NCBI GenBank assembly: GCA_051011415.1
Contig: JBPCTY010000047.1
Location: forward strand, 17,946 to 81,945
Direction: 5' to 3'
Length of the DNA stretch: 64,000 bases
Origin: Acidimicrobiia bacterium
GTDB taxonomy: Bacteria > Actinomycetota > Acidimicrobiia > Spongiisociales > UBA5794
Shown here: piece after piece, positions 1 through 64,000 of the stretch
How the letters are laid out: the number at the start of each line of letters is the position of its first letter
How positions within the stretch are numbered: the first letter of the stretch is position 1
Program-made: the position numbers and the translations under genes
Notes under the pieces: model-generated
The model's database searches: none
Told to the model about the DNA's origin: nothing
Seen by the model: the letters and a program-made list of their open reading frames with translations, nothing else

Positions 1-2175
1 TTCGGCGATGCCAATCCCACCTGGCACCGGAACGAGTCCTGCGAGCAGGTTGGTAGCCACCGTCGCAACAAGACAGGTGACGAACGGGAGTGGCGTTCCG
101 ATTGCCTGGAGTACAAACCACAACACGATTGCCAGGACGATCCGCGATGCGAGGTTGCTCAAGAGGAGGCCGATGATCCTGCTTGGCGTCTTGACCACCC
201 CCATAAGCAGGTCCCACGCATCTTTCAGAACCGGTACTACCGCGTCGCGCAATCTCTGGATCCTGAAGATGGCATAGCCGATCCCAAAACAGAGAAAGAG
301 AACAATTGTGATGATCAATCCCCAGCGAAGCTCATCGAGATCCGTGTCAATGGAGAGATCTGCACTCAAGAGGGCGAGCAACAAGATGGTTGCCTCGACG
401 AAGAAGCCAGAGATGCCATCGATTGCGCCTTGGCTAACGGCGGTGGTTGTCGGAACCCCGTACTTCCGGAGAAAAGCGGCGTTCATCGCAACTCTTCCGG
501 CAGCACTCGGAATGGCCAAACCGATCCACTTCACCGATACCTGAAGTACAACGAGCGGTCGTAAGACGATGTCGTATCCGGTTGCGTATCGCATGCCTGT
601 CGCTTCGGGGACGAATACGAACTGCCCGATGAAGAAGCCCAAGATGATCAGTATCCATGTCGCGTTTCTCACGACATCCCAGACCGCTACGAAGTCGATC
701 TGTCCGAGCATCCCGATGAGGGCGTAGGCGGCGATAAGCGATAGCACCGGCTTGACAAGGTCTCCAGGCCTGACCCGTCGCAGCCGCTCTGGGGCAACTG
801 GCTCTGTTCCGGTCTGATCGACGACGGCAGCGGCGATCTCGCGGAGGATGAGCTTGGGATGCTTTACCGTCTGCTTCTGTGCGTGGCTGAGAGCTGGGAC
901 CTGGACATACGGAAGTGCAGCGATCACTTTCTCAGACCCGAGTCCGTTGACCGCAGCCGCTACCGAGGCTTCAGCCCCAAGGTCAACCGCTGTAGAGAAC
1001 AAGAGTGAAGCCACGTCGATATGGCGGAGCCGTTCGGTCGCATGAAGGTTTGCGGAGGCGAAATCAAGGAGTATGGCCCCCTCGTCTTCCTTGCCGAGGG
1101 CATGGGCGGTGAGATTTCCATGGGCGATCTCGGCTTCGTGGAGTGTCCCAACCATGCTCCAGGCCGCTGCTAGATCATCGGTGTCGTTGAGATCGACCAT
1201 TGAGCTTGGCGCTGTCGTAACGAGGACTGCCGTGTCCTCCCCCACGATGCCAACGGCGAGCACATCCATGGTGCCAACGCCGTTCCGGCGGGCAATCAGG
1301 GTTGATAGCGCTTCGTGCTCGACCCGCTCTCTGCGTCCAAACCCGTGGGAGCGTGGTTCGTCTCGATACCAGATGCTGCGCCACATGCGGTTGAGCAGCT
1401 GGGAGTCTGCAGCATCGCGGCCGAGCGCCTTGACACGAACCTCGGTTCCGTCCGTTGTTCTGGCATCGAGCGTGCGTCCGTCCCAGTTCTGATGGGCCGT
1501 CAGCGAGAGATCGGAGACATCGAGACCGACGTCTTTGAGATCCCGCATGAGCTCGTCATACGTCGGATATCCACCGGGGGATCCGAAGATGAGGAGTACG
1601 ACGCCCGCTGCGCCGACGCCGAGACCCATCGCACCGATTGCATCGCCGAGTGGTGCGTACTCCAGTCCGATTGTGGCAATGGTCGTCAGACCAACTATCC
1701 ACCACCCGAGCTTTGCCATTGGCTTGGCAAGCGACGGCGCCGTGACAGCTGCCACTGCCGAGACAAACACCAGCCGGACGGTCGGGAACCGAGAAAGCCC
1801 GTCGCCAAACTCGGGCAAGATGGCGGGCAGTTCCCCGTACAGCCGCTGATGGGTGAAGAGGATTACAACGAGAGCAATGGCAAGAGCCAGGCCCATGTCG
1901 CGCACGACATCGAGACGCGCCTTGCCCTTCACGCCAGCGAGGATTAGCAGGAACACGATCCACAGCAGCGCTGAGAAGAAGACGAAGCTGTAGACCTGAT
2001 CGAACCACTCGGGCACGCTCGTGAGCAAGTCCGTGATTGCGGTCTCAAGCGCAAGCAGCCGGTCGGCGCTGGACAATGCCCAAAGGAACACGAGTGTTCC
2101 GATAGCCACAACCATTGCATCGGAGGCCCGCCGGGCTCTCGGTTGATGCGGCGCGCCCGCAAAGTATCTGCTCAC
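1..2175 (-). CDS. Multidomain membrane protein, 3' end cut by the window edge: N-terminal TM segments, a protein-kinase-like (RIO/Kdo-kinase-like) middle domain, and a UPF0104/LPG_synthase_TM flippase-like C-terminal domain
   Basis: My own minus-strand translation is open from position 1 up to GTG 2175 (alternative starts GTG 2184 or ATG 2211). It is absent from the ORF track, probably because it has no stop inside the window. Kinase-like motifs are VRVKALGRD, EHEAL, AHGNL and LLDFASA. The last residues in the window, ...VPVPGGIGIAE, match the PGGIGIAE motif of the neighbouring paralog. Confidence 0.8.
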   Translation of the reverse strand, partial: MSRYFAGAPHQPRARRASDAMVVAIGTLVFLWALSSADRLLALETAITDLLTSVPEWFDQVYSFVFFSALLWIVFLLILAGVKGKARLDVVRDMGLALAIALVVILFTHQRLYGELPAILPEFGDGLSRFPTVRLVFVSAVAAVTAPSLAKPMAKLGWWIVGLTTIATIGLEYAPLGDAIGAMGLGVGAAGVVLLIFGSPGGYPTYDELMRDLKDVGLDVSDLSLTAHQNWDGRTLDARTTDGTEVRVKALGRDAADSQLLNRMWRSIWYRDEPRSHGFGRRERVEHEALSTLIARRNGVGTMDVLAVGIVGEDTAVLVTTAPSSMVDLNDTDDLAAAWSMVGTLHEAEIAHGNLTAHALGKEDEGAILLDFASANLHATERLRHIDVASLLFSTAVDLGAEASVAAAVNGLGSEKVIAALPYVQVPALSHAQKQTVKHPKLILREIAAAVVDQTGTEPVAPERLRRVRPGDLVKPVLSLIAAYALIGMLGQIDFVAVWDVVRNATWILIILGFFIGQFVFVPEATGMRYATGYDIVLRPLVVLQVSVKWIGLAIPSAAGRVAMNAAFLRKYGVPTTTAVSQGAIDGISGFFVEATILLLALLSADLSIDTDLDELRWGLIITIVLFLCFGIGYAIFRIQRLRDAVVPVLKDAWDLLMGVVKTPSRIIGLLLSNLASRIVLAIVLWFVLQAIGTPLPFVTCLVATVATNLLAGLVPVPGGIGIAE

Positions 2176-2237
2176 GGACGGCACCCTACCGTCCACCGCA
2201 CAGGGAAGCATTGCGTTGCAGTGGTTAGGGTCTGGGT

Positions 2238-3347
2238 ATGTCTGACGATTCGCAACAGCCTCCCGCATCGTTTGGAACGGCGCCAAAGGGAAGACTCTCA
2301 GCGAAAGATCGCAAACGGTCGATCATCCTCGTCGTTGTCGGACTCGTCATCGCCGGATTCATCTTCCTCGTCATCCTGCCTGAGGTCATCGACTACGAGG
2401 TCGTGTGGGAAACCATCAAGGCCCTTTCGCTGGCTCAACTGTTGATCCTGATCGCAGCGGGCTTGATCTATTACATACCCGAGGGCTGGCTGTACGCGGC
2501 GGTCATGCCAGGGATGTCGTTGTGGCAGGGGATAAAGGCGTGGGTTGCCTCGACAGGTGTGGGTACGACTGTGCCTGCCGTCGACCTCGTCGCCAGGTTT
2601 GGCATGTATCGGAGCTGGGGACACTCAATCGACGCATCGATGCGTGGTATCTTCCTCTCCGGGGCCTTTGACTGGGTCGTAAAATTCTCGCTGCCAGTCA
2701 TCGCCGTCATTGTGCTTGCCATCGGTGGAGTCGAGGGCCTCGAATTCTTGACCCTGATTGCGGTGATCGCAGGCGCGTTGCTGGTCCTGTGCGTCGGTGT
2801 ACTCGTCGGGCTGGTGCGGTCTGAGCGGTTCACGCATTGGGTTGCGGCCCGCGTTCAGAAGCTTGCGGACTGGGCCCTGGCGAAGCTCCGCCGCAACTCA
2901 ATGGTGGGGCTGTCAGACCGTGTGGTCTTCTTCCGCAATGACAGCGTGGATATTGCCCGAACCCGAGGTGTGTGGGCGTTCGTCGCATCGATTCTTGGGA
3001 AGCTGTGGCAGTACGTGATGCTCGTCATGGCGCTTCGTATGGTTGGGCTGGACGACAGCATTCTCTCGTTGCTTGAGATCTTCGTGGTGTGGGCGATCGT
3101 GTTGCTCATCACGATGATCCCGATCACGCCTGGCGGTATCGGGATCGCCGAGCTGTTCTACATCGGCCTCTTCACCCAGATCGCCGGAGAGGAGTACTCA
3201 AGCATCATTGGAGCCGGAGTGATGCTGTACCGGCTGATCCAGTGGGCGATGCCGATACCGATTGGATGGGCGGTCTTCCTCCGCTGGAAGCGCAAGGTCG
3301 ACCGAGGGGATCTCCCGGATCCGTTCAGTCTTTCGACTTCCGGCTAA
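2238..3347 (+). CDS. UPF0104 / lysylphosphatidylglycerol-synthase-TM-like (flippase-like) integral membrane protein
   Basis: 369-aa ORF that is polytopic and hydrophobic, with the ITPGGIGIAELFYIGLF motif typical of the family. It is divergent from a paralogous domain in the 1-2175 gene. Confidence 0.85.
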   Translation: MSDDSQQPPASFGTAPKGRLSAKDRKRSIILVVVGLVIAGFIFLVILPEVIDYEVVWETIKALSLAQLLILIAAGLIYYIPEGWLYAAVMPGMSLWQGIKAWVASTGVGTTVPAVDLVARFGMYRSWGHSIDASMRGIFLSGAFDWVVKFSLPVIAVIVLAIGGVEGLEFLTLIAVIAGALLVLCVGVLVGLVRSERFTHWVAARVQKLADWALAKLRRNSMVGLSDRVVFFRNDSVDIARTRGVWAFVASILGKLWQYVMLVMALRMVGLDDSILSLLEIFVVWAIVLLITMIPITPGGIGIAELFYIGLFTQIAGEEYSSIIGAGVMLYRLIQWAMPIPIGWAVFLRWKRKVDRGDLPDPFSLSTSG

Positions 3348-4527
3348 GAGACGGACGCCACTTGGAACCGCTCGAGTCTGCATCGCCGGGTCGAGCCTCG
3401 TGCTTGTCGTACTCGAACTCGTAGACCACGTCGTTGTGCTGGACGAAGTTGCCGACAAACGCAGTGATGAGGGCGGCGACTGGAAGCGCGACAAATGCGC
3501 CGATCGGTCCACCGATGGCTCCTCCAGCTAGGGCAGCTCCAAACGCGACGGCCCCGTTGAGTGTCATGGTGTCGGAGGAGATCTTCGGACTCAGCCAATA
3601 GTTCTCGATCTGCTGATACGCAATGGCATACCCCAGAACGATCAGGGCACCGACCCAGCCCGAGACAACCAGCGTGACCAGGATCGGCACAGCCGAACCG
3701 AGATACGTGCCGATCGCGGGAATGAATGCTGCAACAAAGCCGCCAAAGAGGGCAAGTGCCACTGAGGCTCCAACCGGAACGCCCACCAACACCATGGTGA
3801 AGAAGAAGCCCGTTGCGTTGATCATCATCAGGATGAATCGTGAGTAGAAGTAGCCGCCTGTTTGGACAATGGCCTGATCCCAGGTCCAGCCAACCCTTGC
3901 CTGCTCGTCCTCGTCGAGCAGGCTCAACACTGTTCGCTGGAAGCGTGGTGCATCTGCGGTGAAGTAGAACGTGAACATAGCGATCGTCGCCATGTCGAAG
4001 ATGAGGCCGATGCCAGACGTGGCGATCCCAAGGATGTTGCCCGCAGCACCCTGCAGCCACGCCAGGATCTCGTCTTCGATATCGGTCGCCACATCGCCGT
4101 CGAAGCCGCCCTCAGGAATCTCGAATCCAAACGTTTCATTCAGCCACGTTCCAAAGCCCTGAATCCACTCAGACCCGCTCTCGCCGATGGCGCCTGCCAA
4201 AGCGGCAATCGCTGGAATGAGCACCAGGACCAGCACGATGAAGCCGATCATGCCTGCGAGATAGATGACCCCGACCGCTGATCCGCGTTTCCAGTCCCAG
4301 CGGTGCACGATCCGCATGACCAGCGGTTGCAGAGCGAGGCTCAGGAAGAAGGAAAAGGCGACCAGAGCGATCAAGTGACGTGCCTGACCCATCATCCATA
4401 GCGTTGCGAGTGTGATGAGCACCGCACCGATGATCTTCCAGATCGCATCCCCGCTGATCGTGACCTGAACGTTCCGACGGTCCTCCGACTCGGTGTCGGG
4501 CGGGGGCGGTGTCGCTGAATCGCTCAT
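3325..4527 (-). CDS. AI-2E family transporter (PerM/UPF0118)
   Basis: Track ORF 3325-4707 trimmed to internal ATG 4527 (MSDSATPPP...), because the upstream 60 codons are Ser/Arg-rich and run into the divergent regulator gene. Family motif YQQIENYWLSPKI and about 8 TM segments. Confidence 0.85.
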   Translation of the reverse strand: MSDSATPPPPDTESEDRRNVQVTISGDAIWKIIGAVLITLATLWMMGQARHLIALVAFSFFLSLALQPLVMRIVHRWDWKRGSAVGVIYLAGMIGFIVLVLVLIPAIAALAGAIGESGSEWIQGFGTWLNETFGFEIPEGGFDGDVATDIEDEILAWLQGAAGNILGIATSGIGLIFDMATIAMFTFYFTADAPRFQRTVLSLLDEDEQARVGWTWDQAIVQTGGYFYSRFILMMINATGFFFTMVLVGVPVGASVALALFGGFVAAFIPAIGTYLGSAVPILVTLVVSGWVGALIVLGYAIAYQQIENYWLSPKISSDTMTLNGAVAFGAALAGGAIGGPIGAFVALPVAALITAFVGNFVQHNDVVYEFEYDKHEARPGDADSSGSKWRPSLSRKSKD

Positions 4528-4636
4528 GCGCACAATGTAGCGATGCTCAGGGCTGCACGCTGATCTCTGCGTTCTGGACCTATGAACTCTTTGGGAACAG
4601 GCGTGGGTCGTGAGGCCTCGGGCGTAGCATGCGTGG

Positions 4637-5332
4637 ATGCCTGAGAACGATCGCGAATTGGTGCTCGTCGTCGACGACGAACCGATGGTGCGTGAGGTGG
4701 TTTGCACCTACCTCGACCGTGAGGGATATGCGACCGTCGAGGCGACCGACGGGATGCAGGCGCTCGAGTTGATGCGCGACAAGAGTCCGGACCTCATCTT
4801 GCTCGACGTGATGCTGCCAAAGCTCGACGGATACTCCGTGCTCAGCCAGCTGCGAGAGCACACCGACGTTCCCGTGATCATGCTGACCGCCCGAGATGCA
4901 GAGGTGGACCGCGTGCTCGGGCTGGAGCTCGGAGCCGACGACTACGTCGTGAAGCCGTTCTCTCCTCGTGAACTCGCTGCGCGCGTCCGATCGGTTCTTA
5001 GGCGAACATCTCGCCCCGCGCCTGACCCAGTGATTCTCGAGTATGGCGACCTGCAGATTGATGGGGGTGCCAGGCAGGTGTCGCTCAACGGGGAGGGCAT
5101 TGACATGCCGCCGATGGAGTTTGATTTGCTCTTCTACCTCGCTTCGGATCCCCGCAGAGTGTTTTCCCGGTCGGAGCTACTCGATGAGGTGTGGGGGTCC
5201 CAACCCGATTGGCAGGATCCTTCGACGGTGACCGTGCATGTGCGGCGGATCCGACAAAAGATCGAGATTGACCCGGACGATCCACAACGGCTGCTGACCG
5301 TGTGGGGCCGCGGGTATCGGTTCGAACCATGA
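4637..5332 (+). CDS. OmpR-family two-component response regulator
   Basis: Receiver domain (VLVVDDEP...DLILLDVMLPKLDG) plus a winged-helix C-terminus (...VWGRGYRF). Confidence 0.93.
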   Translation: MPENDRELVLVVDDEPMVREVVCTYLDREGYATVEATDGMQALELMRDKSPDLILLDVMLPKLDGYSVLSQLREHTDVPVIMLTARDAEVDRVLGLELGADDYVVKPFSPRELAARVRSVLRRTSRPAPDPVILEYGDLQIDGGARQVSLNGEGIDMPPMEFDLLFYLASDPRRVFSRSELLDEVWGSQPDWQDPSTVTVHVRRIRQKIEIDPDDPQRLLTVWGRGYRFEP

Positions 5333-6519
5333 GGCTGGTGCTGGGTGCGGTCGCTCTTGTCCTGGTCGGTCTGGCGATCTTCGAATTCTCGATGCAACCG
5401 TCGGGTGCAGAACGTGCGGAACTCGCACTGATCTTCATCGTAATGGCGACAATCACAGGGCTGGCAGCCCTTTTCCTACCGATGATGGCTGGCCGCAACA
5501 AGCGCTTGGTTGCGACGCTCTTCACCTTGGCGCTTGTGTCCGTTGGGATTGCGGTAGTCGGACTCGTGATCGCAGCCAGTCGCATGTTCTTCTCGGAGCA
5601 TGATCTCGCCCTTCTCCTGGTGGTCCTCGGCTTCGGTCTGCTCGCGGCACTCGGTTTCGCGGCATCGGCAAGTCGTTCACTCACTGGCGACCTCAAAGAC
5701 ATGGCACGGACCGCTCACGATGTCGCTGCTGGGGACTTCTCCGCCCGGACAAGTGTCGACCGAAGGGACGAGGTCGGCGATCTCGCTAGAGACCTCGATG
5801 CGATGGCTGAGAAGCTCGAAGCCTCGGCAGCGGAAACCGATCTGGAGAACACGCGGCGGAGAGCATTCTTTGCCGCTGTGTCACACGATCTGCGAACACC
5901 ATTGTCCTCCATGCAGGCTGCGGTAGAGGCGCTGCGAGACGGAGTCGCACCGGATCCGGACCGGTACTTTCAGTCGCTTGAGAGCGACCTGTCTGCGCTC
6001 AACTCGCTTGTGGATGACCTCTTCTTGCTATCGAGGCTGGAGTCTGGTGATGTATTCGTCGACGTTGCGCCAACAGATCTCAGCGACGTCGCTGATGAAG
6101 CCCTTGAGGTGCTGCGACCTGTCGCACACCGCAAGGACCTTCATCTGGAGCTGGTTGCCGAGCGCCGGGTCGTCCTCCAGACAGGCTCGGATGCGGTTGG
6201 CAGAGTCATTCGCAACCTTCTTGAGAACGCGATTCGGCATGCCCCGGCTGCATCGACCGTCCAGGTGACTGTCGATGGGGGAGACCCTGCGGTCGTTACG
6301 GTCCACGACGAAGGGGAAGGATTCCCACCGGACTTCATTGACAAGGCGTTCGATTCGTTCACCCGTACCGACGAAGCGCGAACTCGGGCGGCGGGTGGAG
6401 CGGGCTTGGGCCTTGCGATCGCAAAGGGATATGTGGACGCTCTCGACGGAAGCATCTGGGCTGAGCCCGGACCGGGCGGGACCGTTGCTTTCAGCATTCC
6501 GTCCGGAGCGGCTTCATAG
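5329..6519 (+). CDS. Sensor histidine kinase (2 TM, HAMP, HisKA, HATPase_c)
   Basis: Start set to ATG 5329, which overlaps the regulator stop as ATGA. H-box FFAAVSHDLRTPL. N and G boxes (NLLENAIRHAP, GGAGLGLAIAKG). Confidence 0.92.
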   Translation: MRLVLGAVALVLVGLAIFEFSMQPSGAERAELALIFIVMATITGLAALFLPMMAGRNKRLVATLFTLALVSVGIAVVGLVIAASRMFFSEHDLALLLVVLGFGLLAALGFAASASRSLTGDLKDMARTAHDVAAGDFSARTSVDRRDEVGDLARDLDAMAEKLEASAAETDLENTRRRAFFAAVSHDLRTPLSSMQAAVEALRDGVAPDPDRYFQSLESDLSALNSLVDDLFLLSRLESGDVFVDVAPTDLSDVADEALEVLRPVAHRKDLHLELVAERRVVLQTGSDAVGRVIRNLLENAIRHAPAASTVQVTVDGGDPAVVTVHDEGEGFPPDFIDKAFDSFTRTDEARTRAAGGAGLGLAIAKGYVDALDGSIWAEPGPGGTVAFSIPSGAAS

Positions 6520-7341
6520 AGCCAGAAGCGCGACCGCCAGCAGTGCAAACACGATGCCGACGACCTGCACAGGTCTCGGTCTTTCCCTGATCACAGCGAT
6601 TGCTGCAATGACCGTGAATGCCGGGTACAGGGACACGATCACCGTGTTGAGACCGAGCGGTCCGGTTTGCAGCGCAAGAAGAATCGCAATGTTTGCACCC
6701 ATGTCGAATGCACCGGCGACCGCGACGGGAACCGCCGGCCTTCCTCGAGGCACTGCAACCACACCGAGTCTCCATGCTGCGAAGAATGCGATCGGCAGGC
6801 TGGCAAGCCGCGCACCGACGAGAGGTACGAGCCCCGAGTCGGTGGAAGTTTGACCAAGCACAACAAAGAAGGTGGCGAAGGCAAACGCAGCAAGCAGTGT
6901 GTGGCCGATGACCGACTTCGAAACGGGTCCGGATTGTGGCGTTGCCACCACAAGGACAATCGCGACAAGGGCAGCTGCGATGCCAACCCACTGCGGGGTC
7001 GTCAGGGATTCACCCTGAAGAAGACCGATCGTGAGAGGGATGACGGCAGTAAGCGTCGCCGTCATCGGTGACACGATGGACATCGTTCCCTCGGCAAGGG
7101 CGCGGTAGAGGGCGTACACGCCAACGACTCCTGCGAGCCCAGCGATCGATCCAAAGACCAAGTCTGATGTCGTGACCCCGGTCCATCCAACGATCACGAT
7201 GGCTGGGAGCAACAAGAGGGAGCCGATGAGCTGGCTCCATGCGACGACCCTCCACGGGGCGAAGTGGCGCGAAGCGAGGCCGCCGGAGAAATCGGCAACC
7301 CCGTAGAGCATTGCTGATGCGAGTGCGTATAACTGGCTCAC
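6514..7341 (-). CDS. EamA/DMT-family transporter
   Basis: The C-terminal 275 codons of track ORF 6514-7959 are a 10-TM DMT protein (VSQLYALASAMLYGVADFSGGLASR...). The upstream part of that ORF is antisense to the MFS gene and looks non-coding. Start is GTG 7341, with ATG 7311 as an alternative. Confidence 0.8.
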   Translation of the reverse strand: MSQLYALASAMLYGVADFSGGLASRHFAPWRVVAWSQLIGSLLLLPAIVIVGWTGVTTSDLVFGSIAGLAGVVGVYALYRALAEGTMSIVSPMTATLTAVIPLTIGLLQGESLTTPQWVGIAAALVAIVLVVATPQSGPVSKSVIGHTLLAAFAFATFFVVLGQTSTDSGLVPLVGARLASLPIAFFAAWRLGVVAVPRGRPAVPVAVAGAFDMGANIAILLALQTGPLGLNTVIVSLYPAFTVIAAIAVIRERPRPVQVVGIVFALLAVALLAL

Positions 7342-7429
7342 GGCGCCCGAGCGTATCTGAGAGGCATCACTGGTGGCAGCGTGAGCACCCGTTCGCCCGG
7401 TTGTGTTCTGGCTGGACCAAGATGAAGGC

Positions 7430-8590
7430 ATGACCCCGCTTCGCCGATCTCTCGCCGTGCTGTTGTACGGGTTTGCGTTGCTCGGCATGCCTGGCGCTGC
7501 GCTCGGCGTGGCATGGCCATCGATGGCCGACGACCTTGCGCGAGACCTCGGTGACCTCGGTGTGCTCACGCTGCTGACCGGTATTTCGTACGCGCTCGTG
7601 AGCCTTGTGAGCGGCTCGCTGACAAAGCGTGTTCCTGCGGGTCGACTGCTGGTGCTTGCCGCTGTTCTCGCAACGGTCGGTCTGGTCGGATATGCCGCTG
7701 CAAACTCGTTCATCGTCTTGGCGATCGCGGCGATTCCGATCGGAATCGCAGGTGGCACGGTTGATGCAATAGGGAACGCCCACGTGGCGGTTCGGCACGG
7801 TTCGCGGGCGATGGGATTTATCCATGCGTCGTTCGGTTTTGGGGCGATGCTTGCCCCACTCATGATGACGGCGCTTGCCGCGATTGGAGCTGCGTGGAGA
7901 GTTGGTTTTGCCCTCCTTGCCGTTGCCCAGATCGTGCTTGCGGTTGGTTTCTTGATCACTCGTGAGGCATACCGGATGCCGATGGAGGGCCGGAAGGAAA
8001 GACCCGAACGAACGGGCTCCTATCGCCTGCTTGGTCTCTCCGTCTGGACGTTCTTTGTGTATGCAGGCGTCGAGGGCTCGACGGGTTTCTGGGCGTTCAC
8101 GCTCCTTAGCGAGGGGCAGGGTGTGAACGCTACGGTCGCCGGTCTCGCCGTCGCTGCACACTGGGGAGCGCTGTTTGCTTCCCGTCTGGCACTTGGTGTC
8201 GTAGGGGATCGAGTACCTGCGGATGTGACCGTGACGCTTTCTGGGATCTTTCTCGTCGTCGGTCTTGGGGCGATGTGGTGGAATCCGTCTGCCATCGTTT
8301 CCATTGGAGGCCTCGTCGTCGCCGGGTTTGCCAGCGGACCGGTGTTCCCGCTCGAAGTAATCCTGACAACTCCGAGGTTCGGGGAACAGTTCACGCCGTG
8401 GGCCGTCGGATATCAGCTTGCCGCTGCGACGACGGCGATCGCGTTCGTACCAGCGATCATCGGCATGCTGGTCAATTCCTTTGGCCCCTTGGTGATCGCC
8501 CCGGCCCTAGTGATACTCGCGATTGCCACGTGGGCGAGTCTCGAGACGCTTCGCGTCGCAGGTGCAAGGGAGCGCTTTGTCCACGTGTGA
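7430..8590 (+). CDS. MFS transporter
   Basis: 12-TM-like hydrophobic profile. ATG 7430 is preceded by GAAGG, and the track start GTG 7403 is also possible. Confidence 0.8.
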   Translation: MTPLRRSLAVLLYGFALLGMPGAALGVAWPSMADDLARDLGDLGVLTLLTGISYALVSLVSGSLTKRVPAGRLLVLAAVLATVGLVGYAAANSFIVLAIAAIPIGIAGGTVDAIGNAHVAVRHGSRAMGFIHASFGFGAMLAPLMMTALAAIGAAWRVGFALLAVAQIVLAVGFLITREAYRMPMEGRKERPERTGSYRLLGLSVWTFFVYAGVEGSTGFWAFTLLSEGQGVNATVAGLAVAAHWGALFASRLALGVVGDRVPADVTVTLSGIFLVVGLGAMWWNPSAIVSIGGLVVAGFASGPVFPLEVILTTPRFGEQFTPWAVGYQLAAATTAIAFVPAIIGMLVNSFGPLVIAPALVILAIATWASLETLRVAGARERFVHV

Positions 8591-8629
8591 CCTTCGGGAG
8601 GCTGGGGCGCCACCTACGCTCACGCTGAG

Positions 8630-9466
8630 ATGAGCCCCGAAGAACTCGTTCTCATTGCAGCCTCAGTGCTTCTGATCGGGAGCGCAGACGTGTTCGGTGG
8701 CTTTGCGTCGCGAACCTCCGCCCCCCTCGCGGTAACGGCATGGTCGCAAGCGGCAGGAATACCTGTCGTGATAATTGCAGCTGTGGCGGTTGGCGGTGAA
8801 CTCATCGGTCGCGACCTCGCACTCGGCTTCGCTGCGGGGTTCGGATCGGCTCTCGGCGTCGCAGCGTTGTATCGAGGCTTCTCCGTCAGCAGTGTTGGAA
8901 TCGTTGCACCGGTCGCCGCCACTACAGCTGCAGCCGTTCCCATTGTCGTCGGGTTCATCTCTGGCGAGCGTCCCTCCACGATGGTGGCGATAGGGATTCT
9001 CGTTGCGATTCTTGCGATCTTCGCAGTGAGCTACGTACCAGGTCAGAACGTACACGCTCTGGTTGCCGTTGGCCACGGCGTTGCATCCGGCCTCGGATTC
9101 GGGTTCATGGTGTTCGCCTATGCCGCGACATCATCCGACTCTGGCCTGTGGAGCCTCGTGGTTGGAAGGACGACGGCTTCTGTTGTCCCCGCGATTGCAC
9201 TCATTGTCCTGGGGGTGAGCTGGAAGATCGCTCGCTCCGCCCGTCTTGCGACCGCCCTTGCGGGCGTGCTTGCCTCGCTTGGGCTTGCCGCCTTCGTTGC
9301 GGCTTCACAGACGACGGATCTGATCCTTTTGGGTGTCGCCCTTGGCCTTTTCCCCACAACCACGGTGATCCTCGCCGCGGTGTTCCTCAAGGACAAGCTT
9401 GTGTGGTCGCAGTGGTTCGGGATCGCCGGTGCAACGGTCGCGGTCGCTCTGATCAGTATCGGCTAG
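8630..9466 (+). CDS. EamA/DMT-family transporter (paralog of 6514-7341)
   Basis: 278 aa. The N-terminus, ...GSADVFGGFASRTSAPLAVTAWSQ, aligns with ...GVADFSGGLASRHFAPWRVVAWSQ of the other copy. Confidence 0.82.
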   Translation: MSPEELVLIAASVLLIGSADVFGGFASRTSAPLAVTAWSQAAGIPVVIIAAVAVGGELIGRDLALGFAAGFGSALGVAALYRGFSVSSVGIVAPVAATTAAAVPIVVGFISGERPSTMVAIGILVAILAIFAVSYVPGQNVHALVAVGHGVASGLGFGFMVFAYAATSSDSGLWSLVVGRTTASVVPAIALIVLGVSWKIARSARLATALAGVLASLGLAAFVAASQTTDLILLGVALGLFPTTTVILAAVFLKDKLVWSQWFGIAGATVAVALISIG

Positions 9467-9511
9467 CTGGGTTCGTCGGTCCGGCTCGTCGTCGTCGCTA
9501 GGTTCACAACG

Positions 9512-10780
9512 ATGGCCACTCCCGAATCGGTTACGAGGACCTATTACGCACTGACCCTCTCTGCGACGCTTGCATCGTCGTTCATCTGGGGTGTCAACAC
9601 GTTGTTCCTTCTCGATGCGGGTCTGACCAATACGCAAGCCTTTGCCGCGAACGCCTTCTTCACCCTCGGCCAGGTTCTGTTCGAGATTCCCACGGGCGTC
9701 GTTGCTGACGTCCGAGGGAGGAAGCTCTCGTTCCTTCTGGGAGCTGGAACTTTGCTGCTATCAACGATCCTGTACCTCGTCATGTGGCAGACCGGTGCGC
9801 CGTTCTGGGGCTGGGCGATCGCCTCGATGTTCATCGGTCTTGGATTCACCTTCTTTTCTGGTGCAACCGAAGCGTGGCTCGTGGATGCGCTCGCGTTTAC
9901 CGGGTACAAGGGTCACCTCGACACAGTCTTTGCAAGAGGCCAATCGTTCACCGGTGTTGGGATGTTGATCGGTGCGATCGGCGGCGGCTTCCTTGCCCAG
10001 GCGACCAGCCTCGGTGCGCCGTACGTCGTCCGCATCGTCCTGTTGGGCGTCACAATGTTGATCGCAGCTGTTGCGATGAAGGACCTCGGATTCACGCCGG
10101 TTGAGGGCAAGGGCCCTGTGGACGAGGTGAAGACGCTCATCGAGCATTCCATCGAAAGCGGGCTCAAGAATCCACCTGTTCGTTGGATGATGCTCGCGCA
10201 GCCGTTCACCTTTGGTGTTTCGATCTATGCGTTCTACGCGGCTCAGCCCTATTTGCTGGAGCTCTACGGTGATGACACGGCGTATGGCGTAGCGGGGCTT
10301 GCGGCTGCACTTTTCGCTGGAGCTCAGATCATCGGCGGCATCACGGTGCCGTACGCCCGAAAGCTCTTCACCTTCCGAACGCAGTATCTGCTTATCGCAA
10401 CGCTGGTGAGCGTGGTCTCGTTGATAGTGATCGGATGGAGCTCGAACTTCTGGATTGTCGTTGGCATGTTCGTCGTCTGGTCGATGACCGCGGCAGCCGC
10501 GATGCCGATGCGGCAGGCGTATGTCAACGGTGTGATCCCGTCCGATAGACGCGCAACCGTCCTGTCTTTCGATTCACTGATGGGTTCAGCGGGCGGCGTC
10601 GTGACGCAGCCCCTCCTGGGCCGTGTTGCTGACGTGTGGGGATACTCGACGTCCTACATCGCGGCAGCAGGAATCCAAGCCCTCGCGATCCCGTTCATAT
10701 TCATGGCGAGACGAGAGAATGCTCCGTCAGATCCTCTCGTAGGAGATTCCGAAGCAGATGTTGAGTCCTCGGAAGCCTGA
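9512..10780 (+). CDS. MFS transporter
   Basis: 422 aa and polytopic. MFS loop motif GVVADVRGRKLSF between TM2 and TM3. Confidence 0.85.
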   Translation: MATPESVTRTYYALTLSATLASSFIWGVNTLFLLDAGLTNTQAFAANAFFTLGQVLFEIPTGVVADVRGRKLSFLLGAGTLLLSTILYLVMWQTGAPFWGWAIASMFIGLGFTFFSGATEAWLVDALAFTGYKGHLDTVFARGQSFTGVGMLIGAIGGGFLAQATSLGAPYVVRIVLLGVTMLIAAVAMKDLGFTPVEGKGPVDEVKTLIEHSIESGLKNPPVRWMMLAQPFTFGVSIYAFYAAQPYLLELYGDDTAYGVAGLAAALFAGAQIIGGITVPYARKLFTFRTQYLLIATLVSVVSLIVIGWSSNFWIVVGMFVVWSMTAAAAMPMRQAYVNGVIPSDRRATVLSFDSLMGSAGGVVTQPLLGRVADVWGYSTSYIAAAGIQALAIPFIFMARRENAPSDPLVGDSEADVESSEA

Positions 10781-10822
10781 CCATCGGTGGTGGCTACGCT
10801 GGCTCCAACACAGGGAGACGCA

Positions 10823-11389
10823 ATGAGCGACGAGACAACAGCGAACGGTGACGGTGAAGGGTCTGAGGAGCTTGACATCGTGCTGGACCAAGCCGATGCC
10901 ATGGTCCACATGGAGACCGAAACCAGCGAGATCGATATCGATGGCGACGGTGTCGCAGACGGTCTTCGTACGGTGAGCACCGAGGTTCGTGAGATCGATA
11001 TTGATGGCGATGGAGAACCCGACATCGTGGAGACGGTCACGATCGAGCAGACAGCCGTGGATGTCGATGGCGATGGCGTGGTTGACGTCATCACGACCGT
11101 TGAGACGGCTGAAACAGAAATGGACTTTGACGGCGACGGTGTCGCAGACTCCTACGAGGTGACCGAAGTGCGCACGGTTGCTCACGACCTCGACGGTGAT
11201 GGCATCCCCGATGTGACTCGGACCGATGTTGTGACGGCCTCAGGAATTCTGCCTGACGACGACGGTGACTTGCAGGACGTTGAAGCGAGCGGTGTCAGGC
11301 TCTATGGCCTCGACACAACAGGTGACGGAGTCATCGATGAGGTTGTGGCCGAAGAACTCGATGTCGAAGTCACGACCGACGACGACTAG
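10823..11389 (+). CDS. Highly acidic repeat protein with about 7 tandem 21-22-aa units, each carrying a DxDGDGxxD calcium-binding-like motif
   Basis: The protein contains IDIDGDGVAD, IDIDGDGEPD, VDVDGDGVVD, MDFDGDGVAD, DLDGDGIPD, DDDGDLQD and DTTGDGVID. ATG 10823 is preceded by GGGAGA; the track start is 10787. I see no signal peptide or TM segment. Confidence 0.7.
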   Translation: MSDETTANGDGEGSEELDIVLDQADAMVHMETETSEIDIDGDGVADGLRTVSTEVREIDIDGDGEPDIVETVTIEQTAVDVDGDGVVDVITTVETAETEMDFDGDGVADSYEVTEVRTVAHDLDGDGIPDVTRTDVVTASGILPDDDGDLQDVEASGVRLYGLDTTGDGVIDEVVAEELDVEVTTDDD

Positions 11390-12480
11390 CAGGCGTTTGC
11401 AACTGTCGGGTAGGGATTGACGTACGTCCCACCGATAATCATGCCCAGGTGCAGGTGAGCGACGCTTGCGTTGCCCGTCGTCCCGTTGAATCCAATGTGC
11501 TGGCCCCGTGACACCCTTTGGCCGTTCGAAAGCCCTGGTGCGTAACCAGACAGATGTGCGTAGTAGTAGGTGACGCCGTCATCTCCGTTCACGTACACCT
11601 GACGACCACCCTGATAGTGCGAGTTGAGGCGGACGCTTCCGTTTGCCATTGCGTAGAGCGGGGCTCCATACGACCCGATCATGTCGGTTCCCTTGTGAGT
11701 TCGGCCACCTGAGCGGGGATAGCCCCACGAGTTGATGAAGCTCGATCCGGGAAACGGGCAGCTCGAGTTGCGCGTCGCAGCTGGGATTCCCGCGGCTGGG
11801 CCAGATTTCCGCGCCGCAGCGACTGCGGCGAGTCGTCGCTGCTCAGCCTTGTACCTCGAATACACGGACGCATAATTGGCCTCCGCATCGGCATGAATCT
11901 TTTCCGCCCTCGCCTGGATCTCTGCAAGTGCGGTGACTGCTTCGGCCTGCTGCGCCTCGAGATCGGCGACCTCGTCCTCCTTGACGTTGAGTTCATCAGT
12001 GAGCCTGTCCATCTGACGGCTCACGGCGGCGAGCTGGTCGAGTTGGCTGAGGTCTCTGGTCGTTGCGGCGTCGTAGAGCGCTTGAGATGTGATCAATTCT
12101 TGGATAGAGGTAGCGGTGAATGCGGTGGTGACGAGGTTTCTGCCGCCTGTGGTGTAGGCCTCAAGCACAAGCAACCGAGCCCGCTCCTCAAGGTTGTCGA
12201 CGTTGTCGCCATACTCGACGATCGCATCGCCGAGTCGTTCGATCCGCCACCGGACGTTGTAGAGCTCGCCGGTGATCCGCTCAAGATCCTCGATGCCCGC
12301 GGAGAGTTCCTCATCGGCCTCTCTGAGTGCGGCAAATGCGCGTTCTTCTGCCGACTTTGCGTTTTCGACATCGGTCTTGTTCTGCGCTGATGCCGGGATC
12401 GGGGCGACAGCAAGCAGGCCGAGGAGGAGCAGCGGCAGGAGGACACGGGGAATTCGCAAATACATCATGCGGAACAGCAA
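11386..12480 (-). CDS. Secreted M23-family peptidoglycan metalloendopeptidase with an N-terminal coiled-coil region
   Basis: Signal peptide (LLLLGLLAVAPIPASA). A long heptad-rich Glu/Ala region. M23 motifs HKGTDM and HLHLG. Confidence 0.9.
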   Translation of the reverse strand: MLFRMMYLRIPRVLLPLLLLGLLAVAPIPASAQNKTDVENAKSAEERAFAALREADEELSAGIEDLERITGELYNVRWRIERLGDAIVEYGDNVDNLEERARLLVLEAYTTGGRNLVTTAFTATSIQELITSQALYDAATTRDLSQLDQLAAVSRQMDRLTDELNVKEDEVADLEAQQAEAVTALAEIQARAEKIHADAEANYASVYSRYKAEQRRLAAVAAARKSGPAAGIPAATRNSSCPFPGSSFINSWGYPRSGGRTHKGTDMIGSYGAPLYAMANGSVRLNSHYQGGRQVYVNGDDGVTYYYAHLSGYAPGLSNGQRVSRGQHIGFNGTTGNASVAHLHLGMIIGGTYVNPYPTVANAC

Positions 12481-12582
12481 AGGCTAGTGGCAGCACCTTG
12501 ATAGCGGCCAGCCGATATTGCAGATTTCGCGCAAAGCGCACTGCCACGGCCGAGAGCTGTTTCCGGCGGTACGCTGCGTCTC

Positions 12583-12993
12583 GTGCAGAACGATGTGTCC
12601 TTCGCTCCACGGCGCAAGACGATGTCTCCGATCACGGGTGGCATTGTTGCGCTCACCTACCCCACGGTTCTGGTCATCATTTCGCTGAGCACCGGATTTC
12701 GGCAAGGCGGGGATATGGCGGACTTCGCTGCAACTCTGGCAGGTACTTTGCTGTTCTTGGTAGCTGCCCCAACAGCCTGGGTCCTCTCGTTCGACTTCAT
12801 CGACGTCACTCGATTTACGGTGCTCGTGTTCGGGATCGTCACATCGGCGCCGTTGTGGTGGATTCTCGGGGTTTCCATCGCCAGACGATCGGAGTCGGTT
12901 GTGGAGTGGTCGAAGGCATATGCCTTTGCCTGTGTTGGGTGGACAGCCGCGAATCTCATTCTCTTCGGTGTGATCGCGGGGCTCTCTTCGTAG
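12583..12993 (+). CDS. Hypothetical small integral membrane protein (about 4 TM)
   Basis: 136-aa ORF with coding-like codon usage and clear hydrophobic helices. The competing ORFs here (12327-13016 +, 12484-13152 -) are Arg/Gly/Cys-rich shadows. The start is uncertain (GTG 12583 or ATG 12622). Confidence 0.55.
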   Translation: MQNDVSFAPRRKTMSPITGGIVALTYPTVLVIISLSTGFRQGGDMADFAATLAGTLLFLVAAPTAWVLSFDFIDVTRFTVLVFGIVTSAPLWWILGVSIARRSESVVEWSKAYAFACVGWTAANLILFGVIAGLSS

Positions 12994-13019
12994 TGGCAAT
13001 GATGGCGTTGCGGTAGGTT

Positions 13020-13685
13020 GTGCCCATGGATGTCTTTGAAGCCCTTTATACGACCCGAGCAATGCGACGGGTGAAGCCTGATCCGGTGCCAGATGAAGTC
13101 GTGCGAGCCATGTTGGATGCTGCCATTCGGTCACCATCCGGCGGGAACTCACAGAACTGGCGATGGCTGACGGTCACGGACAAGCAGACGATCGTCCAGC
13201 TCGCAGAGCTGTATGCGGATGCATGGCAGATGGCGCTTGATGTGATGTACCAGGGAAAGCTTGATGCTGCGGAAGCTTCTGGGGATCAACAAACGGTGCG
13301 AGTCATCTCAAGCGCGCAATGGCTTGCCGACAACTTCGATCAGGTGCCATTGGTCGTGTTGCCATTCCACCGCAACGACCCATCGGGTTCATCGATCTAC
13401 CCGGCCGTGTGGAGTCTGATGCTCGCCGCACGGGCGCACGACATTGGCGCGACGCTGACGACGGTGCTCGGCATCTTCAAGCAAGAGGAAGTCTGTGACC
13501 TACTCGGTGTACCAACGGAGAAGGGGTGGGTCAACGCTGCGGCAGTGACGTGCGGCTATCCACTTGGGCGCTGGGGTGTGGCGAAACGTGCACCGGCCAA
13601 CGATGTTGTCTTTGAAGAACGATGGGGCGACGAACCAGACTGGTCGATCGAGGAGCCGCTCTGGGGTTCACCCGCCGCTCCCTGA
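13020..13685 (+). CDS. Nitroreductase-family oxidoreductase
   Basis: The N-terminus, ...FEALYTTRAMRRVKPDPVPDEVVRAMLDAAIRSPSGGNSQNWRW, is the typical nitroreductase FMN-binding signature. Confidence 0.88.
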   Translation: MPMDVFEALYTTRAMRRVKPDPVPDEVVRAMLDAAIRSPSGGNSQNWRWLTVTDKQTIVQLAELYADAWQMALDVMYQGKLDAAEASGDQQTVRVISSAQWLADNFDQVPLVVLPFHRNDPSGSSIYPAVWSLMLAARAHDIGATLTTVLGIFKQEEVCDLLGVPTEKGWVNAAAVTCGYPLGRWGVAKRAPANDVVFEERWGDEPDWSIEEPLWGSPAAP

Positions 13686-13688
13686 CGG

Positions 13689-14132
13689 TCAGGCTTTCCG
13701 CAACGAGTCGAAGTCCACACGATCGAGTGCACCGACGATGACGTCTCGCGCAGTTTCATAGGTCGCAAGGTCGTAGCCATATGGGTCGGCGACCTCCGAT
13801 GGATGATCCAGCAGCCGGATCGAGCCCTTGGCGAGTTCAGGGAACACCGACCTCGCCGCGATCAGGTGCGTCTGATCCATCCCGAACACAAAGTCTGGTT
13901 GCGATACCGCTCCGAGCGGCCGTGCACGGTGTGCTGCCAGATTGACTCCGATGGCAGCGCTTGCCTCCTGAGCATGGTCCGTCGCTGGCTGACCCGGTCG
14001 AGCCATGGTCCCCGCGCTTGAGAAGGAGAAGCCAGTCGTTGAGTCAAGCCGATCCCGGGCGATGTACTCAGCCATGGGTGATCTACAAATGTTGCCTGTG
14101 CACACGAACAGGATGCTCGTTGTCGATTCCAC
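13689..14132 (-). CDS. Low-molecular-weight protein-tyrosine phosphatase
   Basis: P-loop ILFVCTGNICRSPMAE (CX5R-S) and a DPYG acid loop. Start re-set to GTG 14132, 2 nt after the upstream gene's TAG, because the track extension overlaps that gene. Confidence 0.88.
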   Translation of the reverse strand: MESTTSILFVCTGNICRSPMAEYIARDRLDSTTGFSFSSAGTMARPGQPATDHAQEASAAIGVNLAAHRARPLGAVSQPDFVFGMDQTHLIAARSVFPELAKGSIRLLDHPSEVADPYGYDLATYETARDVIVGALDRVDFDSLRKA

Positions 14133-14134
14133 GG

Positions 14135-14878
14135 CTAGCGGCGGTTCGCCCGGAACTTCGCAGACTGTTCGACGAATGCGGTGAAGAGACTGCGTGAAGG
14201 CTGATGATCGGCCACGCTGAGGAACTCTGGGTGCCACTGCACCGCGATGAGCGGCCATGTGTCATCTTCATGTTCTATCGCTTCGACAGTGCCGTCCGGT
14301 GCTGAAGCAACGACCTTGAGACCAGATCCGAGTTCCTCGACGGCCTGATGATGGATGGAGTTGATCTGATGTAGCCCCTCACCGATGACACTTGCGATGT
14401 GGCAATCAGGTTCCACCAGCGCCTGGGAATGAGGCTCGTACGCACCTTCGCCGGTGATGTCGTGGCCGTGGGCACCTCGGTGTGAAGGGAGATCCTGCAC
14501 CAGTGTTCCTCCGAGCGCGACGTTGACGATTTGGAGCCCTCGACATATCGCCATCGTCGGGAGTCTTCGGACATGGGCGCTCCGAGCGAGGGCTATCTCG
14601 AAAGCATCGCGCTCCTCATCGACCCCTTGAACGGCTTCATGGCGGTCCGCGCCATACCGAGACGGGTCGATGTCGCCACCGCCGGTGAGGAGCAAGCCGT
14701 CGACCGTGTCCATAACTGCCTCGATGTCGTGTTCATCGACGGGAATGAGCATGATCGGCAGCCCTCCGCCTTGCCTGACGGAGTCCGAGTAGGTGTGGGT
14801 CGTGAGATAGGCAAGCACCGTGGTTCCGGCTGCTGGGACGCGCTGTGGGCGGGCGCTGATACCGATAATGGGGTGCAT
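14135..14878 (-). CDS. Class I glutamine amidotransferase, peptidase C26 / gamma-glutamyl-GABA hydrolase-like
   Basis: LLLTGGGDIDPSRYG, nucleophile elbow CRGLQIVNVALGG, and the HHQAV and QWHPE motifs. Confidence 0.88.
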   Translation of the reverse strand: MHPIIGISARPQRVPAAGTTVLAYLTTHTYSDSVRQGGGLPIMLIPVDEHDIEAVMDTVDGLLLTGGGDIDPSRYGADRHEAVQGVDEERDAFEIALARSAHVRRLPTMAICRGLQIVNVALGGTLVQDLPSHRGAHGHDITGEGAYEPHSQALVEPDCHIASVIGEGLHQINSIHHQAVEELGSGLKVVASAPDGTVEAIEHEDDTWPLIAVQWHPEFLSVADHQPSRSLFTAFVEQSAKFRANRR

Positions 14879-15013
14879 CCCCAGAATTCTAGGAACGAAT
14901 CTGTTGTCAGTCGACCGGCGTCAGCGGCTCAAACGCTCTATCCTCGCGGCGTTGGTGCGGCACACGGGTGTTTCGCACGGAACATCCAATCGCAATATTG
15001 AGGTTTCACACGT

Positions 15014-15106
15014 ATGGGTTCGCTGGTCAAAAAGCGCCGCAAGAAGATGAGCAAGCACAAGTACCGAAAGCGCCTCAAGGCCAACCGGCACAAGCGCAAG
15101 AAGTAG
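15014..15106 (+). CDS. 30S ribosomal protein bS22 (actinobacterial small basic protein)
   Basis: Hand-found 30-codon ORF, MGSLVKKRRKKMSKHKYRKRLKANRHKRKK*. It closely resembles mycobacterial bS22 (MGSVIKKRRKRMSKKKHRK...). GAGG lies about 14 nt upstream and a hairpin follows. It is below the ORF-track size cutoff. Confidence 0.85.
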   Translation: MGSLVKKRRKKMSKHKYRKRLKANRHKRKK

Positions 15107-15113
15107 CTCGCTG

Positions 15114-15141
15114 AGAACGCCTCCCGAAAGGGGGGCGTTCT
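15114..15141. terminator. Hairpin between convergent bS22 and the membrane-protein gene (likely intrinsic terminator)
   Basis: AGAACGCCTCCC-GAAA-GGGGGGCGTTCT forms a 12-bp stem with one G-U pair and a GAAA tetraloop. It is followed by TGTAT, which is a weak U tract. Confidence 0.5.
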
Positions 15142-15221
15142 TGTATGCACTATCGGGGGAGCGACTCGTCTGGTCGGGGTGTTCTTCTGCTTGCTTGCCC
15201 GGGTGCTCTGTCTGCGAGAGA

Positions 15222-15611
15222 TCAGATGAGAGTGACGGCTGCTCCGAAGATGCCGATGCTGAGCAGCAAGATTCCAAGCTGAATGATGCCGCGAACCGCC
15301 GGCGACGTCTTCTTTGCTGTGAACTGATGTACTGCGGTCAGCACAACCGCGAGCAGGATCAGCGTTCCCTTGAGCTCGAATTGCTTCCACGGCAGACCGA
15401 TCTCGGTGTACATCCACACTCCAGACACCAGCGCAAACCCCAGGGCGGTCCACGACACCACGCCGAACCGACGAGCAGTGGCTTGAAGCACCGCGCGGTC
15501 GTCAGTCGTCTTGCGGATGGCGCTCACGAGAAACGCAAGAACGATCAGCCCACCGGTCCACACCGCTGCGGCGATCAGGTGCACCCATTTGACCAGCTCG
15601 AGGGTGGTCAC
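15222..15611 (-). CDS. Hypothetical 4-TM membrane protein (CopD-like / DUF-type)
   Basis: 129 aa with four clear hydrophobic helices. It has a 4-nt overlap with the upstream PAC2 gene, which suggests co-transcription. Confidence 0.65.
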   Translation of the reverse strand: MTTLELVKWVHLIAAAVWTGGLIVLAFLVSAIRKTTDDRAVLQATARRFGVVSWTALGFALVSGVWMYTEIGLPWKQFELKGTLILLAVVLTAVHQFTAKKTSPAVRGIIQLGILLLSIGIFGAAVTLI

Positions 15612-16537
15612 GACGGAGCGTCGCCCTCCAGGAACTTCACAATCTCATCAACGAGGGCGTCGGTTCGCTCGGGATCGAGTCCTTGCAGCTGGGGCTCATC
15701 AAGCGACTCAGACGCGCCGCCAAGCAGCGATCCGAGGAGAGGTTCGTCGTAGCCGTCGAGTTCCTCGAGGTACTCATCGATCTCTGCACCCGAGTTCTCA
15801 ATTGCTTCATCGACCTTCTGCGTGTATTCGGCATCAACGGCAATCAGCTCGGCGGTATCGACATGGAGGTTCGTGATGTCGGCAACCTTCTCGACGAGCG
15901 TGAGCACACCCTTCGGGTAGGGGTTGCCGGCCAGATACGGAGGTGTTGGGGCCCACATACTCAAAGAACGGATGCCAGCTTCCCTGCACGCACCTTGGAC
16001 AACGCCGAGTATCCCGGTTGGCCCCCGATACGAGGAGGACTGCAGCCCTGAGCGAATGACGCTCACTGCATCAGAACCCACGCCTGACAGTGTGACCGGT
16101 TCGCGGTGCCCAACCGCTCCGACGAAGGCACCCATCATCAGAGCTTCTTCAACGCCAAGCTCAGCGAGCTCTTCGACGACGCTTCGTGCGAATGTTTTCC
16201 ACTGGAAGTTGGGTTCCTGGCCGCTTACGACGACCAAGTCCCTTCGGTCTTCCGGGCGGTGAACGGCGTGGAAGGTGACCCTTGGCCACTTGAGTGACTT
16301 CGTGACACCATCGCGAATATCGATCGTTGGGCGCTGTTGCTGGAAGTCGTAGAACTGATCGGGCTCAAGTTCTGCAAACAGGTCAGTGGACTCGTGTGCG
16401 TCGAGAAGGTACTCGGCGGCCGTCGATGCGACGTCACACGCGTCGTTCCACCCACCGAACGCGACGATTGCGATCGGTCTGCGGAGTTGTGGTGCGTGGT
16501 GGCGTCGGATCACATCCATGTGCGGGAGGGTAACCAA
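15608..16537 (-). CDS. PAC2 (proteasome assembly chaperone 2-like) family protein
   Basis: The N-terminal LRRPIAIVAFGGWNDACDVAS motif and the acidic C-terminus are typical of actinobacterial PAC2 proteins. Confidence 0.8.
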   Translation of the reverse strand: MVTLPHMDVIRRHHAPQLRRPIAIVAFGGWNDACDVASTAAEYLLDAHESTDLFAELEPDQFYDFQQQRPTIDIRDGVTKSLKWPRVTFHAVHRPEDRRDLVVVSGQEPNFQWKTFARSVVEELAELGVEEALMMGAFVGAVGHREPVTLSGVGSDAVSVIRSGLQSSSYRGPTGILGVVQGACREAGIRSLSMWAPTPPYLAGNPYPKGVLTLVEKVADITNLHVDTAELIAVDAEYTQKVDEAIENSGAEIDEYLEELDGYDEPLLGSLLGGASESLDEPQLQGLDPERTDALVDEIVKFLEGDAPS

Positions 16538-16591
16538 CGGCTGCGATAGATACCGCGTGAGTTCGGTCGGTTTTCGCGGTCTTGCGTCTCG

Positions 16592-18622
16592 CTACTGCTC
16601 GACACCCTGGTGGCTGAGCCGGTCCGCCAGTTCAAGGTCTGTGTTCACTGGCAGATCGCATACGTGGCCGCGACACACGTAGGCCATGGTGCCCCCACCG
16701 CTCGTTCGGTGTGCCAGGAGGGGGATGTCGTCCGTAGGTTGTGTCGTTGCGGCCAGCACCACTTGTGGTCGGTAGGTGTCCCACACCACCTTGGACATCG
16801 ATGCAGCCTCACTTCCGACGATTGCCACCTCGTCGACACCCGTCAGGTGGGTGAGCCAGATCGCAAGCGCATACGCACCAAAGGATGGATATCTGAGGGC
16901 AGCGGGTGCCAGCCTTGCCATGGTCTCTTCAAGCAGTTCACCTGAGCCTTGTTCGCCAGTGAACGCTGCATGCATGAGGAGCGCCTCCATTGCCATCGAG
17001 TTGTCAGACGGTGCTGGGCTGTCCTGCACGTTGAATGGCCGGGCGATCAGGCTGCTGTCGCTCGCTGTTGCATAGAAGCCTCCTCCGTCTGCGGCGAACC
17101 GTTCGCGCAGTTCCGCAACACTTGACTCCCCCAATTCGAACCACCGAGGGTTCATCGTGACTGAGTAGAGGGTGAAGTAGCCGACAGCGACGGCTGCGTG
17201 ATCCTCGGCGAACGCGGCATGGCCCGGGCGATCGCGCCATGAGTGAACGAGGGTTCCATCCGGTGAGGATGTGTCTGCGAGGAACGATGCAATGCGTTCA
17301 GCACGCTCGAGATATCGTGCGTCGCCGAGGATCGCTCCCGCCTCCGCAAACGAGCGCATTGCGAGTCCGTTCCAAGACGTGACGATCTTGTCGTCGCGGG
17401 ACGGCGCCACCCGATCCCGACGAGCAGCTATCAACGTCGCATCGACCCGATCCTTGGCGGCTGTGAGCTCCTGCTCGTCGAGACCAACCGCCTCGGCAGC
17501 CCGAAGCAGCGGAATTTGTCGATGAGGATTGTTGCTGCCCTCGAAGTTCCCAGTCTCGGTGAAGCCATAGATCGATGCCGCAATTGGCAGATCAGGACCG
17601 AGGAGCTCGGCGAGTTCGCCCCACGACCAGACAGCGAACTTCCCCTCCTCGCCTTCTGAATCTGCATCCTCCCCAGAGTGAAGTCCACCGACAGGATCCG
17701 CCATGACGGTGTCGAGGTAGTCAAAGGTGGTTCTCGCAACTTCGAGGAACCGCTCGACTCCCGTGAGCTGCCATGCCCTTAGATAGAGCCTCGCCAGCTG
17801 AGCGTTGTCATAGAGCATCTTCTCGAAGTGAGGAATCAGCCACTGGGCGTCGACCGAGTACCGAGCGAACCCACCGAACAAGTGGTCGTTGATTCCCCCG
17901 TCTGCCATCGCGTGGAGGACCCGAACGAGCATCTCCTTGCTCAAGGCCGACGCTTCGTTCGATGGCTCCATAGATGCACGACGTAGCAGGAGTTCGAGCG
18001 TTGGTGCCTGGGGGAACTTCGGCGAAGTGCCAAACCCGCCGTTGACCCTGTCGAATGTTGCGTGGATTCTGCCGATGGCCTGGTCGATATCGGCCAACGA
18101 TGGGGCCTCCGTGCCAGTGTCGGGGTGTTGTGCGATGGCCTCCGCTATCGAATCAGCCTGGGCAGCCGCACCCTCGCGGTTGGTCTGCCATGCGTCAACA
18201 ACCGCCTCCATCACATGCATGAACGACGGGTGATGACCCATGGATGTCTTCGGGTAATACGTTCCCGCAAAGATCGGCTTTGCATCAGGAGTCAGAAACA
18301 CGGTCATTGGCCAACCGCCGCGTCCTGTCATCGCAGTCACTGCATCCATGTAGATCCGATCGACATCGGGCCTTTCCTCTCGGTCGACCTTGATCGAGAC
18401 GAAGTGCTGATTCATGTAGGCAGCTGTGGCCTCATCTTCGAAAGACTCGTGTGCCATGACATGGCACCAGTGGCATGTCGCATACCCAACCGACAACAGA
18501 ACAGGCACGTCCCCACCTCTTGCGGCGGCGAACGCTTCGTCGCTCCACTCCCACCAGTCGACCGGATTGTCCGCGTGCTGTCGTAGGTACGGCGACGTTG
18601 CGAGTGCGAGACGGTTGGTCAC
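16592..18622 (-). CDS. Thioredoxin-domain protein, YyaL/DUF255 (SSP411-like), with an alpha/alpha-toroid C-terminal domain
   Basis: Start re-set to GTG 18622, giving [26 protein letters not shown], the canonical family N-terminus. CHWCHVM motif. The track extension overlaps the divergent gene. Confidence 0.88.
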
Positions 18623-18671
18623 GGAGCCCTCCAGTTGTCGATCCGCAAGTTGCGAACGGTAGGCGGCTCGG

Positions 18672-19844
18672 GTGGGCGACAATACGACGATGAGCACATC
18701 GTCGTTCGCCCACAGGCGCGCCACCGATCCAGCGACGCTGGAGCGGCTATTCGGGTCCACAGACGTTCTGCCGCTGTGGATCGCCGAACCGACCCTTCCT
18801 CCACCTCAGGAGGTCTCGGCGGTGATGCAGTCGCGAGCACAAACGGACTTTTTTGGCTACGAGATTCGACCCCATGAGCTTCGCACGGCCTTTTGGAGTT
18901 GGATGGAGGCCCGACACGGTTGGGCAGGCGATGGTACGAAGACATCGTTCAGCCCCTCCGTTGGAGCGACCTTCGGCACAGTTATTGAGCTTGTCACCGA
19001 GGTTGGTGATCGGATCATTCTCCAGCCGCCTGTGTTTACCGACTTCAAGCCGGCGATTCGGAGAAGTAGACGTGAGCCGCTCACCAATCCTCTCGTCCTG
19101 GACCGAAAGCGATACGGAATCGATCTGGAGCATCTTGCGAAGGTGGCTTCCGATCCTGCGTCGAAGCTTCTGGTGTTGTGCAACCCGCACAATCCCGTTG
19201 GACGGACATGGACGCGTGGCGAGCTTGCTGCGGTGGCAGTCATCTGTGCGGAGAACGACGTCGCTGTGTTCGCAGATGAGGTCCACGGCGATCTAGCGCT
19301 CTTTGACGGGGAGTATGTCCCATTCGGCTCGGTTGAAGGCGCCGGCGCCGTACGTTGGCTGTCGTCTTCGAGCCCGATCAAGTCGTTTGGCCTGGCGGGC
19401 GTGGCAGACACGATGGCGATATCGAACGACGAGCACCTCACGACTGAGTTCAGACGCTTTGGCGAACGTTTCCACCTCGTTCGAAACCACGTGTTTGGTG
19501 TGGCCGCGTCAATCGCGGCGTATCAAGTGGGTGGACCGTGGATTGACGAGTTCCGTGGTGTGATCGAGGGCAACGTTGCTCGGCTTGCCGAGGGGCTGCC
19601 TGAACCCTTGAGCCTCGTACCGACCGAAGCGACCTATCTGGCCTGGATCGACTTCCGCGGCCTTGGCCTCGACGTTCCAGAGCTCTCGCGTTGGCTGGTC
19701 GACGAGGCACGCCTTGCCCTTAGCCCTGGGCACTGGTTTGGCCGTGAGGGAGCGGGCTTCGGTCGCATGACCATCGCATCACCTCCCTGGGTTATCGATG
19801 ATGCGGTTAGTCGGCTCGGGGATGCGGTGGCACGCCTCTCCTAG
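18672..19844 (+). CDS. PLP-dependent C-S lyase, MalY/PatB family (class I/II aminotransferase fold)
   Basis: [17 protein letters not shown], and the PLP-lysine context [12 protein letters not shown]. Confidence 0.85.
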
Positions 19845-19905
19845 GCGGCAATGGACGCCTCAGATCGTGTGATACTGACCCTCCCAATCGAGCAAAGAGG
19901 AAGAC

Positions 19906-20340
19906 TTGTCTAACACAGCAGACAACCCGACAGTCGTACCACCGAGGGTGGTCTTCCTGTGTGTCCACAATGCCGGTAGGTCACAGATGGCCGCTGGCTG
20001 GTTGCGTTCGCTCGCCGGCGACCGAGTCGATGTGTTTTCAGGCGGCTCCGACCCGGGAGAACAGGTAAATGCTGCTGCCATCGAGGTGATGGCCGAACGA
20101 GGGATCGACATTGCCGGAGCGACGCCTCAACGGTGGACGGATGAGATTGTTGCGTCGGCTGATGTTGTGATCACGATGGGCTGCGGAGATACGTGCCCTG
20201 TATTCCCCGGCGTCAGGTACGAGGACTGGGAACTTGAGGATCCGGCGGGCCGCTCGGCTGATGCCGTGCGTCCGATTCGCGATGACATTGAGCAGCGGGT
20301 TCTCCAGCTGATGGATCGTCTCGGCGTCGCTCGGGTCTAG
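19906..20340 (+). CDS. arsC: Arsenate reductase, LMW-PTP family
   Basis: VVFLCVHNAGRSQMAAGW P-loop and a downstream GCGDTCP cysteine pair. TTG start. Confidence 0.85.
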   Translation: MSNTADNPTVVPPRVVFLCVHNAGRSQMAAGWLRSLAGDRVDVFSGGSDPGEQVNAAAIEVMAERGIDIAGATPQRWTDEIVASADVVITMGCGDTCPVFPGVRYEDWELEDPAGRSADAVRPIRDDIEQRVLQLMDRLGVARV

Positions 20341-20367
20341 TCGGTGCGACCAGGTCGTTACGAGCGG

Positions 20368-20571
20368 TCAGCTTGCGTCATCGTCGCTCTTTGACGACTT
20401 GGAAATGCCTGCGACCCCAACGGCAGCACCGATAGCAACTCCGATCGCAATCCACACGGGGCTGTCGGTTGCGGCGAACAAGGCCGCTCCGACACCGGCG
20501 CCAATCGCAACGCCAACGCCTGCGCCGACGGCCTTCTTGTCCGGCTGTGGTCGGTCGTCTTCTGGTTCCAT
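20368..20571 (-). CDS. Small glycine-zipper membrane protein, the last gene of the cop operon
   Basis: Trimmed to ATG 20571, 10 nt after the copA stop. The sequence MEPEDDRPQPDKKAVGAGVGVAIGAGVGAALFAA...GVAIGAAVGVAG carries GxxxG/A repeats. Confidence 0.45.
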   Translation of the reverse strand: MEPEDDRPQPDKKAVGAGVGVAIGAGVGAALFAATDSPVWIAIGVAIGAAVGVAGISKSSKSDDDAS

Positions 20572-20581
20572 GGACGAGATG

Positions 20582-22774
20582 CTATCGAAACCGTCGCAGC
20601 CGAAGGGAGTTCGCAACCACGCTGACGGATGAGAACGCCATTGCGGCGGCAGCGATCATTGGATTGAGGAAGCCGAGAGCGGCGAGCGGGATTGCTGCGG
20701 TGTTGTAGGCAAAAGCCCAGAACAGATTCTGACGGATGATGTGCAGCGTCTTCCTTGCCAACCGGATAGCGACAACCGCTGTCGATGGATCTCCAGACAT
20801 CAGCACGACATCCCCGGCCTCGATGGCGACATCTGTGCCCGACCCGACTGCCATCCCGAGATCCGCAACAGTCAATGCCGGGGCATCGTTGATTCCGTCT
20901 CCAACGAAAGCGACGACCTTGCCTTCGCTTTGGAGCTGTTCAATTGTGTTGGCCTTCTGAGCTGGAAGAACCTCAGCGATGACAGATTCGATACCGACCT
21001 CATCGCCGATGGGAACGGCGGTTGTGGCTGCGTCTCCTGTCAGCATCACGGTTGAGAGTCCGTCCTCATGCAGCTCTGCGATAGCGGGGCCCGCCGAATC
21101 TCTAACCGCATCCGCAACGCTGATGACTCCACGAACCTCGCCGTCCCAACCCGCAAAGAAGGTGGTGTGTCCCGCTGCGGCCACTTCATCGAACCGCTCC
21201 CTGATGTCGTCGACACCATCCCAGCCCAGTTCGTCGAACAGATGCACAGTCCCGGCAGCAACGACGTGTTCCTCTACGGTGCCAACCGCACCTCGTCCCT
21301 GCACGGCAGTGAAGTCGTTAACCGAAACCAGGGAGAGATCCCGTTGCTCGGCGCCCAGAACGACGGCACGCCCGATCGGATGCTCGGACCCGGTCTCGAG
21401 TGAACCGACAAGCACCAGGAACCGGTCGAGGTTCTCGTCCGTCGCAACGGCTGAGAGGGTCATCGCACCCCGGGTGAGCGTTCCCGTCTTGTCAAAAATG
21501 ACTGTATCGACACCGGTAGCGCGTTCAAATACCTCGGCGTTCTTGAAGAGCACCCCAAGCTCGGCCCCCCGTCCCGAGCCGACCATGATTGCAGTCGGTG
21601 TGGCAAGGCCAAGCGCACATGGACAAGCAATGATCAGCACTGCGACCGCATTGCTCATGGCATTGGATACATCTCCATCGCTGAGCATCCAGCCAACGAA
21701 CACGGCAAGCGCGATGCCGAGCACGACAGGTACGAACACGCCGGAGATCCGGTCGGCGAGTTTCTGCACGGGAGCCTTTGTCGCTTGCGCATCCTCGACC
21801 AGGCGCATGATCTGACTGAGGGCGGTGTTCGGCCCGACGAACTCAACGTCGACTTCGAGCCTGCCTTGCTGATTGACCGTTGCCGCGAACACCTGATCGC
21901 CCGGACGCTTTGTCACTGCAACGCTTTCTCCGGTGAGCATGGACTCGTCGACGCCTGATGCACCCGACGCGATCGTTCCATCTGCAGGAATCTTCTCCCC
22001 CGGCAGCACGATGACCGTATCTCCGGGTGCCAGATCGAGAGGATCAACCATTGTCTCGACACCGCCTCGAAGCAGCCTCGCTTGTTTGGCGCCAAGCTCA
22101 GCAAGCTTTGCAATCGCTGTGGAGGCCTCACCCTTTGCCCTTGCCTCGAAATATCGCCCGAGCAGGATCAGGGTCACAATCATCGCCGCGCTCTCGAAGA
22201 ACACATAGGCGCCGCCGTTCGAGAGATGATCGGCACTGATCACCGACTCAGCGCCTTCCGAAAACAGAACGACAGTTGAGTAGCCCCAAGCGGCAAGGGT
22301 TCCAACCGAGATCAGGGTGTCCATTGCAAGCGAGCGTGACGTCACCTGCTTCCACGCAGCCCTGTGAAACTGCCATCCGAACACCCACACAACGATTGTT
22401 GTCAGGACGAACTGAGCCCACGGGTTCCAAAGGGTCTCGGGCCCGAGCATGGCAAGAACCATCACTGGCACCGAAAGAGCCGCTGCGCCTATGACGTTGC
22501 GAAGCTGATACCTCGCCTCGGCATCCAGTCGGTCGGTAATCGATCGCCTGTCGTCGTCTGGACCGATCTCTTCGATGTCGTACCCGATCCGGGCGACAGC
22601 GTTTCGCAGGGACTCAAGGTCGGCTTCGTCTGTGACCGTTGCTCGCGCGTGTTGGCCTGCAAAGTTGACGACTGCTGACTCGACACCATCTTGCTTCCCG
22701 AGGACCCGCTCGATCCGGACAGCGCAGGACGCACAGGTCATGCCCTCAACGTCGAACCGTACGGTGTCGGTCAT
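20582..22774 (-). CDS. copA: Copper-translocating P1B-type ATPase
   Basis: N-terminal HMA domain [12 protein letters not shown], the CPC motif [20 protein letters not shown], and the GDGINDAP hinge. Confidence 0.95.
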
Positions 22775-22778
22775 CTCG

Positions 22779-22988
22779 TCAGCGTGCTACTTCGTAGCCC
22801 TGGTCATCGATAGCCGTGATGATCGCCTCGAGCTCGACTGCTGACTCGTCGAACGTGATGTCGACGACGCGTGCGTCGATCGTCACCTCAGCTGAGGCGA
22901 CACCGTCCATTGGAGCCACGGCCCCTTCGATTGCGCTCTTGCAGTGGGCACACGAGATGTCTGGCACGTTGAGCGTTACTCGGGTCAT
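22779..22988 (-). CDS. copZ: Copper chaperone, HMA domain
   Basis: 69 aa with a ferredoxin-like HMA fold and the metal site ISCAHCK. Confidence 0.88.
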
Positions 22989-23266
22989 CCTGATCCCTTC
23001 GATGCGGGGGAGTAGCGGATCGTCTCCATGAGCTCGTCGACGACCTGCTCTGACCGTCCTTCTTTGACATGCTCGACGACGCAGGTTTCGATGTGGTTTT
23101 GCAGGAGGATCCGGTTGACCCCTTCAAGCGATCCCTCGAGTGCGGACACCTGCTTCATGATGTCCGGGCAGTACTTCTCTTCCTCAACCATGCGGATGAC
23201 CGCATCCATGTGTCCACGAACGGTCTTGAGCCGATTGAGTGCGGCGGTCTTGTGTTCAGGTTTCAT
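22985..23266 (-). CDS. csoR: CsoR-family copper-sensing transcriptional repressor
   Basis: Trimmed to ATG 23266 (MKPEHKTAALNRLKTVRGHMDAVIRMVEEEKYCPDI...NHIETC). The C-H-C ligand pattern is present. 4-nt overlap with copZ. Confidence 0.9.
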   Translation of the reverse strand: MKPEHKTAALNRLKTVRGHMDAVIRMVEEEKYCPDIMKQVSALEGSLEGVNRILLQNHIETCVVEHVKEGRSEQVVDELMETIRYSPASKGSG

Positions 23267-23276
23267 GCCGGAAGTA

Positions 23277-23297
23277 TACCCCACCCCCAGGGGGGTA
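23277..23297 (-). promoter_or_regulatory. Putative CsoR operator
   Basis: TACCCCACCCCCAGGGGGGTA lies 11 bp upstream of the csoR start. It is a G/C-tract pseudo-palindrome with TACCCC/GGGGTA arms, resembling described CsoR boxes. Confidence 0.7.
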
Positions 23298-23315
23298 GGG
23301 GCGAGATTGTGAGTG

Positions 23316-24119
23316 TCAGGGTCGGAGAAGCATGCCGATGCGTCTCGAGGTAATGACGGAGCCAACAAGCCCGATCGCCAGCAGGTAGGCGATGTTGATG
23401 ATCATCGTCCAATGAAGAACGCCAAGAGTGAGCCCACGGACCAGCTGGACACCGTGGTAGAGCGGCGAGAACCATGCAATGACCTGCATGACCGGTGGGT
23501 AGACGTCCAATGGATAGAAGGTTGCTGAGAACAAGAAGAGCGGGAGAGTGATGAAGGTCACCAGGTCAAGATCCTGCCACGTGCGCATCCATGTGGTGCC
23601 GGCTGTGGCGATGGCACCGAATGCGAACCCGATGAGAATCGTCGCGGGAAAGGCAAGGATGCCAAGGGGCGACTCGATGAGGCCCATGACTGCCATCACC
23701 ACAAGGAATGCGAGGGAGTACACCGCACCACGGGTGAGTGTCCAGCCGATTTCACCCGAAGCAACATCGTTCGGTTCAACTGGCGTGGCCAGGGCGCCGT
23801 CGTAGATCTTGCCGTACTTCAGCTTGAAGAAGATGTTGGTCGATTCGAACACTGCACCGTTCATTGCCGATGCAGCCAGCATCGCTGGAGCCACGAAGGC
23901 TGTGTACGAAACTGGCATGCCACGGAAGGTGACTTCGCCGGCGAGCTGCCCGATACCGACGCCAATGGCAAACAGATAGAAGACCGGCTCGAAGAATCCC
24001 GAAAGCAACACCGGCCAGAATGACTTCGTGGACATGATGTTCCGCTCGATGAGATAGCGGCCCCTCCATCGCCGCGGGAGCGGCGGAATGACGCGTGCGG
24101 TGAGTGTTCGGGAGGTCAT
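23316..24119 (-). CDS. ABC-2 type transporter permease (second permease)
   Basis: Trimmed to ATG 24119, which overlaps the upstream stop as ATGA. 6-TM ABC-2 profile. Confidence 0.85.
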   Translation of the reverse strand: MTSRTLTARVIPPLPRRWRGRYLIERNIMSTKSFWPVLLSGFFEPVFYLFAIGVGIGQLAGEVTFRGMPVSYTAFVAPAMLAASAMNGAVFESTNIFFKLKYGKIYDGALATPVEPNDVASGEIGWTLTRGAVYSLAFLVVMAVMGLIESPLGILAFPATILIGFAFGAIATAGTTWMRTWQDLDLVTFITLPLFLFSATFYPLDVYPPVMQVIAWFSPLYHGVQLVRGLTLGVLHWTMIINIAYLLAIGLVGSVITSRRIGMLLRP

Positions 24120-24892
24120 GGTGTGAGCCTCTTCCGCATCGGGGGAAGCGACAGGAACGCAGGGATGATGATCAACGCGGTCAGGTACGTGAGCGAGATC
24201 CATGGCGTCACGGCCGGGTCAGTGCCAACGACAATGGCTCTAGCGAGTTCAACACCGTGATACATCGGAGTGATCAGGGCAACGGGTTGCAGCCAATCAG
24301 GCAGCTGACTGATCGGGAAGAAGGCTCCCGAAAACAGGAACATCGGGATCACAACGAATCGGAAGTACATGGGCAGCGCGGCCATGTCTTCGAGTCGCAC
24401 GGTCATTGCTGTCGTGATCGAGGCCATGGCCATACCGACGAGCAGTGCGGGTCCGACGGCCAGAAGGGACTGAAGGAGTGGTGCAACGCGGAAGATGGAC
24501 ATCACGATTGCGAAGATCACGGACACCATCAACACCCTCGCCGCCGACCACAGCAGATGCCCCCACAGCAGTCCGTTGACGCCGATCGGGGTAGCGGTGC
24601 GTGCCTGCCAGGTCTGCGCCCACTTGATGCCACCCATGACTTTCCAGGCGCCTTCGCCGGCTCCGGTCTGCATCGCAGTGCCGACCAGCAGGCCCGGTGC
24701 CAGGAATGTCAGGTATGACACCCCTTCGAGTCCTTCTGGCAGGTTGGCGTCCACGAGGGTGCCGAGGCCAACACCCATGGCGAGCAGGTAGAGAATCGGG
24801 TTGAGAAAGCTGGAGAAGACTGACCCGCGCCATGTGCGTCGGTAGACCCGGGCCTCGGCCTCGAAGACGCGAACCGAAAGAGGGGTGGCCAT
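24116..24892 (-). CDS. ABC-2 type transporter permease (first permease)
   Basis: 258 aa with 6 TM segments. Its ATG abuts the ATPase gene's TAG. Confidence 0.85.
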   Translation of the reverse strand: MATPLSVRVFEAEARVYRRTWRGSVFSSFLNPILYLLAMGVGLGTLVDANLPEGLEGVSYLTFLAPGLLVGTAMQTGAGEGAWKVMGGIKWAQTWQARTATPIGVNGLLWGHLLWSAARVLMVSVIFAIVMSIFRVAPLLQSLLAVGPALLVGMAMASITTAMTVRLEDMAALPMYFRFVVIPMFLFSGAFFPISQLPDWLQPVALITPMYHGVELARAIVVGTDPAVTPWISLTYLTALIIIPAFLSLPPMRKRLTP

Positions 24893-25822
24893 CTATTCGA
24901 CCAGGGTCCGACCGGTGAGTCTCAGAAACACATCCTCAAGGGTCGATCGTCTGGCGAGGACCGTTTCTGGCTGCAGATCGTTGGCCTCGGCGACGGTTCC
25001 GATGAGGTGCTCTGCATCGTCTGTGTAAACGAGCGCACGGTCTGCGAGGATCTCGGTTCGCTCAGCGAGTTCCTCGATCCGTTCCGTAATCGTCTCAAGC
25101 ACTCCAATCGGAAATCTGAGCTCGACGACGTCTCGGGGCGTGTAGGTCTCGATGAGCGATTGCGGAGAGCCTTCTGCAACGATTTGTCCCTTGTCCATCA
25201 CGACGAGCCTGTCGCACAGCTGTTCTGCTTCGTCCATGTAGTGCGTTGTGATGATCAGGGTGACGCCACGTTGCTTCAACCGATAGAGCCGATCCCAAAG
25301 CACGTGCCGTGCCTGTGGATCGAGCCCGGTGGTCGGCTCGTCGAGAATGTAGAGGTCGGGTTCGTTGATGAGTCCACGGGCGATGATCACCCTTCGCTTC
25401 ATGCCTCCCGACAGTGCAGATATTCGCTGGTCCCGCTTGTCCTCAAGTTGGACGAACTCAAGAAGGTCGTCGATACGATCGCGGATCGTCGACCGATCAA
25501 GGTCGAAATACCTTCCGTACATCATGAGGTTGTCGTAGACGGTTAGTTCCTCGTCGAGATTGTTCTCTTGTGGGACAACCCCAAGGCGACTTCGGAGCCG
25601 CGGCCCTTCCTTCATTGGATCAAGCCCAAGCACGGTGAGCGACCCTGAGGACACTGGACTCACCGCACCGATCATCCGCATTGTGGATGTCTTGCCAGCA
25701 CCGCTCGGCCCGAGAAAGCCGAACGACTCGCCTTCGTGGACTTCGAAATCGATGCCATCTACGGCGGTGAAGTCGCCAAAAGTCTTCGTGAGGGAGCGCC
25801 CCTCTATCAATGTGGTGGTCAT
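24893..25822 (-). CDS. ABC transporter ATP-binding protein (DrrA/NodI-like exporter ATPase)
   Basis: Trimmed to ATG 25822 (MTTTLIEGRSLTKTFG...). Walker A GPSGAGKTS, signature LSGGMKRR, Walker B LYILDEPTTGLD. Confidence 0.92.
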   Translation of the reverse strand: MTTTLIEGRSLTKTFGDFTAVDGIDFEVHEGESFGFLGPSGAGKTSTMRMIGAVSPVSSGSLTVLGLDPMKEGPRLRSRLGVVPQENNLDEELTVYDNLMMYGRYFDLDRSTIRDRIDDLLEFVQLEDKRDQRISALSGGMKRRVIIARGLINEPDLYILDEPTTGLDPQARHVLWDRLYRLKQRGVTLIITTHYMDEAEQLCDRLVVMDKGQIVAEGSPQSLIETYTPRDVVELRFPIGVLETITERIEELAERTEILADRALVYTDDAEHLIGTVAEANDLQPETVLARRSTLEDVFLRLTGRTLVE

Positions 25823-25847
25823 AGACGCAAAACGATAGTGGTCAGGC

Positions 25848-25859
25848 GAGACGCGTCTC
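25848..25859. promoter_or_regulatory. Perfect 12-bp palindrome in a divergent promoter region (candidate operator)
   Basis: GAGACGCGTCTC sits between the ABC ATPase start (25822) and the CPBP start (25938). Confidence 0.3.
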
Positions 25860-25937
25860 TCCGGCAGAAGCCAGATCAGTTTGAGCAACTCAGAACGCGG
25901 TTATGGTCGAGCAACCCACCGCAATACAAGGAATGTG

Positions 25938-26687
25938 ATGCGCATCAAACCAAATGCAGGCGTGGCTGTCGGGCTGGCCGTGGTCTACATGGCCATCTTT
26001 GGAGGCGTGTTCTACGCATCCGGCGTCGAATACGACGCGGTGACAGATTCGGCAGAGAATGTTCGGGCCGGGCTCGTCACCCCACTCGCCGCTGGTGCGA
26101 TCGCACTGGTTGCCATCACTTTCTTCCTCGGCTGGTGGAAGCCGGCGCTGCGTGAGCGGTCTCGCGTGCATGGGTGGCTGATCGCGATTCCGATTGTGAT
26201 GGTGCTCACCCTTCTCGTCGGCATCGACTACGGCAACCTCGGAGAGCTTGATTCCGAGCTCTTGTTGTGGATCGGCATCGGATCGCTGCTGGTCGGATTC
26301 AACGAAGAACTGATGTATCGCGGGCTCGCCATCGTCGGGTTCAGAGGTTCTGTATCAGAGGGATATGTGTGGCTGTGGACATCGGTGTTGTTCGGGTTGC
26401 TTCACAGCATCAACTTCCTGCTCGGCCAGGGTCTTGGTGCCACCCTCCAGCAGGTAGTCGTCACTTTTGCCATTGGCTCGGGGATGTACATCGCGAGAAG
26501 GACAACCGGATTGATTGTGGTCCCCATGGTGATGCATGCGCTGTGGGACTTCTCGAGCTTCACGCAGTCCGAAGGTCGCAGCATCTCAGGCCTGCTGTCC
26601 TACGTCGCACTGCTCGCCGTGATCATTGGGCTCATCGCCGGTCGAAAACACCTGTTTGCGTCCACAGAATCGGAGCAAACTGTCTGA
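25938..26687 (+). CDS. CPBP-family intramembrane glutamic endopeptidase (CAAX protease/Abi-like)
   Basis: Motifs EELMYRG, FGLLHS and HALWD in a polytopic protein. Trimmed to ATG 25938. Confidence 0.88.
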   Translation: MRIKPNAGVAVGLAVVYMAIFGGVFYASGVEYDAVTDSAENVRAGLVTPLAAGAIALVAITFFLGWWKPALRERSRVHGWLIAIPIVMVLTLLVGIDYGNLGELDSELLLWIGIGSLLVGFNEELMYRGLAIVGFRGSVSEGYVWLWTSVLFGLLHSINFLLGQGLGATLQQVVVTFAIGSGMYIARRTTGLIVVPMVMHALWDFSSFTQSEGRSISGLLSYVALLAVIIGLIAGRKHLFASTESEQTV

Positions 26688-26693
26688 GTCAGG

Positions 26694-27641
26694 TCAGGTC
26701 GTGAATCCGTTGGCTGCCATCCACTCGTCGTTGAACACCTTCGACAAGTAGGAGCGGCCAGAGTCGGGAAGGATCACGACGACGAGATTGTCGGGAGATT
26801 CCGTAGCGACCCGGATGGCTCCAGCCACCGCCATGCCACATGAGCCGCCAACGAGGATGCCCTCTTCAACGGCAAGCCTTCGGGTCATGTCGAACGCTTC
26901 TGCGTCATTCACCATCTCGTATCGATCGGTGAGATCAGGGTCATAGGTGGAAGGCCAGAAGTCCTCGCCGACTCCTTCGATCATGTAGGTGGTGACGTCG
27001 TCGTCGGTGGCCGCCGTGTAGATGGACCCTTCAGGGTCGACTCCGACGACAACGAGGTCTGGGTTCATGGTCTTGAGGTACCGGGCATTCCCAGAGATGG
27101 TGCCACCGGTGCCGACACCCGCAACGAAGATGTCGATCTGACCATCTGTCTGTTGCCAGATCTCAGGTCCGGTTGTGTCTACGTGCGCTTGTGGGTTCGC
27201 CGGATTGGAGTACTGGTCGGGTCTGTAGTGCCCGGGCTTCGATGCGAGCTCGTTTGCGACGGAGTAGTACGAGCGGGGGTCCTCTGGCTGCACATCCGTG
27301 GGGCAGAGCACCACCTGCGCGCCGTACGCGCGCAGCAGATCCTGCTTCTCCTTGGACTGCTTGTCCTGCATCACGCAGATGAGGTTGTATCCGCGAATGG
27401 CGGCGATCATGGCAAGACCGACCCCTGTGTTGCCACTGGTTGGCTCAACAATCGTGTCCCCTGGCTGGATCCAGCCGTTCTCTTCGGCACGTTCGATCAT
27501 GCCGAGCCCGATGCGGTCCTTGATGGAGCCACCTGGGTTCATGTACTCAATCTTGCCAACGAGGTTCCCCGGGGGGTGGAGTCTTGAGAGCCGGACCAGC
27601 GGTGTGCCGCCGATCGCCTCAACGATGTTGTCGTGGATCAT
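26694..27641 (-). CDS. Cysteine synthase / cystathionine beta-synthase-type PLP enzyme (no CBS pair domains)
   Basis: IGGTPLVRL, PLP lysine in NPGGSIKDR, and TSGNTGVGLA. Confidence 0.9.
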   Translation of the reverse strand: MIHDNIVEAIGGTPLVRLSRLHPPGNLVGKIEYMNPGGSIKDRIGLGMIERAEENGWIQPGDTIVEPTSGNTGVGLAMIAAIRGYNLICVMQDKQSKEKQDLLRAYGAQVVLCPTDVQPEDPRSYYSVANELASKPGHYRPDQYSNPANPQAHVDTTGPEIWQQTDGQIDIFVAGVGTGGTISGNARYLKTMNPDLVVVGVDPEGSIYTAATDDDVTTYMIEGVGEDFWPSTYDPDLTDRYEMVNDAEAFDMTRRLAVEEGILVGGSCGMAVAGAIRVATESPDNLVVVILPDSGRSYLSKVFNDEWMAANGFTT

Positions 27642-27732
27642 GCGCTCAGGTTATCTGCACAACGTTGGACGGTGGTCGAATGACACCCATACTTCGTGGC
27701 CTTGCCCAGCGACTGACGAGTATCGTCCTCGC

Positions 27733-28884
27733 ATGACCGAAGATCGTTTTGAGACCCTTGCGATACATGCCGGGCAGGAGCCTGAGCCGACGACCGGTGC
27801 GGCTGTCGTGCCCATCTATGCAACGTCCACCTATGTGCAAACAGCACCGGGCGAGCACACGGGGTACGAGTACTCGCGCACCGACAATCCAACTCGTACC
27901 GCCCTCCAGACCCAGATCGCCGCTCTCGAGGGTGTGGGGGAGGCCGATGAGGGCGGTTGTGTGGCAACCTCGTCCGGCCTTGCTGCAACTGCACTAATCG
28001 GCTATTTGCTCAAACCGGGTGATCACATCCTGTTGCCCAACGATGCATACGGGGGAACCTTCAGGCTGGTTGCACGTGTCATGGCAGAACACGGCATCGA
28101 GTGGTCAGCAGTGGACATGACCGATGCAGCGGCGCTGGCATCGGCGGTTCGGCCCTCGACAAAGGTGGTGTGGGTTGAGACGCCAACGAACCCGCTGCTT
28201 CGTGTCGTGGACGTCGACATCGTCGTCGCTGCTGCGTCCGGCGTTGGTGCCTGGGTTGTTGTCGACAACACGTTTGCAACGCCATACCTCCAGCAGCCCC
28301 TCGCCCAGGGAGCACACATGGTGGTGCACTCCTCAACCAAGTACCTCGGAGGTCACTCGGACACCGTCGGGGGAGCGATTGTCACCAACGACGGAGATCT
28401 TCATGAACGGCTCCGCTATCTCCAGAATGCGACGGGCCCTGTGCCTGGGCCGTTCGATTGCTACCTCGTGCTGCGTGGCATAAAGACACTCGGGGTCCGG
28501 ATGGATCGACACGTTGCAAACGCGACGCTTGTTGCCAACTTCCTGGACGATGACCCAAGGGTTGCCGAGGTCTGGTACCCAGGGTTGCCGTCCGACGCCG
28601 GACATGCGGTGGCTTCGCGGCAGATGTCGGGATTCGGGGGCATGGTGTCGTTCCGTCCGATTGGTGGCTTGGCAGCAGCGAACGAGATGGTGACGCGGAC
28701 GAGGCTCTTCTTTCTCGCCGAGAGCCTTGGCGGTGTCGAGTCGCTCATCGAGGTGCCAGCAGCCATGACACATCTCTCAGTCGAAGGAACAGACCTCGAG
28801 GTGCCGGAGGACCTGGTTCGCCTCAGTGTCGGCATCGAGCACGCCGACGACCTGCTGTCCGATCTTGATCGTGCTCTGGGTTGA
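27733..28884 (+). CDS. Cystathionine gamma-lyase/synthase (Cys/Met-metabolism PLP enzyme)
   Basis: Trimmed to ATG 27733 (MTEDRFETLAIHAGQEP...). PLP site HSSTKYLGGHSD. The upstream part of the track ORF is antisense to the divergent gene. Confidence 0.92.
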   Translation: MTEDRFETLAIHAGQEPEPTTGAAVVPIYATSTYVQTAPGEHTGYEYSRTDNPTRTALQTQIAALEGVGEADEGGCVATSSGLAATALIGYLLKPGDHILLPNDAYGGTFRLVARVMAEHGIEWSAVDMTDAAALASAVRPSTKVVWVETPTNPLLRVVDVDIVVAAASGVGAWVVVDNTFATPYLQQPLAQGAHMVVHSSTKYLGGHSDTVGGAIVTNDGDLHERLRYLQNATGPVPGPFDCYLVLRGIKTLGVRMDRHVANATLVANFLDDDPRVAEVWYPGLPSDAGHAVASRQMSGFGGMVSFRPIGGLAAANEMVTRTRLFFLAESLGGVESLIEVPAAMTHLSVEGTDLEVPEDLVRLSVGIEHADDLLSDLDRALG

Positions 28885-28918
28885 TTCGGTACGCTCGTCT
28901 TCGCATGGATAGCGCCAC

Positions 28919-29947
28919 TTGACAGACCCGAAGCTCTATGAACTCGGCTGGAGCGATGCGTGGGAAACCAAACGCGCAGCGTCACGTGTCTTCGGCCAGC
29001 CGGCAAGGGTGGTTCGTCACGACGCAGTGAAGGTGCTCGTCGCAACACCTGATGCGGTCGGCCAGGTCACATTCCCCAAGAAAATGAACCTTGCGGTTGG
29101 CGATTGGGTGCTGATCACCAACGAGACTGTTTCAGCAGTTCTTCCGAGGGAGAACGCCCTTGAGCGTGACAATGCTGAGTACGGGACACAGGTCATCGGC
29201 GCAAACCTCGATTTGGTCTTCGTCGTATTCGGTGCCGACCGTCCTCTACGGCAGCGAAAGGTGATGCGGTTCGCAGCATTCGCCGGTGACATCGATGCCA
29301 CTCCGGTCGTCGTCATCTCAAAGAGCGACGTTGCAGGTGACGTTGACCAGATCCACAGCACGATCGCATCTTGGCTCCCTGGCATTGAGGTCCTCAGCGC
29401 GTCAGTGCGAACTGGTCAGGGACTCGACGTGATCGTCGAGCATCTGGCTGGCAGGACGGCAACTTTCATCGGGGAATCAGGAGCAGGAAAGTCTTCCCTC
29501 GTGAACGCATTGATGGAAGACGAGGTTGCGTGGATCGGCGAAGTCCGTGAGGGCGACGCAAAAGGGCGCCATACGACAACGCACCGAGAACTCCATCGTC
29601 TTCCCGGGGGTGGGCTTGTCATCGACAATCCCGGCATCAGGGCGCTTGGTCTCTCCGCAGACGGTGGCGGGCTCGAGTCGGCGTTCGAGGACGTCGAAGA
29701 CCTCTCGACGCAGTGCCGTTTCCGCGACTGTGCCCACAAGTCGGAACCAGGCTGCGCTGTTCGCGCCGCGATCGAGAGCGGGGAGGTTTCCGAGGACAGG
29801 TGGAAGGCCTATCTCCACTTCGTCGATGAGCAATCCGAAGCGGCGGCTCGGTCTGAGGATCGAGAGCGTCAGGCTGATGTACGTCGCGAGGCGGCGGCAG
29901 CTCAGCGTGCACGGGAAGCCAGGGACGACGAAGACCGAGAGTTCTAG
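28919..29947 (+). CDS. rsgA: Ribosome small-subunit-dependent GTPase A
   Basis: Circularly permuted GTPase with GESGAGKSSLVNAL and the zinc knuckle CRFRDCAHKSEPGCAV. Confidence 0.93.
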   Translation: MTDPKLYELGWSDAWETKRAASRVFGQPARVVRHDAVKVLVATPDAVGQVTFPKKMNLAVGDWVLITNETVSAVLPRENALERDNAEYGTQVIGANLDLVFVVFGADRPLRQRKVMRFAAFAGDIDATPVVVISKSDVAGDVDQIHSTIASWLPGIEVLSASVRTGQGLDVIVEHLAGRTATFIGESGAGKSSLVNALMEDEVAWIGEVREGDAKGRHTTTHRELHRLPGGGLVIDNPGIRALGLSADGGGLESAFEDVEDLSTQCRFRDCAHKSEPGCAVRAAIESGEVSEDRWKAYLHFVDEQSEAAARSEDRERQADVRREAAAAQRAREARDDEDREF

Positions 29948-29969
29948 CGCTGTACGTGTGTGATCCCGG

Positions 29970-30359
29970 TCAGGGGTTGACGCCGATCTTGTGTATCTCG
30001 ATGACTCCGTTGACTCGAATCTGGTCGTCTGGCAACGGATACTCGGTGCGGTCGGTGTACTTACGGGCGAGATCGTCGATCAGCCATCTCCCATCCGCCT
30101 CGAATGTGGTCACGGCGCCTCTGAGCACGTAATTGCGATAGTCGTCGCCGATTGTGGTGAACGAGAGGCCGACTCTGGGATCCCTGCGAATGTTTGCTGT
30201 CTTGATCCTGCCCTCCGCAGTAGAGAAGAGCAGCGAGTCTCCGTCGCGTCCGATCCAGATCACCGAAACCTGGGGTGATCCGTCGGGCATCACGGTCGCC
30301 ATGTGCACGAACACCTTGTCGTCGAGTGCAGACTTCACTTCTTCTGGCAGCTGCAACAT
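29970..30359 (-). CDS. Pyridoxamine 5'-phosphate oxidase-family (PPOX-class, probably F420/FMN-dependent) protein
   Basis: 129 aa with the split-barrel family pattern FVHMATVMPDGSPQVSVIW...LLFSTAEGRIKTANIRRDPRV. Confidence 0.8.
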   Translation of the reverse strand: MLQLPEEVKSALDDKVFVHMATVMPDGSPQVSVIWIGRDGDSLLFSTAEGRIKTANIRRDPRVGLSFTTIGDDYRNYVLRGAVTTFEADGRWLIDDLARKYTDRTEYPLPDDQIRVNGVIEIHKIGVNP

Positions 30360-30413
30360 TCCCTCCCAATCGTGTGAAAGCCGACGTTATCTGATCCGCC
30401 TAGCCTCCTTGTC

Positions 30414-31184
30414 GTGGATCTTCAGCTTGCAGACAAAGTGGTTCTCGTCACCGGCGGAGCAGGTGGCATCGGTGCGGCCATCTGCCGGGCATTCGCAAAC
30501 GAGGGGGCCCGGGTCGCCGTCCACTACCACTCCAGTGATGACGCAGCCAAGCGCCTCGCTGACGAGATCGGTGGTGCAGCTTTCGCTGCTGACCTCACTG
30601 ACGCCGCCGAAGCGGTTGCGATGGTCAACGCCGTCGTCGGGCACTTCGGTGGTCTCGATGTGTGCGCGGCAAATGCCGGTTGGTATCCGAGCGAGGACAA
30701 ACCGATCTGGGAGGTCGAGCCCGATCGATTTGCGACGGTTATCGACAGAAACCTCACCGTTGCCTACACAACCGCAAGAGCGTTTCTCGGGAGAGCCGCG
30801 ATCACCGGGCATGGAGCCTTGATCTTCACCTCTTCCACGGCTGGCCACTTCGGTGAGGCTGGTCATGCGGACTACGCAGCTGCCAAAGCTGCGCTGTCCT
30901 ACGGGTTCCTCAATTCACTCAAGAACGAGGCCGCCCGCATCGGTGACGGTGTTCGTGTCAACGCCGTTGCTCCGGGGTGGACAGTGACGCCAAAGCGAGA
31001 GGCAGCCGGAGTCGACGAAACGCATGTGGCCAAGGCAACATCAACGATGTCGCGAAAGCAGCTTGCAACGCCCGACGATGTTGCACGACAGGTCGTCGTG
31101 CTCGCTTCGGATGTCGTAAGCGCTCATCAGACAGGTCAGGTCGTGACTGTTGCCGGAGGAATGGAGGGAAGGCAGATTCCATGA
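30414..31184 (+). CDS. SDR-family oxidoreductase (FabG-like)
   Basis: VVLVTGGAGGIGAAI Rossmann motif and the catalytic YAAAK. Confidence 0.9.
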   Translation: MDLQLADKVVLVTGGAGGIGAAICRAFANEGARVAVHYHSSDDAAKRLADEIGGAAFAADLTDAAEAVAMVNAVVGHFGGLDVCAANAGWYPSEDKPIWEVEPDRFATVIDRNLTVAYTTARAFLGRAAITGHGALIFTSSTAGHFGEAGHADYAAAKAALSYGFLNSLKNEAARIGDGVRVNAVAPGWTVTPKREAAGVDETHVAKATSTMSRKQLATPDDVARQVVVLASDVVSAHQTGQVVTVAGGMEGRQIP

Positions 31185-32356
31185 TCGATATCACTCGCCT
31201 CAGAGCGGAAACTCCAGGTGTTGAGCACGTTGTCCACCTCAACAATGCCGGGTCCGCATTGATGCCTTCGCCCGTGGTTGACATGATCCTTGGCTATCTC
31301 GAGTACGAGGTGCTCAACGGCGGCTATGAGGCACACGCCAAGTTTGAGAACGAGATCGACTCTGTCTACGGCTCGCTCGCCACGCTGATCAACGGTCATT
31401 CGAATGAGATCGCTCTCTCCGACAACGCAACCCGTGCGTGGGATATGGCGTTCTACGGAATGGGACTTGGCGAGGGCGACCGGATCCTCACGACAACGAC
31501 CGAGTACGTGTCGAACTGGGCGGCCTACCTGCATCTCCGCGACACCCGAGGCATTGTGGTTGACGTCGTTCCCGGCACGAGCGACGGGGAGATTGATATT
31601 GATGCACTCGACTCGATGATTGACGGTTCAACAAAGCTCATCACCCTCAATCACATTCCCACGAATACCAGCGTCGTGAACCCTGCTGTGGCAGTGGGCA
31701 GCGTTGCGAAGGACCACGGTGTGCCGTTTCTGCTCGATGCGTGTCAGTCCGTGGGTCATCTGCCCGTCGATGTTGAGGAGATCGGTTGCGACATGCTGGC
31801 TGCGACATCACGGAAGTATCTGCGGGGTCCCCGTGGCGAGGGATTCCTTTATGTCCGTACCGGATTCCTCGACATGCTGTCTCCACCGTTCGTTGAGGAG
31901 TTCAGCGCCCTGATCATCAGGCCAGATTCCTATGTCTTGAAGCCGGATGCTCGACGCTTTGAGACATGGGAGAAGAACTACGCCAACGTGCTCGGGATGG
32001 GCGCAGCTGCGGACTATGCGATGAGCATCGGCATCGAGAGCATTTGGGCTCGGATTTCGGCGTTGGCAGCGTCCCTGCGTGACCTTCTGGCCGACCTCGA
32101 GGGATTGGTACTCCACGACATCGGTTCCACGAAGAGCGGGATCGTCACCTTTTCTGTGGATGGCCGGCCGAGTATCGAAGTTCAGGAATTGCTATCGGAG
32201 CGAAAGATCAATGTGTCCGTGACCACCAGCAGGTCTGCTCCGATTGACATGCACGAACGCGGACTGGACAGTGCGGTCCGTGCATCGGTGCACGCCTACA
32301 ACTCCGAGGCCGAGATCGACACCTTCATCGATGCGATGTCGGTCATCGCGTCCTAG
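31181..32356 (+). CDS. Class V aminotransferase-fold PLP enzyme (cysteine desulfurase/epimerase-like)
   Basis: Trimmed to ATG 31181, which overlaps the SDR stop as ATGA. LNNAGSALMP... and the SRKYLRGPRG lysine context. Confidence 0.85.
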   Translation: MIDITRLRAETPGVEHVVHLNNAGSALMPSPVVDMILGYLEYEVLNGGYEAHAKFENEIDSVYGSLATLINGHSNEIALSDNATRAWDMAFYGMGLGEGDRILTTTTEYVSNWAAYLHLRDTRGIVVDVVPGTSDGEIDIDALDSMIDGSTKLITLNHIPTNTSVVNPAVAVGSVAKDHGVPFLLDACQSVGHLPVDVEEIGCDMLAATSRKYLRGPRGEGFLYVRTGFLDMLSPPFVEEFSALIIRPDSYVLKPDARRFETWEKNYANVLGMGAAADYAMSIGIESIWARISALAASLRDLLADLEGLVLHDIGSTKSGIVTFSVDGRPSIEVQELLSERKINVSVTTSRSAPIDMHERGLDSAVRASVHAYNSEAEIDTFIDAMSVIAS

Positions 32357-32357
32357 G

Positions 32358-33401
32358 TCAGCCAGGGAACGGTTGACCGTTCCGGAAGGCATCGATGAAT
32401 GCCTGGGCCTCATCCGTTGGCACGACATAGGCTCGTCCGTCGCTGCCCTTGTGATTCCGCACCGGCACTGTCGCTGAGTCGATATTGCCGGATCGGAGGG
32501 TGAGGGCATCGCGTCCCAGATCAGCCATTCGGCCGAGGGTCAGTCCCTCGTCTGCGGTGATCTGATCGGCAAACGTCGGCAGGAATCCAGCGAGGTTGAA
32601 AGCACTCGACGGGCTGGTGACCTGATCGAACAGTGCGATGAGAAGCTGCTGCTGACGACCAGTTCTAGAGATGTCGCCCCCTCCGGCGGACTCCCACTGC
32701 CCGTTTCGCAGCTCCTGATACTTGCGTGAACGTGCGTAGGCAACGGCCTGTTCTCCGTTGAGAGTCTGTCGCCCGGCATCCGCTTGGAAGCCGGACGTGG
32801 TGTCCCGTCCTGGGTAGGTGAAGTCGATCGTCACACCACCCAGAGAGTCCACGACTGCTCCAACCCCTGCGAAATCGATCTCCATGTAGTGGTTGATCGG
32901 AATGCCGACTTCCGACTGAACGGTCTGCACGAGCAGGTCGGGCCCGCCAACGACGTATGCCGCGTTGATGCGATTCGTGCCGTGGCCCGGGATGTTCGCT
33001 TGCCAGTCTCGAGGAATGCTGAGCATCTGGATCGACTGACCGGGGACCAGGTGGGCAAGCATGATCACGTCGGTGCGGCGGCCAGCGAACTCTCCGAACT
33101 TGTCGTCCCATTCGTCTGGCAGCGTCGACCGATCGTCGACCCCGACAAGCAGGAAGTTCACGGGCTCGCCTGAAGCAACTGCCGTCTCGAGTGAGGTCAA
33201 GTCATCAGAAGCGATTCGCTCGATCTTGCCCTCTGTGTACTGGAGGTATCCGTAGCCGGCGAAGACGCCGGCGACCGCGACGAACAGAAGGAACAGGACA
33301 AACTTCTGGAAGAAGCTCCACCGTTTCTTTGGACGCGGCTCGCCGGGTTGCGGCGTCTCTACACGCGGGATCTCTGGAAACGTCTCGGTAACACGGGACA
33401 T
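32358..33401 (-). CDS. LCP (LytR-CpsA-Psr) family cell-wall glycopolymer transferase
   Basis: N-terminal TM anchor, then NFLLVGVDDRS...RTDVIMLAHL and the LCP core. Confidence 0.9.
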   Translation of the reverse strand: MSRVTETFPEIPRVETPQPGEPRPKKRWSFFQKFVLFLLFVAVAGVFAGYGYLQYTEGKIERIASDDLTSLETAVASGEPVNFLLVGVDDRSTLPDEWDDKFGEFAGRRTDVIMLAHLVPGQSIQMLSIPRDWQANIPGHGTNRINAAYVVGGPDLLVQTVQSEVGIPINHYMEIDFAGVGAVVDSLGGVTIDFTYPGRDTTSGFQADAGRQTLNGEQAVAYARSRKYQELRNGQWESAGGGDISRTGRQQQLLIALFDQVTSPSSAFNLAGFLPTFADQITADEGLTLGRMADLGRDALTLRSGNIDSATVPVRNHKGSDGRAYVVPTDEAQAFIDAFRNGQPFPG

Positions 33402-33517
33402 GGGCTCTGGAGGTTAGAGACTGACCCCTGATAGCGAACTGCATTGGCGGCTTCTGCAGCGACAGACACGCACGAGCCAGCTGAAACTGTGGTCAAGACG
33501 CACTGTACGATCACACT

Positions 33518-35185
33518 ATGTCTCGAAAGATCCATTCTCAAGACGTAACCATTGGGCCGGCGAGAGCCGGAGCCAGGGCGATGCTCAGAGCAGTTGGCCT
33601 TGGCGAGGATGATTTCGGTCGTTCGCAGGTTGGCGTCGTATCAGCTGGCAACGAAGTGACCCCGTGCAATGTGACAGGCCCGAAGCTGGCAGGTTTCGCA
33701 AAAATCGGCGTCCGCGAAGCTGGTGCGGTCGGTCTCGAGTTTGCAACCATCGCGGTATCTGATGGCATTTCGATGGGTCATGAAGGCATGCGTGCCTCGC
33801 TGGTTTCCCGTGAGGTCATCGCTGATTCCGTAGAGCTTGTCATGCATGCCGAACGCTTCGACGCAATGGTCTCAATCGCCGGTTGCGACAAGTCCCTCCC
33901 TGGCATGCTGATGGCGGCGGCGAGGCACAACCTCCCGTCAGTGTTTCTGTATGGGGGGTCGAGTCTTCCAGGCCGCATCGATGGCAAGGACATCTCGATC
34001 GTGGATGTCTTTGAAGGAATCGGTGCACACTCCGAGGGAAAGATCGATGATGATCGTCTGCTTGCGATAGAGCAGAACGCATGCCCTGGCGCCGGCTCAT
34101 GTGCCGGCATGTTCACGGCAAACACGATGGCGTCAGTTGGTGAAGCAATAGGAATGTCCCTTCCCGGGTCGGCATCTGTACCTGCGGTCGATGCGAGGCT
34201 CGACGATTACGCAAGGCAGTCGGGTGAGGCGGTCGTAGCGCTTCTCGAGGCGGATATCCGACCGAGAGACATCATGACTCGCAAAGCGTTCGAGAACGCG
34301 ATCACCGTGGTCATGGCGCTTGGAGGCTCGACAAATTCTGTGCTTCACCTGATGGCAATTGCGCACGAAGCAGGTGTTGAGCTGACGCTTGAAGACTTCG
34401 ACCGGATTTCTCGACGCACCCCACACATTGGAGATATGAAGCCGTTTGGTCGATATCACATGGTCGATCTCGATCGCATCGGTGGCGTACCCGTGGTTCT
34501 CAAGGCGCTACTCGACGGCGGATTCCTTCACGGCGACACCATGACCGTCACCGGTCGAACGATGGCAGAGAACCTTGTTGAGGTGGCGGTCCCCGCTGAG
34601 CAGGACGTGCTCCTGCCAATCGAGGCTCCGCTCGCGTCGGAGGGAGGAATCGCTGTGCTGCGGGGCTCTCTCGCTCCTGAAGGGGCGGTCGTAAAGATCG
34701 CGGGGATTGAGCTCGATGTGTTCGAAGGAAGGGCGAAGGTTTTCGACGACGAGCAGCATGCGCTCGAGGCGCTGTGGAACCACGAGCTTGAGAAGGGTGA
34801 CGTCGTGGTGATTCGCTACGAAGGGCCGATGGGTGGTCCTGGAATGCGCGAGATGCTTGCAATCACTGCTGCCATCAAGGGTGCAGGCCTTGGCAAGGAC
34901 GTGCTCCTTATTACCGATGGCCGATTCTCCGGCGGAACGACCGGTCTATGTATCGGGCATGTTGCACCTGAAGCTGCTCATGGCGGCCCGATGGGACTTG
35001 TGGCGACGGGCGATCTCATCAGGGTTGACATTCCGAATCGATCGCTTGATCTTCTGATAAGCGACGCAGATCTAGCCGATCGTCGTGAGGCGTTCGAGCC
35101 TGCCGCACCGAGGTACACAACCGGTGCTCTTGCGAAGTACGCGAAACTTGTCGGCTCTGCCGAGACGGGTGCTGTTCTCAGCTAG
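33518..35185 (+). CDS. ilvD: Dihydroxy-acid dehydratase
   Basis: 555 aa. Fe-S ligand contexts [13 protein letters not shown] and [16 protein letters not shown]. Confidence 0.96.
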
Positions 35186-35236
35186 AAGATGATGTCGAGG
35201 CCGGATGTAGCACCTGCTCCGTACTACGTTGGCACT

Positions 35237-35491
35237 ATGCAAATCTCACTCGAATACTGCGCAGCCTGAGGCTATACCGACCGTGCCGTGAGCACGGTTC
35301 AGGAAGTTCTTGGCAAGTACGAGCACCACATCGACGGTGTGACTCTCATCCCGTCCCGCGGTGGTGTGTTTGAAGTTCTGGTAGGCGACACTCTCGTTTA
35401 CTCGAAGAAGGAGACCGGTCGACACGCCGAACCAGGAGAAGTCCTGGTTGCTGTGACTGAAGTGCTCGGGCCAGTACCGGAACAGGCCTAG
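35237..35491 (+). CDS. SelW/Rdx-family thioredoxin-fold selenoprotein (UGA 35267-35269 read as Sec in a C-A-A-U motif)
   Basis: The frame of track ORF 35288-35491 is open upstream to ATG 35237 apart from one TGA. Read-through gives MQISLEYCAAUGYTDRAVSTVQEVLGKYEHHIDGVTLIPSRGGVFEVLVGDTLVYSKKETGRHAEPGEV..., which matches the Rdx family layout (beta1-CxxC/U ... GxFEV ... SKxxxGRFP). A hairpin lies at SECIS spacing. Confidence 0.7.
35279..35299 (+). promoter_or_regulatory. SECIS-like stem-loop
   Basis: ACCGTGC (35280-35286) pairs perfectly with GCACGGT (35292-35298). The loop is CGUGA, and a closing G-U pair is possible. The stem starts 10 nt after the UGA. Confidence 0.6.
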
Positions 35492-35513
35492 AACTCAGCC
35501 TCGAGTACCCGGT

Positions 35514-35729
35514 GTGCGCAGGTACCTTTGCGCCATGCCTTCTGGTCGCTCGAACACCATTCTGATCGCGGATCTGCTGTCTCACGATGGCCCGCACCTT
35601 CGCGTGGCCGATGACTTCGTTCGAGCCCAGTGCACGCAATGCGGAGACGCGCTCACACACGATCCTCGTTACGACGAGTGGGGTGCGTATTGCACCGACT
35701 GCTGGAGCTCTACGGGTCACCTTCGCTGA
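35514..35729 (+). CDS. Hypothetical small zinc-ribbon protein (CxxC-x17-CxxC)
   Basis: 71-aa ORF (or from ATG 35535) containing AQCTQCGDALTHDPRYDEWGAYCTDCW. The competing antisense ORF 35346-35720 is Arg-rich. No family recognised. Confidence 0.35.
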   Translation: MRRYLCAMPSGRSNTILIADLLSHDGPHLRVADDFVRAQCTQCGDALTHDPRYDEWGAYCTDCWSSTGHLR

Positions 35730-35731
35730 GT

Positions 35732-37297
35732 TCAGTCGACCCAGGCTGGTGCATTCCTGTCGAGCGTGATCGGCTCGCCGTCCACATAGGTCGCGAGCAC
35801 TTGTGCGTCGTGGATTGCTTGAGCGTCCGCCACGGATGGATCTGTGTCGAGGACCACAAAGTCGGCCGGTGATCCAATGTGAAGCGGAGTCGGCTCATGC
35901 AACGATCGAGCTGCACCTTGTGTAAAGAGGGCGAGTGAGTCCAACGGCGCAAGTGCCTCGTCCGGCAAGATGCCATATCGATCGATGGCAGCAGCCATGC
36001 CCCAGAGCGGGTGGGGCGGCTCTACCGGGCTGTCCGACGAACCAGCCAGCGGAATGCCGGCGTCTGTCATCGATCTGAATGGGTACACCCACCCCCTGCG
36101 GGACTCTCCGACCCGTTTGAACAGCCAATCAGACTCCGATGCGAGAAAGGCCGGCTGGACACAAGCGGTGGTACCCGATTGTGCGAACCGGACGATCTGC
36201 TCGGGACTCAGGATCGAGGCATGTTCCATTCGGAGTCGGTCCGGATCGGCTCCTGCGGCGATGAGTGTCTCGAAGACATCAAGCACTCCATCGACGGCCC
36301 GGTCCCCGATGGCATGGATGCACACCGATCCTCCAAGGTCGATCGAGTGCTGAGCGATAGCGGCGTCCGCGGCTGTGAGGCGATACGTACCCACTCCAGA
36401 ATCGTCTGCGAACGCTGAGTGCATTGCCGCTGTGTGACCACCGAGACTCCCATCCGCAAATCGTTTCACCCCGTGCCAACGAAGACGGGGGCCGGACGTC
36501 GTGAGCACGTCGGCCGCGTGTTCGAGCATGCGAGGGTCGTCGGTGATGGCGATCCCGAACACGTTGATGGGTAGTTCGCTTGCGACGGATCTCCAAAGCT
36601 CTAGCTCTGCCTCCAGCTGCTCGGAGGGCTGCTCCCCGTAGCCCATCATCGCTCCGATCGACGTGATACCGAGACCAGCCAATCGATGAAGGCCCGCAAT
36701 CAACTGCGCCGGTTGGAGTCCTTGGCCGCGGGCGAGTGCTGGGGAGATGAGGCTCGCAGCGGTTTCCCTGAGGACACCTGTCGGCCTTCCCGCCTGGTCA
36801 CGGTCGATCGACCCACCGTCGGGGTCGTCCGTGGCAGCAGATATACCGGACTGGTCCAGCGCAAAACTGTTGGCGACAGCGATGTGACCGCAGTACCGGT
36901 AGATCACCAGAGGTCGGTCAGGCACTGCGCGGTCGAGATCGGCTCGACCGGGCAGACGACCCTCTTGAAGGTGCTCATCGTCGAGGCGGGTTGCTACGAC
37001 AGGGGACTCTGGGTCAATCGTGTCAGCGAAGGCCGCAATACGTTCGATCATGTCGTCGATCGACGTTGCATTCTTGAGGGAGCAGCCAGCAAGAAGTGAT
37101 GCATACGGAGCGGCATGAATATGGGCGTCCCTGAAGCCAGGGACGATCGTGGCTCCTGGGAACTGCTCTTCAGATCTTCCGGAAGCAAGCAGATCATCAC
37201 GCTCACCAATTGCAGCAACGCGGGCACCGTCGATAAGGATCGCTGAGCCCGCTCGTCCTGCGCCCGTTACGACTGATTGTGCGGATACGACCTTCAC
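35732..37297 (-). CDS. Amidohydrolase-family metal-dependent hydrolase (Amidohydro_3-like)
   Basis: 521 aa. The N-terminal metal motif GFRDAHIHA and the rest of the protein are consistent with the TIM-barrel amidohydrolase fold. Confidence 0.85.
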   Translation of the reverse strand: MKVVSAQSVVTGAGRAGSAILIDGARVAAIGERDDLLASGRSEEQFPGATIVPGFRDAHIHAAPYASLLAGCSLKNATSIDDMIERIAAFADTIDPESPVVATRLDDEHLQEGRLPGRADLDRAVPDRPLVIYRYCGHIAVANSFALDQSGISAATDDPDGGSIDRDQAGRPTGVLRETAASLISPALARGQGLQPAQLIAGLHRLAGLGITSIGAMMGYGEQPSEQLEAELELWRSVASELPINVFGIAITDDPRMLEHAADVLTTSGPRLRWHGVKRFADGSLGGHTAAMHSAFADDSGVGTYRLTAADAAIAQHSIDLGGSVCIHAIGDRAVDGVLDVFETLIAAGADPDRLRMEHASILSPEQIVRFAQSGTTACVQPAFLASESDWLFKRVGESRRGWVYPFRSMTDAGIPLAGSSDSPVEPPHPLWGMAAAIDRYGILPDEALAPLDSLALFTQGAARSLHEPTPLHIGSPADFVVLDTDPSVADAQAIHDAQVLATYVDGEPITLDRNAPAWVD

Positions 37298-38085
37298 GGT
37301 TCAATCAAACCGAGCGGCATGTACGACTCAACAACGGTCCGGAAGTCTTGATGGATGTGGCCGTTTGATGCCACGACCAGTCCCATGAATGGGGTCGAAT
37401 CCCGGCCTATCGGATCGGTCACAATGCCGCCGGCTTCCCGCACAAGAAGAAGTCCAGCCGCCCCGTCCCATGGAGCGATGCCAAGCTCCCAATAGCCATC
37501 GAACCGGCCGGCGGCAACCCACGCAAGATCGAGAGCGGCCGACCCAAAGCGTCTGAGTCCGTTCACTTCTCTCAACATCTCCCTCACGACAACGGCGAGT
37601 TCATCGGCTTTCTCGTCGTGGTCGTATGGAAACCCGGTTGCGACTACGCACCGTTCGAGTTCCTCCTCGGTTGAGACGCTGACGACATGGCCATTGAGAC
37701 GCGTGCCCTCGCCCTCGACAGCTGTAAACAGCTCATCTCTAAGTGGGTCGTACACCGCGGCGACCTTGGCGATGCCTCCCTCATAAAGCGCAATTGAAAT
37801 GGAGACCTGTGGAATCGAGTGGACGAAGTTCACCGTTCCGTCGAGGGGATCGACGATCCAGAGCCTTCCATCTGCCACATCGCCACCGCTCTCCTCAGCC
37901 AGGATCGCATCGTCTGGTCGATGGATGCGAAGAAGGGAGATGATCTCCTCCTCCGACGCATGGTCGACTGCCGTCACCGGGTCGAACTTGCCCTTGTACT
38001 CGGGATCAGGTGGCGAGCCGAAGTACTTCGCCACGACTTCTCCGCCTGCTTTTGCTGCTGCTATCGCAACGTGAAGATCGTCCAT
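37294..38085 (-). CDS. Inositol monophosphatase-family protein (SuhB/ImpA/HisN-like)
   Basis: Trimmed to ATG 38085 (MDDLHVAIAAAKAGG...). Motifs AEESGG, WIVDPLDGTVNF and WDGAAG. The upstream 158 codons of the track ORF are Pro/Ser/Arg-rich and antisense to lnt. Confidence 0.9.
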   Translation of the reverse strand: MDDLHVAIAAAKAGGEVVAKYFGSPPDPEYKGKFDPVTAVDHASEEEIISLLRIHRPDDAILAEESGGDVADGRLWIVDPLDGTVNFVHSIPQVSISIALYEGGIAKVAAVYDPLRDELFTAVEGEGTRLNGHVVSVSTEEELERCVVATGFPYDHDEKADELAVVVREMLREVNGLRRFGSAALDLAWVAAGRFDGYWELGIAPWDGAAGLLLVREAGGIVTDPIGRDSTPFMGLVVASNGHIHQDFRTVVESYMPLGLIEP

Positions 38086-38113
38086 GATGAAACAGTAGAC
38101 AGACCGCAGACTG

Positions 38114-39655
38114 GTGGCGTCAGAGAACTCAGAACTGATTGCGACGCCCGTCTCTATCCTCTCGGCCATGGTCCCCGTTCTCCTGGTTGCGCTGAGTGCC
38201 GTCCTCATGTGGGCATCGTTTCCTCCGCTGGGGATTGCTCCGCTTGCATTCATTGCCCCCGTTCCTCTGTTTCTTGCGATACGACGCGTCGAGCGGCTGT
38301 CCGTTGCGGCCGTGCTCGGGTTTGCGTGGGGCGCAGCCTTCTTTGGCCTGCTGCTCAACTGGCTCATGGTCCTGGGGTTTGTTGCGTGGTTCCCACTCTC
38401 GATCTTGATGGGGACCTTCACGGCGGCGTACGTCGTACTGATTTGGGTCTTCAGGCTCTGGCCTCCTTGGCGCTGGTGGTTGATTGCCGTCGGTGGATGG
38501 GTGGCGTTGGAATGGGTTCGAGGGCGCTTCCCATTCGGCGGGTTCCCTTGGGGCGACATCGGCTATCCAGCAGCGGGTCTTCCAGGAGCAATTGGCGCGG
38601 TGCAGTGGATTGGTCCGGCTGGGTGGACGGTGCTTGTGGTGTCGTTCGCAGCGGGGCTGACGCTCGTGATCGAGAACAGGAAGGACTGGCGACCCGTTGT
38701 CGATTCGGCGAGCGTCATCGCACTGCTGGTGATAGCAGGCGCATTCCTCTCCCCGTCTCCTGCTGCGCAGGTGTGGCGCACCGCCATTGTGCAGGGAGGT
38801 TCGCCGTGTCCCCAGACGCGTTGTCAGAACGAGAACGAGCGGATCTATGAGCGTCACATCGAGTTGACGAAGGAGATTCCGGAGGGCTCGGTCGAGTACG
38901 TGATCTGGCCGGAGAACTCGACGGGAACTCCATATGAACCAGAGAACAACGATGCTGTACGGAACGAAATCATTGAGCAGGCGCGAAGGCTCGATGCCTA
39001 CATTCTCGTGTCGGGCACCAGGCTTGAGGGCGACCAGCAGTTCTACAACGTGAACATCCTCTACTCCCCTCAGGGGGTGAAGGTTGGCGAGTACCTGAAG
39101 CGCCACCCTGTGCCGTTTGGCGAGTTCGTGCCGTTGCGGGGTCTGTTCGATTTCGTGCCCCAGCTCGACCGAGTGCCTCGTGACATGGTGCGGGGAACCG
39201 AGCCGATTGTGTTCACCACCGAGCAGGGGGTGCTTGGCAGTCTGATCTCATTTGAGGGGTCCTTTGCGAGGTCCATGCGTTCGACCGCACGTGCTGGGGC
39301 TGAACTGATGACGGTGACAACCAACACTTCCACGTACGGCAAATCGCCTGCGACCGATCAGGCGATTGCGATGGTCAGAGTCAATGCGTCAGCCGCTGGC
39401 CTGGACACGGCATATGCGTCGATCACGGGGAAGTCAACCTTCCTCCAGGCGAACGGCGATCGTGGGCGCTCGACCGAGCAACTCGAAGAGCAGGTGCTCT
39501 ATGGAACGCTCCAGTTCAACGCCGATGTTCCGACCCTATGGGTGCGATTTGGGGACGTCCTTGCGTGGGTTGCGATGATCGCTGGCCTGCTCGCAGTCGT
39601 CGCGCGAGGTCGCCGTGATCCTGCGTCAGCTGATCGCGACGATCGTCCCTCCTGA
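38114..39655 (+). CDS. lnt: Apolipoprotein N-acyltransferase homolog (CN-hydrolase domain) with Ser at the catalytic Cys position
   Basis: Polytopic N-terminal half plus a CN-hydrolase half. The catalytic Glu sits in VIWPENS and the Lys in LKRHPVPFGEF, but LISFEG (TCA at 39248-39250) replaces the usual (I/V)C(Y/W)E. The start is uncertain (GTG 38114 or ATG 38168). Confidence 0.85.
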   Translation: MASENSELIATPVSILSAMVPVLLVALSAVLMWASFPPLGIAPLAFIAPVPLFLAIRRVERLSVAAVLGFAWGAAFFGLLLNWLMVLGFVAWFPLSILMGTFTAAYVVLIWVFRLWPPWRWWLIAVGGWVALEWVRGRFPFGGFPWGDIGYPAAGLPGAIGAVQWIGPAGWTVLVVSFAAGLTLVIENRKDWRPVVDSASVIALLVIAGAFLSPSPAAQVWRTAIVQGGSPCPQTRCQNENERIYERHIELTKEIPEGSVEYVIWPENSTGTPYEPENNDAVRNEIIEQARRLDAYILVSGTRLEGDQQFYNVNILYSPQGVKVGEYLKRHPVPFGEFVPLRGLFDFVPQLDRVPRDMVRGTEPIVFTTEQGVLGSLISFEGSFARSMRSTARAGAELMTVTTNTSTYGKSPATDQAIAMVRVNASAAGLDTAYASITGKSTFLQANGDRGRSTEQLEEQVLYGTLQFNADVPTLWVRFGDVLAWVAMIAGLLAVVARGRRDPASADRDDRPS

Positions 39656-39787
39656 GTTGGTTTTGCACGTTCCCGGTAGTGGTAAGTAGACTCTCGGCTC
39701 CCGAGATCTTTCGGTGCCGTCCGCGCGGGCATTTTTGCCCATAAGGACGGTTCCTTACTGAAGTACGGAAGAAAGGTACATACGTAC

Positions 39788-39979
39788 ATGTCTGACATCC
39801 TCAAGGCTTCGCGGCCCAAGGGTCGGTCTCGTCGTCCGAAGACGTACGACGAGGATCGGCAGTGCGCTCACGGTGAGTGCACGACCCAACTCTCGCGGTA
39901 CAACCGTGCAGAGTTTTGTCACACTCATCGGCCAGTGCGCTACCCGCGTCTGCGCGGTGTCCTGACGAGCGAGGAATAA
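39788..39979 (+). CDS. Small basic Cys/His-rich (zinc-finger-like) protein, function unknown
   Basis: 63 aa, MSDILKASRPKGRSRRPKTYDEDRQCAHGECTTQLSRYNRAEFCHTHRP... . A GGAAGAAAGG Shine-Dalgarno region lies in an unusually AT-rich leader. A strong terminator follows. Confidence 0.65.
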   Translation: MSDILKASRPKGRSRRPKTYDEDRQCAHGECTTQLSRYNRAEFCHTHRPVRYPRLRGVLTSEE

Positions 39980-40007
39980 CCCGCTCACACGGATTGCACA
40001 ACCATGA

Positions 40008-40038
40008 AGAAGAGCCCCGGTTCCGCCGGGGCTCTTCT
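40008..40038. terminator. Bidirectional intrinsic terminator between convergent genes
   Basis: AGAAGAGCCCCGG-TTCCG-CCGGGGCTCTTCT forms a perfect 13-bp stem. It is followed by GTGTTGTTG on the + strand. Confidence 0.75.
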
Positions 40039-40091
40039 GTGTTGTTGATGGAGTCGAAGCATCGCTCGGAGCGGCGCACCGATGTAACCCC

Positions 40092-41360
40092 TCAGGACTC
40101 GTAAGCAGCGATTCCTTCGGCGAGAATGTCGATGCCTTGATCCAACTCCTCGGTTGTCACGTTGAGGGGTGGAATGAAGCGAATGACGTTCCCATCAGGT
40201 CCGCAATTCAGGATCAACAGACCCGCATCCAACGCATGGTTGTTGATTGCATCCCACGCCGCAGGGTTCGGAGTGTTGCCTCCATCGACAAGTTCGATCC
40301 CGATCATCAGTCCAAGTCCCCGCACATCACCGATCGTGGCGTGACGGTCCTTGAGAGCATTCCATCTGGCGAAGGCATGCTCGCTCAACGCAGGCACACC
40401 TGGGACGACCTTCCGAAGCTCAGCAACGGTCGCCGCTGATGCTGCACACGACACAGGGTTGCCACCAAAGGTCGTTCCGTGTGAGCCAGGTGTCCACTGG
40501 TCAAGAAGCTTCTCATTGGCTGCCACCCCGGACAGCGGCAATCCGTTGGCGATGGCTTTGCCGAGCACGAGGACGTCGGGTCGGACGTCGTAGACCTGGC
40601 TAGTGAACCAGTCGCCCGTGCGTCCGAACCCGGTCTGGACTTCGTCCATGATCAGCAGTATTCCGTGCTCATCTGCAATCGCTCTGATCGCATGAATGAA
40701 CTCCCTACTTGCTGGGTAGTACCCGCCTTCTCCTTGCATCGGCTCGATCAGGAAGGCGGCCACTTCTGTCGGGGTGACCTCGTACTTGAACAGCATCTCG
40801 AGTTCACGCAGAGCGTGTGCATTCGCTTCTTCCTGGGATACTCCCCATCCGAACGGATGGGGATACGGGACGACGAAGGTCGAAGGAACGAGTGGCATGT
40901 AGCCCTGCCGATACTTCGCTTTCGAGGTCGTGTAGGTAACCGAACCCATGGTTCGACCGTGGAAGCCCCCACGGAAGGTGATGACTCCCTGGCGTCCGGT
41001 CGTCTTTCGAGCGAGCTTCACCGAGGCTTCAACTGCCTCCGCCCCGGAGTTCAGGAACAGCATCTTGTCAATCGTGTCAGGCGCCACGTCGAGGATCGCT
41101 TCGGCGGCCTCGACGAGGCTTGCGTACATAAACGATCCGCCGGCATGCCAGACCTTGTTCAACTGTGCTTGAGCGGCAGCCACAACCGCGTCCGGTCTGT
41201 GGCCGAGGTTGGTCGTTGCAATCCCGCAGGCAAAGTCGAGGTACTGCTTTCCGTCGGCGGCTGTGAGCCAACTTCCCTTGCCCTCGATCATCTGATGGTC
41301 GCTGTCGGCAGCGATTACGGGTGCAATTACGTTGTGGAACCTGTCCTGTACTTGTGTCAC
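40092..41360 (-). CDS. Class III (omega/GABA-type) aminotransferase
   Basis: 422 aa starting at GTG. DFACGIATTNLGH, LIMDEVQTGFGRTG, and the PLP lysine in LVLGKAIANG. Confidence 0.92.
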   Translation of the reverse strand: MTQVQDRFHNVIAPVIAADSDHQMIEGKGSWLTAADGKQYLDFACGIATTNLGHRPDAVVAAAQAQLNKVWHAGGSFMYASLVEAAEAILDVAPDTIDKMLFLNSGAEAVEASVKLARKTTGRQGVITFRGGFHGRTMGSVTYTTSKAKYRQGYMPLVPSTFVVPYPHPFGWGVSQEEANAHALRELEMLFKYEVTPTEVAAFLIEPMQGEGGYYPASREFIHAIRAIADEHGILLIMDEVQTGFGRTGDWFTSQVYDVRPDVLVLGKAIANGLPLSGVAANEKLLDQWTPGSHGTTFGGNPVSCAASAATVAELRKVVPGVPALSEHAFARWNALKDRHATIGDVRGLGLMIGIELVDGGNTPNPAAWDAINNHALDAGLLILNCGPDGNVIRFIPPLNVTTEELDQGIDILAEGIAAYES

Positions 41361-41366
41361 GAGTTT

Positions 41367-41408
41367 CTCCGTTCTGTGTGGTGGTTTGGGATGACGCGTA
41401 GAACGGAG
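41367..41408 (-). promoter_or_regulatory. SD-sequestering hairpin in the aminotransferase leader
   Basis: On the mRNA, CUCCGUUCU (41408-41400) pairs perfectly with AGAACGGAG (41375-41367). The latter contains the GGAG Shine-Dalgarno 6 nt upstream of GTG 41360. 24-nt loop. Confidence 0.45.
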
Positions 41409-41514
41409 CGTCTACGGAGAGGCGAACAGGTCGCTGCGGTGGTTGCGGGGTGTCCGAAGCATGCAGCGATAGTACCTCCTGCCACGTCTGTGGAATAGTC
41501 CGAGTTGGTATTGG

Positions 41515-42372
41515 CTACTCGCCCGTGAACTTCGGATCCCGCTTTTCGAGGAACGCCATCGTGGCCTCGATGAAGTCGTTTGATGTGATGAACGACGAGT
41601 TCCACAGTGCCATGTAGTCGAGGTTCTCGGCAACGGTGCGTCCCTCGCCTGCAGACAGAACGGCCTTGGCACCCTGCACGGCAAGTGGGGAGTTCGCTGC
41701 GATCTCAGCGGCGAGCGCCGCTGCAGCTTCCTGCACCCCGGCTGGGTCGTCGGCCACCTTGCTCACAAGACCCATCTCGAAGGCTTCCTGAGCGCCGAAG
41801 TCCTTGCCTGTGTAGACGAGTTCTGCAACGCGGCCTGGATCGACGATGTTCGGCAATCTCTGGAGTGTCCCGACGTCGGCAACCATCGCGATCTTCGTTT
41901 CGCGAATCGAGAACACCGCATCGGCTGAGGCGTAGCGAATATCGCACGCAGTGATGAGATCAACTCCGGCCCCGATACATGGCCCATGGATAGCCGCGAT
42001 CACTGGTTTGGCGCAAGAAGCGATTGATGTGAAGGTTCGCTGAAGCCGTTTGATCGAGTTGAACAGCGCAAGGCGTTTTGCGACATCGGAGGTCGGTTGC
42101 GAATCGCCCTGTGGATCTGCACCACCTGATATGAACGATGGTCCAAAGGCCTTGAGATCGATACCCGCCGTGAACGCTCGACCGCGTGCAGCGATGACGA
42201 CGGCACGTGTCTCACTGTCTTCTGAGAGAGCATCCATGATCTTTGGGAGGTCCTCCCAGAAGCCCGGTGCGAAGGCATTCAGTGACTCTGGTCGGTCGAG
42301 CCAGACGGTTGCGACGTGTCCATCGAACTCAACGTCGATGACGTCCGATTGGGGGAGAATCTCACGGGTCAT
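41515..42372 (-). CDS. Enoyl-CoA hydratase/isomerase (crotonase) family protein
   Basis: Trimmed to ATG 42372 (MTREILPQSDVIDVEFDGHVATVWLDRPESLNAF). Oxyanion-hole segments AIHGPCIGAGVDL. Confidence 0.9.
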   Translation of the reverse strand: MTREILPQSDVIDVEFDGHVATVWLDRPESLNAFAPGFWEDLPKIMDALSEDSETRAVVIAARGRAFTAGIDLKAFGPSFISGGADPQGDSQPTSDVAKRLALFNSIKRLQRTFTSIASCAKPVIAAIHGPCIGAGVDLITACDIRYASADAVFSIRETKIAMVADVGTLQRLPNIVDPGRVAELVYTGKDFGAQEAFEMGLVSKVADDPAGVQEAAAALAAEIAANSPLAVQGAKAVLSAGEGRTVAENLDYMALWNSSFITSNDFIEATMAFLEKRDPKFTGE

Positions 42373-42415
42373 TGCGTCACAGGCTAGGTCGTGTGTTGCA
42401 TCTGAGAGACCCGGT

Positions 42416-43030
42416 CTACTTGTGGAGATGGAAGGGCGGATACTCGTCGGTGAGCGCAGCGATCCACGCCCAGGTCCTGGCCCACCACCGATGGAAGCCG
42501 ACGAAGTACCAGTGCAGAGACAACGGCAGCCGACCATTGATCAGGATCATCAGGTATCCAAACCATGCAGCAAACAGCGTTCCGACTGTGAGCCAGAGCA
42601 GGATGAACAGGTGCGGGACAGCGAGCAACGTCCGGATCAGCAGGATGCCTGCGAGTGCAAGCCACTTGTTCTGCGGCTCTGGCGCTTCAACAACGTACAC
42701 CTGGGCAGGGTGGTTCTCGTCTGTTCCGTACGTGGGGTACACGTCCGTAGTGCTGGTGAACCAGGCAAAGACGCGGCTTGTCCACTCAAGAAAGATGAGT
42801 TCGAAGTTTTCCACCCAGAACGGCTTGCCGCCTTGGAAGAGGATGTACCAGTAGCCGATCCAGACGATCACCTGGACGGCAAAGGCGTAGAGCATCAGAA
42901 GCAGCAGATGCGGGATCAGCAGCAGCGCCTTTGCGAACAGGATCAGGCCGAGTGCGGCTAGCCCCCTGGAGCGGTACTCGTCATCCACGGGGACCTGGAA
43001 GTCCACGGGATATGCGGCCGGCTCAGTCAT
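42416..43030 (-). CDS. DUF4389-family membrane protein (two repeats)
   Basis: Repeated R..LAL..ILL(F/I)(K/R).LL.IPHL..L pattern and a terminal TDEYPPF. ATG 43030 overlaps the upstream stop as ATGA; the track start is GTG 43036. Confidence 0.75.
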   Translation of the reverse strand: MTEPAAYPVDFQVPVDDEYRSRGLAALGLILFAKALLLIPHLLLLMLYAFAVQVIVWIGYWYILFQGGKPFWVENFELIFLEWTSRVFAWFTSTTDVYPTYGTDENHPAQVYVVEAPEPQNKWLALAGILLIRTLLAVPHLFILLWLTVGTLFAAWFGYLMILINGRLPLSLHWYFVGFHRWWARTWAWIAALTDEYPPFHLHK

Positions 43031-43806
43031 TTCCACCTCGATCGCTGGTAGTCGGCAAATTCATCAGTCAACAGTCTTCTGGTTGAGTTTCCCATACGTA
43101 CGTAGAAGTCGGCAGTACGGCCGCCCTTCTTCTCGTCGAGGTAGACAGGGAAGTCGCTCGGAGCGGCATCGACGAGGACAACATCTTCACCGGCATATTT
43201 GTCGAAGTGGACCGAGACGAATGCGAGCGCCGGCTTACCAATTGTCTTTTGTAGGTGATCAATCAGCCACAGCTCATATCGGTCATTGTCTGGTGCCTTC
43301 ATCAAGGCGAGGTCGTTGTCGAGGCCGAGCGCCTTGCCGTCGTCGTCCACGCCGATCACAAGCGTGCCACCTTCCGCGTTGAGAAATCCGGCGATCGTCT
43401 TGGCAATGACCAGTTCAATCCGATCGTCCTTGGCCTGCGTGTGAACGTTCCACCGTGCCGACGACTTGAACTCAACGGTGGAGGACTCGCCAGCTTCGAT
43501 GAGTTGTGAGGTTGTCAGCTTTGGCTGCACGCGGAATCCAAAGTGGTCGGCAATCCAGGTGAATATGCCAAGGACAAGTACTGACCCAGCGATGCCTCCG
43601 ACGATGGTTCCGAGGTCTATGCGATCGAATTCGTCTGATCCCACGATCAGGTTGACGCCCATCGCACCGACGGCAGCCCCGATCATGCCGATGATCGTGG
43701 TTTCCGCAAGCGACAGGGGTTGGCGGCCAGGGAGGATGAAGCGAGCAATCGTGCCGAAGACGAGGCCGGCACCGAGAATCGCAAAGATGAACAGCGGTGT
43801 TTGCAC
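43027..43806 (-). CDS. Fusion protein: GlsB/YeaQ/YmgE-like 3-TM membrane module plus a cytoplasmic AlbA_2 (Schlafen/divergent-AAA N-terminal, nucleic-acid-binding) domain
   Basis: The N-terminal 90 aa are Gly-rich TM helices (ILGAGLVFGTIARFILPG...). They are followed by ESSTVEFKSSARWN...IAKTIAGFLNAEGGTLVIGVDDDG, the AlbA_2 signature. Confidence 0.75.
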   Translation of the reverse strand: MQTPLFIFAILGAGLVFGTIARFILPGRQPLSLAETTIIGMIGAAVGAMGVNLIVGSDEFDRIDLGTIVGGIAGSVLVLGIFTWIADHFGFRVQPKLTTSQLIEAGESSTVEFKSSARWNVHTQAKDDRIELVIAKTIAGFLNAEGGTLVIGVDDDGKALGLDNDLALMKAPDNDRYELWLIDHLQKTIGKPALAFVSVHFDKYAGEDVVLVDAAPSDFPVYLDEKKGGRTADFYVRMGNSTRRLLTDEFADYQRSRWK

Positions 43807-43861
43807 GACGGGGAGGATACCGGTGGGAACGCCCGTGACCCCTTGGGGTCAGATCTGGCGG

Positions 43862-44878
43862 CTAGCGAATCTCGACGCCGCGCTCGCCCTCTGCGATGTG
43901 ACCTATGACTCCTGCGGGAACATCGCTCGTTTCGAAAGCCCGAAGCGTTGCATCGACGTCCTCTTCGGCGACCACACATACAAATCCGATGCCCATGTTG
44001 AACGTGCGATACATGTCACCCGCCGGCACCTGCCCTACGTGCTGGAGCACCTTGAACACATGCGGAATCTCCCACTTCGCACGCTCGACCACAGCTCTCG
44101 AGCCTTCAGGGAGGACCCGGATGACGTTGCCAGGGAGTCCACCTCCGGTGATGTGTGCGAGCCCGTGCGGCTTGACCCTCGCAAGCATGTTGACGATCGC
44201 TGGCGAGTAGACGACAGAAGGATTGAGCAGTACGTGGGCCGTTGGCGTGTCGGTGTCGGGGAACGTCCCGTCGAGCGGCAAGCCTTTTGCGACGATGGCA
44301 CGCACAAGTGAGAACCCATTGGATCGGAGGTTTGGGCTGTTGACGCCGATGATGATGTCGCCAGGGGTCACCAGTTCTGGATCAACCTCCTCGCCCATTT
44401 CGACGATTCCCAGGGCGGTCGCGGCGATGTCGAATTGTTGGGGAGCCATGACCCCGGGATGTTCTGCAGTTTCTCCTCCGAGCAACGCTATGTCGGACTC
44501 AGAGCATGCTTCGGTGATCGATTCGACGAGCGTCTCCACCATGTCAACATCGAGCTTGCCGACCGCTATGTAGTCGGACATAGCGATTGGCTGCGCTCCG
44601 GCGGCAGCAAGGTCATCGGCGACCATGGCCACGAGGTCATACCCGAGACCCTCGAGGAGTCCTGCTTGGCGTGCAAGATCTGCTTTTGTCCCGACACCGT
44701 CGGTTGACAACATGAGAACCGGTTGTTCGTATCCGACCGGGATCTGAAGACCCGCAGCGAAGCCGCCGAAACCGCCGACGACTTCGTCGGTCCAGGTCGA
44801 CGTGACTCTCCAACCGATACGATCGATCAGCTCATCCGCTGCGCTGAGGTTGACGCCCGCGCTTTCGTAACTGGTCAT
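43862..44878 (-). CDS. purM: Phosphoribosylformylglycinamidine cyclo-ligase (AIR synthetase)
   Basis: YESAGVNLSAADELIDRI..., GGFGGF and the AIRS N- and C-terminal domain pattern. Confidence 0.95.
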   Translation of the reverse strand: MTSYESAGVNLSAADELIDRIGWRVTSTWTDEVVGGFGGFAAGLQIPVGYEQPVLMLSTDGVGTKADLARQAGLLEGLGYDLVAMVADDLAAAGAQPIAMSDYIAVGKLDVDMVETLVESITEACSESDIALLGGETAEHPGVMAPQQFDIAATALGIVEMGEEVDPELVTPGDIIIGVNSPNLRSNGFSLVRAIVAKGLPLDGTFPDTDTPTAHVLLNPSVVYSPAIVNMLARVKPHGLAHITGGGLPGNVIRVLPEGSRAVVERAKWEIPHVFKVLQHVGQVPAGDMYRTFNMGIGFVCVVAEEDVDATLRAFETSDVPAGVIGHIAEGERGVEIR

Positions 44879-46356
44879 GTGTGCTCCAGCAGGAACTTGC
44901 TGTCGGTTATGGGAATCTCGGTGGGGTAGTCACCGGATAGACAAGCGTTGCACAGACTGTCGGGCTGAGCGCCCGTTGCTTCGATGAGTGCATCCAATTC
45001 GAGGTACACGAGTGAATCGACTCCGAGGTGTGCTTCTATCTCTTCAACAGACCGATCCGCCGCGAGCAACGTCGACCTGTCTCCCGTGTCCATACCGTAG
45101 AAACACGGCCAGCGATATGGCGGAGAGGAGATCCGAAGGTGAACCTCGGTCGCGCCTGCTTCGCGGACCATCGACACAAGCTGCTTGGTCGTTGAACCAC
45201 GCACGATCGAGTCGTCGACGAGCACAACTCGCTTGCCATCAACGACGCCTGGCATTGCATTGAGCTTCATGCGAACGCCGCGCTCCCTCATCGCTTGCGC
45301 CGGCTCGATGAATGTGCGGCCCACGTAACGGTTCTTGACCAGGCCGTCGGTGATAGGGATTCCGCTGACTTCTGCGAACCCCTGTGCTGCTGGAATTCCG
45401 GACTCTGGGACGGGCACCGTGATGTCGGCGTCAAGCATCCCTTGCGCCGCAAGCTTGCGACCCATCTCTTGGCGAGCTGCGTGGACCGTATGGCTGAGCA
45501 GGGTTGAATCTGGCCGAGCGAAGTAGACGAATTCAAAGATGCACAACCGCGACTCCGCTTCAGCGAAGGGAAAGCTGCTGTGGGGGCCGGTCTCGTCGAT
45601 CACGACCATTTCACCCGGAGCGATTTGTCGAACGAACTTGGCTCCCAGGATGTCGAGCGCCGCAGTCTCCGAAGCAATGATCCAACTCCCGTCGAGCTTG
45701 CCGAGGCACAGAGGCCTGAATCCATGTGGGTCGCGGACGCCGACGAGCGACTGTTTGTCCATCACACCAAGAGTGAATGCACCTTCGAAGGTTGGCAGTA
45801 CTCGAGCGAGAGCTTCACCAAGCGTGAGGTCGTTCTCTGTCATCTCGGCTGCGATCGCCTCGGTCATGAGCTCCGAGTCGGTGGTGGCAGCAACAGGACC
45901 GACGCTGGATGCCAGTCCTGCAGTGTTGGTGAGGTTGCCGTTGTGTGCGAGCGCGATTCCGTTCGTTCCGAGGTGGCGGAAGACCGGTTGGCTGTTCTCC
46001 CAGCTATTTGAACCCGTCGTGGAATACCGAGTGTGGCCGACGGCGATGTCGCCAGGTAGGCCGGCGAGGACGGATTCGTCGAACACCTGGGCGACCAACC
46101 CCAGATCCTTGTAGACAGTGATGTTGTCGCTGTCACTGACCGCGATTCCCGCGCTCTCCTGGCCTCGGTGCTGGAGGGCGAACAGACCGAAGTAGCTCAA
46201 CCTGGCCGCATCGATATCAGTTCCGTATACACCAAAGACGCCGCAGGCTTCGCCTGGTCGATCGAGCAGTTGGGGGTCGCTGAGAGGGCGCTCGCTCACA
46301 GCGGGCAGTGTACCCGCCAAAGTAGAAGGCGAATCAGACAGTGATCGTGACGGCAA
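44875..46356 (-). CDS. purF: Amidophosphoribosyltransferase
   Basis: Propeptide followed by the nucleophile in EACGVFGVYG. PRTase loop VLVDDSIVRGSTT. C-terminal Fe-S cysteines. Confidence 0.95.
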   Translation of the reverse strand: MPSRSLSDSPSTLAGTLPAVSERPLSDPQLLDRPGEACGVFGVYGTDIDAARLSYFGLFALQHRGQESAGIAVSDSDNITVYKDLGLVAQVFDESVLAGLPGDIAVGHTRYSTTGSNSWENSQPVFRHLGTNGIALAHNGNLTNTAGLASSVGPVAATTDSELMTEAIAAEMTENDLTLGEALARVLPTFEGAFTLGVMDKQSLVGVRDPHGFRPLCLGKLDGSWIIASETAALDILGAKFVRQIAPGEMVVIDETGPHSSFPFAEAESRLCIFEFVYFARPDSTLLSHTVHAARQEMGRKLAAQGMLDADITVPVPESGIPAAQGFAEVSGIPITDGLVKNRYVGRTFIEPAQAMRERGVRMKLNAMPGVVDGKRVVLVDDSIVRGSTTKQLVSMVREAGATEVHLRISSPPYRWPCFYGMDTGDRSTLLAADRSVEEIEAHLGVDSLVYLELDALIEATGAQPDSLCNACLSGDYPTEIPITDSKFLLEHT

Positions 46357-47170
46357 TAGCCACCACAGCGACGGCGAGAGCGACGGTTGTGCGGATGACC
46401 CGAGCGTTGGGTTTGCCGACAGCGAGCACGCTCCAGAGGAACGCGATCAGGAGGCCAGACGCAAGCCCACCCATGTGAGCTCGCCAGTCGATCCCCCCGA
46501 CGAAGAGGGGGAGTGCAAGGTTGATCGCAAGGAGAACGCCGAGCTGATTGAACATGGCCCTTCCCCCAGGGGAATGCCGCATCTTCCATGCAACAAACAT
46601 CCATGCACCCAATAGGCCGAATATCGCACCGGATGCGCCAACAGATACCTGGTTGGTTGGACCGAAGACGTACGACACCATGCCGCCTGCACCAGCAGTG
46701 GCGACGTACAACGCGGCGAACGCGGCTTTGCCCACCTGCTGTTCCAGCCTCGGTCCGAACAGGTACAACGCATACATGTTGAACAAGATGTGCATCATCC
46801 CGCCGTGGAGCAGAGCCGCAGTAAAGATCCGGTACCACTGGCCTTGGGCGACAAGCCAGTTTGCCTGGCTCAGGTTTTCGAGAAGCCATCGATCGATCTC
46901 AGGGGAGAGCAGGCCTGCGACGAAGATTGCAGATGTCAGCCCGATCAAGCCGAGTGAAACTGGGGATGACTGGAACGATGGCCGCCCCGTCGTGTGCCGT
47001 GCGTGGACAACTCGCGCACCCGGTTGGGGTGTCGCGCATTCGGGACACTTCTGACCGACGCTTGCGTCCTGAGAGCACTCGACACAGATCGGTTTTCCGC
47101 ACGTTGTGCACGACAAGCCGGTGATCCGGTCGGGGTGTCGGTAGCAGGTAGTCACGGTTGAGTCGCTCAT
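46334..47170 (-). CDS. Rhomboid-family intramembrane serine protease with an N-terminal zinc ribbon
   Basis: CYRHP...CTTCGKPICVECS...CPEC, then HxxxN (HILFN), the catalytic GASGAIFG and the AHMGG His. Confidence 0.9.
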   Translation of the reverse strand: MSDSTVTTCYRHPDRITGLSCTTCGKPICVECSQDASVGQKCPECATPQPGARVVHARHTTGRPSFQSSPVSLGLIGLTSAIFVAGLLSPEIDRWLLENLSQANWLVAQGQWYRIFTAALLHGGMMHILFNMYALYLFGPRLEQQVGKAAFAALYVATAGAGGMVSYVFGPTNQVSVGASGAIFGLLGAWMFVAWKMRHSPGGRAMFNQLGVLLAINLALPLFVGGIDWRAHMGGLASGLLIAFLWSVLAVGKPNARVIRTTVALAVAVVAIAVTITV

Positions 47171-47281
47171 CGTCTTGGAACGGTAACGATGCCGATCAGA
47201 AACCTGTTCGGTCTTTCAGTCATTTGTTGTTGAAGATGGAACGAGATGTGAGGACTGCGATCCCGTTGCTCGGGTCGATTC

Positions 47282-48709
47282 CTACTTGAGCTTGCCGAGA
47301 GCCGGCGGTCTTCGTTTCCAATGCTCCGTTGCTTGCTGGAAGGCAAACGCTGCCCGCAGAACATCAAGATCGGCTCGGTGTCGTCCCACGATTTGGAGTC
47401 CGATGGGTAGGCCGTCGGGAGTGAATCCTCCCGGTACAGAGATAGCCGGGAGCTCAGTGGCGGAGATGTAGTAGCAGCTGGCGAACCACGACGTGTAGTT
47501 GTCCATCATGACGTCATTGATCTGTGTCGGGTATTCCTCGGTGACCGGAAATGGCGGCACAGCCGACGTCGGCACGACCAGGAAGCGATAGGTGTCCAGA
47601 AACTTGAGGACTCGGTTGCGGAGCCGAGTCCTGGCTTCGACGGATCGGCCGATGTCGATCGGCGAGAGGCCAAGCCCGTATTCGACATTCCAGTGGATCG
47701 AGTCCTTGTATGAATCTGGGTCTTTTTTTACTGCATCCGCAAAGTCGCGTGCATACACGTAGCCCCGCCACACGGAGAACGCTTCCTCTGCACCCTTGAA
47801 GTCGGGCTCGGCGTCGTGGACATCGAAGCCAATGTCTTGCAGCACCTGTCTCGCCGGTCTGAGCGCCTCAGTGACTCGGCTGTCGATAGGGAGTCCTCCA
47901 AGGTCTTCGGACCAAGCGATGCGCTGACCGGACCAATCAGCTTGCAGAGGTGTTGCGAAGTCTGCACCTGGTTGGTCAATCGAGATGGGAATCCTTGGAT
48001 CCGGGCCTGCAGTTGCCGCCATGAAAAGCGCCACGTCCTCAACTGTGCGCGCAATCGGTCCGTGTACTGAGTGGGTCGCCCATGCATCCTTGGTTGGCCA
48101 AGTCGGAACTCGTCCCGGGGATGGTCGAAACCCGACCGTGTTCGTGAAAGAAGCCGGATTGCGGAGCGATGCGCCGAAATCCGAACCGTCGGCGATCGGG
48201 ACCATGCCTGCGCTCACCGCAACCGCCGCACCGCCGGACGAACCCCCAGGGGTCCGTTCCAGATCCCACGGATTGAGTGTCGTACCGAACACCTCGTTGA
48301 ACGTCTGGCTACCAGCACCGTGCTGTGGCGTGTTTGTCTTGCCAACAGTGACCGCTCCGGCATCCTGGGCTCGCTGAACGATGAGAGCGCTTCGTGTCGG
48401 AACAAAGTTTGCATACACAGGTGAACCGAAGGTGGTCCGTATGCCCTTGGTCTCCTTGGTGTCCTTGTGGGCAATGGGGAGCCCCGTCAGAAGTGGTGGA
48501 ACTCCTCCCGCAGCGAACCGTGCGTCGGCCTCTCGTGCCATCTCTCGAGCGAGGTCAGGGGTGTAGGTGACGATTGCGTTGAGTGTCGGGTTGGACGCTT
48601 CGATCCGTGCGAGATGAGCCTCCAGAAGCTCGGAAGCAGAGATCTCTCGCCGTCGCAGGAGGGCTGCCTGATCGACGGCCCGACTCTCAAGGAGCTCAGT
48701 CAACGACAC
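47282..48709 (-). CDS. Amidase-signature family amidase
   Basis: The GGSSGGAAVAV...GSDFGASLRNPA signature and a Lys in IAHKD. Confidence 0.9.
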   Translation of the reverse strand: MSLTELLESRAVDQAALLRRREISASELLEAHLARIEASNPTLNAIVTYTPDLAREMAREADARFAAGGVPPLLTGLPIAHKDTKETKGIRTTFGSPVYANFVPTRSALIVQRAQDAGAVTVGKTNTPQHGAGSQTFNEVFGTTLNPWDLERTPGGSSGGAAVAVSAGMVPIADGSDFGASLRNPASFTNTVGFRPSPGRVPTWPTKDAWATHSVHGPIARTVEDVALFMAATAGPDPRIPISIDQPGADFATPLQADWSGQRIAWSEDLGGLPIDSRVTEALRPARQVLQDIGFDVHDAEPDFKGAEEAFSVWRGYVYARDFADAVKKDPDSYKDSIHWNVEYGLGLSPIDIGRSVEARTRLRNRVLKFLDTYRFLVVPTSAVPPFPVTEEYPTQINDVMMDNYTSWFASCYYISATELPAISVPGGFTPDGLPIGLQIVGRHRADLDVLRAAFAFQQATEHWKRRPPALGKLK

Positions 48710-48716
48710 CGCAGCC

Positions 48717-50873
48717 CTAGCTCATCCGACGCGGGAGTGCATTGCTCCAGATGGCTTCCGCTTCCTCAAGGTCGATCGATCCAGCCGCCCCGAAGTCGAG
48801 AACGGTGCCACCGATTGTGCCGATCTTCCGATGCGGTTCCTCGGTTTCGAGCGCATCAGCGTCGACTGCGACGATGAACCGAAGCGGGGTCTCATCGAAC
48901 AGATCGGAAACGTTCCCACCGTCCACGGAGAACCCGATCCCTGACTTGATGGCAATCTCCGCGAGGGCAACGGCGAGGCCGCCTGTCGAGATGTCGTGGA
49001 CGACCGGAGCGTGTGCGGCAAGCGTCGCAGCAGCAGAGACTGCGTGTCTCGCCGCATCGCCGTCGACACCCAACGGTCTGCCGCCGAGGTTGTCGTTGAT
49101 AATTCGGTCGATAGCTGACGCTGCAAAGTCGCCTTGGGGCTCCTGCCCCACGACCCACAGCGTCATGCCCTCTGTTGCACGATCGAGCCGCGGAGGTGCT
49201 TCTGGCATCGGGTCACAGAACCCAAGCATCCCTACGACGGGCGCGGGGTAGATGTCGACGCCGTCCGTCTGGTTGTAGAACGACACGTTCCCTCCGACGA
49301 CAGGGACATCGAGTTCCTCGCAAGCTGCAGCCATGCCCTCAACTGCCTCGACGAACTGCCACATCACGCCTGGCACCTCGGGGTTGCCGAAGTTCAGGTT
49401 GTCAACGAGTGCGTATGGCCTCGCACCGGTAACAGCAACATTGAGTGCCGATTCGTACACGATTCGTTCGGCGCCTCTTCGTGGGTCCAGGTAGGTACGA
49501 AGGGAGTCCCCGTCAGTTGAAACCGCCAGACCTTTTTGGGTGCCCTTGATACGGAGCAGTGAGCCGTCGTGTCCTGGTTCGACGATCGTGTTGAGAAACA
49601 GCATGTGGTCGTACTGATTGGAGATCCATGAGCGGTCGCCGATTGCTGGGTCGTCGAGCAACACGCGTAGGACGTCCCCCGCATCGCCCTTGGGAGTGAC
49701 GTATCCCCGGTCCCAGATGTCGTCGAGATAGTCGGGGCGATCGTACGGACGGTTGTAGATAGGTGCGTTGTCGGCAAGCGATGCGGCTGGGACGTCTGCG
49801 ACGAGTTCGCCCTTCGAGAAGACGCGAAGCTCTGGGCCTTCGGTCACCGTTCCGATCGACGATGCTTCAATCTCCCACTTCTCGGCGAGCGCGAGCACCT
49901 CCTCCTCGTTTGCGGGAGTGACAATCGCAAGCATGCGCTCTTGCGACTCGGACATCAGGATCTCCCCGGGATTCATGTCCTTCTCCCTGAGGTGGACCCT
50001 GTCGAGATCGACATCCATGCCCATGCCGCCGTTTCCGGCTGTCTCTGATGTCGCGCAGCTGATGCCAGCGGCACCGAGGTCCTGGATTGCAACCACAAGC
50101 CCCTTGTCGTACAGCTCGAGACAAGCCTCGATCAGCTTCTTTTCTTCGAACGGGTCGCCCACTTGAACGTTCGGCCGCTTCTCTTCGTCTCCCTCTTCGA
50201 ACGAGGCCGATGCGAGTATCGAGGCGCCACCGATGCCATCCCTCCCGGTTGCATTGCCGAGAAGGATTGCGATGTTGCCTTCGCCGGATGCGGCCGACAG
50301 GACCAGTTGCTCAGCCTTCAGAAGACCGAGCGCCATCACGTTGACCAGCGGATTCTTGGCGAAGCGATCAGCGAACTCCACCTCGCCACCGAGCGTGGGG
50401 ACTCCAACCGCGTTTCCATATCCGGCGATACCGGAGACGACACCCTCCAGGAGGTAGCGATTCTGAGGATCGTCGAGCGGTCCGAAGCGGAGCGGGTCCC
50501 AGACTGCGATCGGCCTCGCTCCCATGGTGAATACGTCTCGAAGGATGCCTCCGACGCCCGTTGCGGCACCTTGATACGGCTCGACGAAACTCGGGTGATT
50601 GTGGCTTTCGATCCGAAGTGCGGCCAGCCAACCATCGCCGAGATCGACGACTCCAGCGTTTTCGCCTGGTCCGACGACGACCCAAGGCTGATCCGAAGAG
50701 AACTTTCCAAGATGCGATCGAGAGGACTTGTACGAGCAGTGCTCGGACCACATGACCGAGTACATCGCAAGCTCGGCTGCGAGTGGTTCGCGCCCGAGCA
50801 GCTCGACGACTTCTGCGTATTCAGCATCTGTCATTCCGAGGGCGATGTGCGCCGGAGTCGCCTCGACGGTCAT
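48717..50873 (-). CDS. purL: Phosphoribosylformylglycinamidine synthase subunit PurL
   Basis: 718 aa, small-PurL architecture ([17 protein letters not shown]). Confidence 0.96.
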
Positions 50874-51562
50874 GCGTCGACGGTTTCCATTGAGGCAACG
50901 AAGCTGTTGATCAGCACCATGCCGTCTGCTGATCCAAGGATCTCTTCTGATGCCCGTTCGGGGTGAGGCATCAACCCAGCAACGTTACGGCTCGAGTTGG
51001 TGAGCCCAGCGATCGAGTGGGTCGAGCCATTCGGATTCGTTGCATCTGACACGGTGCCATCGGCATCGCAGTACTTCAGGATCACGTCGCCGCTCGACTC
51101 GACACGGTCTGGGTCATCGACGACGAAGTTGCCTTCGTAGCTGTTCAGCGGAATCTGCAACACCTGGCCGACGGTGGCGCTGCGGGTAAGAACCGAGTCG
51201 GTTGATTCAACCCTCAGGTGGACCGGTCTGCAGATGAACTTGAGATCGCGGTTGGCAACAAGGGCACCAGGGAGGAGACCGGCTTCGCACAGGATCTGGA
51301 ATCCATTGCAGATGCCGAGGACGGGACGGTTCGCCTCGGCGAGTCGCTGGACCTCGGCCATCACAGGTGAGAATCGGGCGATGGCACCGGTGCGGAGATA
51401 GTCGCCATGCGCAAACCCTCCGGGCAGCACGACTGCGTCGGCTCCCGAAAGGTCAGTGTCTCGGTGCCACACCAGATCGCTGTCAGCGCCGGCGCCGTGG
51501 AGAGCATGCACGATGTCGTGTTCGCAGTTCGTGCCGGGAAACACGACGACGGCGACTCTCAC
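50870..51562 (-). CDS. purQ: Phosphoribosylformylglycinamidine synthase glutaminase subunit PurQ
   Basis: Trimmed to GTG 51562, which overlaps the purS stop as [18 protein letters not shown], the nucleophile GICNGFQIL, and MPHPER. Confidence 0.93.
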
Positions 51563-51804
51563 GTGACTTCCTCGATTGAGAACGACTCCATCACTGGGTT
51601 CGAGAGAAGTTTGGAACACATCTGTTCGACCTCGGCCCTCGCTGCGGCAGAATCGTCGTTGTTGATCTCGACGGTCAGAACTCTGCCGAAGCTCACGCTC
51701 TGCACCCCATCGAAGCCGAGATCCGAGAGTGCCTTCTTGGTGGTGGTGCCTTCAGGATCGGAGAGCCCTGGTTTACGGGTGATCGTGATCCGGAACGTGG
51801 TCAT
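51559..51804 (-). CDS. purS: Phosphoribosylformylglycinamidine synthase subunit PurS
   Basis: 81 aa with the ...RKPGLSDPEGTTTKKALSDLGF family pattern. Lies between purC and purQ. Confidence 0.92.
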   Translation of the reverse strand: MTTFRITITRKPGLSDPEGTTTKKALSDLGFDGVQSVSFGRVLTVEINNDDSAAARAEVEQMCSKLLSNPVMESFSIEEVT

Positions 51805-52706
51805 CGGCCACCGGAAGTCTCGAGGTAGGAGTCGAACGATGCTCCGGTGAGGAGTTCGTACGCCTGGATGTACCGATCTGATGTTTCCTGGACCACCGAT
51901 GCAGGCATGGTCGGCGCTGGCGGTGTCTTGTCCCAGTCATCGACCGTCTCCAGCCAATCTCGAACGGGTTGCTTGTCGAAGGACGGGACGGGTGAACCTT
52001 CGCTCCACCGGTCAGCTGGCCAGTAGCGGGAGCTGTCGGGGGTGAGCACCTCATCGATGAGGATGATCTCGTCTCCGAACATTCCGAACTCGAATTTCGT
52101 GTCGGCGAGGATGATTCCTCGGTCTGCGGCATAGTCCCTGCCTGCCCCGTAGATCGCCATCGATCGGCGTTTGAGTTCGTCGTAGAGGTCATTACCAACG
52201 AAGTCCCTCGCCTCGGCTTCGGTGAGATTCTCATCGTGCCCACTCTCTGCCTTGGTCGCCGGTGTGAAGATCGGTTCTGGGAGCTTGCTTGCCATTTGCA
52301 GGCCGTCGGGAAGATGCTCAGTGGTTGGCCCTCCGCCGGACTCGTACTCCTTCCAGCTCGATCCGTACAGGTATCCACGGATCACGCACTCCATCGGGAT
52401 GACCTCGGCGGCGTGCACGAGCATCGCACTTCCGGCATATGACGCTTGTTGCTCTGGCGTGAGGAAGTCCATCGAGCTGGTGTCGGTGGAGATGAGGTGG
52501 TGCGGGGTATCGAGAAGGTCAAACCAGTGCACCGAGACTCCGGTCAGCACTTGTCCCTTGTGGGGAATGTCCTCGTCCAGGACTACGTCAAACGCCGAGA
52601 TGCGATCGGAAGCAACGATGAGCAACCGCTCGTCGTCGATTCGAAAGATCTCGCGGACCTTGCCCGATCCAATGTGTTCCAGCGCCACGGCGGAGATGGT
52701 AATCAC
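51801..52706 (-). CDS. purC: Phosphoribosylaminoimidazole-succinocarboxamide synthase
   Basis: The conserved region starts at ...HIGSGKVREIF...SDRISAFD. Start set to GTG 52706 (GGGAGA upstream), with 52688 also possible. The track extension to 53174 is antisense to the globin gene. Confidence 0.9.
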   Translation of the reverse strand: MITISAVALEHIGSGKVREIFRIDDERLLIVASDRISAFDVVLDEDIPHKGQVLTGVSVHWFDLLDTPHHLISTDTSSMDFLTPEQQASYAGSAMLVHAAEVIPMECVIRGYLYGSSWKEYESGGGPTTEHLPDGLQMASKLPEPIFTPATKAESGHDENLTEAEARDFVGNDLYDELKRRSMAIYGAGRDYAADRGIILADTKFEFGMFGDEIILIDEVLTPDSSRYWPADRWSEGSPVPSFDKQPVRDWLETVDDWDKTPPAPTMPASVVQETSDRYIQAYELLTGASFDSYLETSGGR

Positions 52707-52790
52707 AGCTGGTTGGTCTCCCAGCCAACGATGGCAGTCAGCTGCGTGGTGCTGTGCCGTCACGATCCGGCAGCTTTCTAGCCTCGGCAT

Positions 52791-53189
52791 ATGACCACCA
52801 CAACGAACCCTTGGGGAGATGCACCAACGCCGTTTGAGGCGATGGGCGGAGAACCAGTTATCAGAGCGGTGGTCGACCGCTTCTACGACCTGATTGATGC
52901 CGATGCGCCGACACTGCGGGCAATGCTCCCCGCCGACGACTCGGTGTCTCGCGACAAGCTCTACGCCTATCTCGTCGAGTGGACCGGTGGGCCTGCTTTG
53001 TATTCGCCAGAACGCGGCCATCCACGAATGCGGATGCGTCACGCACCATTCGCGATCGGCGAACAAGAAGTGATCCAGTGGTTGGCCTGCATGGAGCAGT
53101 CGCTTGACGACAACGACGTCACCGGTGACGTTCGTGCGTTTCTCGATGAGAAACTGGACGCGCTCGCACACCACATGCGCAACACCTGA
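52791..53189 (+). CDS. Group II truncated hemoglobin (2-on-2 globin)
   Basis: 132 aa, FEAMGGEPVIRAVVDRFYDLI...YLVEWTGGPALY...HPRMRMRHAPFAIG (proximal His context). Confidence 0.85.
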   Translation: MTTTTNPWGDAPTPFEAMGGEPVIRAVVDRFYDLIDADAPTLRAMLPADDSVSRDKLYAYLVEWTGGPALYSPERGHPRMRMRHAPFAIGEQEVIQWLACMEQSLDDNDVTGDVRAFLDEKLDALAHHMRNT

Positions 53190-53242
53190 GGCGTTCTGAT
53201 CTGGCTGTCGGTTGGAGCGACAGACCTACCGGTGAACGGCTG

Positions 53243-54538
53243 TCACAGTGTGGACGATTCGAGCCTGTCGAACACCACATCAGCGTTTGCGAGAAAGCGC
53301 TGAGTTCCGAAGCACTCGGAGAGTGTTGCCTCGTCGAGCGGAACATCAGTGTCGGAGGAAAGCCGCTCTTGCAATGTTCCACCCTCGTCCCAAGCCTGCA
53401 TGGCGTTCCGCTGCACGATCCGGTAGGCCTCGTCGCGGGTCATTCCCTCGTCGATGAGGGCGAGCAGGACTGCCTGGCTGTACACAAGGCCTCTCGTGGA
53501 TGCCAGGTTTGCCGCCATGCGGTCCTCGTCGACGACCAAGTTGTCGATCAGTTTGGTGAGGCGCCGCAAGGCATAGTGAAGAATCGATGTCGCATCAGGC
53601 AGTGCGACCCGCTCAACAGACGAGTGCGAGATGTCTCTCTCGTGCCACAGGGCGACGTTCTCAAGACCGGCTGACGCATAGCCTCTGAGCAATCGAGCAA
53701 CGCCGGTTAGGTTTTCCGATGCGATCGGATTCCGCTTGTGCGGCATTGCCGAAGATCCCTTTTGTCCCTTGCCAAACGACTCTCGCGCTTCTCCGACCTC
53801 GGACCGCTGAAGATGCCTGATCTCGGTGGCAAAGCGTTCAACCGTGGATCCGATGAGTGCCAGCACCGAGAGGAAGTGTGCATGCCGATCCCTCGCAACA
53901 ACCTGTGTTGAGGCTGGCTCGATATTGAGACCGAGGCGGTCGCACACGAACGACTCCACCGAGGCGGGCGTGTGGGCGTAGGTGCCGACGGCACCGGAGA
54001 TCGCACCGACCGCAACACCCGTGACAGCGTCGGTGAGCCGCTCGTAGTCACGTTGCACTTCGAAGGTCCATGATGCAAGCTTGAGCCCGAATGAGGTCGG
54101 TTCAGCCCAGATGCCATGGGTGCGACCGATCATCGCGGTGTCCCTGAATTCGAAGGCTCGCCGCTTTGTGACGTCGTGGAGCTTGGCGACTGCATCAAGA
54201 AGTGTCGTGCCCGCTTCCATCAGGACGACTCCTGTTGCGGTGTCGAGCACATCCGACGATGTGAGCCCGAAGTGGATCCACTCGCCGCCCTCGCCTACGG
54301 ATTCGGACAGCAGGTCAACAAACGCAGCGACGTCGTGGTTCGTCCTGCTTTCCCGTTCCTTCCAACTGACCACATCGACCTCGGGTGCCGATCGCGCATT
54401 GGTGGCTGCCGCCTCGGGGGCGACTCCTTCGGCAACCCATGCCTCCACGACGAGAGTCTCAACTTCCTTCCAGACGGCGAGCTTGTGCTCCTCCGACCAA
54501 AGGTCATTCATCTCGGACGTGGAGTAGCGCTCGATCAT
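53243..54538 (-). CDS. purB: Adenylosuccinate lyase
   Basis: The N-terminus [17 protein letters not shown] and the signature GSSAMPHKRNP. Confidence 0.96.
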   Translation of the reverse strand: MIERYSTSEMNDLWSEEHKLAVWKEVETLVVEAWVAEGVAPEAAATNARSAPEVDVVSWKERESRTNHDVAAFVDLLSESVGEGGEWIHFGLTSSDVLDTATGVVLMEAGTTLLDAVAKLHDVTKRRAFEFRDTAMIGRTHGIWAEPTSFGLKLASWTFEVQRDYERLTDAVTGVAVGAISGAVGTYAHTPASVESFVCDRLGLNIEPASTQVVARDRHAHFLSVLALIGSTVERFATEIRHLQRSEVGEARESFGKGQKGSSAMPHKRNPIASENLTGVARLLRGYASAGLENVALWHERDISHSSVERVALPDATSILHYALRRLTKLIDNLVVDEDRMAANLASTRGLVYSQAVLLALIDEGMTRDEAYRIVQRNAMQAWDEGGTLQERLSSDTDVPLDEATLSECFGTQRFLANADVVFDRLESSTL

Positions 54539-54981
54539 GCCTTGAGGCTCTCCCTGTAGTCGGCCAGTTTCGCCGCAACGCTGTCGTCAGTCACGGAGAG
54601 AATCGATGCTGCGAGGTATGCAGCGTTCGCAGAACTATCAATCGCAACGGTTGCCACAGGTATGCCAGTCGGCATCTGCACCGTCGCATACAGTGCATCA
54701 ACGCCGCCGAGACCTCCAGCTGCGATCGGCACGCCGATGATGGGCAGCGTCGAATGTGCCGCAGCGGCGCCGGCCAGGTGTGCAGCCTTGCCCGCTCCAC
54801 AGATGATGACCCCGTAGCCGTTTGTCCGTGCCGAGGACACAAACGCGGCAACCTTCTCGGGTGTGCGATGCGCAGACATCACATGAACTTCGTGGTCGAT
54901 ACCGAAGTCGGACAGCACATCCGCACACGGCTGCATCTTTGACATGTCCTTCTCGGACCCCATAAGGATTGCGACCTTCAC
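54535..54981 (-). CDS. purE: N5-carboxyaminoimidazole ribonucleotide mutase (class I PurE)
   Basis: GSEKD...[10 protein letters not shown] (the SAHR motif of class I) and AGKAAHLAG. Confidence 0.93.
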
Positions 54982-54996
54982 CTGTTTGCTCCTATC

Positions 54997-57674
<2,678 letters not shown>

Positions 57675-57761
57675 TTAGGGTGCACATCGCCCGGTCTCCC
57701 GATCGGGCTTGGGCGGCTACAGCCGTCCCCAACTTGGAAACAATGGAGGAGGGGTTACAGC

Positions 57762-58883
57762 ATGCTGAAGAGACTTGCTGTGCTCTTTGCAGTTCTCGCA
57801 CTGGTCGCCGCAGCTTGTGGTGGCTCAGACGAGGGCGGAGAGACAACTACCACAGTCGCTGAAGGCGGCGACGGTGGCGGTGAAGAAACTGGACAAGAAG
57901 GCGGAAGCACCCTTGAGGCTGTACAGGCTCGTGGGAAGCTCATCTGTGGCGTTTCCGGCACCGCTGTCGGATTCTCAGAGACTCAGCCAGACGGCTCGGC
58001 AACCGGCTTTGATGCCGATTACTGCCGTGCAGTTGCAGCTGCTGTTCTCGGAGACTCAACAGCCGTCGAGTTCCGTCCTTTGACGGCAGCCGAGCGGTTC
58101 GAGGCTCTCAAGAACAACGAGATCGACGTGCTGATTCGTAACACGACCTGGACTCAGAGCCGTGACACGGACATCGGTATGCAGTTCGTCGCGACGACGT
58201 ACTTCGATGGCCAGCAGATCATGGGTGATCCGGCGACCTTGCCAGGACTCACTGCATCGAGCGGCTTCGAAGCTATCGACGGCGCAACCGTTTGCACGAA
58301 CGCCGGTACGACGACTGAGAAGAACATCACCGAGGGTGCAGCTGTTGCTGGCGTGACCATCACGCTCGAAACGGTTGAGACATTCCCTGAGGCAATGGAG
58401 AAGTTCAAGGCTGGTACGTGTGACCTCGTCACGACGGACGGTTCTGGTCTCTACGGAAACCGTTCAGCTGAGGCGCAAGCCGGAACTGAAGGCGCTGAGA
58501 ACTGGGTGATCTTCCCAGAAGCACCTATCTCCAAGGAGCCACTCGGCCCCGTCGTTCGTCAGAACGATGACCAGTGGATGGACGTCATCCAGTGGACCGT
58601 GTTCGCCACATTCATCGCTGATGAAAACGGTGTCACGTCGGCCAACGTTGGCGACATGATGGATGCAACACCTGAGCTGAGCCGTTTGTTCGGTGGCGAG
58701 GGCGAGCTCCAGACCGCAATGGGACTATCTGCTGATGCGTTCTTGAACTCCATCAAGCAGGTCGGCTCGTACGGTGAAATCTACGAGACCAACCTCACGG
58801 GCCCACTCGGGCTCGCACGTGAGGGCAGCTACAACATGCAGTGGTTCGACGGTGGCCTTATCTACGCACCGCCGGCTCGCTGA
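57762..58883 (+). CDS. aapJ: General L-amino-acid ABC transporter substrate-binding lipoprotein
   Basis: Trimmed to ATG 57762, preceded by GGAGGAGGGG. Lipobox LVAAAC. AapJ/BztA-like core (GKLICGVS...GFDADYCRAVAAA). Confidence 0.88.
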   Translation: MLKRLAVLFAVLALVAAACGGSDEGGETTTTVAEGGDGGGEETGQEGGSTLEAVQARGKLICGVSGTAVGFSETQPDGSATGFDADYCRAVAAAVLGDSTAVEFRPLTAAERFEALKNNEIDVLIRNTTWTQSRDTDIGMQFVATTYFDGQQIMGDPATLPGLTASSGFEAIDGATVCTNAGTTTEKNITEGAAVAGVTITLETVETFPEAMEKFKAGTCDLVTTDGSGLYGNRSAEAQAGTEGAENWVIFPEAPISKEPLGPVVRQNDDQWMDVIQWTVFATFIADENGVTSANVGDMMDATPELSRLFGGEGELQTAMGLSADAFLNSIKQVGSYGEIYETNLTGPLGLAREGSYNMQWFDGGLIYAPPAR

Positions 58884-58908
58884 TCTAGCTAGCTGACAAG
58901 AGATACGG

Positions 58909-58945
58909 AAAGGGACCGCCTTCGGGCGGTCCCTTTTCTTTTTGG
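58909..58945 (+). terminator. Intrinsic terminator after aapJ
   Basis: AAGGGACCGCC-TTCG-GGCGGTCCCTT is followed by TTCTTTTT. Confidence 0.8.
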
Positions 58946-58946
58946 C

Positions 58947-59031
58947 TCTTTGCTCGCATCGGTCGCTTCGCTCCCTTGCTCGCAGCTTTGAGCTTTTGGC
59001 TTTGAGCTTTTAGCTCTTGGCTTGCGGCTTG
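58947..59031. repeat. Left arm of a long imperfect inverted repeat
   Basis: Base-by-base pairing with 59559-59476 gives perfect blocks of 11, 25, 13 and 13 bp separated by single mismatches, with a few indels near the inner end. The arm contains a tandem GCTTTGAGCTTTT(G/A) unit. Confidence 0.85.
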
Positions 59032-59032
59032 G

Positions 59033-59452
59033 TCAACCGGGGAGGTCTCGGTGGATGCGTTGGATTGTTGTGTTGATCATCCGTCGGACTTCGTTGACCT
59101 CGTTCTGCAGTCTGTTCATTGCTGCTGGCTCTCCGACTCCGACGTCTCTTGCGAGGATCGCCTGGGTCTCGACCTCACACGCTGAGCCATAGGCGATGCG
59201 AAGGAACCGCAGGAACTCCTTGTCTGATCCCCGACCGCTGCCTTCAGCGATGTTGCTCGGCACCGATACCGCCGCTCGGCGAATCTGGGATCTGAGGCCG
59301 TAGAGCTCACTGTCTGGGAACGGATCTGTTGCGTCGTATGCGATCCGGGCCAGGACCATGGATCGCTGCCAGATTCGGAGATTGTGGTGGTTCTGCACAC
59401 CCGACAAGTACCGCACCAGCCCGGAAGGTTCAATGCCTCCGCACTGATCCAC
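59033..59452 (-). CDS. Four-helix-bundle protein ('23S rRNA intervening-sequence protein' family, Avd-like)
   Basis: ...LRIWQRSMVLARIAYDATDPFPDSELYGLRSQIRRAAVSVPSNIAEGSGRGSDKEFLRFLRIAYGSACEVETQ matches the family consensus. The true start is probably internal (GTG 59416 or 59398). Confidence 0.85.
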   Translation of the reverse strand: MDQCGGIEPSGLVRYLSGVQNHHNLRIWQRSMVLARIAYDATDPFPDSELYGLRSQIRRAAVSVPSNIAEGSGRGSDKEFLRFLRIAYGSACEVETQAILARDVGVGEPAAMNRLQNEVNEVRRMINTTIQRIHRDLPG

Positions 59453-59475
59453 AAGAGGCGACTGGACTGCAGGCT

Positions 59476-59559
59476 CAAGCTCAAGGCCAAAGCCAAAAGC
59501 TCAAAGCTAAAAGCTCAAAGCGGCGAGCAAGGGAGCGAAGCGACCGAAGCGAGCAAAGA
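59476..59559. repeat. Right arm of the long imperfect inverted repeat
   Basis: Reverse complement of 58947-59031, as described for the left arm. Confidence 0.85.
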
Positions 59560-59667
59560 TCTGTCCTCAACATTCCTCCGGCGAATTCCAAGCAAAGGCA
59601 CGTGGCGCATGCCTAGTGTGCCGCAGGAAGCGACAGGCCCACCTCGGTGTGGTCTCTTGGAAGGCAC

Positions 59668-61248
59668 ATGACCGTCGAGGTCCGAGAGCATCAGAAGACC
59701 CCGCTGTGGCGGAATGGGATGGTCCTCAAGTGGACGGCCCAAATCGTCGTGCTTCTTGCGGTCATCGGTGTATTCGTGACCCTGGTTTCGCAAGCTGCCG
59801 CAAACTTCTCTGATTCCGACGTTTCCTTCGGATGGGAGTGGCTGTCCGATCCAACCGGTGTGCAGATTCGAGAAGGCATTGATACAAGCCCTGACAGCGG
59901 TGTCCGTGCCCTCACCGTGGGAATCATCAACACCCTGCGGGTGGCGATATCGGGAATCATTGTTGCGACGCTTCTCGGAACACTGATTGGTATTGCCAGA
60001 CTGTCCAGCAACTGGATCGTCAACAAGATCGCAACCGTCTACATCGAGACGATCCGCAACATCCCACTTCTCGTCCAGATCTTCTTCTGGTCGGCGATCG
60101 CAATCAGCCTTCCCGCACTTACCGCGGACGATGTGGGCGAGTATTGGTTCAAAGCTTCCAACAAGGGCTTTGGGCTTGCCTGGATCTTTCCTGACGGTGG
60201 CTTCTGGCCATGGCTGATATTCGTGATTGTCGGCTTCTTCGTCGGGAGGATGGTCTCCAAGCGTCGGAAGAAGTATCAGGAGGACACCGGCAATCCGGGC
60301 AATGGCGGGCGCTACATGACCTTGATCATCGTGGCATTCGGCATTCTCGGCTGGTTTGCCTGGCCGATTCTTCAATGGATGGAACCGGTTCTGAATGCAA
60401 TCGGGGACTTCATTGGCGGTCTGCCACCGATACTCGTACCGATCATCCTTGCGGCGATTTCCCTGCTCACGGCCGTGTGGTGGATTCGGAACTTCTTCGA
60501 GTCGCGTCGGACGCCTGCAGGCTTTGGAAAGATGACGGACGACGACTGGTTCCGAGTGATCTTCGCCGGCGTCAGCGGGATCGTTCTTGCACTGCTTGCG
60601 TTTGTTGTCGGAGGCTTCGAGATCAAGACCGTCTCAGGCGAGGTATTGACGACTGCTGAGCTGGTTCTTTCCGGCATCAACAACTTCTTCGGCTGGCTTG
60701 CAGCAAGCTTCAACGCCGATCTGTACATGCAAACGATTGAGGGCGTGCGATCCGGCGGACCACTCGTGTTCGAGAAGCCGCAGGTGATTCTCAAGGGTGC
60801 GGCGCAGATTCCACAGTTCGGCGACACAGGAATGGTCATCACCATTCCCTTCTTTGCGATCTGGACCGGCGTGACGCTGTATACCGCATCCTTCATCGCA
60901 GAGATCGTTCGTGGCGGCATCCTCGCAGTGCCGAAGGGGCAGACCGAAGCCTCCATGGCACTCGGCTTGAAGCGTGGTCAGTATCTCCGTCAGATCATCC
61001 TGCCTCAGGCTTTCCGGATCATCCTCCCACCGCTCGGCAACCAGTATCTCAACCTGGCAAAGAACACGTCACTAGGTCTTGCTGTCGCATTCGCAGACAT
61101 CGTTGCGGTCGGCACAACCATCATCAACCAGACCGGCCAGTCGCTGCCTGTCGTCGTGATCTGGATGGCGTTCTTCCTCACGCTGAGCCTGTCCATCTCA
61201 GCAATCGTGAACTACTACAACCGCAAGTTGATGCTGGTGGAGCGTTGA
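59668..61248 (+). CDS. aapQ: General L-amino-acid ABC transporter permease, unusually long
   Basis: ATG 59668 is preceded by GGAAGG. The C-terminal conserved permease core includes EAS-loop-like ...TEASMALGLKRGQYLRQIILPQAFRIILPPLGNQYLNL. Confidence 0.88.
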   Translation: MTVEVREHQKTPLWRNGMVLKWTAQIVVLLAVIGVFVTLVSQAAANFSDSDVSFGWEWLSDPTGVQIREGIDTSPDSGVRALTVGIINTLRVAISGIIVATLLGTLIGIARLSSNWIVNKIATVYIETIRNIPLLVQIFFWSAIAISLPALTADDVGEYWFKASNKGFGLAWIFPDGGFWPWLIFVIVGFFVGRMVSKRRKKYQEDTGNPGNGGRYMTLIIVAFGILGWFAWPILQWMEPVLNAIGDFIGGLPPILVPIILAAISLLTAVWWIRNFFESRRTPAGFGKMTDDDWFRVIFAGVSGIVLALLAFVVGGFEIKTVSGEVLTTAELVLSGINNFFGWLAASFNADLYMQTIEGVRSGGPLVFEKPQVILKGAAQIPQFGDTGMVITIPFFAIWTGVTLYTASFIAEIVRGGILAVPKGQTEASMALGLKRGQYLRQIILPQAFRIILPPLGNQYLNLAKNTSLGLAVAFADIVAVGTTIINQTGQSLPVVVIWMAFFLTLSLSISAIVNYYNRKLMLVER

Positions 61249-61249
61249 T

Positions 61250-63091
61250 ATGGCAGATATGACCACCGCACCTGAGCTGGAGTTCGCGCCAGAGCCACCA
61301 CCTACCGGGCCTCGGATCTGGTTGCGCGACAACCTGTTCTCCACGCCTGCCAGCAGCGTGATGAGCGTGTTGTCGATCGCGCTGGTTGTGTTTGCATTGC
61401 GCGGCTTCCTGATATTCATTTTCGATCCGCTTCGTCGATGGGACGCCGTCACATTCAATATGCGACTCCTGATGGTGCAGGCCTTTCCACAGGATCAGCT
61501 GTGGCGAGTGTGGCTGACCGTCGCGATCGTCTTCACGCTTCTGGCGGCCAGCCTCGCCGTGTGGAAGATTGGTGGGAAGCTCGAGCCACGGGTGCTCGGC
61601 AAGTCGTTGATGGGCGCAGGTGGCTTGATCGCGTTGTGCGGGTTGCTTGGCCCATTCTCGCCCGGTGCCAGAGCTGGCTGGTTGATCGTCGGGGGCGTTC
61701 TGCTGATCGCCGGCTATGCGCTGCGAAAGTTCACGGGAGACAGGGCCAAGGAAGAGATCATTCCGCTGATGGCCGTCATCGGTATCGGCATGGTGATCAT
61801 CATTGCGGTGATCTGGACGATTGAGGTCCCGGTTCCGGCAAAGATCGTGGACGGCGAAGTAATCACCGATGGTGCCGAGGCAGCGGGCGTCGTCGGCGAG
61901 CAGGTCAAGGTGATGCGGCCGGTCGCCGAATCGACCACGATGCCGTGGACGATCATCTTTGTCCTGACGGCCATCGTGTGGGGATTCTTCAAGCTCCTGT
62001 TCGGGAATAGGGACAACAACGAGGTCATCAAAAAGACGCTCACAGTTATGTGGCTTTTGGCCTTCCCTCTCCTGGTGTTGGTGCTGCTGAGGAACCCTGT
62101 GTGGGAAGGCGACATTCTGGTCGATCACGCTATTGGGTTCCTGATAGCCGGTGTGCTTGGGTCAGTGATTCTTTGGTACATCTCAAAGCCAGGTGTTGGA
62201 GAGGTCGGTCGTGTTATCGGCGCATTCCTCCTGATCGGTGCGTTCGCCTCGCTCCTCGTACCAATGCCGTTCATATGGCGCTTCCTGCTGTTTGCCCTGG
62301 CACTGTTTGCGCTTGCGGCCCCGAGCTTCGGCGGCGAGGGTTGGAAGGGCCTGATCGGCGCATGGTTGATCACTGTCGGTCTGATCACCTTCTTTGCTTT
62401 CACCACAAACACAGACTCCGGCATCGACGTACCCGGAAGCTTCTTCCTGGGTGGGCTGTCGCTCACGATCGTGCTGGCATTTACGTCCATCGTGTTGTCT
62501 TTCCCTATCGGGGTAGTCCTTGCGCTCGGACGGACCTCGACCATGCCGATCTTCAGGCTGCTTTCGACGGCCTACATCGAACTCGTCCGTGGTGTGCCAC
62601 TTATCACCTGGCTGCTGATCTCCTTCCTGATGCTGCCTGTTGCCCTCCCCGAGGGCATTGAGATCGGTGGCGTCATGCGAGCAATCGGTGCCATGACGTT
62701 CTTCTCTGCTGCCTATCTCGCAGAGAACGTTCGCGGTGGTCTCCAGTCGATCCCTGGTGGTCAGCGAGAGGCCGCTCAAGCGCTCGGTATGTCGACCATT
62801 CAGATGATCGTGTTCATCACGCTGCCCCAGGCGTTGCGTGCGGTCATTCCTGCTCTCGTCGGTCAGGTCATCGCATTGTTCAAGGACACGTCGCTGGTTA
62901 CGATCGTCGGACTATTCGACTTCCTCCACATTGCCAGAGCCGTGATCCCAGCACAGAGCCAGCCGTTCAGCTTCCTTGGCTCGATCAAGGAGACCTTGAT
63001 CTTTGCTGCGATCGTCTACTGGATGTTCACGTTCACGTTCTCACGCATCAGCCTGCGCCTCGAGAAGAAGCTCGGCGTCGGTGAGCGATAG
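61250..63091 (+). CDS. aapM: General L-amino-acid ABC transporter permease with a long polytopic N-terminal extension
   Basis: The N-terminus ...[14 protein letters not shown] resembles AapM. The C-terminal core is [34 protein letters not shown]. 613 aa. Confidence 0.88.
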
Positions 63092-63113
63092 ACAGGATCC
63101 GCAAGGGAGCACT

Positions 63114-63884
63114 ATGGAAAACGAAACTACAGGTGCCACAGGAAGGACGCTCGGCGATCCGATCGTGGAAACCGAGGACGTCAAGAAGTGGTTCGGTGAC
63201 TTCCAGGCACTCAAGGGTGTCACCGCGACCGTTCGCGAGCGTGAAGTGGTCGTCATCATTGGACCTTCAGGTTCAGGTAAGTCGACGTACATTCGCTGCA
63301 TCAATCGTCTTGAAGCCCATCAAGAGGGCACGATCATCGTCGATGGGACCGAACTGACGAATGACATCAAGAACATCGAGAAGATCCGTTCCGAGGTGGG
63401 AATGGTCTTCCAGCAGTTCAACCTGTTCCCACATCTCACCGTGCTCGACAACATCACGCTTGCCCCGCAATGGGTGCGCAAGCAGCCGAAGGACGAATCT
63501 GAGGAGTACGCCATGGAGCTCCTCGAACGCGTCGGGATTCCTGAGCAGGCGGACAAGTACCCAGGCCAGCTGTCCGGTGGGCAGCAGCAGCGTGTCGCTA
63601 TCGCTCGCTCACTCGCGATGAAGCCACGAATCATGCTGTTCGACGAGCCGACCTCAGCACTCGACCCTGAGATGATCAAGGAAGTGCTTGACGTCATGAA
63701 GGAGCTCGCCCTCGGTGGTATGACGATGATGGTTGTCACCCACGAGATGGGCTTTGCTCGTGAGGTTGCTGACCGAGTGATGTTCTTTGACTACGGGACA
63801 ATTGTCGAGGAAGGCACGCCTGAGCACTTCTTCACGAACCCGCAGCACGACCGCACGAAGCTCTTCCTGTCGCAGATCCTCTGA
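63114..63884 (+). CDS. aapP: Amino-acid ABC transporter ATP-binding protein
   Basis: Trimmed to ATG 63114, preceded by AAGGGAG. Walker [10 protein letters not shown], signature [13 protein letters not shown], Walker [12 protein letters not shown]. Confidence 0.94.
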
Positions 63885-64000
63885 TCTCGCTCAGGGAATG
63901 AGGCGTTCCGCTTGGTAGCTGCGCATCAGCGCGTTCGGCTCGTGGCCGGGTGTTGAGCATGTCTTCGGAGGATCTCGGAGATCTTGCCAACTACCACACA

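Follow-up and report, generated by a model that had tools for sequence, protein, structure and literature searches.

The locus at 35237–35491 on the forward strand belongs to a 64-kb stretch of DNA that was analysed as a whole and is referred to here as the window. On inspection of the sequence, a reading frame opens at an ATG (35237), is interrupted by one in-frame TGA (35267–35269) and closes at a TAG stop codon (35489–35491). Translation through the TGA gives an 84-residue product that begins MQISLEYCAA-U-GYTDRAVSTVQEVL... and reads in full MQISLEYCAA-U-GYTDRAVSTVQEVLGKYEHHIDGVTLIPSRGGVFEVLVGDTLVYSKKETGRHAEPGEVLVAVTEVLGPVPEQA, where U at residue 11 is the predicted selenocysteine (Sec). Together with the three codons before it, the TGA makes up a C-x-x-U redox motif (35258–35269, forward strand; TGC GCA GCC TGA, or Cys8, Ala, Ala, Sec11), and a hairpin of the bacterial SECIS type lies just beyond it (35279–35299, forward strand). 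No clear Shine-Dalgarno sequence is found 5′ of ATG 35237. The mechanical list of open reading frames holds a 67-aa call that begins at the GTG at 35288–35290 (forward strand), a codon that sits within the apical loop of the post-UGA hairpin and is, on the evidence given below, very probably a false start. When checked against the sequence, the coordinates that an earlier note on this DNA had given for the ATG, the TGA, the GTG, the 67-aa ORF and the hairpin are exact to the base.

With cysteine put in place of U for profile scoring, the 84-aa product scores 69.4 bits against Pfam PF10262 (Rdx; cut-off 22.6), its residues 3–73 spanning profile positions 2–72 of 74, and 61.1 bits against NCBIfam TIGR02174 (CXXU_selWTH, the SelT/SelW/SelH family; cut-off 34.2). 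It reaches 72 bits against NF041051, a Campylobacter equivalog model, which is under that model's cut-off of 88 and points to a subfamily other than the Campylobacter-specific one. The 67-aa form that starts at the GTG is also above the Pfam threshold (44.6 bits), but its match begins at Rdx profile position 20, leaving out positions 1–19. Among PDB sequences, a phmmer search recovers the Cys-form Rdx proteins 2FA8, 3DEX, 2P0G, 2OJL, 2OKA and 2OBK, with E-values from 1e-10 to about 1e-4. In the four alignments shown, the YC-x-x-C motifs of 2FA8, 3DEX, 2P0G and 2OJL (YCTQC) fall column for column on YCAA-U, which places the UGA at the position of the second redox cysteine. By homology to these solved structures, the window protein would adopt a thioredoxin-like α/β fold. 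The matches bear out three points of the earlier note: that the product belongs to the Rdx/SelW family, with the N-terminus included in the PF10262 match and the TIGR02174 cut-off passed; that a protein begun at 35288 is without the redox motif; and that, in Cys-containing homologs, the second Cys of CxxC (in 2FA8, 3DEX, 2P0G and 2OJL) aligns to the UGA column.

Conservation of the TGA and of the codons upstream

A protein search returned 236 homologs, most of them only 59–68 aa long and covering 70–79% of the query. When genomes were scanned instead, with one genome taken per GTDB species, we recovered 47 loci from Actinomycetota/Acidimicrobiia, Chloroflexota, Bacillota (Thermoactinomycetaceae), Acidobacteriota and Gemmatimonadota, and in all 47 the tblastn match starts at query residues 1–3. 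The column of the predicted Sec is TGA in every one of the 48 aligned sequences (the window and the 47 genome loci, from at least five phyla), as it is in eight further loci (L052–L056, L062, L065 and L066). Around this codon, the motif [YF]-C-x-x-U-[NGD]-Y is conserved across the window and the 47 loci, with Cys8 invariant in 47 out of 47 distinct sequences.

The codons that precede the TGA are constrained as protein. Over the nine codons from the start to the TGA, the entropies at the three codon positions are 1.07, 0.81 and 1.33, compared with 1.02, 0.69 and 1.33 after the TGA, while the 30 nt 5′ of the ATG give a level value of about 1.8 whatever the position. Codon-position constraint is the same in these nine codons as in those that follow the TGA. 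The closest relatives of the window protein (P0001 at 77% identity and P0002 at 70%) are encoded by loci L052–L056 on five metagenomic contigs, all of which have the TGA. Upstream of it, these loci differ by nothing more than silent codon changes (GCC to GCT, GAA to GAG, GCA to GCG) and conservative replacements (Q to K, I to L and S to T), and their hairpin is identical or nearly identical to that of the window (7–8 bp, same loop). The column of GTG 35288, in turn, is occupied in homologs by GTG, GTC, GCC or GTT, encoding Val or Ala.

These observations bear on the proposal that the real product is the 67-aa protein begun at GTG 35288, a C-terminal Rdx fragment lacking the redox centre, with the sequence upstream serving as an untranslated leader. 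Such a product agrees with the mechanical ORF call and with the length at which most database homologs are deposited, and the fragment by itself clears the Pfam threshold. However, the missing profile positions include the first strand as well as the CxxC/U motif, the 10 upstream codons are under in-frame, coding-type constraint, and the GTG column is not kept as a start. The short database entries reflect the same gene-caller artefact, and the TGA-containing extension is present in all 47 loci on genome contigs and on the five contigs that encode the two closest homologs. We therefore consider a genuine 67-aa product most improbable. Two predictions of the earlier note find agreement here: gene callers do truncate the gene, most database homologs being cut to 59–68 aa in like manner, and the codons 5′ of 35288 are kept as protein, with TGA in the 47 genome loci and the five closest relatives.

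A second alternative is that the UGA specifies a standard amino acid, either under a genome-wide reassignment to Trp (code 4) or Gly (code 25), or by near-cognate read-through. Three public protein calls (P0018, P0028 and P0058) do carry Trp at the U column. Two of these, P0028 (L065:395–649) and P0018 (L066:89–454), are metagenome calls made under genetic code 4, and we reject their Trp as an artefact: the DNA has TGA at this position, and code 4 also runs through real TGA stops into spurious C-terminal tails. In the window itself, TGA is the main stop codon, ending 28 of the 46 Pfam-supported genes, which makes the recoding specific to 35267–35269. The UGA also falls exactly at the redox Cys position, with a bSECIS-type hairpin next to it, and decoding as a standard amino acid is in our view scarcely credible.

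The practical value of the corrected reading lies in annotation, as the gene would otherwise appear as a 67-aa “Rdx family protein” or “hypothetical protein” without an active site, and most of the public homologs considered here are mis-called in the same way or mistranslated with code 4. A generic scan for TGA-interrupted ORFs with coding-like GC3 was dropped as too noisy, since its 79 candidates did not include the true gene. Among the further TGA loci, L062 is a TGA-form Rdx gene on a plasmid of Cytobacillus spongiae (NZ_CP089998.1, 370650–370862), with the motif EFCMR-U-NY and a GUU-loop hairpin. This Rdx gene has no entry in the PLSDB table, and it is probably an unannotated selenoprotein gene on a Bacillaceae megaplasmid.

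Three homologs carry a sense codon in place of the TGA. At the U column we observe GGA (Gly) in L048 (10031–10033) and L049 (8561–8563), AGA (Arg) in L050 (702–704) and TTA (Leu) in L051 (441–443). Each of these codons is one substitution away from TGA, and there is no Cys among these forms. The Gly form makes up a 15-member cluster on at least seven contigs and retains a weaker hairpin. Its locus is strongly syntenic with the window, the shared genes being PAC2, HMA-ATPase, Rdx, amidohydrolase, InositolP, Lnt, Aminotran_3, purM, purF and purL. In the Arg form, a Cys has been acquired seven residues further on (CSQRGYAPEC). Replacement of Sec by residues other than Cys has a known counterpart in the eukaryotic selenophosphate synthetases of the SPS1 type, to which the Gly, Arg and Leu forms of Rdx may be likened.

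In the window, the predicted selenoprotein gene is followed after 43 nt by an ORF of 64 aa (35535–35729, forward strand) that contains two zinc-ribbon-like CxxC motifs. It matched no Pfam or NCBIfam family. Its identity is 92% to the copies in L052/L053 and 78% to those in L054–L056, and L011 has a weak match, which lies on the opposite strand. The ORF and the Rdx gene may share a transcript. One could imagine that the Gly, Arg and Leu forms keep their function without a second redox residue and that the CxxC ORF acts as a resolving-thiol partner, an idea that we consider unlikely.

The hairpin downstream of the UGA

The hairpin consists of a 5′ arm (35279–35286), the loop CGUGA (35287–35291) and a 3′ arm (35292–35299). 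Its 8-bp stem comprises seven Watson-Crick pairs (35280–35286 with 35292–35298) and a closing G-U pair (35279/35299), with the perfect 7-bp stem starting 10 nt past the UGA. The published consensus for bacterial SECIS (bSECIS) elements has an apical loop of 3–9 nt, an upper stem of 4–16 bp, a minimum free energy of −7.5 kcal/mol or lower, a G at loop position 1 or 2 (or both), with G or U as the usual next base, and a UGA-to-loop distance of 16–37 nt (PMC13188914). The window hairpin agrees with this consensus on four counts out of four, having 8 bp, a 5-nt loop and a G at loop position 2 followed by U; the UGA-to-loop spacing is 17 nt (35270–35286), and the bare hairpin folds at −11.7 kcal/mol. 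As a background, the two strands of the window together contain 2091 TGA triplets, of which 4.5% precede a bSECIS-passing hairpin and 0.43% precede one that reaches −11.7 kcal/mol. The fold of the whole 62-nt segment does not differ significantly from shuffles (z = −1.4), and the fold signal is carried by the local hairpin only. An Rfam search of the window at gathering thresholds returned no matches, and thus no curated RNA family for the hairpin.

Covariation was assessed in an ungapped alignment of 48 sequences (A2). The register of the window hairpin is paired in 77% of cells, compared with 29–47% for slid controls, and cells in which both sides of a pair have changed number 35, versus 14 ± 3.4 in shuffles (none of 500 shuffled sets has as many). 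Pair 27–37 occurs as six pair types, whereas pair 29–35 is an invariant C-G even though the codon holding G35 varies (Ser, Arg, Gly). Under a strict test for a contiguous stem, 31 of the 48 homologs pass every bSECIS criterion. The hairpin is present as the earlier note described it (a 7-bp stem with the loop CGUGA, a G-U extension and 10-nt spacing) and, on the further check that the note had proposed, it is conserved, covaries and passes the published bSECIS criteria.

Columns 22–43 of the alignment (window 35279–35300) accommodate two overlapping, mutually exclusive hairpin registers, and many sequences can form both. In the first, which is that of the window and of Acidimicrobiia-type sequences, 17 nt separate the UGA from a CGUGN loop. 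The second has a GGUCU or GUU loop 21–22 nt from the UGA, 4 nt further 3′; it is 85.5% paired and dominates in Chloroflexota and some Actinomycetota.

Distant Cys-form genes served as a control for the hairpin, and at the equivalent place five of the seven lack a bSECIS-grade hairpin while two have one. Because the Gly-form relative and two of the seven Cys forms have a hairpin, the hairpin alone is no proof of Sec insertion. We would take it as good support that ranks, as evidence, below the conserved TGA and upstream codons. The two Cys-form Rdx genes with a hairpin are L061 (Klebsiella pneumoniae CP125156.1) and L064 (Methylobacterium bullatum); the element (GCGCCNGCUGGAUGGCGC, −9.5 to −10.4 kcal/mol) occupies the SECIS-equivalent position and falls in the codons for R-A-x-W-M-A. 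It could have been left over from a Sec-containing ancestor or simply result from the codons used.

Genomic context and selenocysteine decoding

The window itself holds no recognizable Sec machinery. ARAGORN detects no tRNAs in its 64 kb and hence no tRNA-Sec, the Rfam search gave no matches, signatures of SelA, SelD and GTPases were absent from all six frames in a motif scan, and the roughly 50 window genes annotated with Pfam include no selA, selB or selD. ARAGORN likewise found no tRNA-Sec in the 47 related loci. An AIRS-fold gene at 43862–44878 was considered as selD and rejected; it is purM (TIGR00878, 328 bits) and lies within a purine-biosynthesis cluster that includes, by Pfam domains, purA, purD, purB, purC, purQ, purL and purF. 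A tblastn match in L040 to an approximate E. coli SelB query was also rejected, as it shows 27% identity, lies beside a tRNA cluster and was judged to be EF-Tu.

Indirect support for Sec decoding comes from L001, the best tblastn match to the window gene in the genome collection, which is not syntenic with the window. L001 carries, 8.5 kb from its Rdx gene, a selD with an in-frame TGA of its own (HGAG-U-ACK; TGA at 1475–1477, minus strand, in a gene at about 530–1513). The gene was first found by tblastn with an approximate E. coli SelD query and then verified independently by NCBIfam, scoring 404 bits against TIGR00476 with Cys substituted. The mechanical ORF call shortens it to 329 aa. The occurrence of a Sec-containing selD near an Rdx gene indicates that Sec decoding operates in at least L001. 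For the source genome of the window, we infer the Sec-decoding trait (selA, selB, selC and selD), and by the corrected gene call this Acidimicrobiia-like actinobacterium probably uses selenium.

The assignment to such an organism follows from gene order. The succession of Rdx, amidohydrolase, inositol monophosphatase, Lnt, class-III aminotransferase and enoyl-CoA hydratase is common to L003, L005, L007 and L011, four loci from Acidimicrobiia metagenome-assembled genomes that have 47–70% amino-acid identity and all carry the TGA. This shared order identifies the locus as an orthologous chromosomal one in an Acidimicrobiia-like actinobacterium. Within it, the longest ORF for the inositol monophosphatase (37294–38559, reverse strand) has about 160 N-terminal residues without Pfam coverage, and this extension overlaps the divergent Lnt gene (38114–39655, forward strand) by 445 nt. 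The true start of the monophosphatase is probably near 38100, since the homologs in L048/L049 are 267 aa long.

The question of decoding also raises the alternative that the lineage has lost it, in which case UGA 35267 would terminate translation and the locus would be a dead or dying selenoprotein gene. The lack of Sec machinery in the 64-kb window fits this scenario, as do the syntenic loci L048/L049, where the replacement of UGA by GGA shows that related lineages can dispense with Sec at this locus. Those Sec-losing lineages, however, altered the codon rather than retaining TGA. In the window, the start codon, the N-terminal 10 codons, Cys8 and the hairpin are intact and consensus-like, and the closest relatives (70–77% identity) keep the TGA with only synonymous or conservative upstream changes. 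On balance, a relic gene appears very unlikely, and we favor a functional selenoprotein gene.

Proposed mechanism and relation to known systems

Taken together, the most probable reading by far is that 35237–35491 on the forward strand encodes an 84-residue SelW-like selenoprotein of the Rdx (SelT/SelW/SelH) family, with the UGA specifying Sec. The ribosome would initiate at ATG 35237, and the apical loop of the mRNA hairpin at 35279–35299, 17 nt downstream of the UGA, would hold the SelB·GTP·Sec-tRNA(Sec) complex. Competing with RF2 at the ribosomal A site, this complex would then deliver Sec to UGA 35267–35269, so that translation does not terminate; here the SelB step is modeled on what is established for Sec insertion in bacteria. 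The product would be a small thioredoxin-like protein with Cys8-x-x-Sec11 following the first strand, a putative thiol/selenol oxidoreductase in which Cys8 and Sec11 would cycle between the selenol/thiol and the selenenylsulfide. Both Sec insertion into the window protein and its redox chemistry are predictions.

When compared to the SECIS element of E. coli fdhF, the window hairpin is alike in being a coding-region hairpin directly 3′ of the UGA, with a small loop, a G-U near the 5′ side and a similar distance. In fdhF, G23 and U24 lie about 22–23 nt from the U of the UGA, and the loop G and U of the window hairpin are 21–22 nt from it. The two differ in that they have no sequence similarity and that the window hairpin has no bulged U in its upper stem. 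Eukaryotic SelW (2NPB), SelT, SelH and Rdx12 share the Rdx family and the CxxU position with the window protein, and the similarity is marginal (E = 0.06 for 2NPB and 0.009 for 2LJK). Their genes differ in having a 3′-UTR SECIS with a kink-turn and in relying on SBP2/eEFSec.

The bacterial Cys-form Rdx proteins of solved structure (Atu0228 2FA8, SAV_2001 3DEX, V. cholerae 2P0G, 2OJL, 2OKA and 2OBK) are homologous over residues 2–79. They differ in having Cys for Sec, in being about 20 residues longer, and in carrying RAGW or RAAW where the window clade has RAVS, and they lack the KKETGRHA motif of that clade.

The closest known system is that of the prokaryotic SelW-like selenoproteins, whose 48 genes in the Sargasso Sea data and 427 sequences in GOS made them the largest prokaryotic selenoprotein family of either survey, and which were catalogued in complete bacterial genomes in 2006 (PMC1088965, PMC2398784, PMC1794560, PMC13188914). 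A 2026 review lists prokaryotic SELENOW-like proteins under PF10262 as “predicted with high confidence” rather than as experimentally verified (PMC13188914). The exact sequence of the window protein is absent from the public protein collection, and the gene adds nothing new on the mechanism of Sec decoding or on SelW-like function. With the known members it shares a full-length domain, an N-terminal CxxU, a length of about 75–90 aa and a bSECIS just past the UGA; there is no essential difference, the window copy being that of an Acidimicrobiia-like actinobacterium. The gene is thus a new sequence of a selenoprotein family that has been known for about 20 years and has dedicated NCBIfam models.

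Follow-up and report, generated by a model that had tools for sequence, protein, structure and literature searches.

What is a small gene enclosed by long inverted repeats doing between the genes of an amino acid ABC transporter? In the window, a 64-kb stretch of Acidimicrobiia DNA, an aapJ-like gene for a solute-binding protein is set apart from the aapQMP genes by a unit whose two ends mirror each other and which carries, on the opposite strand, a gene of the four-helix-bundle (4HB) family known from intervening sequences (IVSs) of 23S rRNA. The original prediction, made from the sequence, described an IVS-like insert within an operon, distinguished by lower GC content and possibly able to uncouple aapJ from aapQMP through an RNA stem. 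We find that the element is genuine: it is a complete cassette of the IVS type, located outside rDNA, and it is an insertable module, for which we infer how it moves and what its protein does.

Anatomy of the Cassette

The cassette consists of two reverse-complement arms, 85 and 84 nt long, around a minus-strand 4HB gene (Table 1). A repeat search recovered the arms as 58947-59024 and 59482-59559 (78 nt, 91% complementary, with a spacing of 457 nt), and gapped alignment stretched them to the full extents originally predicted, with perfect blocks of 11, 25, 13, and 13 nt. Local alignment of the upstream flank to the reverse complement of the downstream flank scored 123, against 18.8 in dinucleotide shuffles (z = 45). 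The unit had also been described as visibly lower in GC, but there is no discontinuity: the cassette has 58.1% GC, its open reading frame (ORF) 59.5%, and the window 59.7%, while the arms alone are lower, at 54%.

Two features of the arms had been overlooked, namely, that they are made of tandem heptamers and that this anatomy is general for the PF05635 family. TRF reports period 7 at 58984-59015 and 59473-59521, tandem heptamers of the Coxiella type thus adjoin the ORF, and the left arm ends 1 nt from the 4HB stop codon. As foreseen, a stem can form on either strand: folding closes the terminal inverted repeats into a long stem around the insert, with a minimum free energy (MFE) of -348.5 kcal/mol (z = -12.4) for plus-strand RNA and -304 kcal/mol (z = -9.1) for minus-strand RNA. 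The arm-arm duplex on its own reaches -145 and -142 kcal/mol.

The 64-kb window contains no second arm, no second 4HB copy, and no transposase, and neither a transposase nor a recombinase lies near the cassette. No target-site duplication was found at its borders (...TTTTTGGC before the left arm and TCTGTCC... after the right one), where empty sites are too diverged for the junction to be read. Consistent with a location outside rDNA, no rRNA family was matched at the cassette, which sits between two protein-coding genes, not in a 23S or 16S helix. A search of Rfam gave nothing above threshold; its single row, STnc70 (E = 0.78), spans 58785-58943, the 3' end of aapJ plus the terminator, and was taken as chance.

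Table 1. Coordinates of the cassette and its neighbors in the window
Feature	Position	Strand	Description
aapJ-like solute-binding protein gene	57762-58883	+	PF00497 SBP_bac_3, 1.4e-14; upstream neighbor
aapJ intrinsic terminator	about 58907-58948	+	Terminator scan: 14-bp stem, 9 GC pairs, loop of 4, T-run
Left arm	58947-59031		3' arm relative to the 4HB gene; 85 nt
Left arm, outer 37 nt	58947-58983		Not 7-periodic
Left arm, inner 48 nt	58984-59031		Tandem heptamers AGCTTTG/AGCTTTT; lag-7 self-match 0.76
4HB gene	59033-59398	-	PF05635/TIGR02436; 121 aa from GTG 59398
Promoter-like motif of the 4HB gene	59405-59433	-	TTGAAC (59433-59428), 17 nt, TACTTG (59410-59405), 6 nt to GTG
Right arm	59476-59559		5' arm relative to the 4HB gene; 84 nt
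Right arm, inner 47 nt	59476-59522		Heptamers GCTCAAA/GCTAAAA; lag-7 self-match 0.72
Right arm, outer 37 nt	59523-59559		Nonperiodic
Promoter-like leader of aapQMP	59591-59619	+	AGCAAA, 17 nt, TAGTGT (TAnnnT)
aapQ-like permease gene	59668-61248	+	PF00528 BPD_transp_1; downstream neighbor

The Four-Helix-Bundle Protein

The assignment of the antisense gene to the IVS-protein family is well founded. Its product matches the PF05635 profile with 126.8 bits (cutoff, 33.8; E = 5e-37) and the TIGR02436 profile with 124.8 bits (cutoff, 24; E = 1.6e-36). The longest frame is 59033-59452, and a near-identical (99%) protein from a metagenome-assembled genome was called by NCBI as 127 aa; we placed the start at GTG 59398, since MQ(D/N) is where homologues begin. 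Four helices make up the AF2 model (pLDDT, 94.6), and its best PDB match in Foldseek is Xcc0516 (2GSC; TM, 0.87-0.95; 39% identity), for which a homopentameric ring is established in the literature. Foldseek also matched 2RLD (BT_0352; TM, 0.72-0.85) and bAvd (TM, 0.72-0.86), with sequence identity to Avd of 12-16%. The core motif S-(V/I)-P-S-N-I-A-E-G-x-G-R is present as SVPSNIAEGSGR, and an alignment of 20 sequences shows little or no variation at its residues. Purifying selection on the protein is evident from dN/dS values against orthologues of 0.21-0.24 for the window copy and 0.06-0.24 across comparisons.

A start-codon-anchored comparison revealed identical promoter-like geometry in 10 Acidimicrobiia cassettes. 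The 4HB gene thus seems to have a promoter-like motif of its own, enclosed by the arms, with a predicted leaderless mRNA. Such an mRNA would contain just one of the arms.

The Gap between aapJ and aapQ

Orthologues of aapJ, 72-89% identical, are present in 20 or more Acidimicrobiia loci. All relatives, those with empty and those with occupied gaps alike, have a hairpin equivalent to the window's terminator after aapJ. Upstream of aapQ, most of 25 orthologous loci, again both empty and occupied, have TGCA(A/G)A-17-TA(T/G)GGT followed by GCC, a conserved leader that we read as a putative promoter. A sigma-70 consensus scan of 58700-59800 returned no promoter, and both promoter-like motifs described here are drawn from cross-locus conservation only. 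The cassette does lie between aapJ and aapQ, but the claim that it is inside an operon stands in position only, as a strong terminator and a promoter-like leader argue against one continuous transcript. Since these two signals flank the cassette, aapJ and aapQMP would already be apart without it. Moreover, given the strong aapJ terminator and the promoter-like motif within the arms, transcripts that include both arms are perhaps rare here.

Presence, Absence, and Replacement in Relatives

The aapQ-like gene served as the query for fetching orthologous loci, and the 25 aapJ-aapQ loci of Acidimicrobiia obtained in this way do not all carry the same sequence. In 13 of them the gap is empty and measures 114-222 nt. 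A 4HB cassette is antisense to aapQ in the window and in loci L001-3, L007, L008, L023, and L026, and it is sense to aapQ in L011 and L012, while L014 and L015 retain heptamer remnants without an ORF. In L010, a DUF805 gene (Pfam, 6e-24) lies between similar arrays. The arm unit varies by locus (e.g., GAGCTTT, GAGTCCC, TGAGTTG, and CAGCCGT), with complementarity kept within each locus. Orthologous sites are, in short, polymorphic for the presence of the cassette and for its orientation, and the prediction of an insertable module is borne out.

One pair of close relatives documents a change of content. The AapQ proteins of L012 and L023 are 93% identical, yet their 4HB genes are only 65% identical and point in opposite directions. 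The synonymous difference (pS) between these loci is 0.78 in the 4HB gene, above the 0.54 of aapQ and the 0.32 of aapJ, which indicates that the cassette content was replaced; a simple inversion in situ was considered for this pair and rejected on the same values. Among the window, L001, and L008, by contrast, the pS of the 4HB gene is about that of aapQ, which points to vertical descent. The cassette therefore looks old and vertically inherited within the window's subclade, judging from these substitution levels, so that any mobility would be on an evolutionary time scale.

Inverted Heptamer Arms as a General Companion of PF05635 Genes

The anatomy extends far beyond this site. All but 28 of 8000 scored candidates matched PF05635 at E <= 1e-5, and among 82 PF05635 ORFs drawn from unrelated metagenomes, 74% had an inverted-repeat score of at least 28, compared with 0.4% of 281 shifted controls (Mann-Whitney p = 4e-30). 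The dominant period is a lag of 7, with a mean best-window self-match of 0.62 versus 0.42 in controls; a periodicity threshold of 85% self-match missed most degenerate arrays and was replaced by a profile over all lags. A repeated 7-mer was common to a cassette and a distant array in 10 of 27 comparisons on the same contig and in about 1% of those across contigs. Related contigs hold further arrays of their cassette's heptamer, including ORF-less arrays and pairs. The heptamer, common along a contig and different between loci, is accordingly taken as genome specific on the strength of these sequence comparisons.

Arms also occur on finished plasmids, where three of six examples have both (Anabaena sp. 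90, between cas6 and cas4; Azospirillum lipoferum; and Gemmatirosa), and 4HB genes of cyanobacterial plasmids carry heptamer arrays. In L004, a cassette separates a Bmp gene from its ABC ATPase gene, and the same cassette type is found in such unrelated contexts as cas operons, sugar-nucleotide genes, and rRNA genes, with several divergent 4HB paralogues per contig. Across 57 loci, 39 cassettes are codirectional and 6 antisense. Across 72 loci, the 5' arm is G rich on the coding strand in 45 and C rich in none. Array pairs about 1.1-1.2 kb apart (L066 and L083) were considered as cassettes with cargo and proved to be neighboring intergenic-spacer arrays around ordinary genes.

Mismatches between arms at the 72 loci showed no sense-strand excess of G-U pairs (98 sense, 131 antisense, and 297 other) and hence gave no positive sign that selection acts on the RNA. 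The outcome speaks neither for nor against an RNA role, since such a signal would be erased by gene conversion between the arms. Several metagenome contigs (L001-3, L013, L026, and L044) end inside heptamer arrays, which shows that the arrays trouble assemblers. Full-text searches, with incomplete coverage, retrieved no paper tying PF05635 genes to flanking inverted heptamer arrays outside rRNA; an earlier description is possible.

A Probable Selfish or Insertable Cassette

Our preferred reading, to which we assign a probability of roughly 60%, is that the window holds an intact example of a selfish or insertable cassette with a wide distribution, a PF05635 gene of about 120 aa between inverted heptamer arrays, which is the ORF-containing IVS when it sits in 23S rDNA. 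At this locus, the cassette would sit where it does no harm, after the aapJ terminator and before the promoter-like leader of aapQMP, and it is most likely neutral for the transporter. The arms, as mutually inverted copies with similar arrays elsewhere in the genome, may be the active ends at the DNA level, and recombination or hairpin-mediated events through them could bring the cassette in, turn it around, exchange it, or remove it, all with no transposase involved. An RNA that runs through both arms would form a double-stranded stem of about 80 bp and, by analogy to the Coxiella IVS in vitro, might be cut there by RNase III, which could be why rRNA genes and operons tolerate the insertion. 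The presumably pentameric, Avd-like protein would act on nucleic acid, probably on the arrays.

Alternative Explanations

Could the host keep the cassette as a regulatory device, with an RNase III site in the stem serving to uncouple aapJ and aapQMP expression, as originally suggested? Such a role would suit the long, stable stem on both strands and the recurrence of cassettes just after solute-binding-protein genes (at the aap site and in L004). However, terminator and conserved promoter-like leader already lie between the two units in every relative, the 13 with empty gaps among them, which makes the uncoupling idea unnecessary; in close relatives the cassette is absent, inverted, replaced, or decayed, and its type recurs in unrelated contexts. 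We consider this explanation quite improbable. A resident, nonmobile regulator is doubtful but deserves more weight. Here, the 4HB pentamer would bind genome-specific heptamer arrays as operators or RNA targets, and the arrays at its own gene would serve autoregulation. Purifying selection, the contig-wide heptamer with its ORF-less arrays and pairs, the strong polarity of the arms, and the independent interpretation of inverted pairs in Geobacter as global-regulator sites (PMC2700814) all agree with this idea, which nevertheless leaves unexplained the presence and absence of the cassette at one site, its replacement by a divergent paralogue, the several divergent paralogues per contig, and the occurrences in rRNA genes and cas operons. 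The regulator and cassette readings are compatible, in that the protein may bind the arrays in either.

An invertible switch, whose arms would flip the gene to toggle 4HB expression or antisense transcription, accords with the two orientations at one site and with the capacity of 85-bp inverted repeats to recombine. We judge it very improbable: the sole close pair of opposite orientation is a replacement, no invertase gene is nearby, and orientation over the 57 loci is strongly biased toward codirectional. A degenerate diversity-generating retroelement (DGR) with an orphan avd gene is more improbable still, although the fold resembles bAvd and homologues have weak PF22296 matches. At threshold, the window protein matches PF05635 and not bAvd; no reverse transcriptase adjoins the 4HB gene, whose aapJ-like and aapQ-like neighbors are in the same synteny in relatives, including cassette-free ones; and no direct repeat of at least 40 nt, as expected of a template/variable pair, occurs within the 12 kb from 52000 to 64000, in agreement with the earlier remark that no reverse transcriptase is nearby. 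Finally, a chance repeat or an assembly artifact might be suspected from the contigs that end inside arrays, but this notion is refuted by the z score of 45 for the window, by the survey (74% versus 0.4%), and by the recurrence of this anatomy both in independently assembled sequences and on finished plasmids from cultured strains.

Implications

The PF05635 family is very large and has solved structures, but outside DGRs it has no known function, and its members have variously been read as ribosomal proteins, Cas-associated proteins, and IVS relics. Heptanucleotide repeats, for their part, have for decades been reported from one genome after another, with no cause assigned. The frequency of inverted arms, the contig-wide unit, and a site that is found empty, occupied, flipped, or replaced show that PF05635 genes and heptamer repeats belong together, and under the cassette reading, the two puzzles become one testable system. 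Its predictions are that the 4HB protein recognizes its own arrays, that the cassette is exchanged by way of its arms, acting as ends, and that removal of the stem by RNase III lets the cassette live inside rRNA and operons. We also caution that PF05635 genes should not be read as functional partners of host operons, such as cas loci; heptamer arrays also account for recurrent contig breaks in metagenome assemblies.

More tentatively, and as a possibility that we would not yet favor, PF05635 genes and genome-specific inverted heptamer arrays might form one large, as yet unrecognized, foldback-like family without a transposase. ORF-bearing copies would be autonomous, ORF-less pairs would be nonautonomous relatives or landing pads, and an Avd-like pentamer would bind the arrays and mobilize or protect them. 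The ORF-less members of such a family might include cyanobacterial STRR sequences, Xanthomonas GGGAATC pairs, the paired sites of Geobacter, and insertions in rRNA and other RNA genes. If true, this idea would account both for the long-noted excess of heptanucleotide repeats in bacterial genomes and for what a very large family of orphan proteins does.

Comparison with Known Systems

Eukaryotic foldback transposons have long terminal inverted repeats of short tandem subrepeats, arms of variable length, and many gene-less copies. They are mobilized by a transposase, however, and their likeness to the cassette is architectural only, with no homology implied. REP and BIME elements, such as those of malE-malF, are palindromic repeats just after the binding-protein gene in ABC transporter operons, the position that the window cassette also takes. 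REPs are imperfect palindromes of 35-40 nt, mobilized by RAYT, without an ORF or heptamer arrays, both of which the cassette possesses. The DGR accessory protein Avd shares the fold of the window protein, and its homologues are homopentamers, but the window 4HB protein belongs to a different Pfam model and has neither a reverse transcriptase nor template/variable repeats nearby.

Heptanucleotide STRR repeats of cyanobacteria were reportedly described by Mazel in 1990. STRR-like families are genome-specific tandem 7- to 8-mers of 3-5 or more units, intergenic or within operons and often in inverted pairs, and the window cassette likewise has intergenic tandem 7-nt units, of a kind that related cassettes share with other arrays along their contigs. 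Earlier accounts treat these families as repeats or as sites for regulators, with no gene enclosed, and most copies lack an ORF. Examples are the TAACTGA repeat of the Beggiatoaceae (PMC4679880) and, in Geobacter metallireducens, inverted pairs of 3-5 hepta- or octanucleotide repeats (PMC2700814). In Xanthomonas, the gene xcc0516, whose product is the closest solved structure to the window protein, has a GGGAATC array immediately 5' of it on its own strand (Rehm et al. 2015, PMC4692102 supplement), and about 70 convergent inverted array pairs are reported per genome (PMC4692102). That study reads GGGAATC as simple repeats that form G-quadruplexes and draws no link to the PF05635 gene; the window heptamer, unlike GGGAATC, has no G-runs.

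The closest likeness is to the ORF-containing IVSs of 23S rRNA, known from Leptospira (Ralph & McClelland 1993) and from Coxiella burnetii. In the latter, an inverted-repeat stem and GACAGAT heptamers accompany an S23p/PF05635 ORF, and the stem is cut by RNase III in vitro; GACAGAT copy number differs among strains, and a mobile origin has long been suspected (PMC4990558). As originally proposed, the window cassette shares this plan, with a PF05635 ORF of about 120 aa inside stem-forming terminal inverted repeats, heptamers adjoining the ORF, and a total of 430-610 nt. It differs in lying outside an rRNA gene, antisense to its neighbors, in a gap between a terminator and a promoter-like leader, and in arms of 85 nt rather than the 28 bp of the Coxiella IVS. 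Whereas the Coxiella ORF is decaying, that of the window is intact and under purifying selection, and the stem of about 80 bp in the window is a plausible candidate substrate for RNase III.

Anatomy of the cassette and its surroundings

The cassette between aapJ and aapQ is an intervening sequence (IVS) unit outside rDNA, in which two inverted arms enclose a minus-strand gene for a four-helix-bundle (4HB) protein. The arms lie exactly where they had been predicted, including their perfect blocks of 11, 25, 13, and 13 nt, and pairing the upstream flank with the reverse complement of the downstream flank gives a score of 123, vs 18.8 for dinucleotide shuffles (z = 45). RNA of either strand is predicted to fold with the long stem closed (-348.5 kcal/mol, z = -12.4, for the + strand; -304 kcal/mol, z = -9.1, for the - strand), as had been proposed, and the duplex of the two arms alone reaches -145 or -142 kcal/mol. 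Within each arm, the inner 48 nt are composed of AGCTTTG/AGCTTTT units (lag-7 self-match, 0.72 to 0.76), and the outer 37 nt are without 7-periodicity. These arms are the only heptamer arrays in the 64-kb window, which holds no second arm and no second 4HB copy; no direct repeat of at least 40 nt was found within 12 kb. The original prediction had also described the unit as visibly lower in GC, which it is not: GC content is 58.1% for the cassette and 59.5% for the ORF, against 59.7% for the window, and a lower value (54%) is confined to the arms.

The enclosed ORF matches PF05635 (5e-37) and TIGR02436 (1.6e-36), in agreement with the family first assigned to it, and its closest database protein, at 99% identity, comes from an Acidimicrobiia metagenome-assembled genome (MAG). 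AlphaFold, given 20 homologues, predicts four helices (pLDDT 94.6), and the model superposes on Xcc0516 (2GSC; TM 0.87 to 0.95), BT_0352 (2RLD), and bAvd (4DWL; TM 0.72 to 0.86). Because homologues begin at MQ(D/N), the GTG listed in the table, rather than the longest frame, is the likely start. Every pair tested shows purifying selection on the protein (dN/dS, 0.06 to 0.24). Ten Acidimicrobiia cassettes have in common a hexamer-17-nt-hexamer motif, located inside the arms and 6 to 9 nt before the start codon, suggesting that the 4HB gene has its own promoter and yields a leaderless mRNA bearing just the 3' arm. By analogy with Avd, a nucleic-acid- and RT-binding pentamer, we expect that the 4HB protein would bind the arrays.

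Features of the window cassette and of the comparison loci from other genomes, contigs, and plasmids
Locus	Position	Strand	Feature	Remarks
Window	57762-58883	+	SBP_bac_3 gene (aapJ)	Upstream of cassette; Pfam match
Window	58907-58938		aapJ terminator hairpin	14 bp, GC-rich, with T-run
Window	58947-59559		Cassette
Window	58947-59031 / 59476-59559		Gapped arms	85 and 84 nt
Window	58947-59024 / 59482-59559		Ungapped arm core	78 nt, 91% complementary, spacing 457 nt
Window	59398	-	Likely 4HB start (GTG)	121 aa
Window	59433-59405	-	Promoter-like motif	Inside arms
Window	59591-59619		Conserved block	AGCAAA-17-TAGTGT
Window	59668-61248	+	BPD_transp_1 permease gene (aapQ)	Downstream of cassette; Pfam match
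L010	3197-4000		aapJ-aapQ gap	DUF805 gene between arrays
L010	~1470-1950		Arms of separate 4HB cassette	Upstream of aapJ, 2 kb off
L012	3221-3326 / 3816-3917		Arms	Mini-hairpin arrays
L023	2900-3110 / 3560-3950		Arms	Mini-hairpin arrays
L004	3136-3636		4HB cassette	(GTTCACA)n arms
L011	8189-8483		62-aa membrane ORF (predicted)	Between inverted arrays
L014	3635-4000		ORF-less
L015	1133-1399		ORF-less
L021	5612-5710		ORF-less
L097	1595-1694		ORF-less
L013	1-71		Array at contig end
L026	1-72		Array at contig end
L044	1-112		Array at contig end
L034	1011-1703		Arrays within long open frame
L115 (pANA02)	44265-44633 of record		4HB gene	Between cas6 and cas4

The aapJ-aapQ gap in related genomes

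Using the permease as a probe, we recovered 25 orthologous loci from Acidimicrobiia genomes, across which AapQ is 63 to 78% and AapJ 72 to 89% identical (43% and 53% in L029, the most distant). A terminator hairpin follows aapJ in all 25, and most, across divergent genomes (L005 to L028), carry TGCA(A/G)A, 17 nt, TA(T/G)GGT, and then GCC about 50 nt upstream of aapQ; from its conservation, this block is probably a promoter or leader element of aapQMP. The cassette is placed between the terminator and the block, both of which are also found in genomes without it, and the two transcription units are therefore separate without the cassette. Thus, the uncoupling of aapJ from aapQMP that had been ascribed to the stem is not needed, and a regulatory role of the cassette in the transporter operon is wrong or unsupported.

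The same comparison upholds the idea of a modular unit, as evidenced by gains, losses, and replacements of a discrete cassette, in both orientations, at one site. The gap is empty in 13 genomes (114 to 222 nt), holds a 4HB gene antisense to aapQ in the window, L001 to L003, L007, L008, L023, and L026, holds one in the sense direction in L011 and L012, and in L014 and L015 contains heptamer arrays such as (CTGTGAA)n and no ORF. In L010, a related Acidimicrobiia MAG, heptamer-like arrays (CGGATCT/GATCTCC/GGACCGT) in the gap flank a gene for a DUF805 membrane protein (Pfam 6e-24), and the separate 4HB cassette of this MAG has the same xTCCGAx heptamer as the gap arrays; arms can therefore enclose other cargo. 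A further predicted membrane ORF, with no Pfam match, is enclosed in L011 by inverted arrays, (CAGCCAT)n/(GCTGACG)n, whose heptamer is that of the 4HB cassette on this contig; the contig ends in the second array. In L004, another Acidimicrobiia MAG, a slot of the same type is occupied in a different transporter: a 4HB cassette follows the terminator of a gene for a Bmp-family binding protein and precedes an ABC ATPase gene.

An AapQ neighbor-joining tree groups the window with L026, L001, L008, and L007, all occupied in antisense, and with the empty L005 and L006+L027, which suggests that the insertion is old and was lost at least twice, or else that it was gained several times independently. 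Within the window group, pS of the 4HB gene (0.57 to 0.68) is close to that of aapQ (0.56 to 0.63), and this synonymous divergence supports a vertical descent of the cassette there. L012 and L023 present another picture: AapQ is 93% identical, and the 4HB genes are 65% identical, oppositely oriented, and saturated at synonymous sites (pS 0.78, vs 0.54 for aapQ and 0.32 for aapJ), so that cassette content was exchanged, not merely flipped. In these close relatives, the arms consist not of heptamers but of ~24- to 26-nt units in arrays, each unit a small hairpin (e.g., GAGATGCGGCTGTGCCGCATCGACA), and constitute a second arm architecture around the 4HB family. Elsewhere, the heptamer unit varies among orthologous sites (e.g., GAGCTTT, GAGTCCC, TGAGTTG, and CAGCCGT), and both arms stay complementary at each locus.

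Inverted heptamer arms across the 4HB family

We scanned metagenome contigs with the 4HB alignment, obtained 80 unrelated loci, and pooled these with the earlier ones for statistics. An inverted-repeat score of at least 28 between flanks was found for 74% of 82 scorable PF05635 ORFs vs 0.4% of 281 control positions shifted by 1.2 to 2.4 kb (Mann-Whitney p = 4e-30). Self-match of the flanks peaks at lag 7 in 75/177 and at lag 8 in 29/177, with a mean lag-7 self-match of 0.62 vs 0.42 in controls. Median arm length is 33 nt (range, 19 to 160); from the end of the 5' arm to the start codon the median distance is 35 nt, and from the stop codon to the 3' arm it is 8 nt. Polarity is strong in 72 cassettes: read on the coding strand, the 5' arm is rich in G or in purines (G-rich in 45/72, C-rich in 0/72) and the 3' arm is rich in C; exceptions are a few Acidimicrobiia copies and the window, whose 5' arm is T-rich without GC skew. 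In some loci (e.g., L057 and L087), the last 5'-arm units contain Shine-Dalgarno-like GGAG/GAGG. A rough orientation survey of 57 cassettes placed 39 co-directionally with both neighbors and 6, as in the window, antisense within a co-oriented pair.

Where a contig bears arrays at a distance from its cassette, a repeated 7-mer is common to the two in 10/27 cases, vs ~1% between contigs. Inverted pairs without an ORF also occur; the ORF-less arrays or tight inverted pairs (spacers of 24 to 30 nt) of L014, L015, L021, and L097 look like cassette remnants or non-autonomous versions. In L034, ATCACCA/GTTACCA-type arrays would be translated as repeated ITNHQ-like peptides; the arrays may have entered a gene in frame, or the frame may be spurious.

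Contigs L013, L026, and L001 to L003 stop inside an array; with L044, these metagenome and MAG contigs begin or end in perfect heptamer or octamer arrays adjoining 4HB genes, and many 4HB homologues lie on contigs of just 0.5 to 1.5 kb. Arrays seem to break short-read assemblies. The arm anatomy is not an assembly artifact because finished plasmids of cultured strains show it too: inverted arms are clear in Azospirillum lipoferum 4B and Gemmatirosa, and in pANA02 of Anabaena sp. 90, (AGGTGAC)n/(GTCACCT)n arms flank a 4HB gene in a type I-D locus. Plasmids alpha and gamma of Nostoc PCC 7120 (L110 and L111) encode the same 4HB protein (WP_010994075.1), and in both copies the 3' array, (CCTCTGC)n, is the only one left; directly upstream, at the expected place of the 5' arm, lies a gene for an IS transposase. 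One Calothrix copy is without arms.

Proposed mechanism

Selection maintains the 4HB protein, the two arms of a locus evolve in concert, and arrays along a contig have units in common. At the DNA level, we propose that homologous recombination or hairpin-stimulated events via the arms could insert, swap, flip, or delete the cassette. Since the two arms are inverted copies of one another and the genome has similar arrays elsewhere, such exchange would be possible with no dedicated transposase; it fits the lack of a target duplication and of a transposase, the ORF-less remnants, and the L012/L023 replacement.

At the RNA level, a transcript across both arms would form a long dsRNA and be cut by RNase III, as in rRNA, making insertion into rRNA and operons tolerable. 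This reading fits the co-directional bias of most cassettes. The arm mismatch spectrum has no G-U excess on the sense strand (98 vs 131; 72 loci) and thus gives no positive sign of RNA-level selection on the arms. Because the aapJ terminator is strong and the promoter-like motif lies inside the arms, transcripts crossing both arms may be rare at the window locus.

Comparison with known systems

More interesting than the window cassette is the general association of PF05635 genes with inverted heptamer arrays whose units are shared along a contig. A literature search of incomplete coverage found no paper that draws this link as a rule. Several published observations touch on it. Xanthomonas genomes each have ~70 convergent pairs of GGGAATC heptamer arrays, described as G-quadruplex repeats (PMC4692102), and one array lies directly 5' of xcc0516, which encodes a crystallized family member (supplement of PMC4692102). 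In Geobacter metallireducens, intra-operon gaps contain 24, 21, and 8 inverted pairs of three to five hepta- or octamers, which were interpreted as sites for regulators (PMC2700814). Likewise, 18 23S_rRNA_IVP genes within cas loci were read as Cas associated (PMC3936711), an association that may reflect cassette insertion rather than function. In CPR bacteria, the 4HB family is also found in 16S and 23S insertions.

The closest parallel is the 23S IVS of Coxiella burnetii, which has a 28-bp terminal inverted-repeat stem, cut by RNase III in vitro with ends mapped by RACE, and two or three tandem GACAGAT heptamers, strain dependent in copy number, upstream of the S23p (PF05635) ORF (PMC4990558). 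The likeness to ORF-containing 23S IVSs that had been predicted thus holds: the window cassette has the same anatomy, except for the rDNA location.
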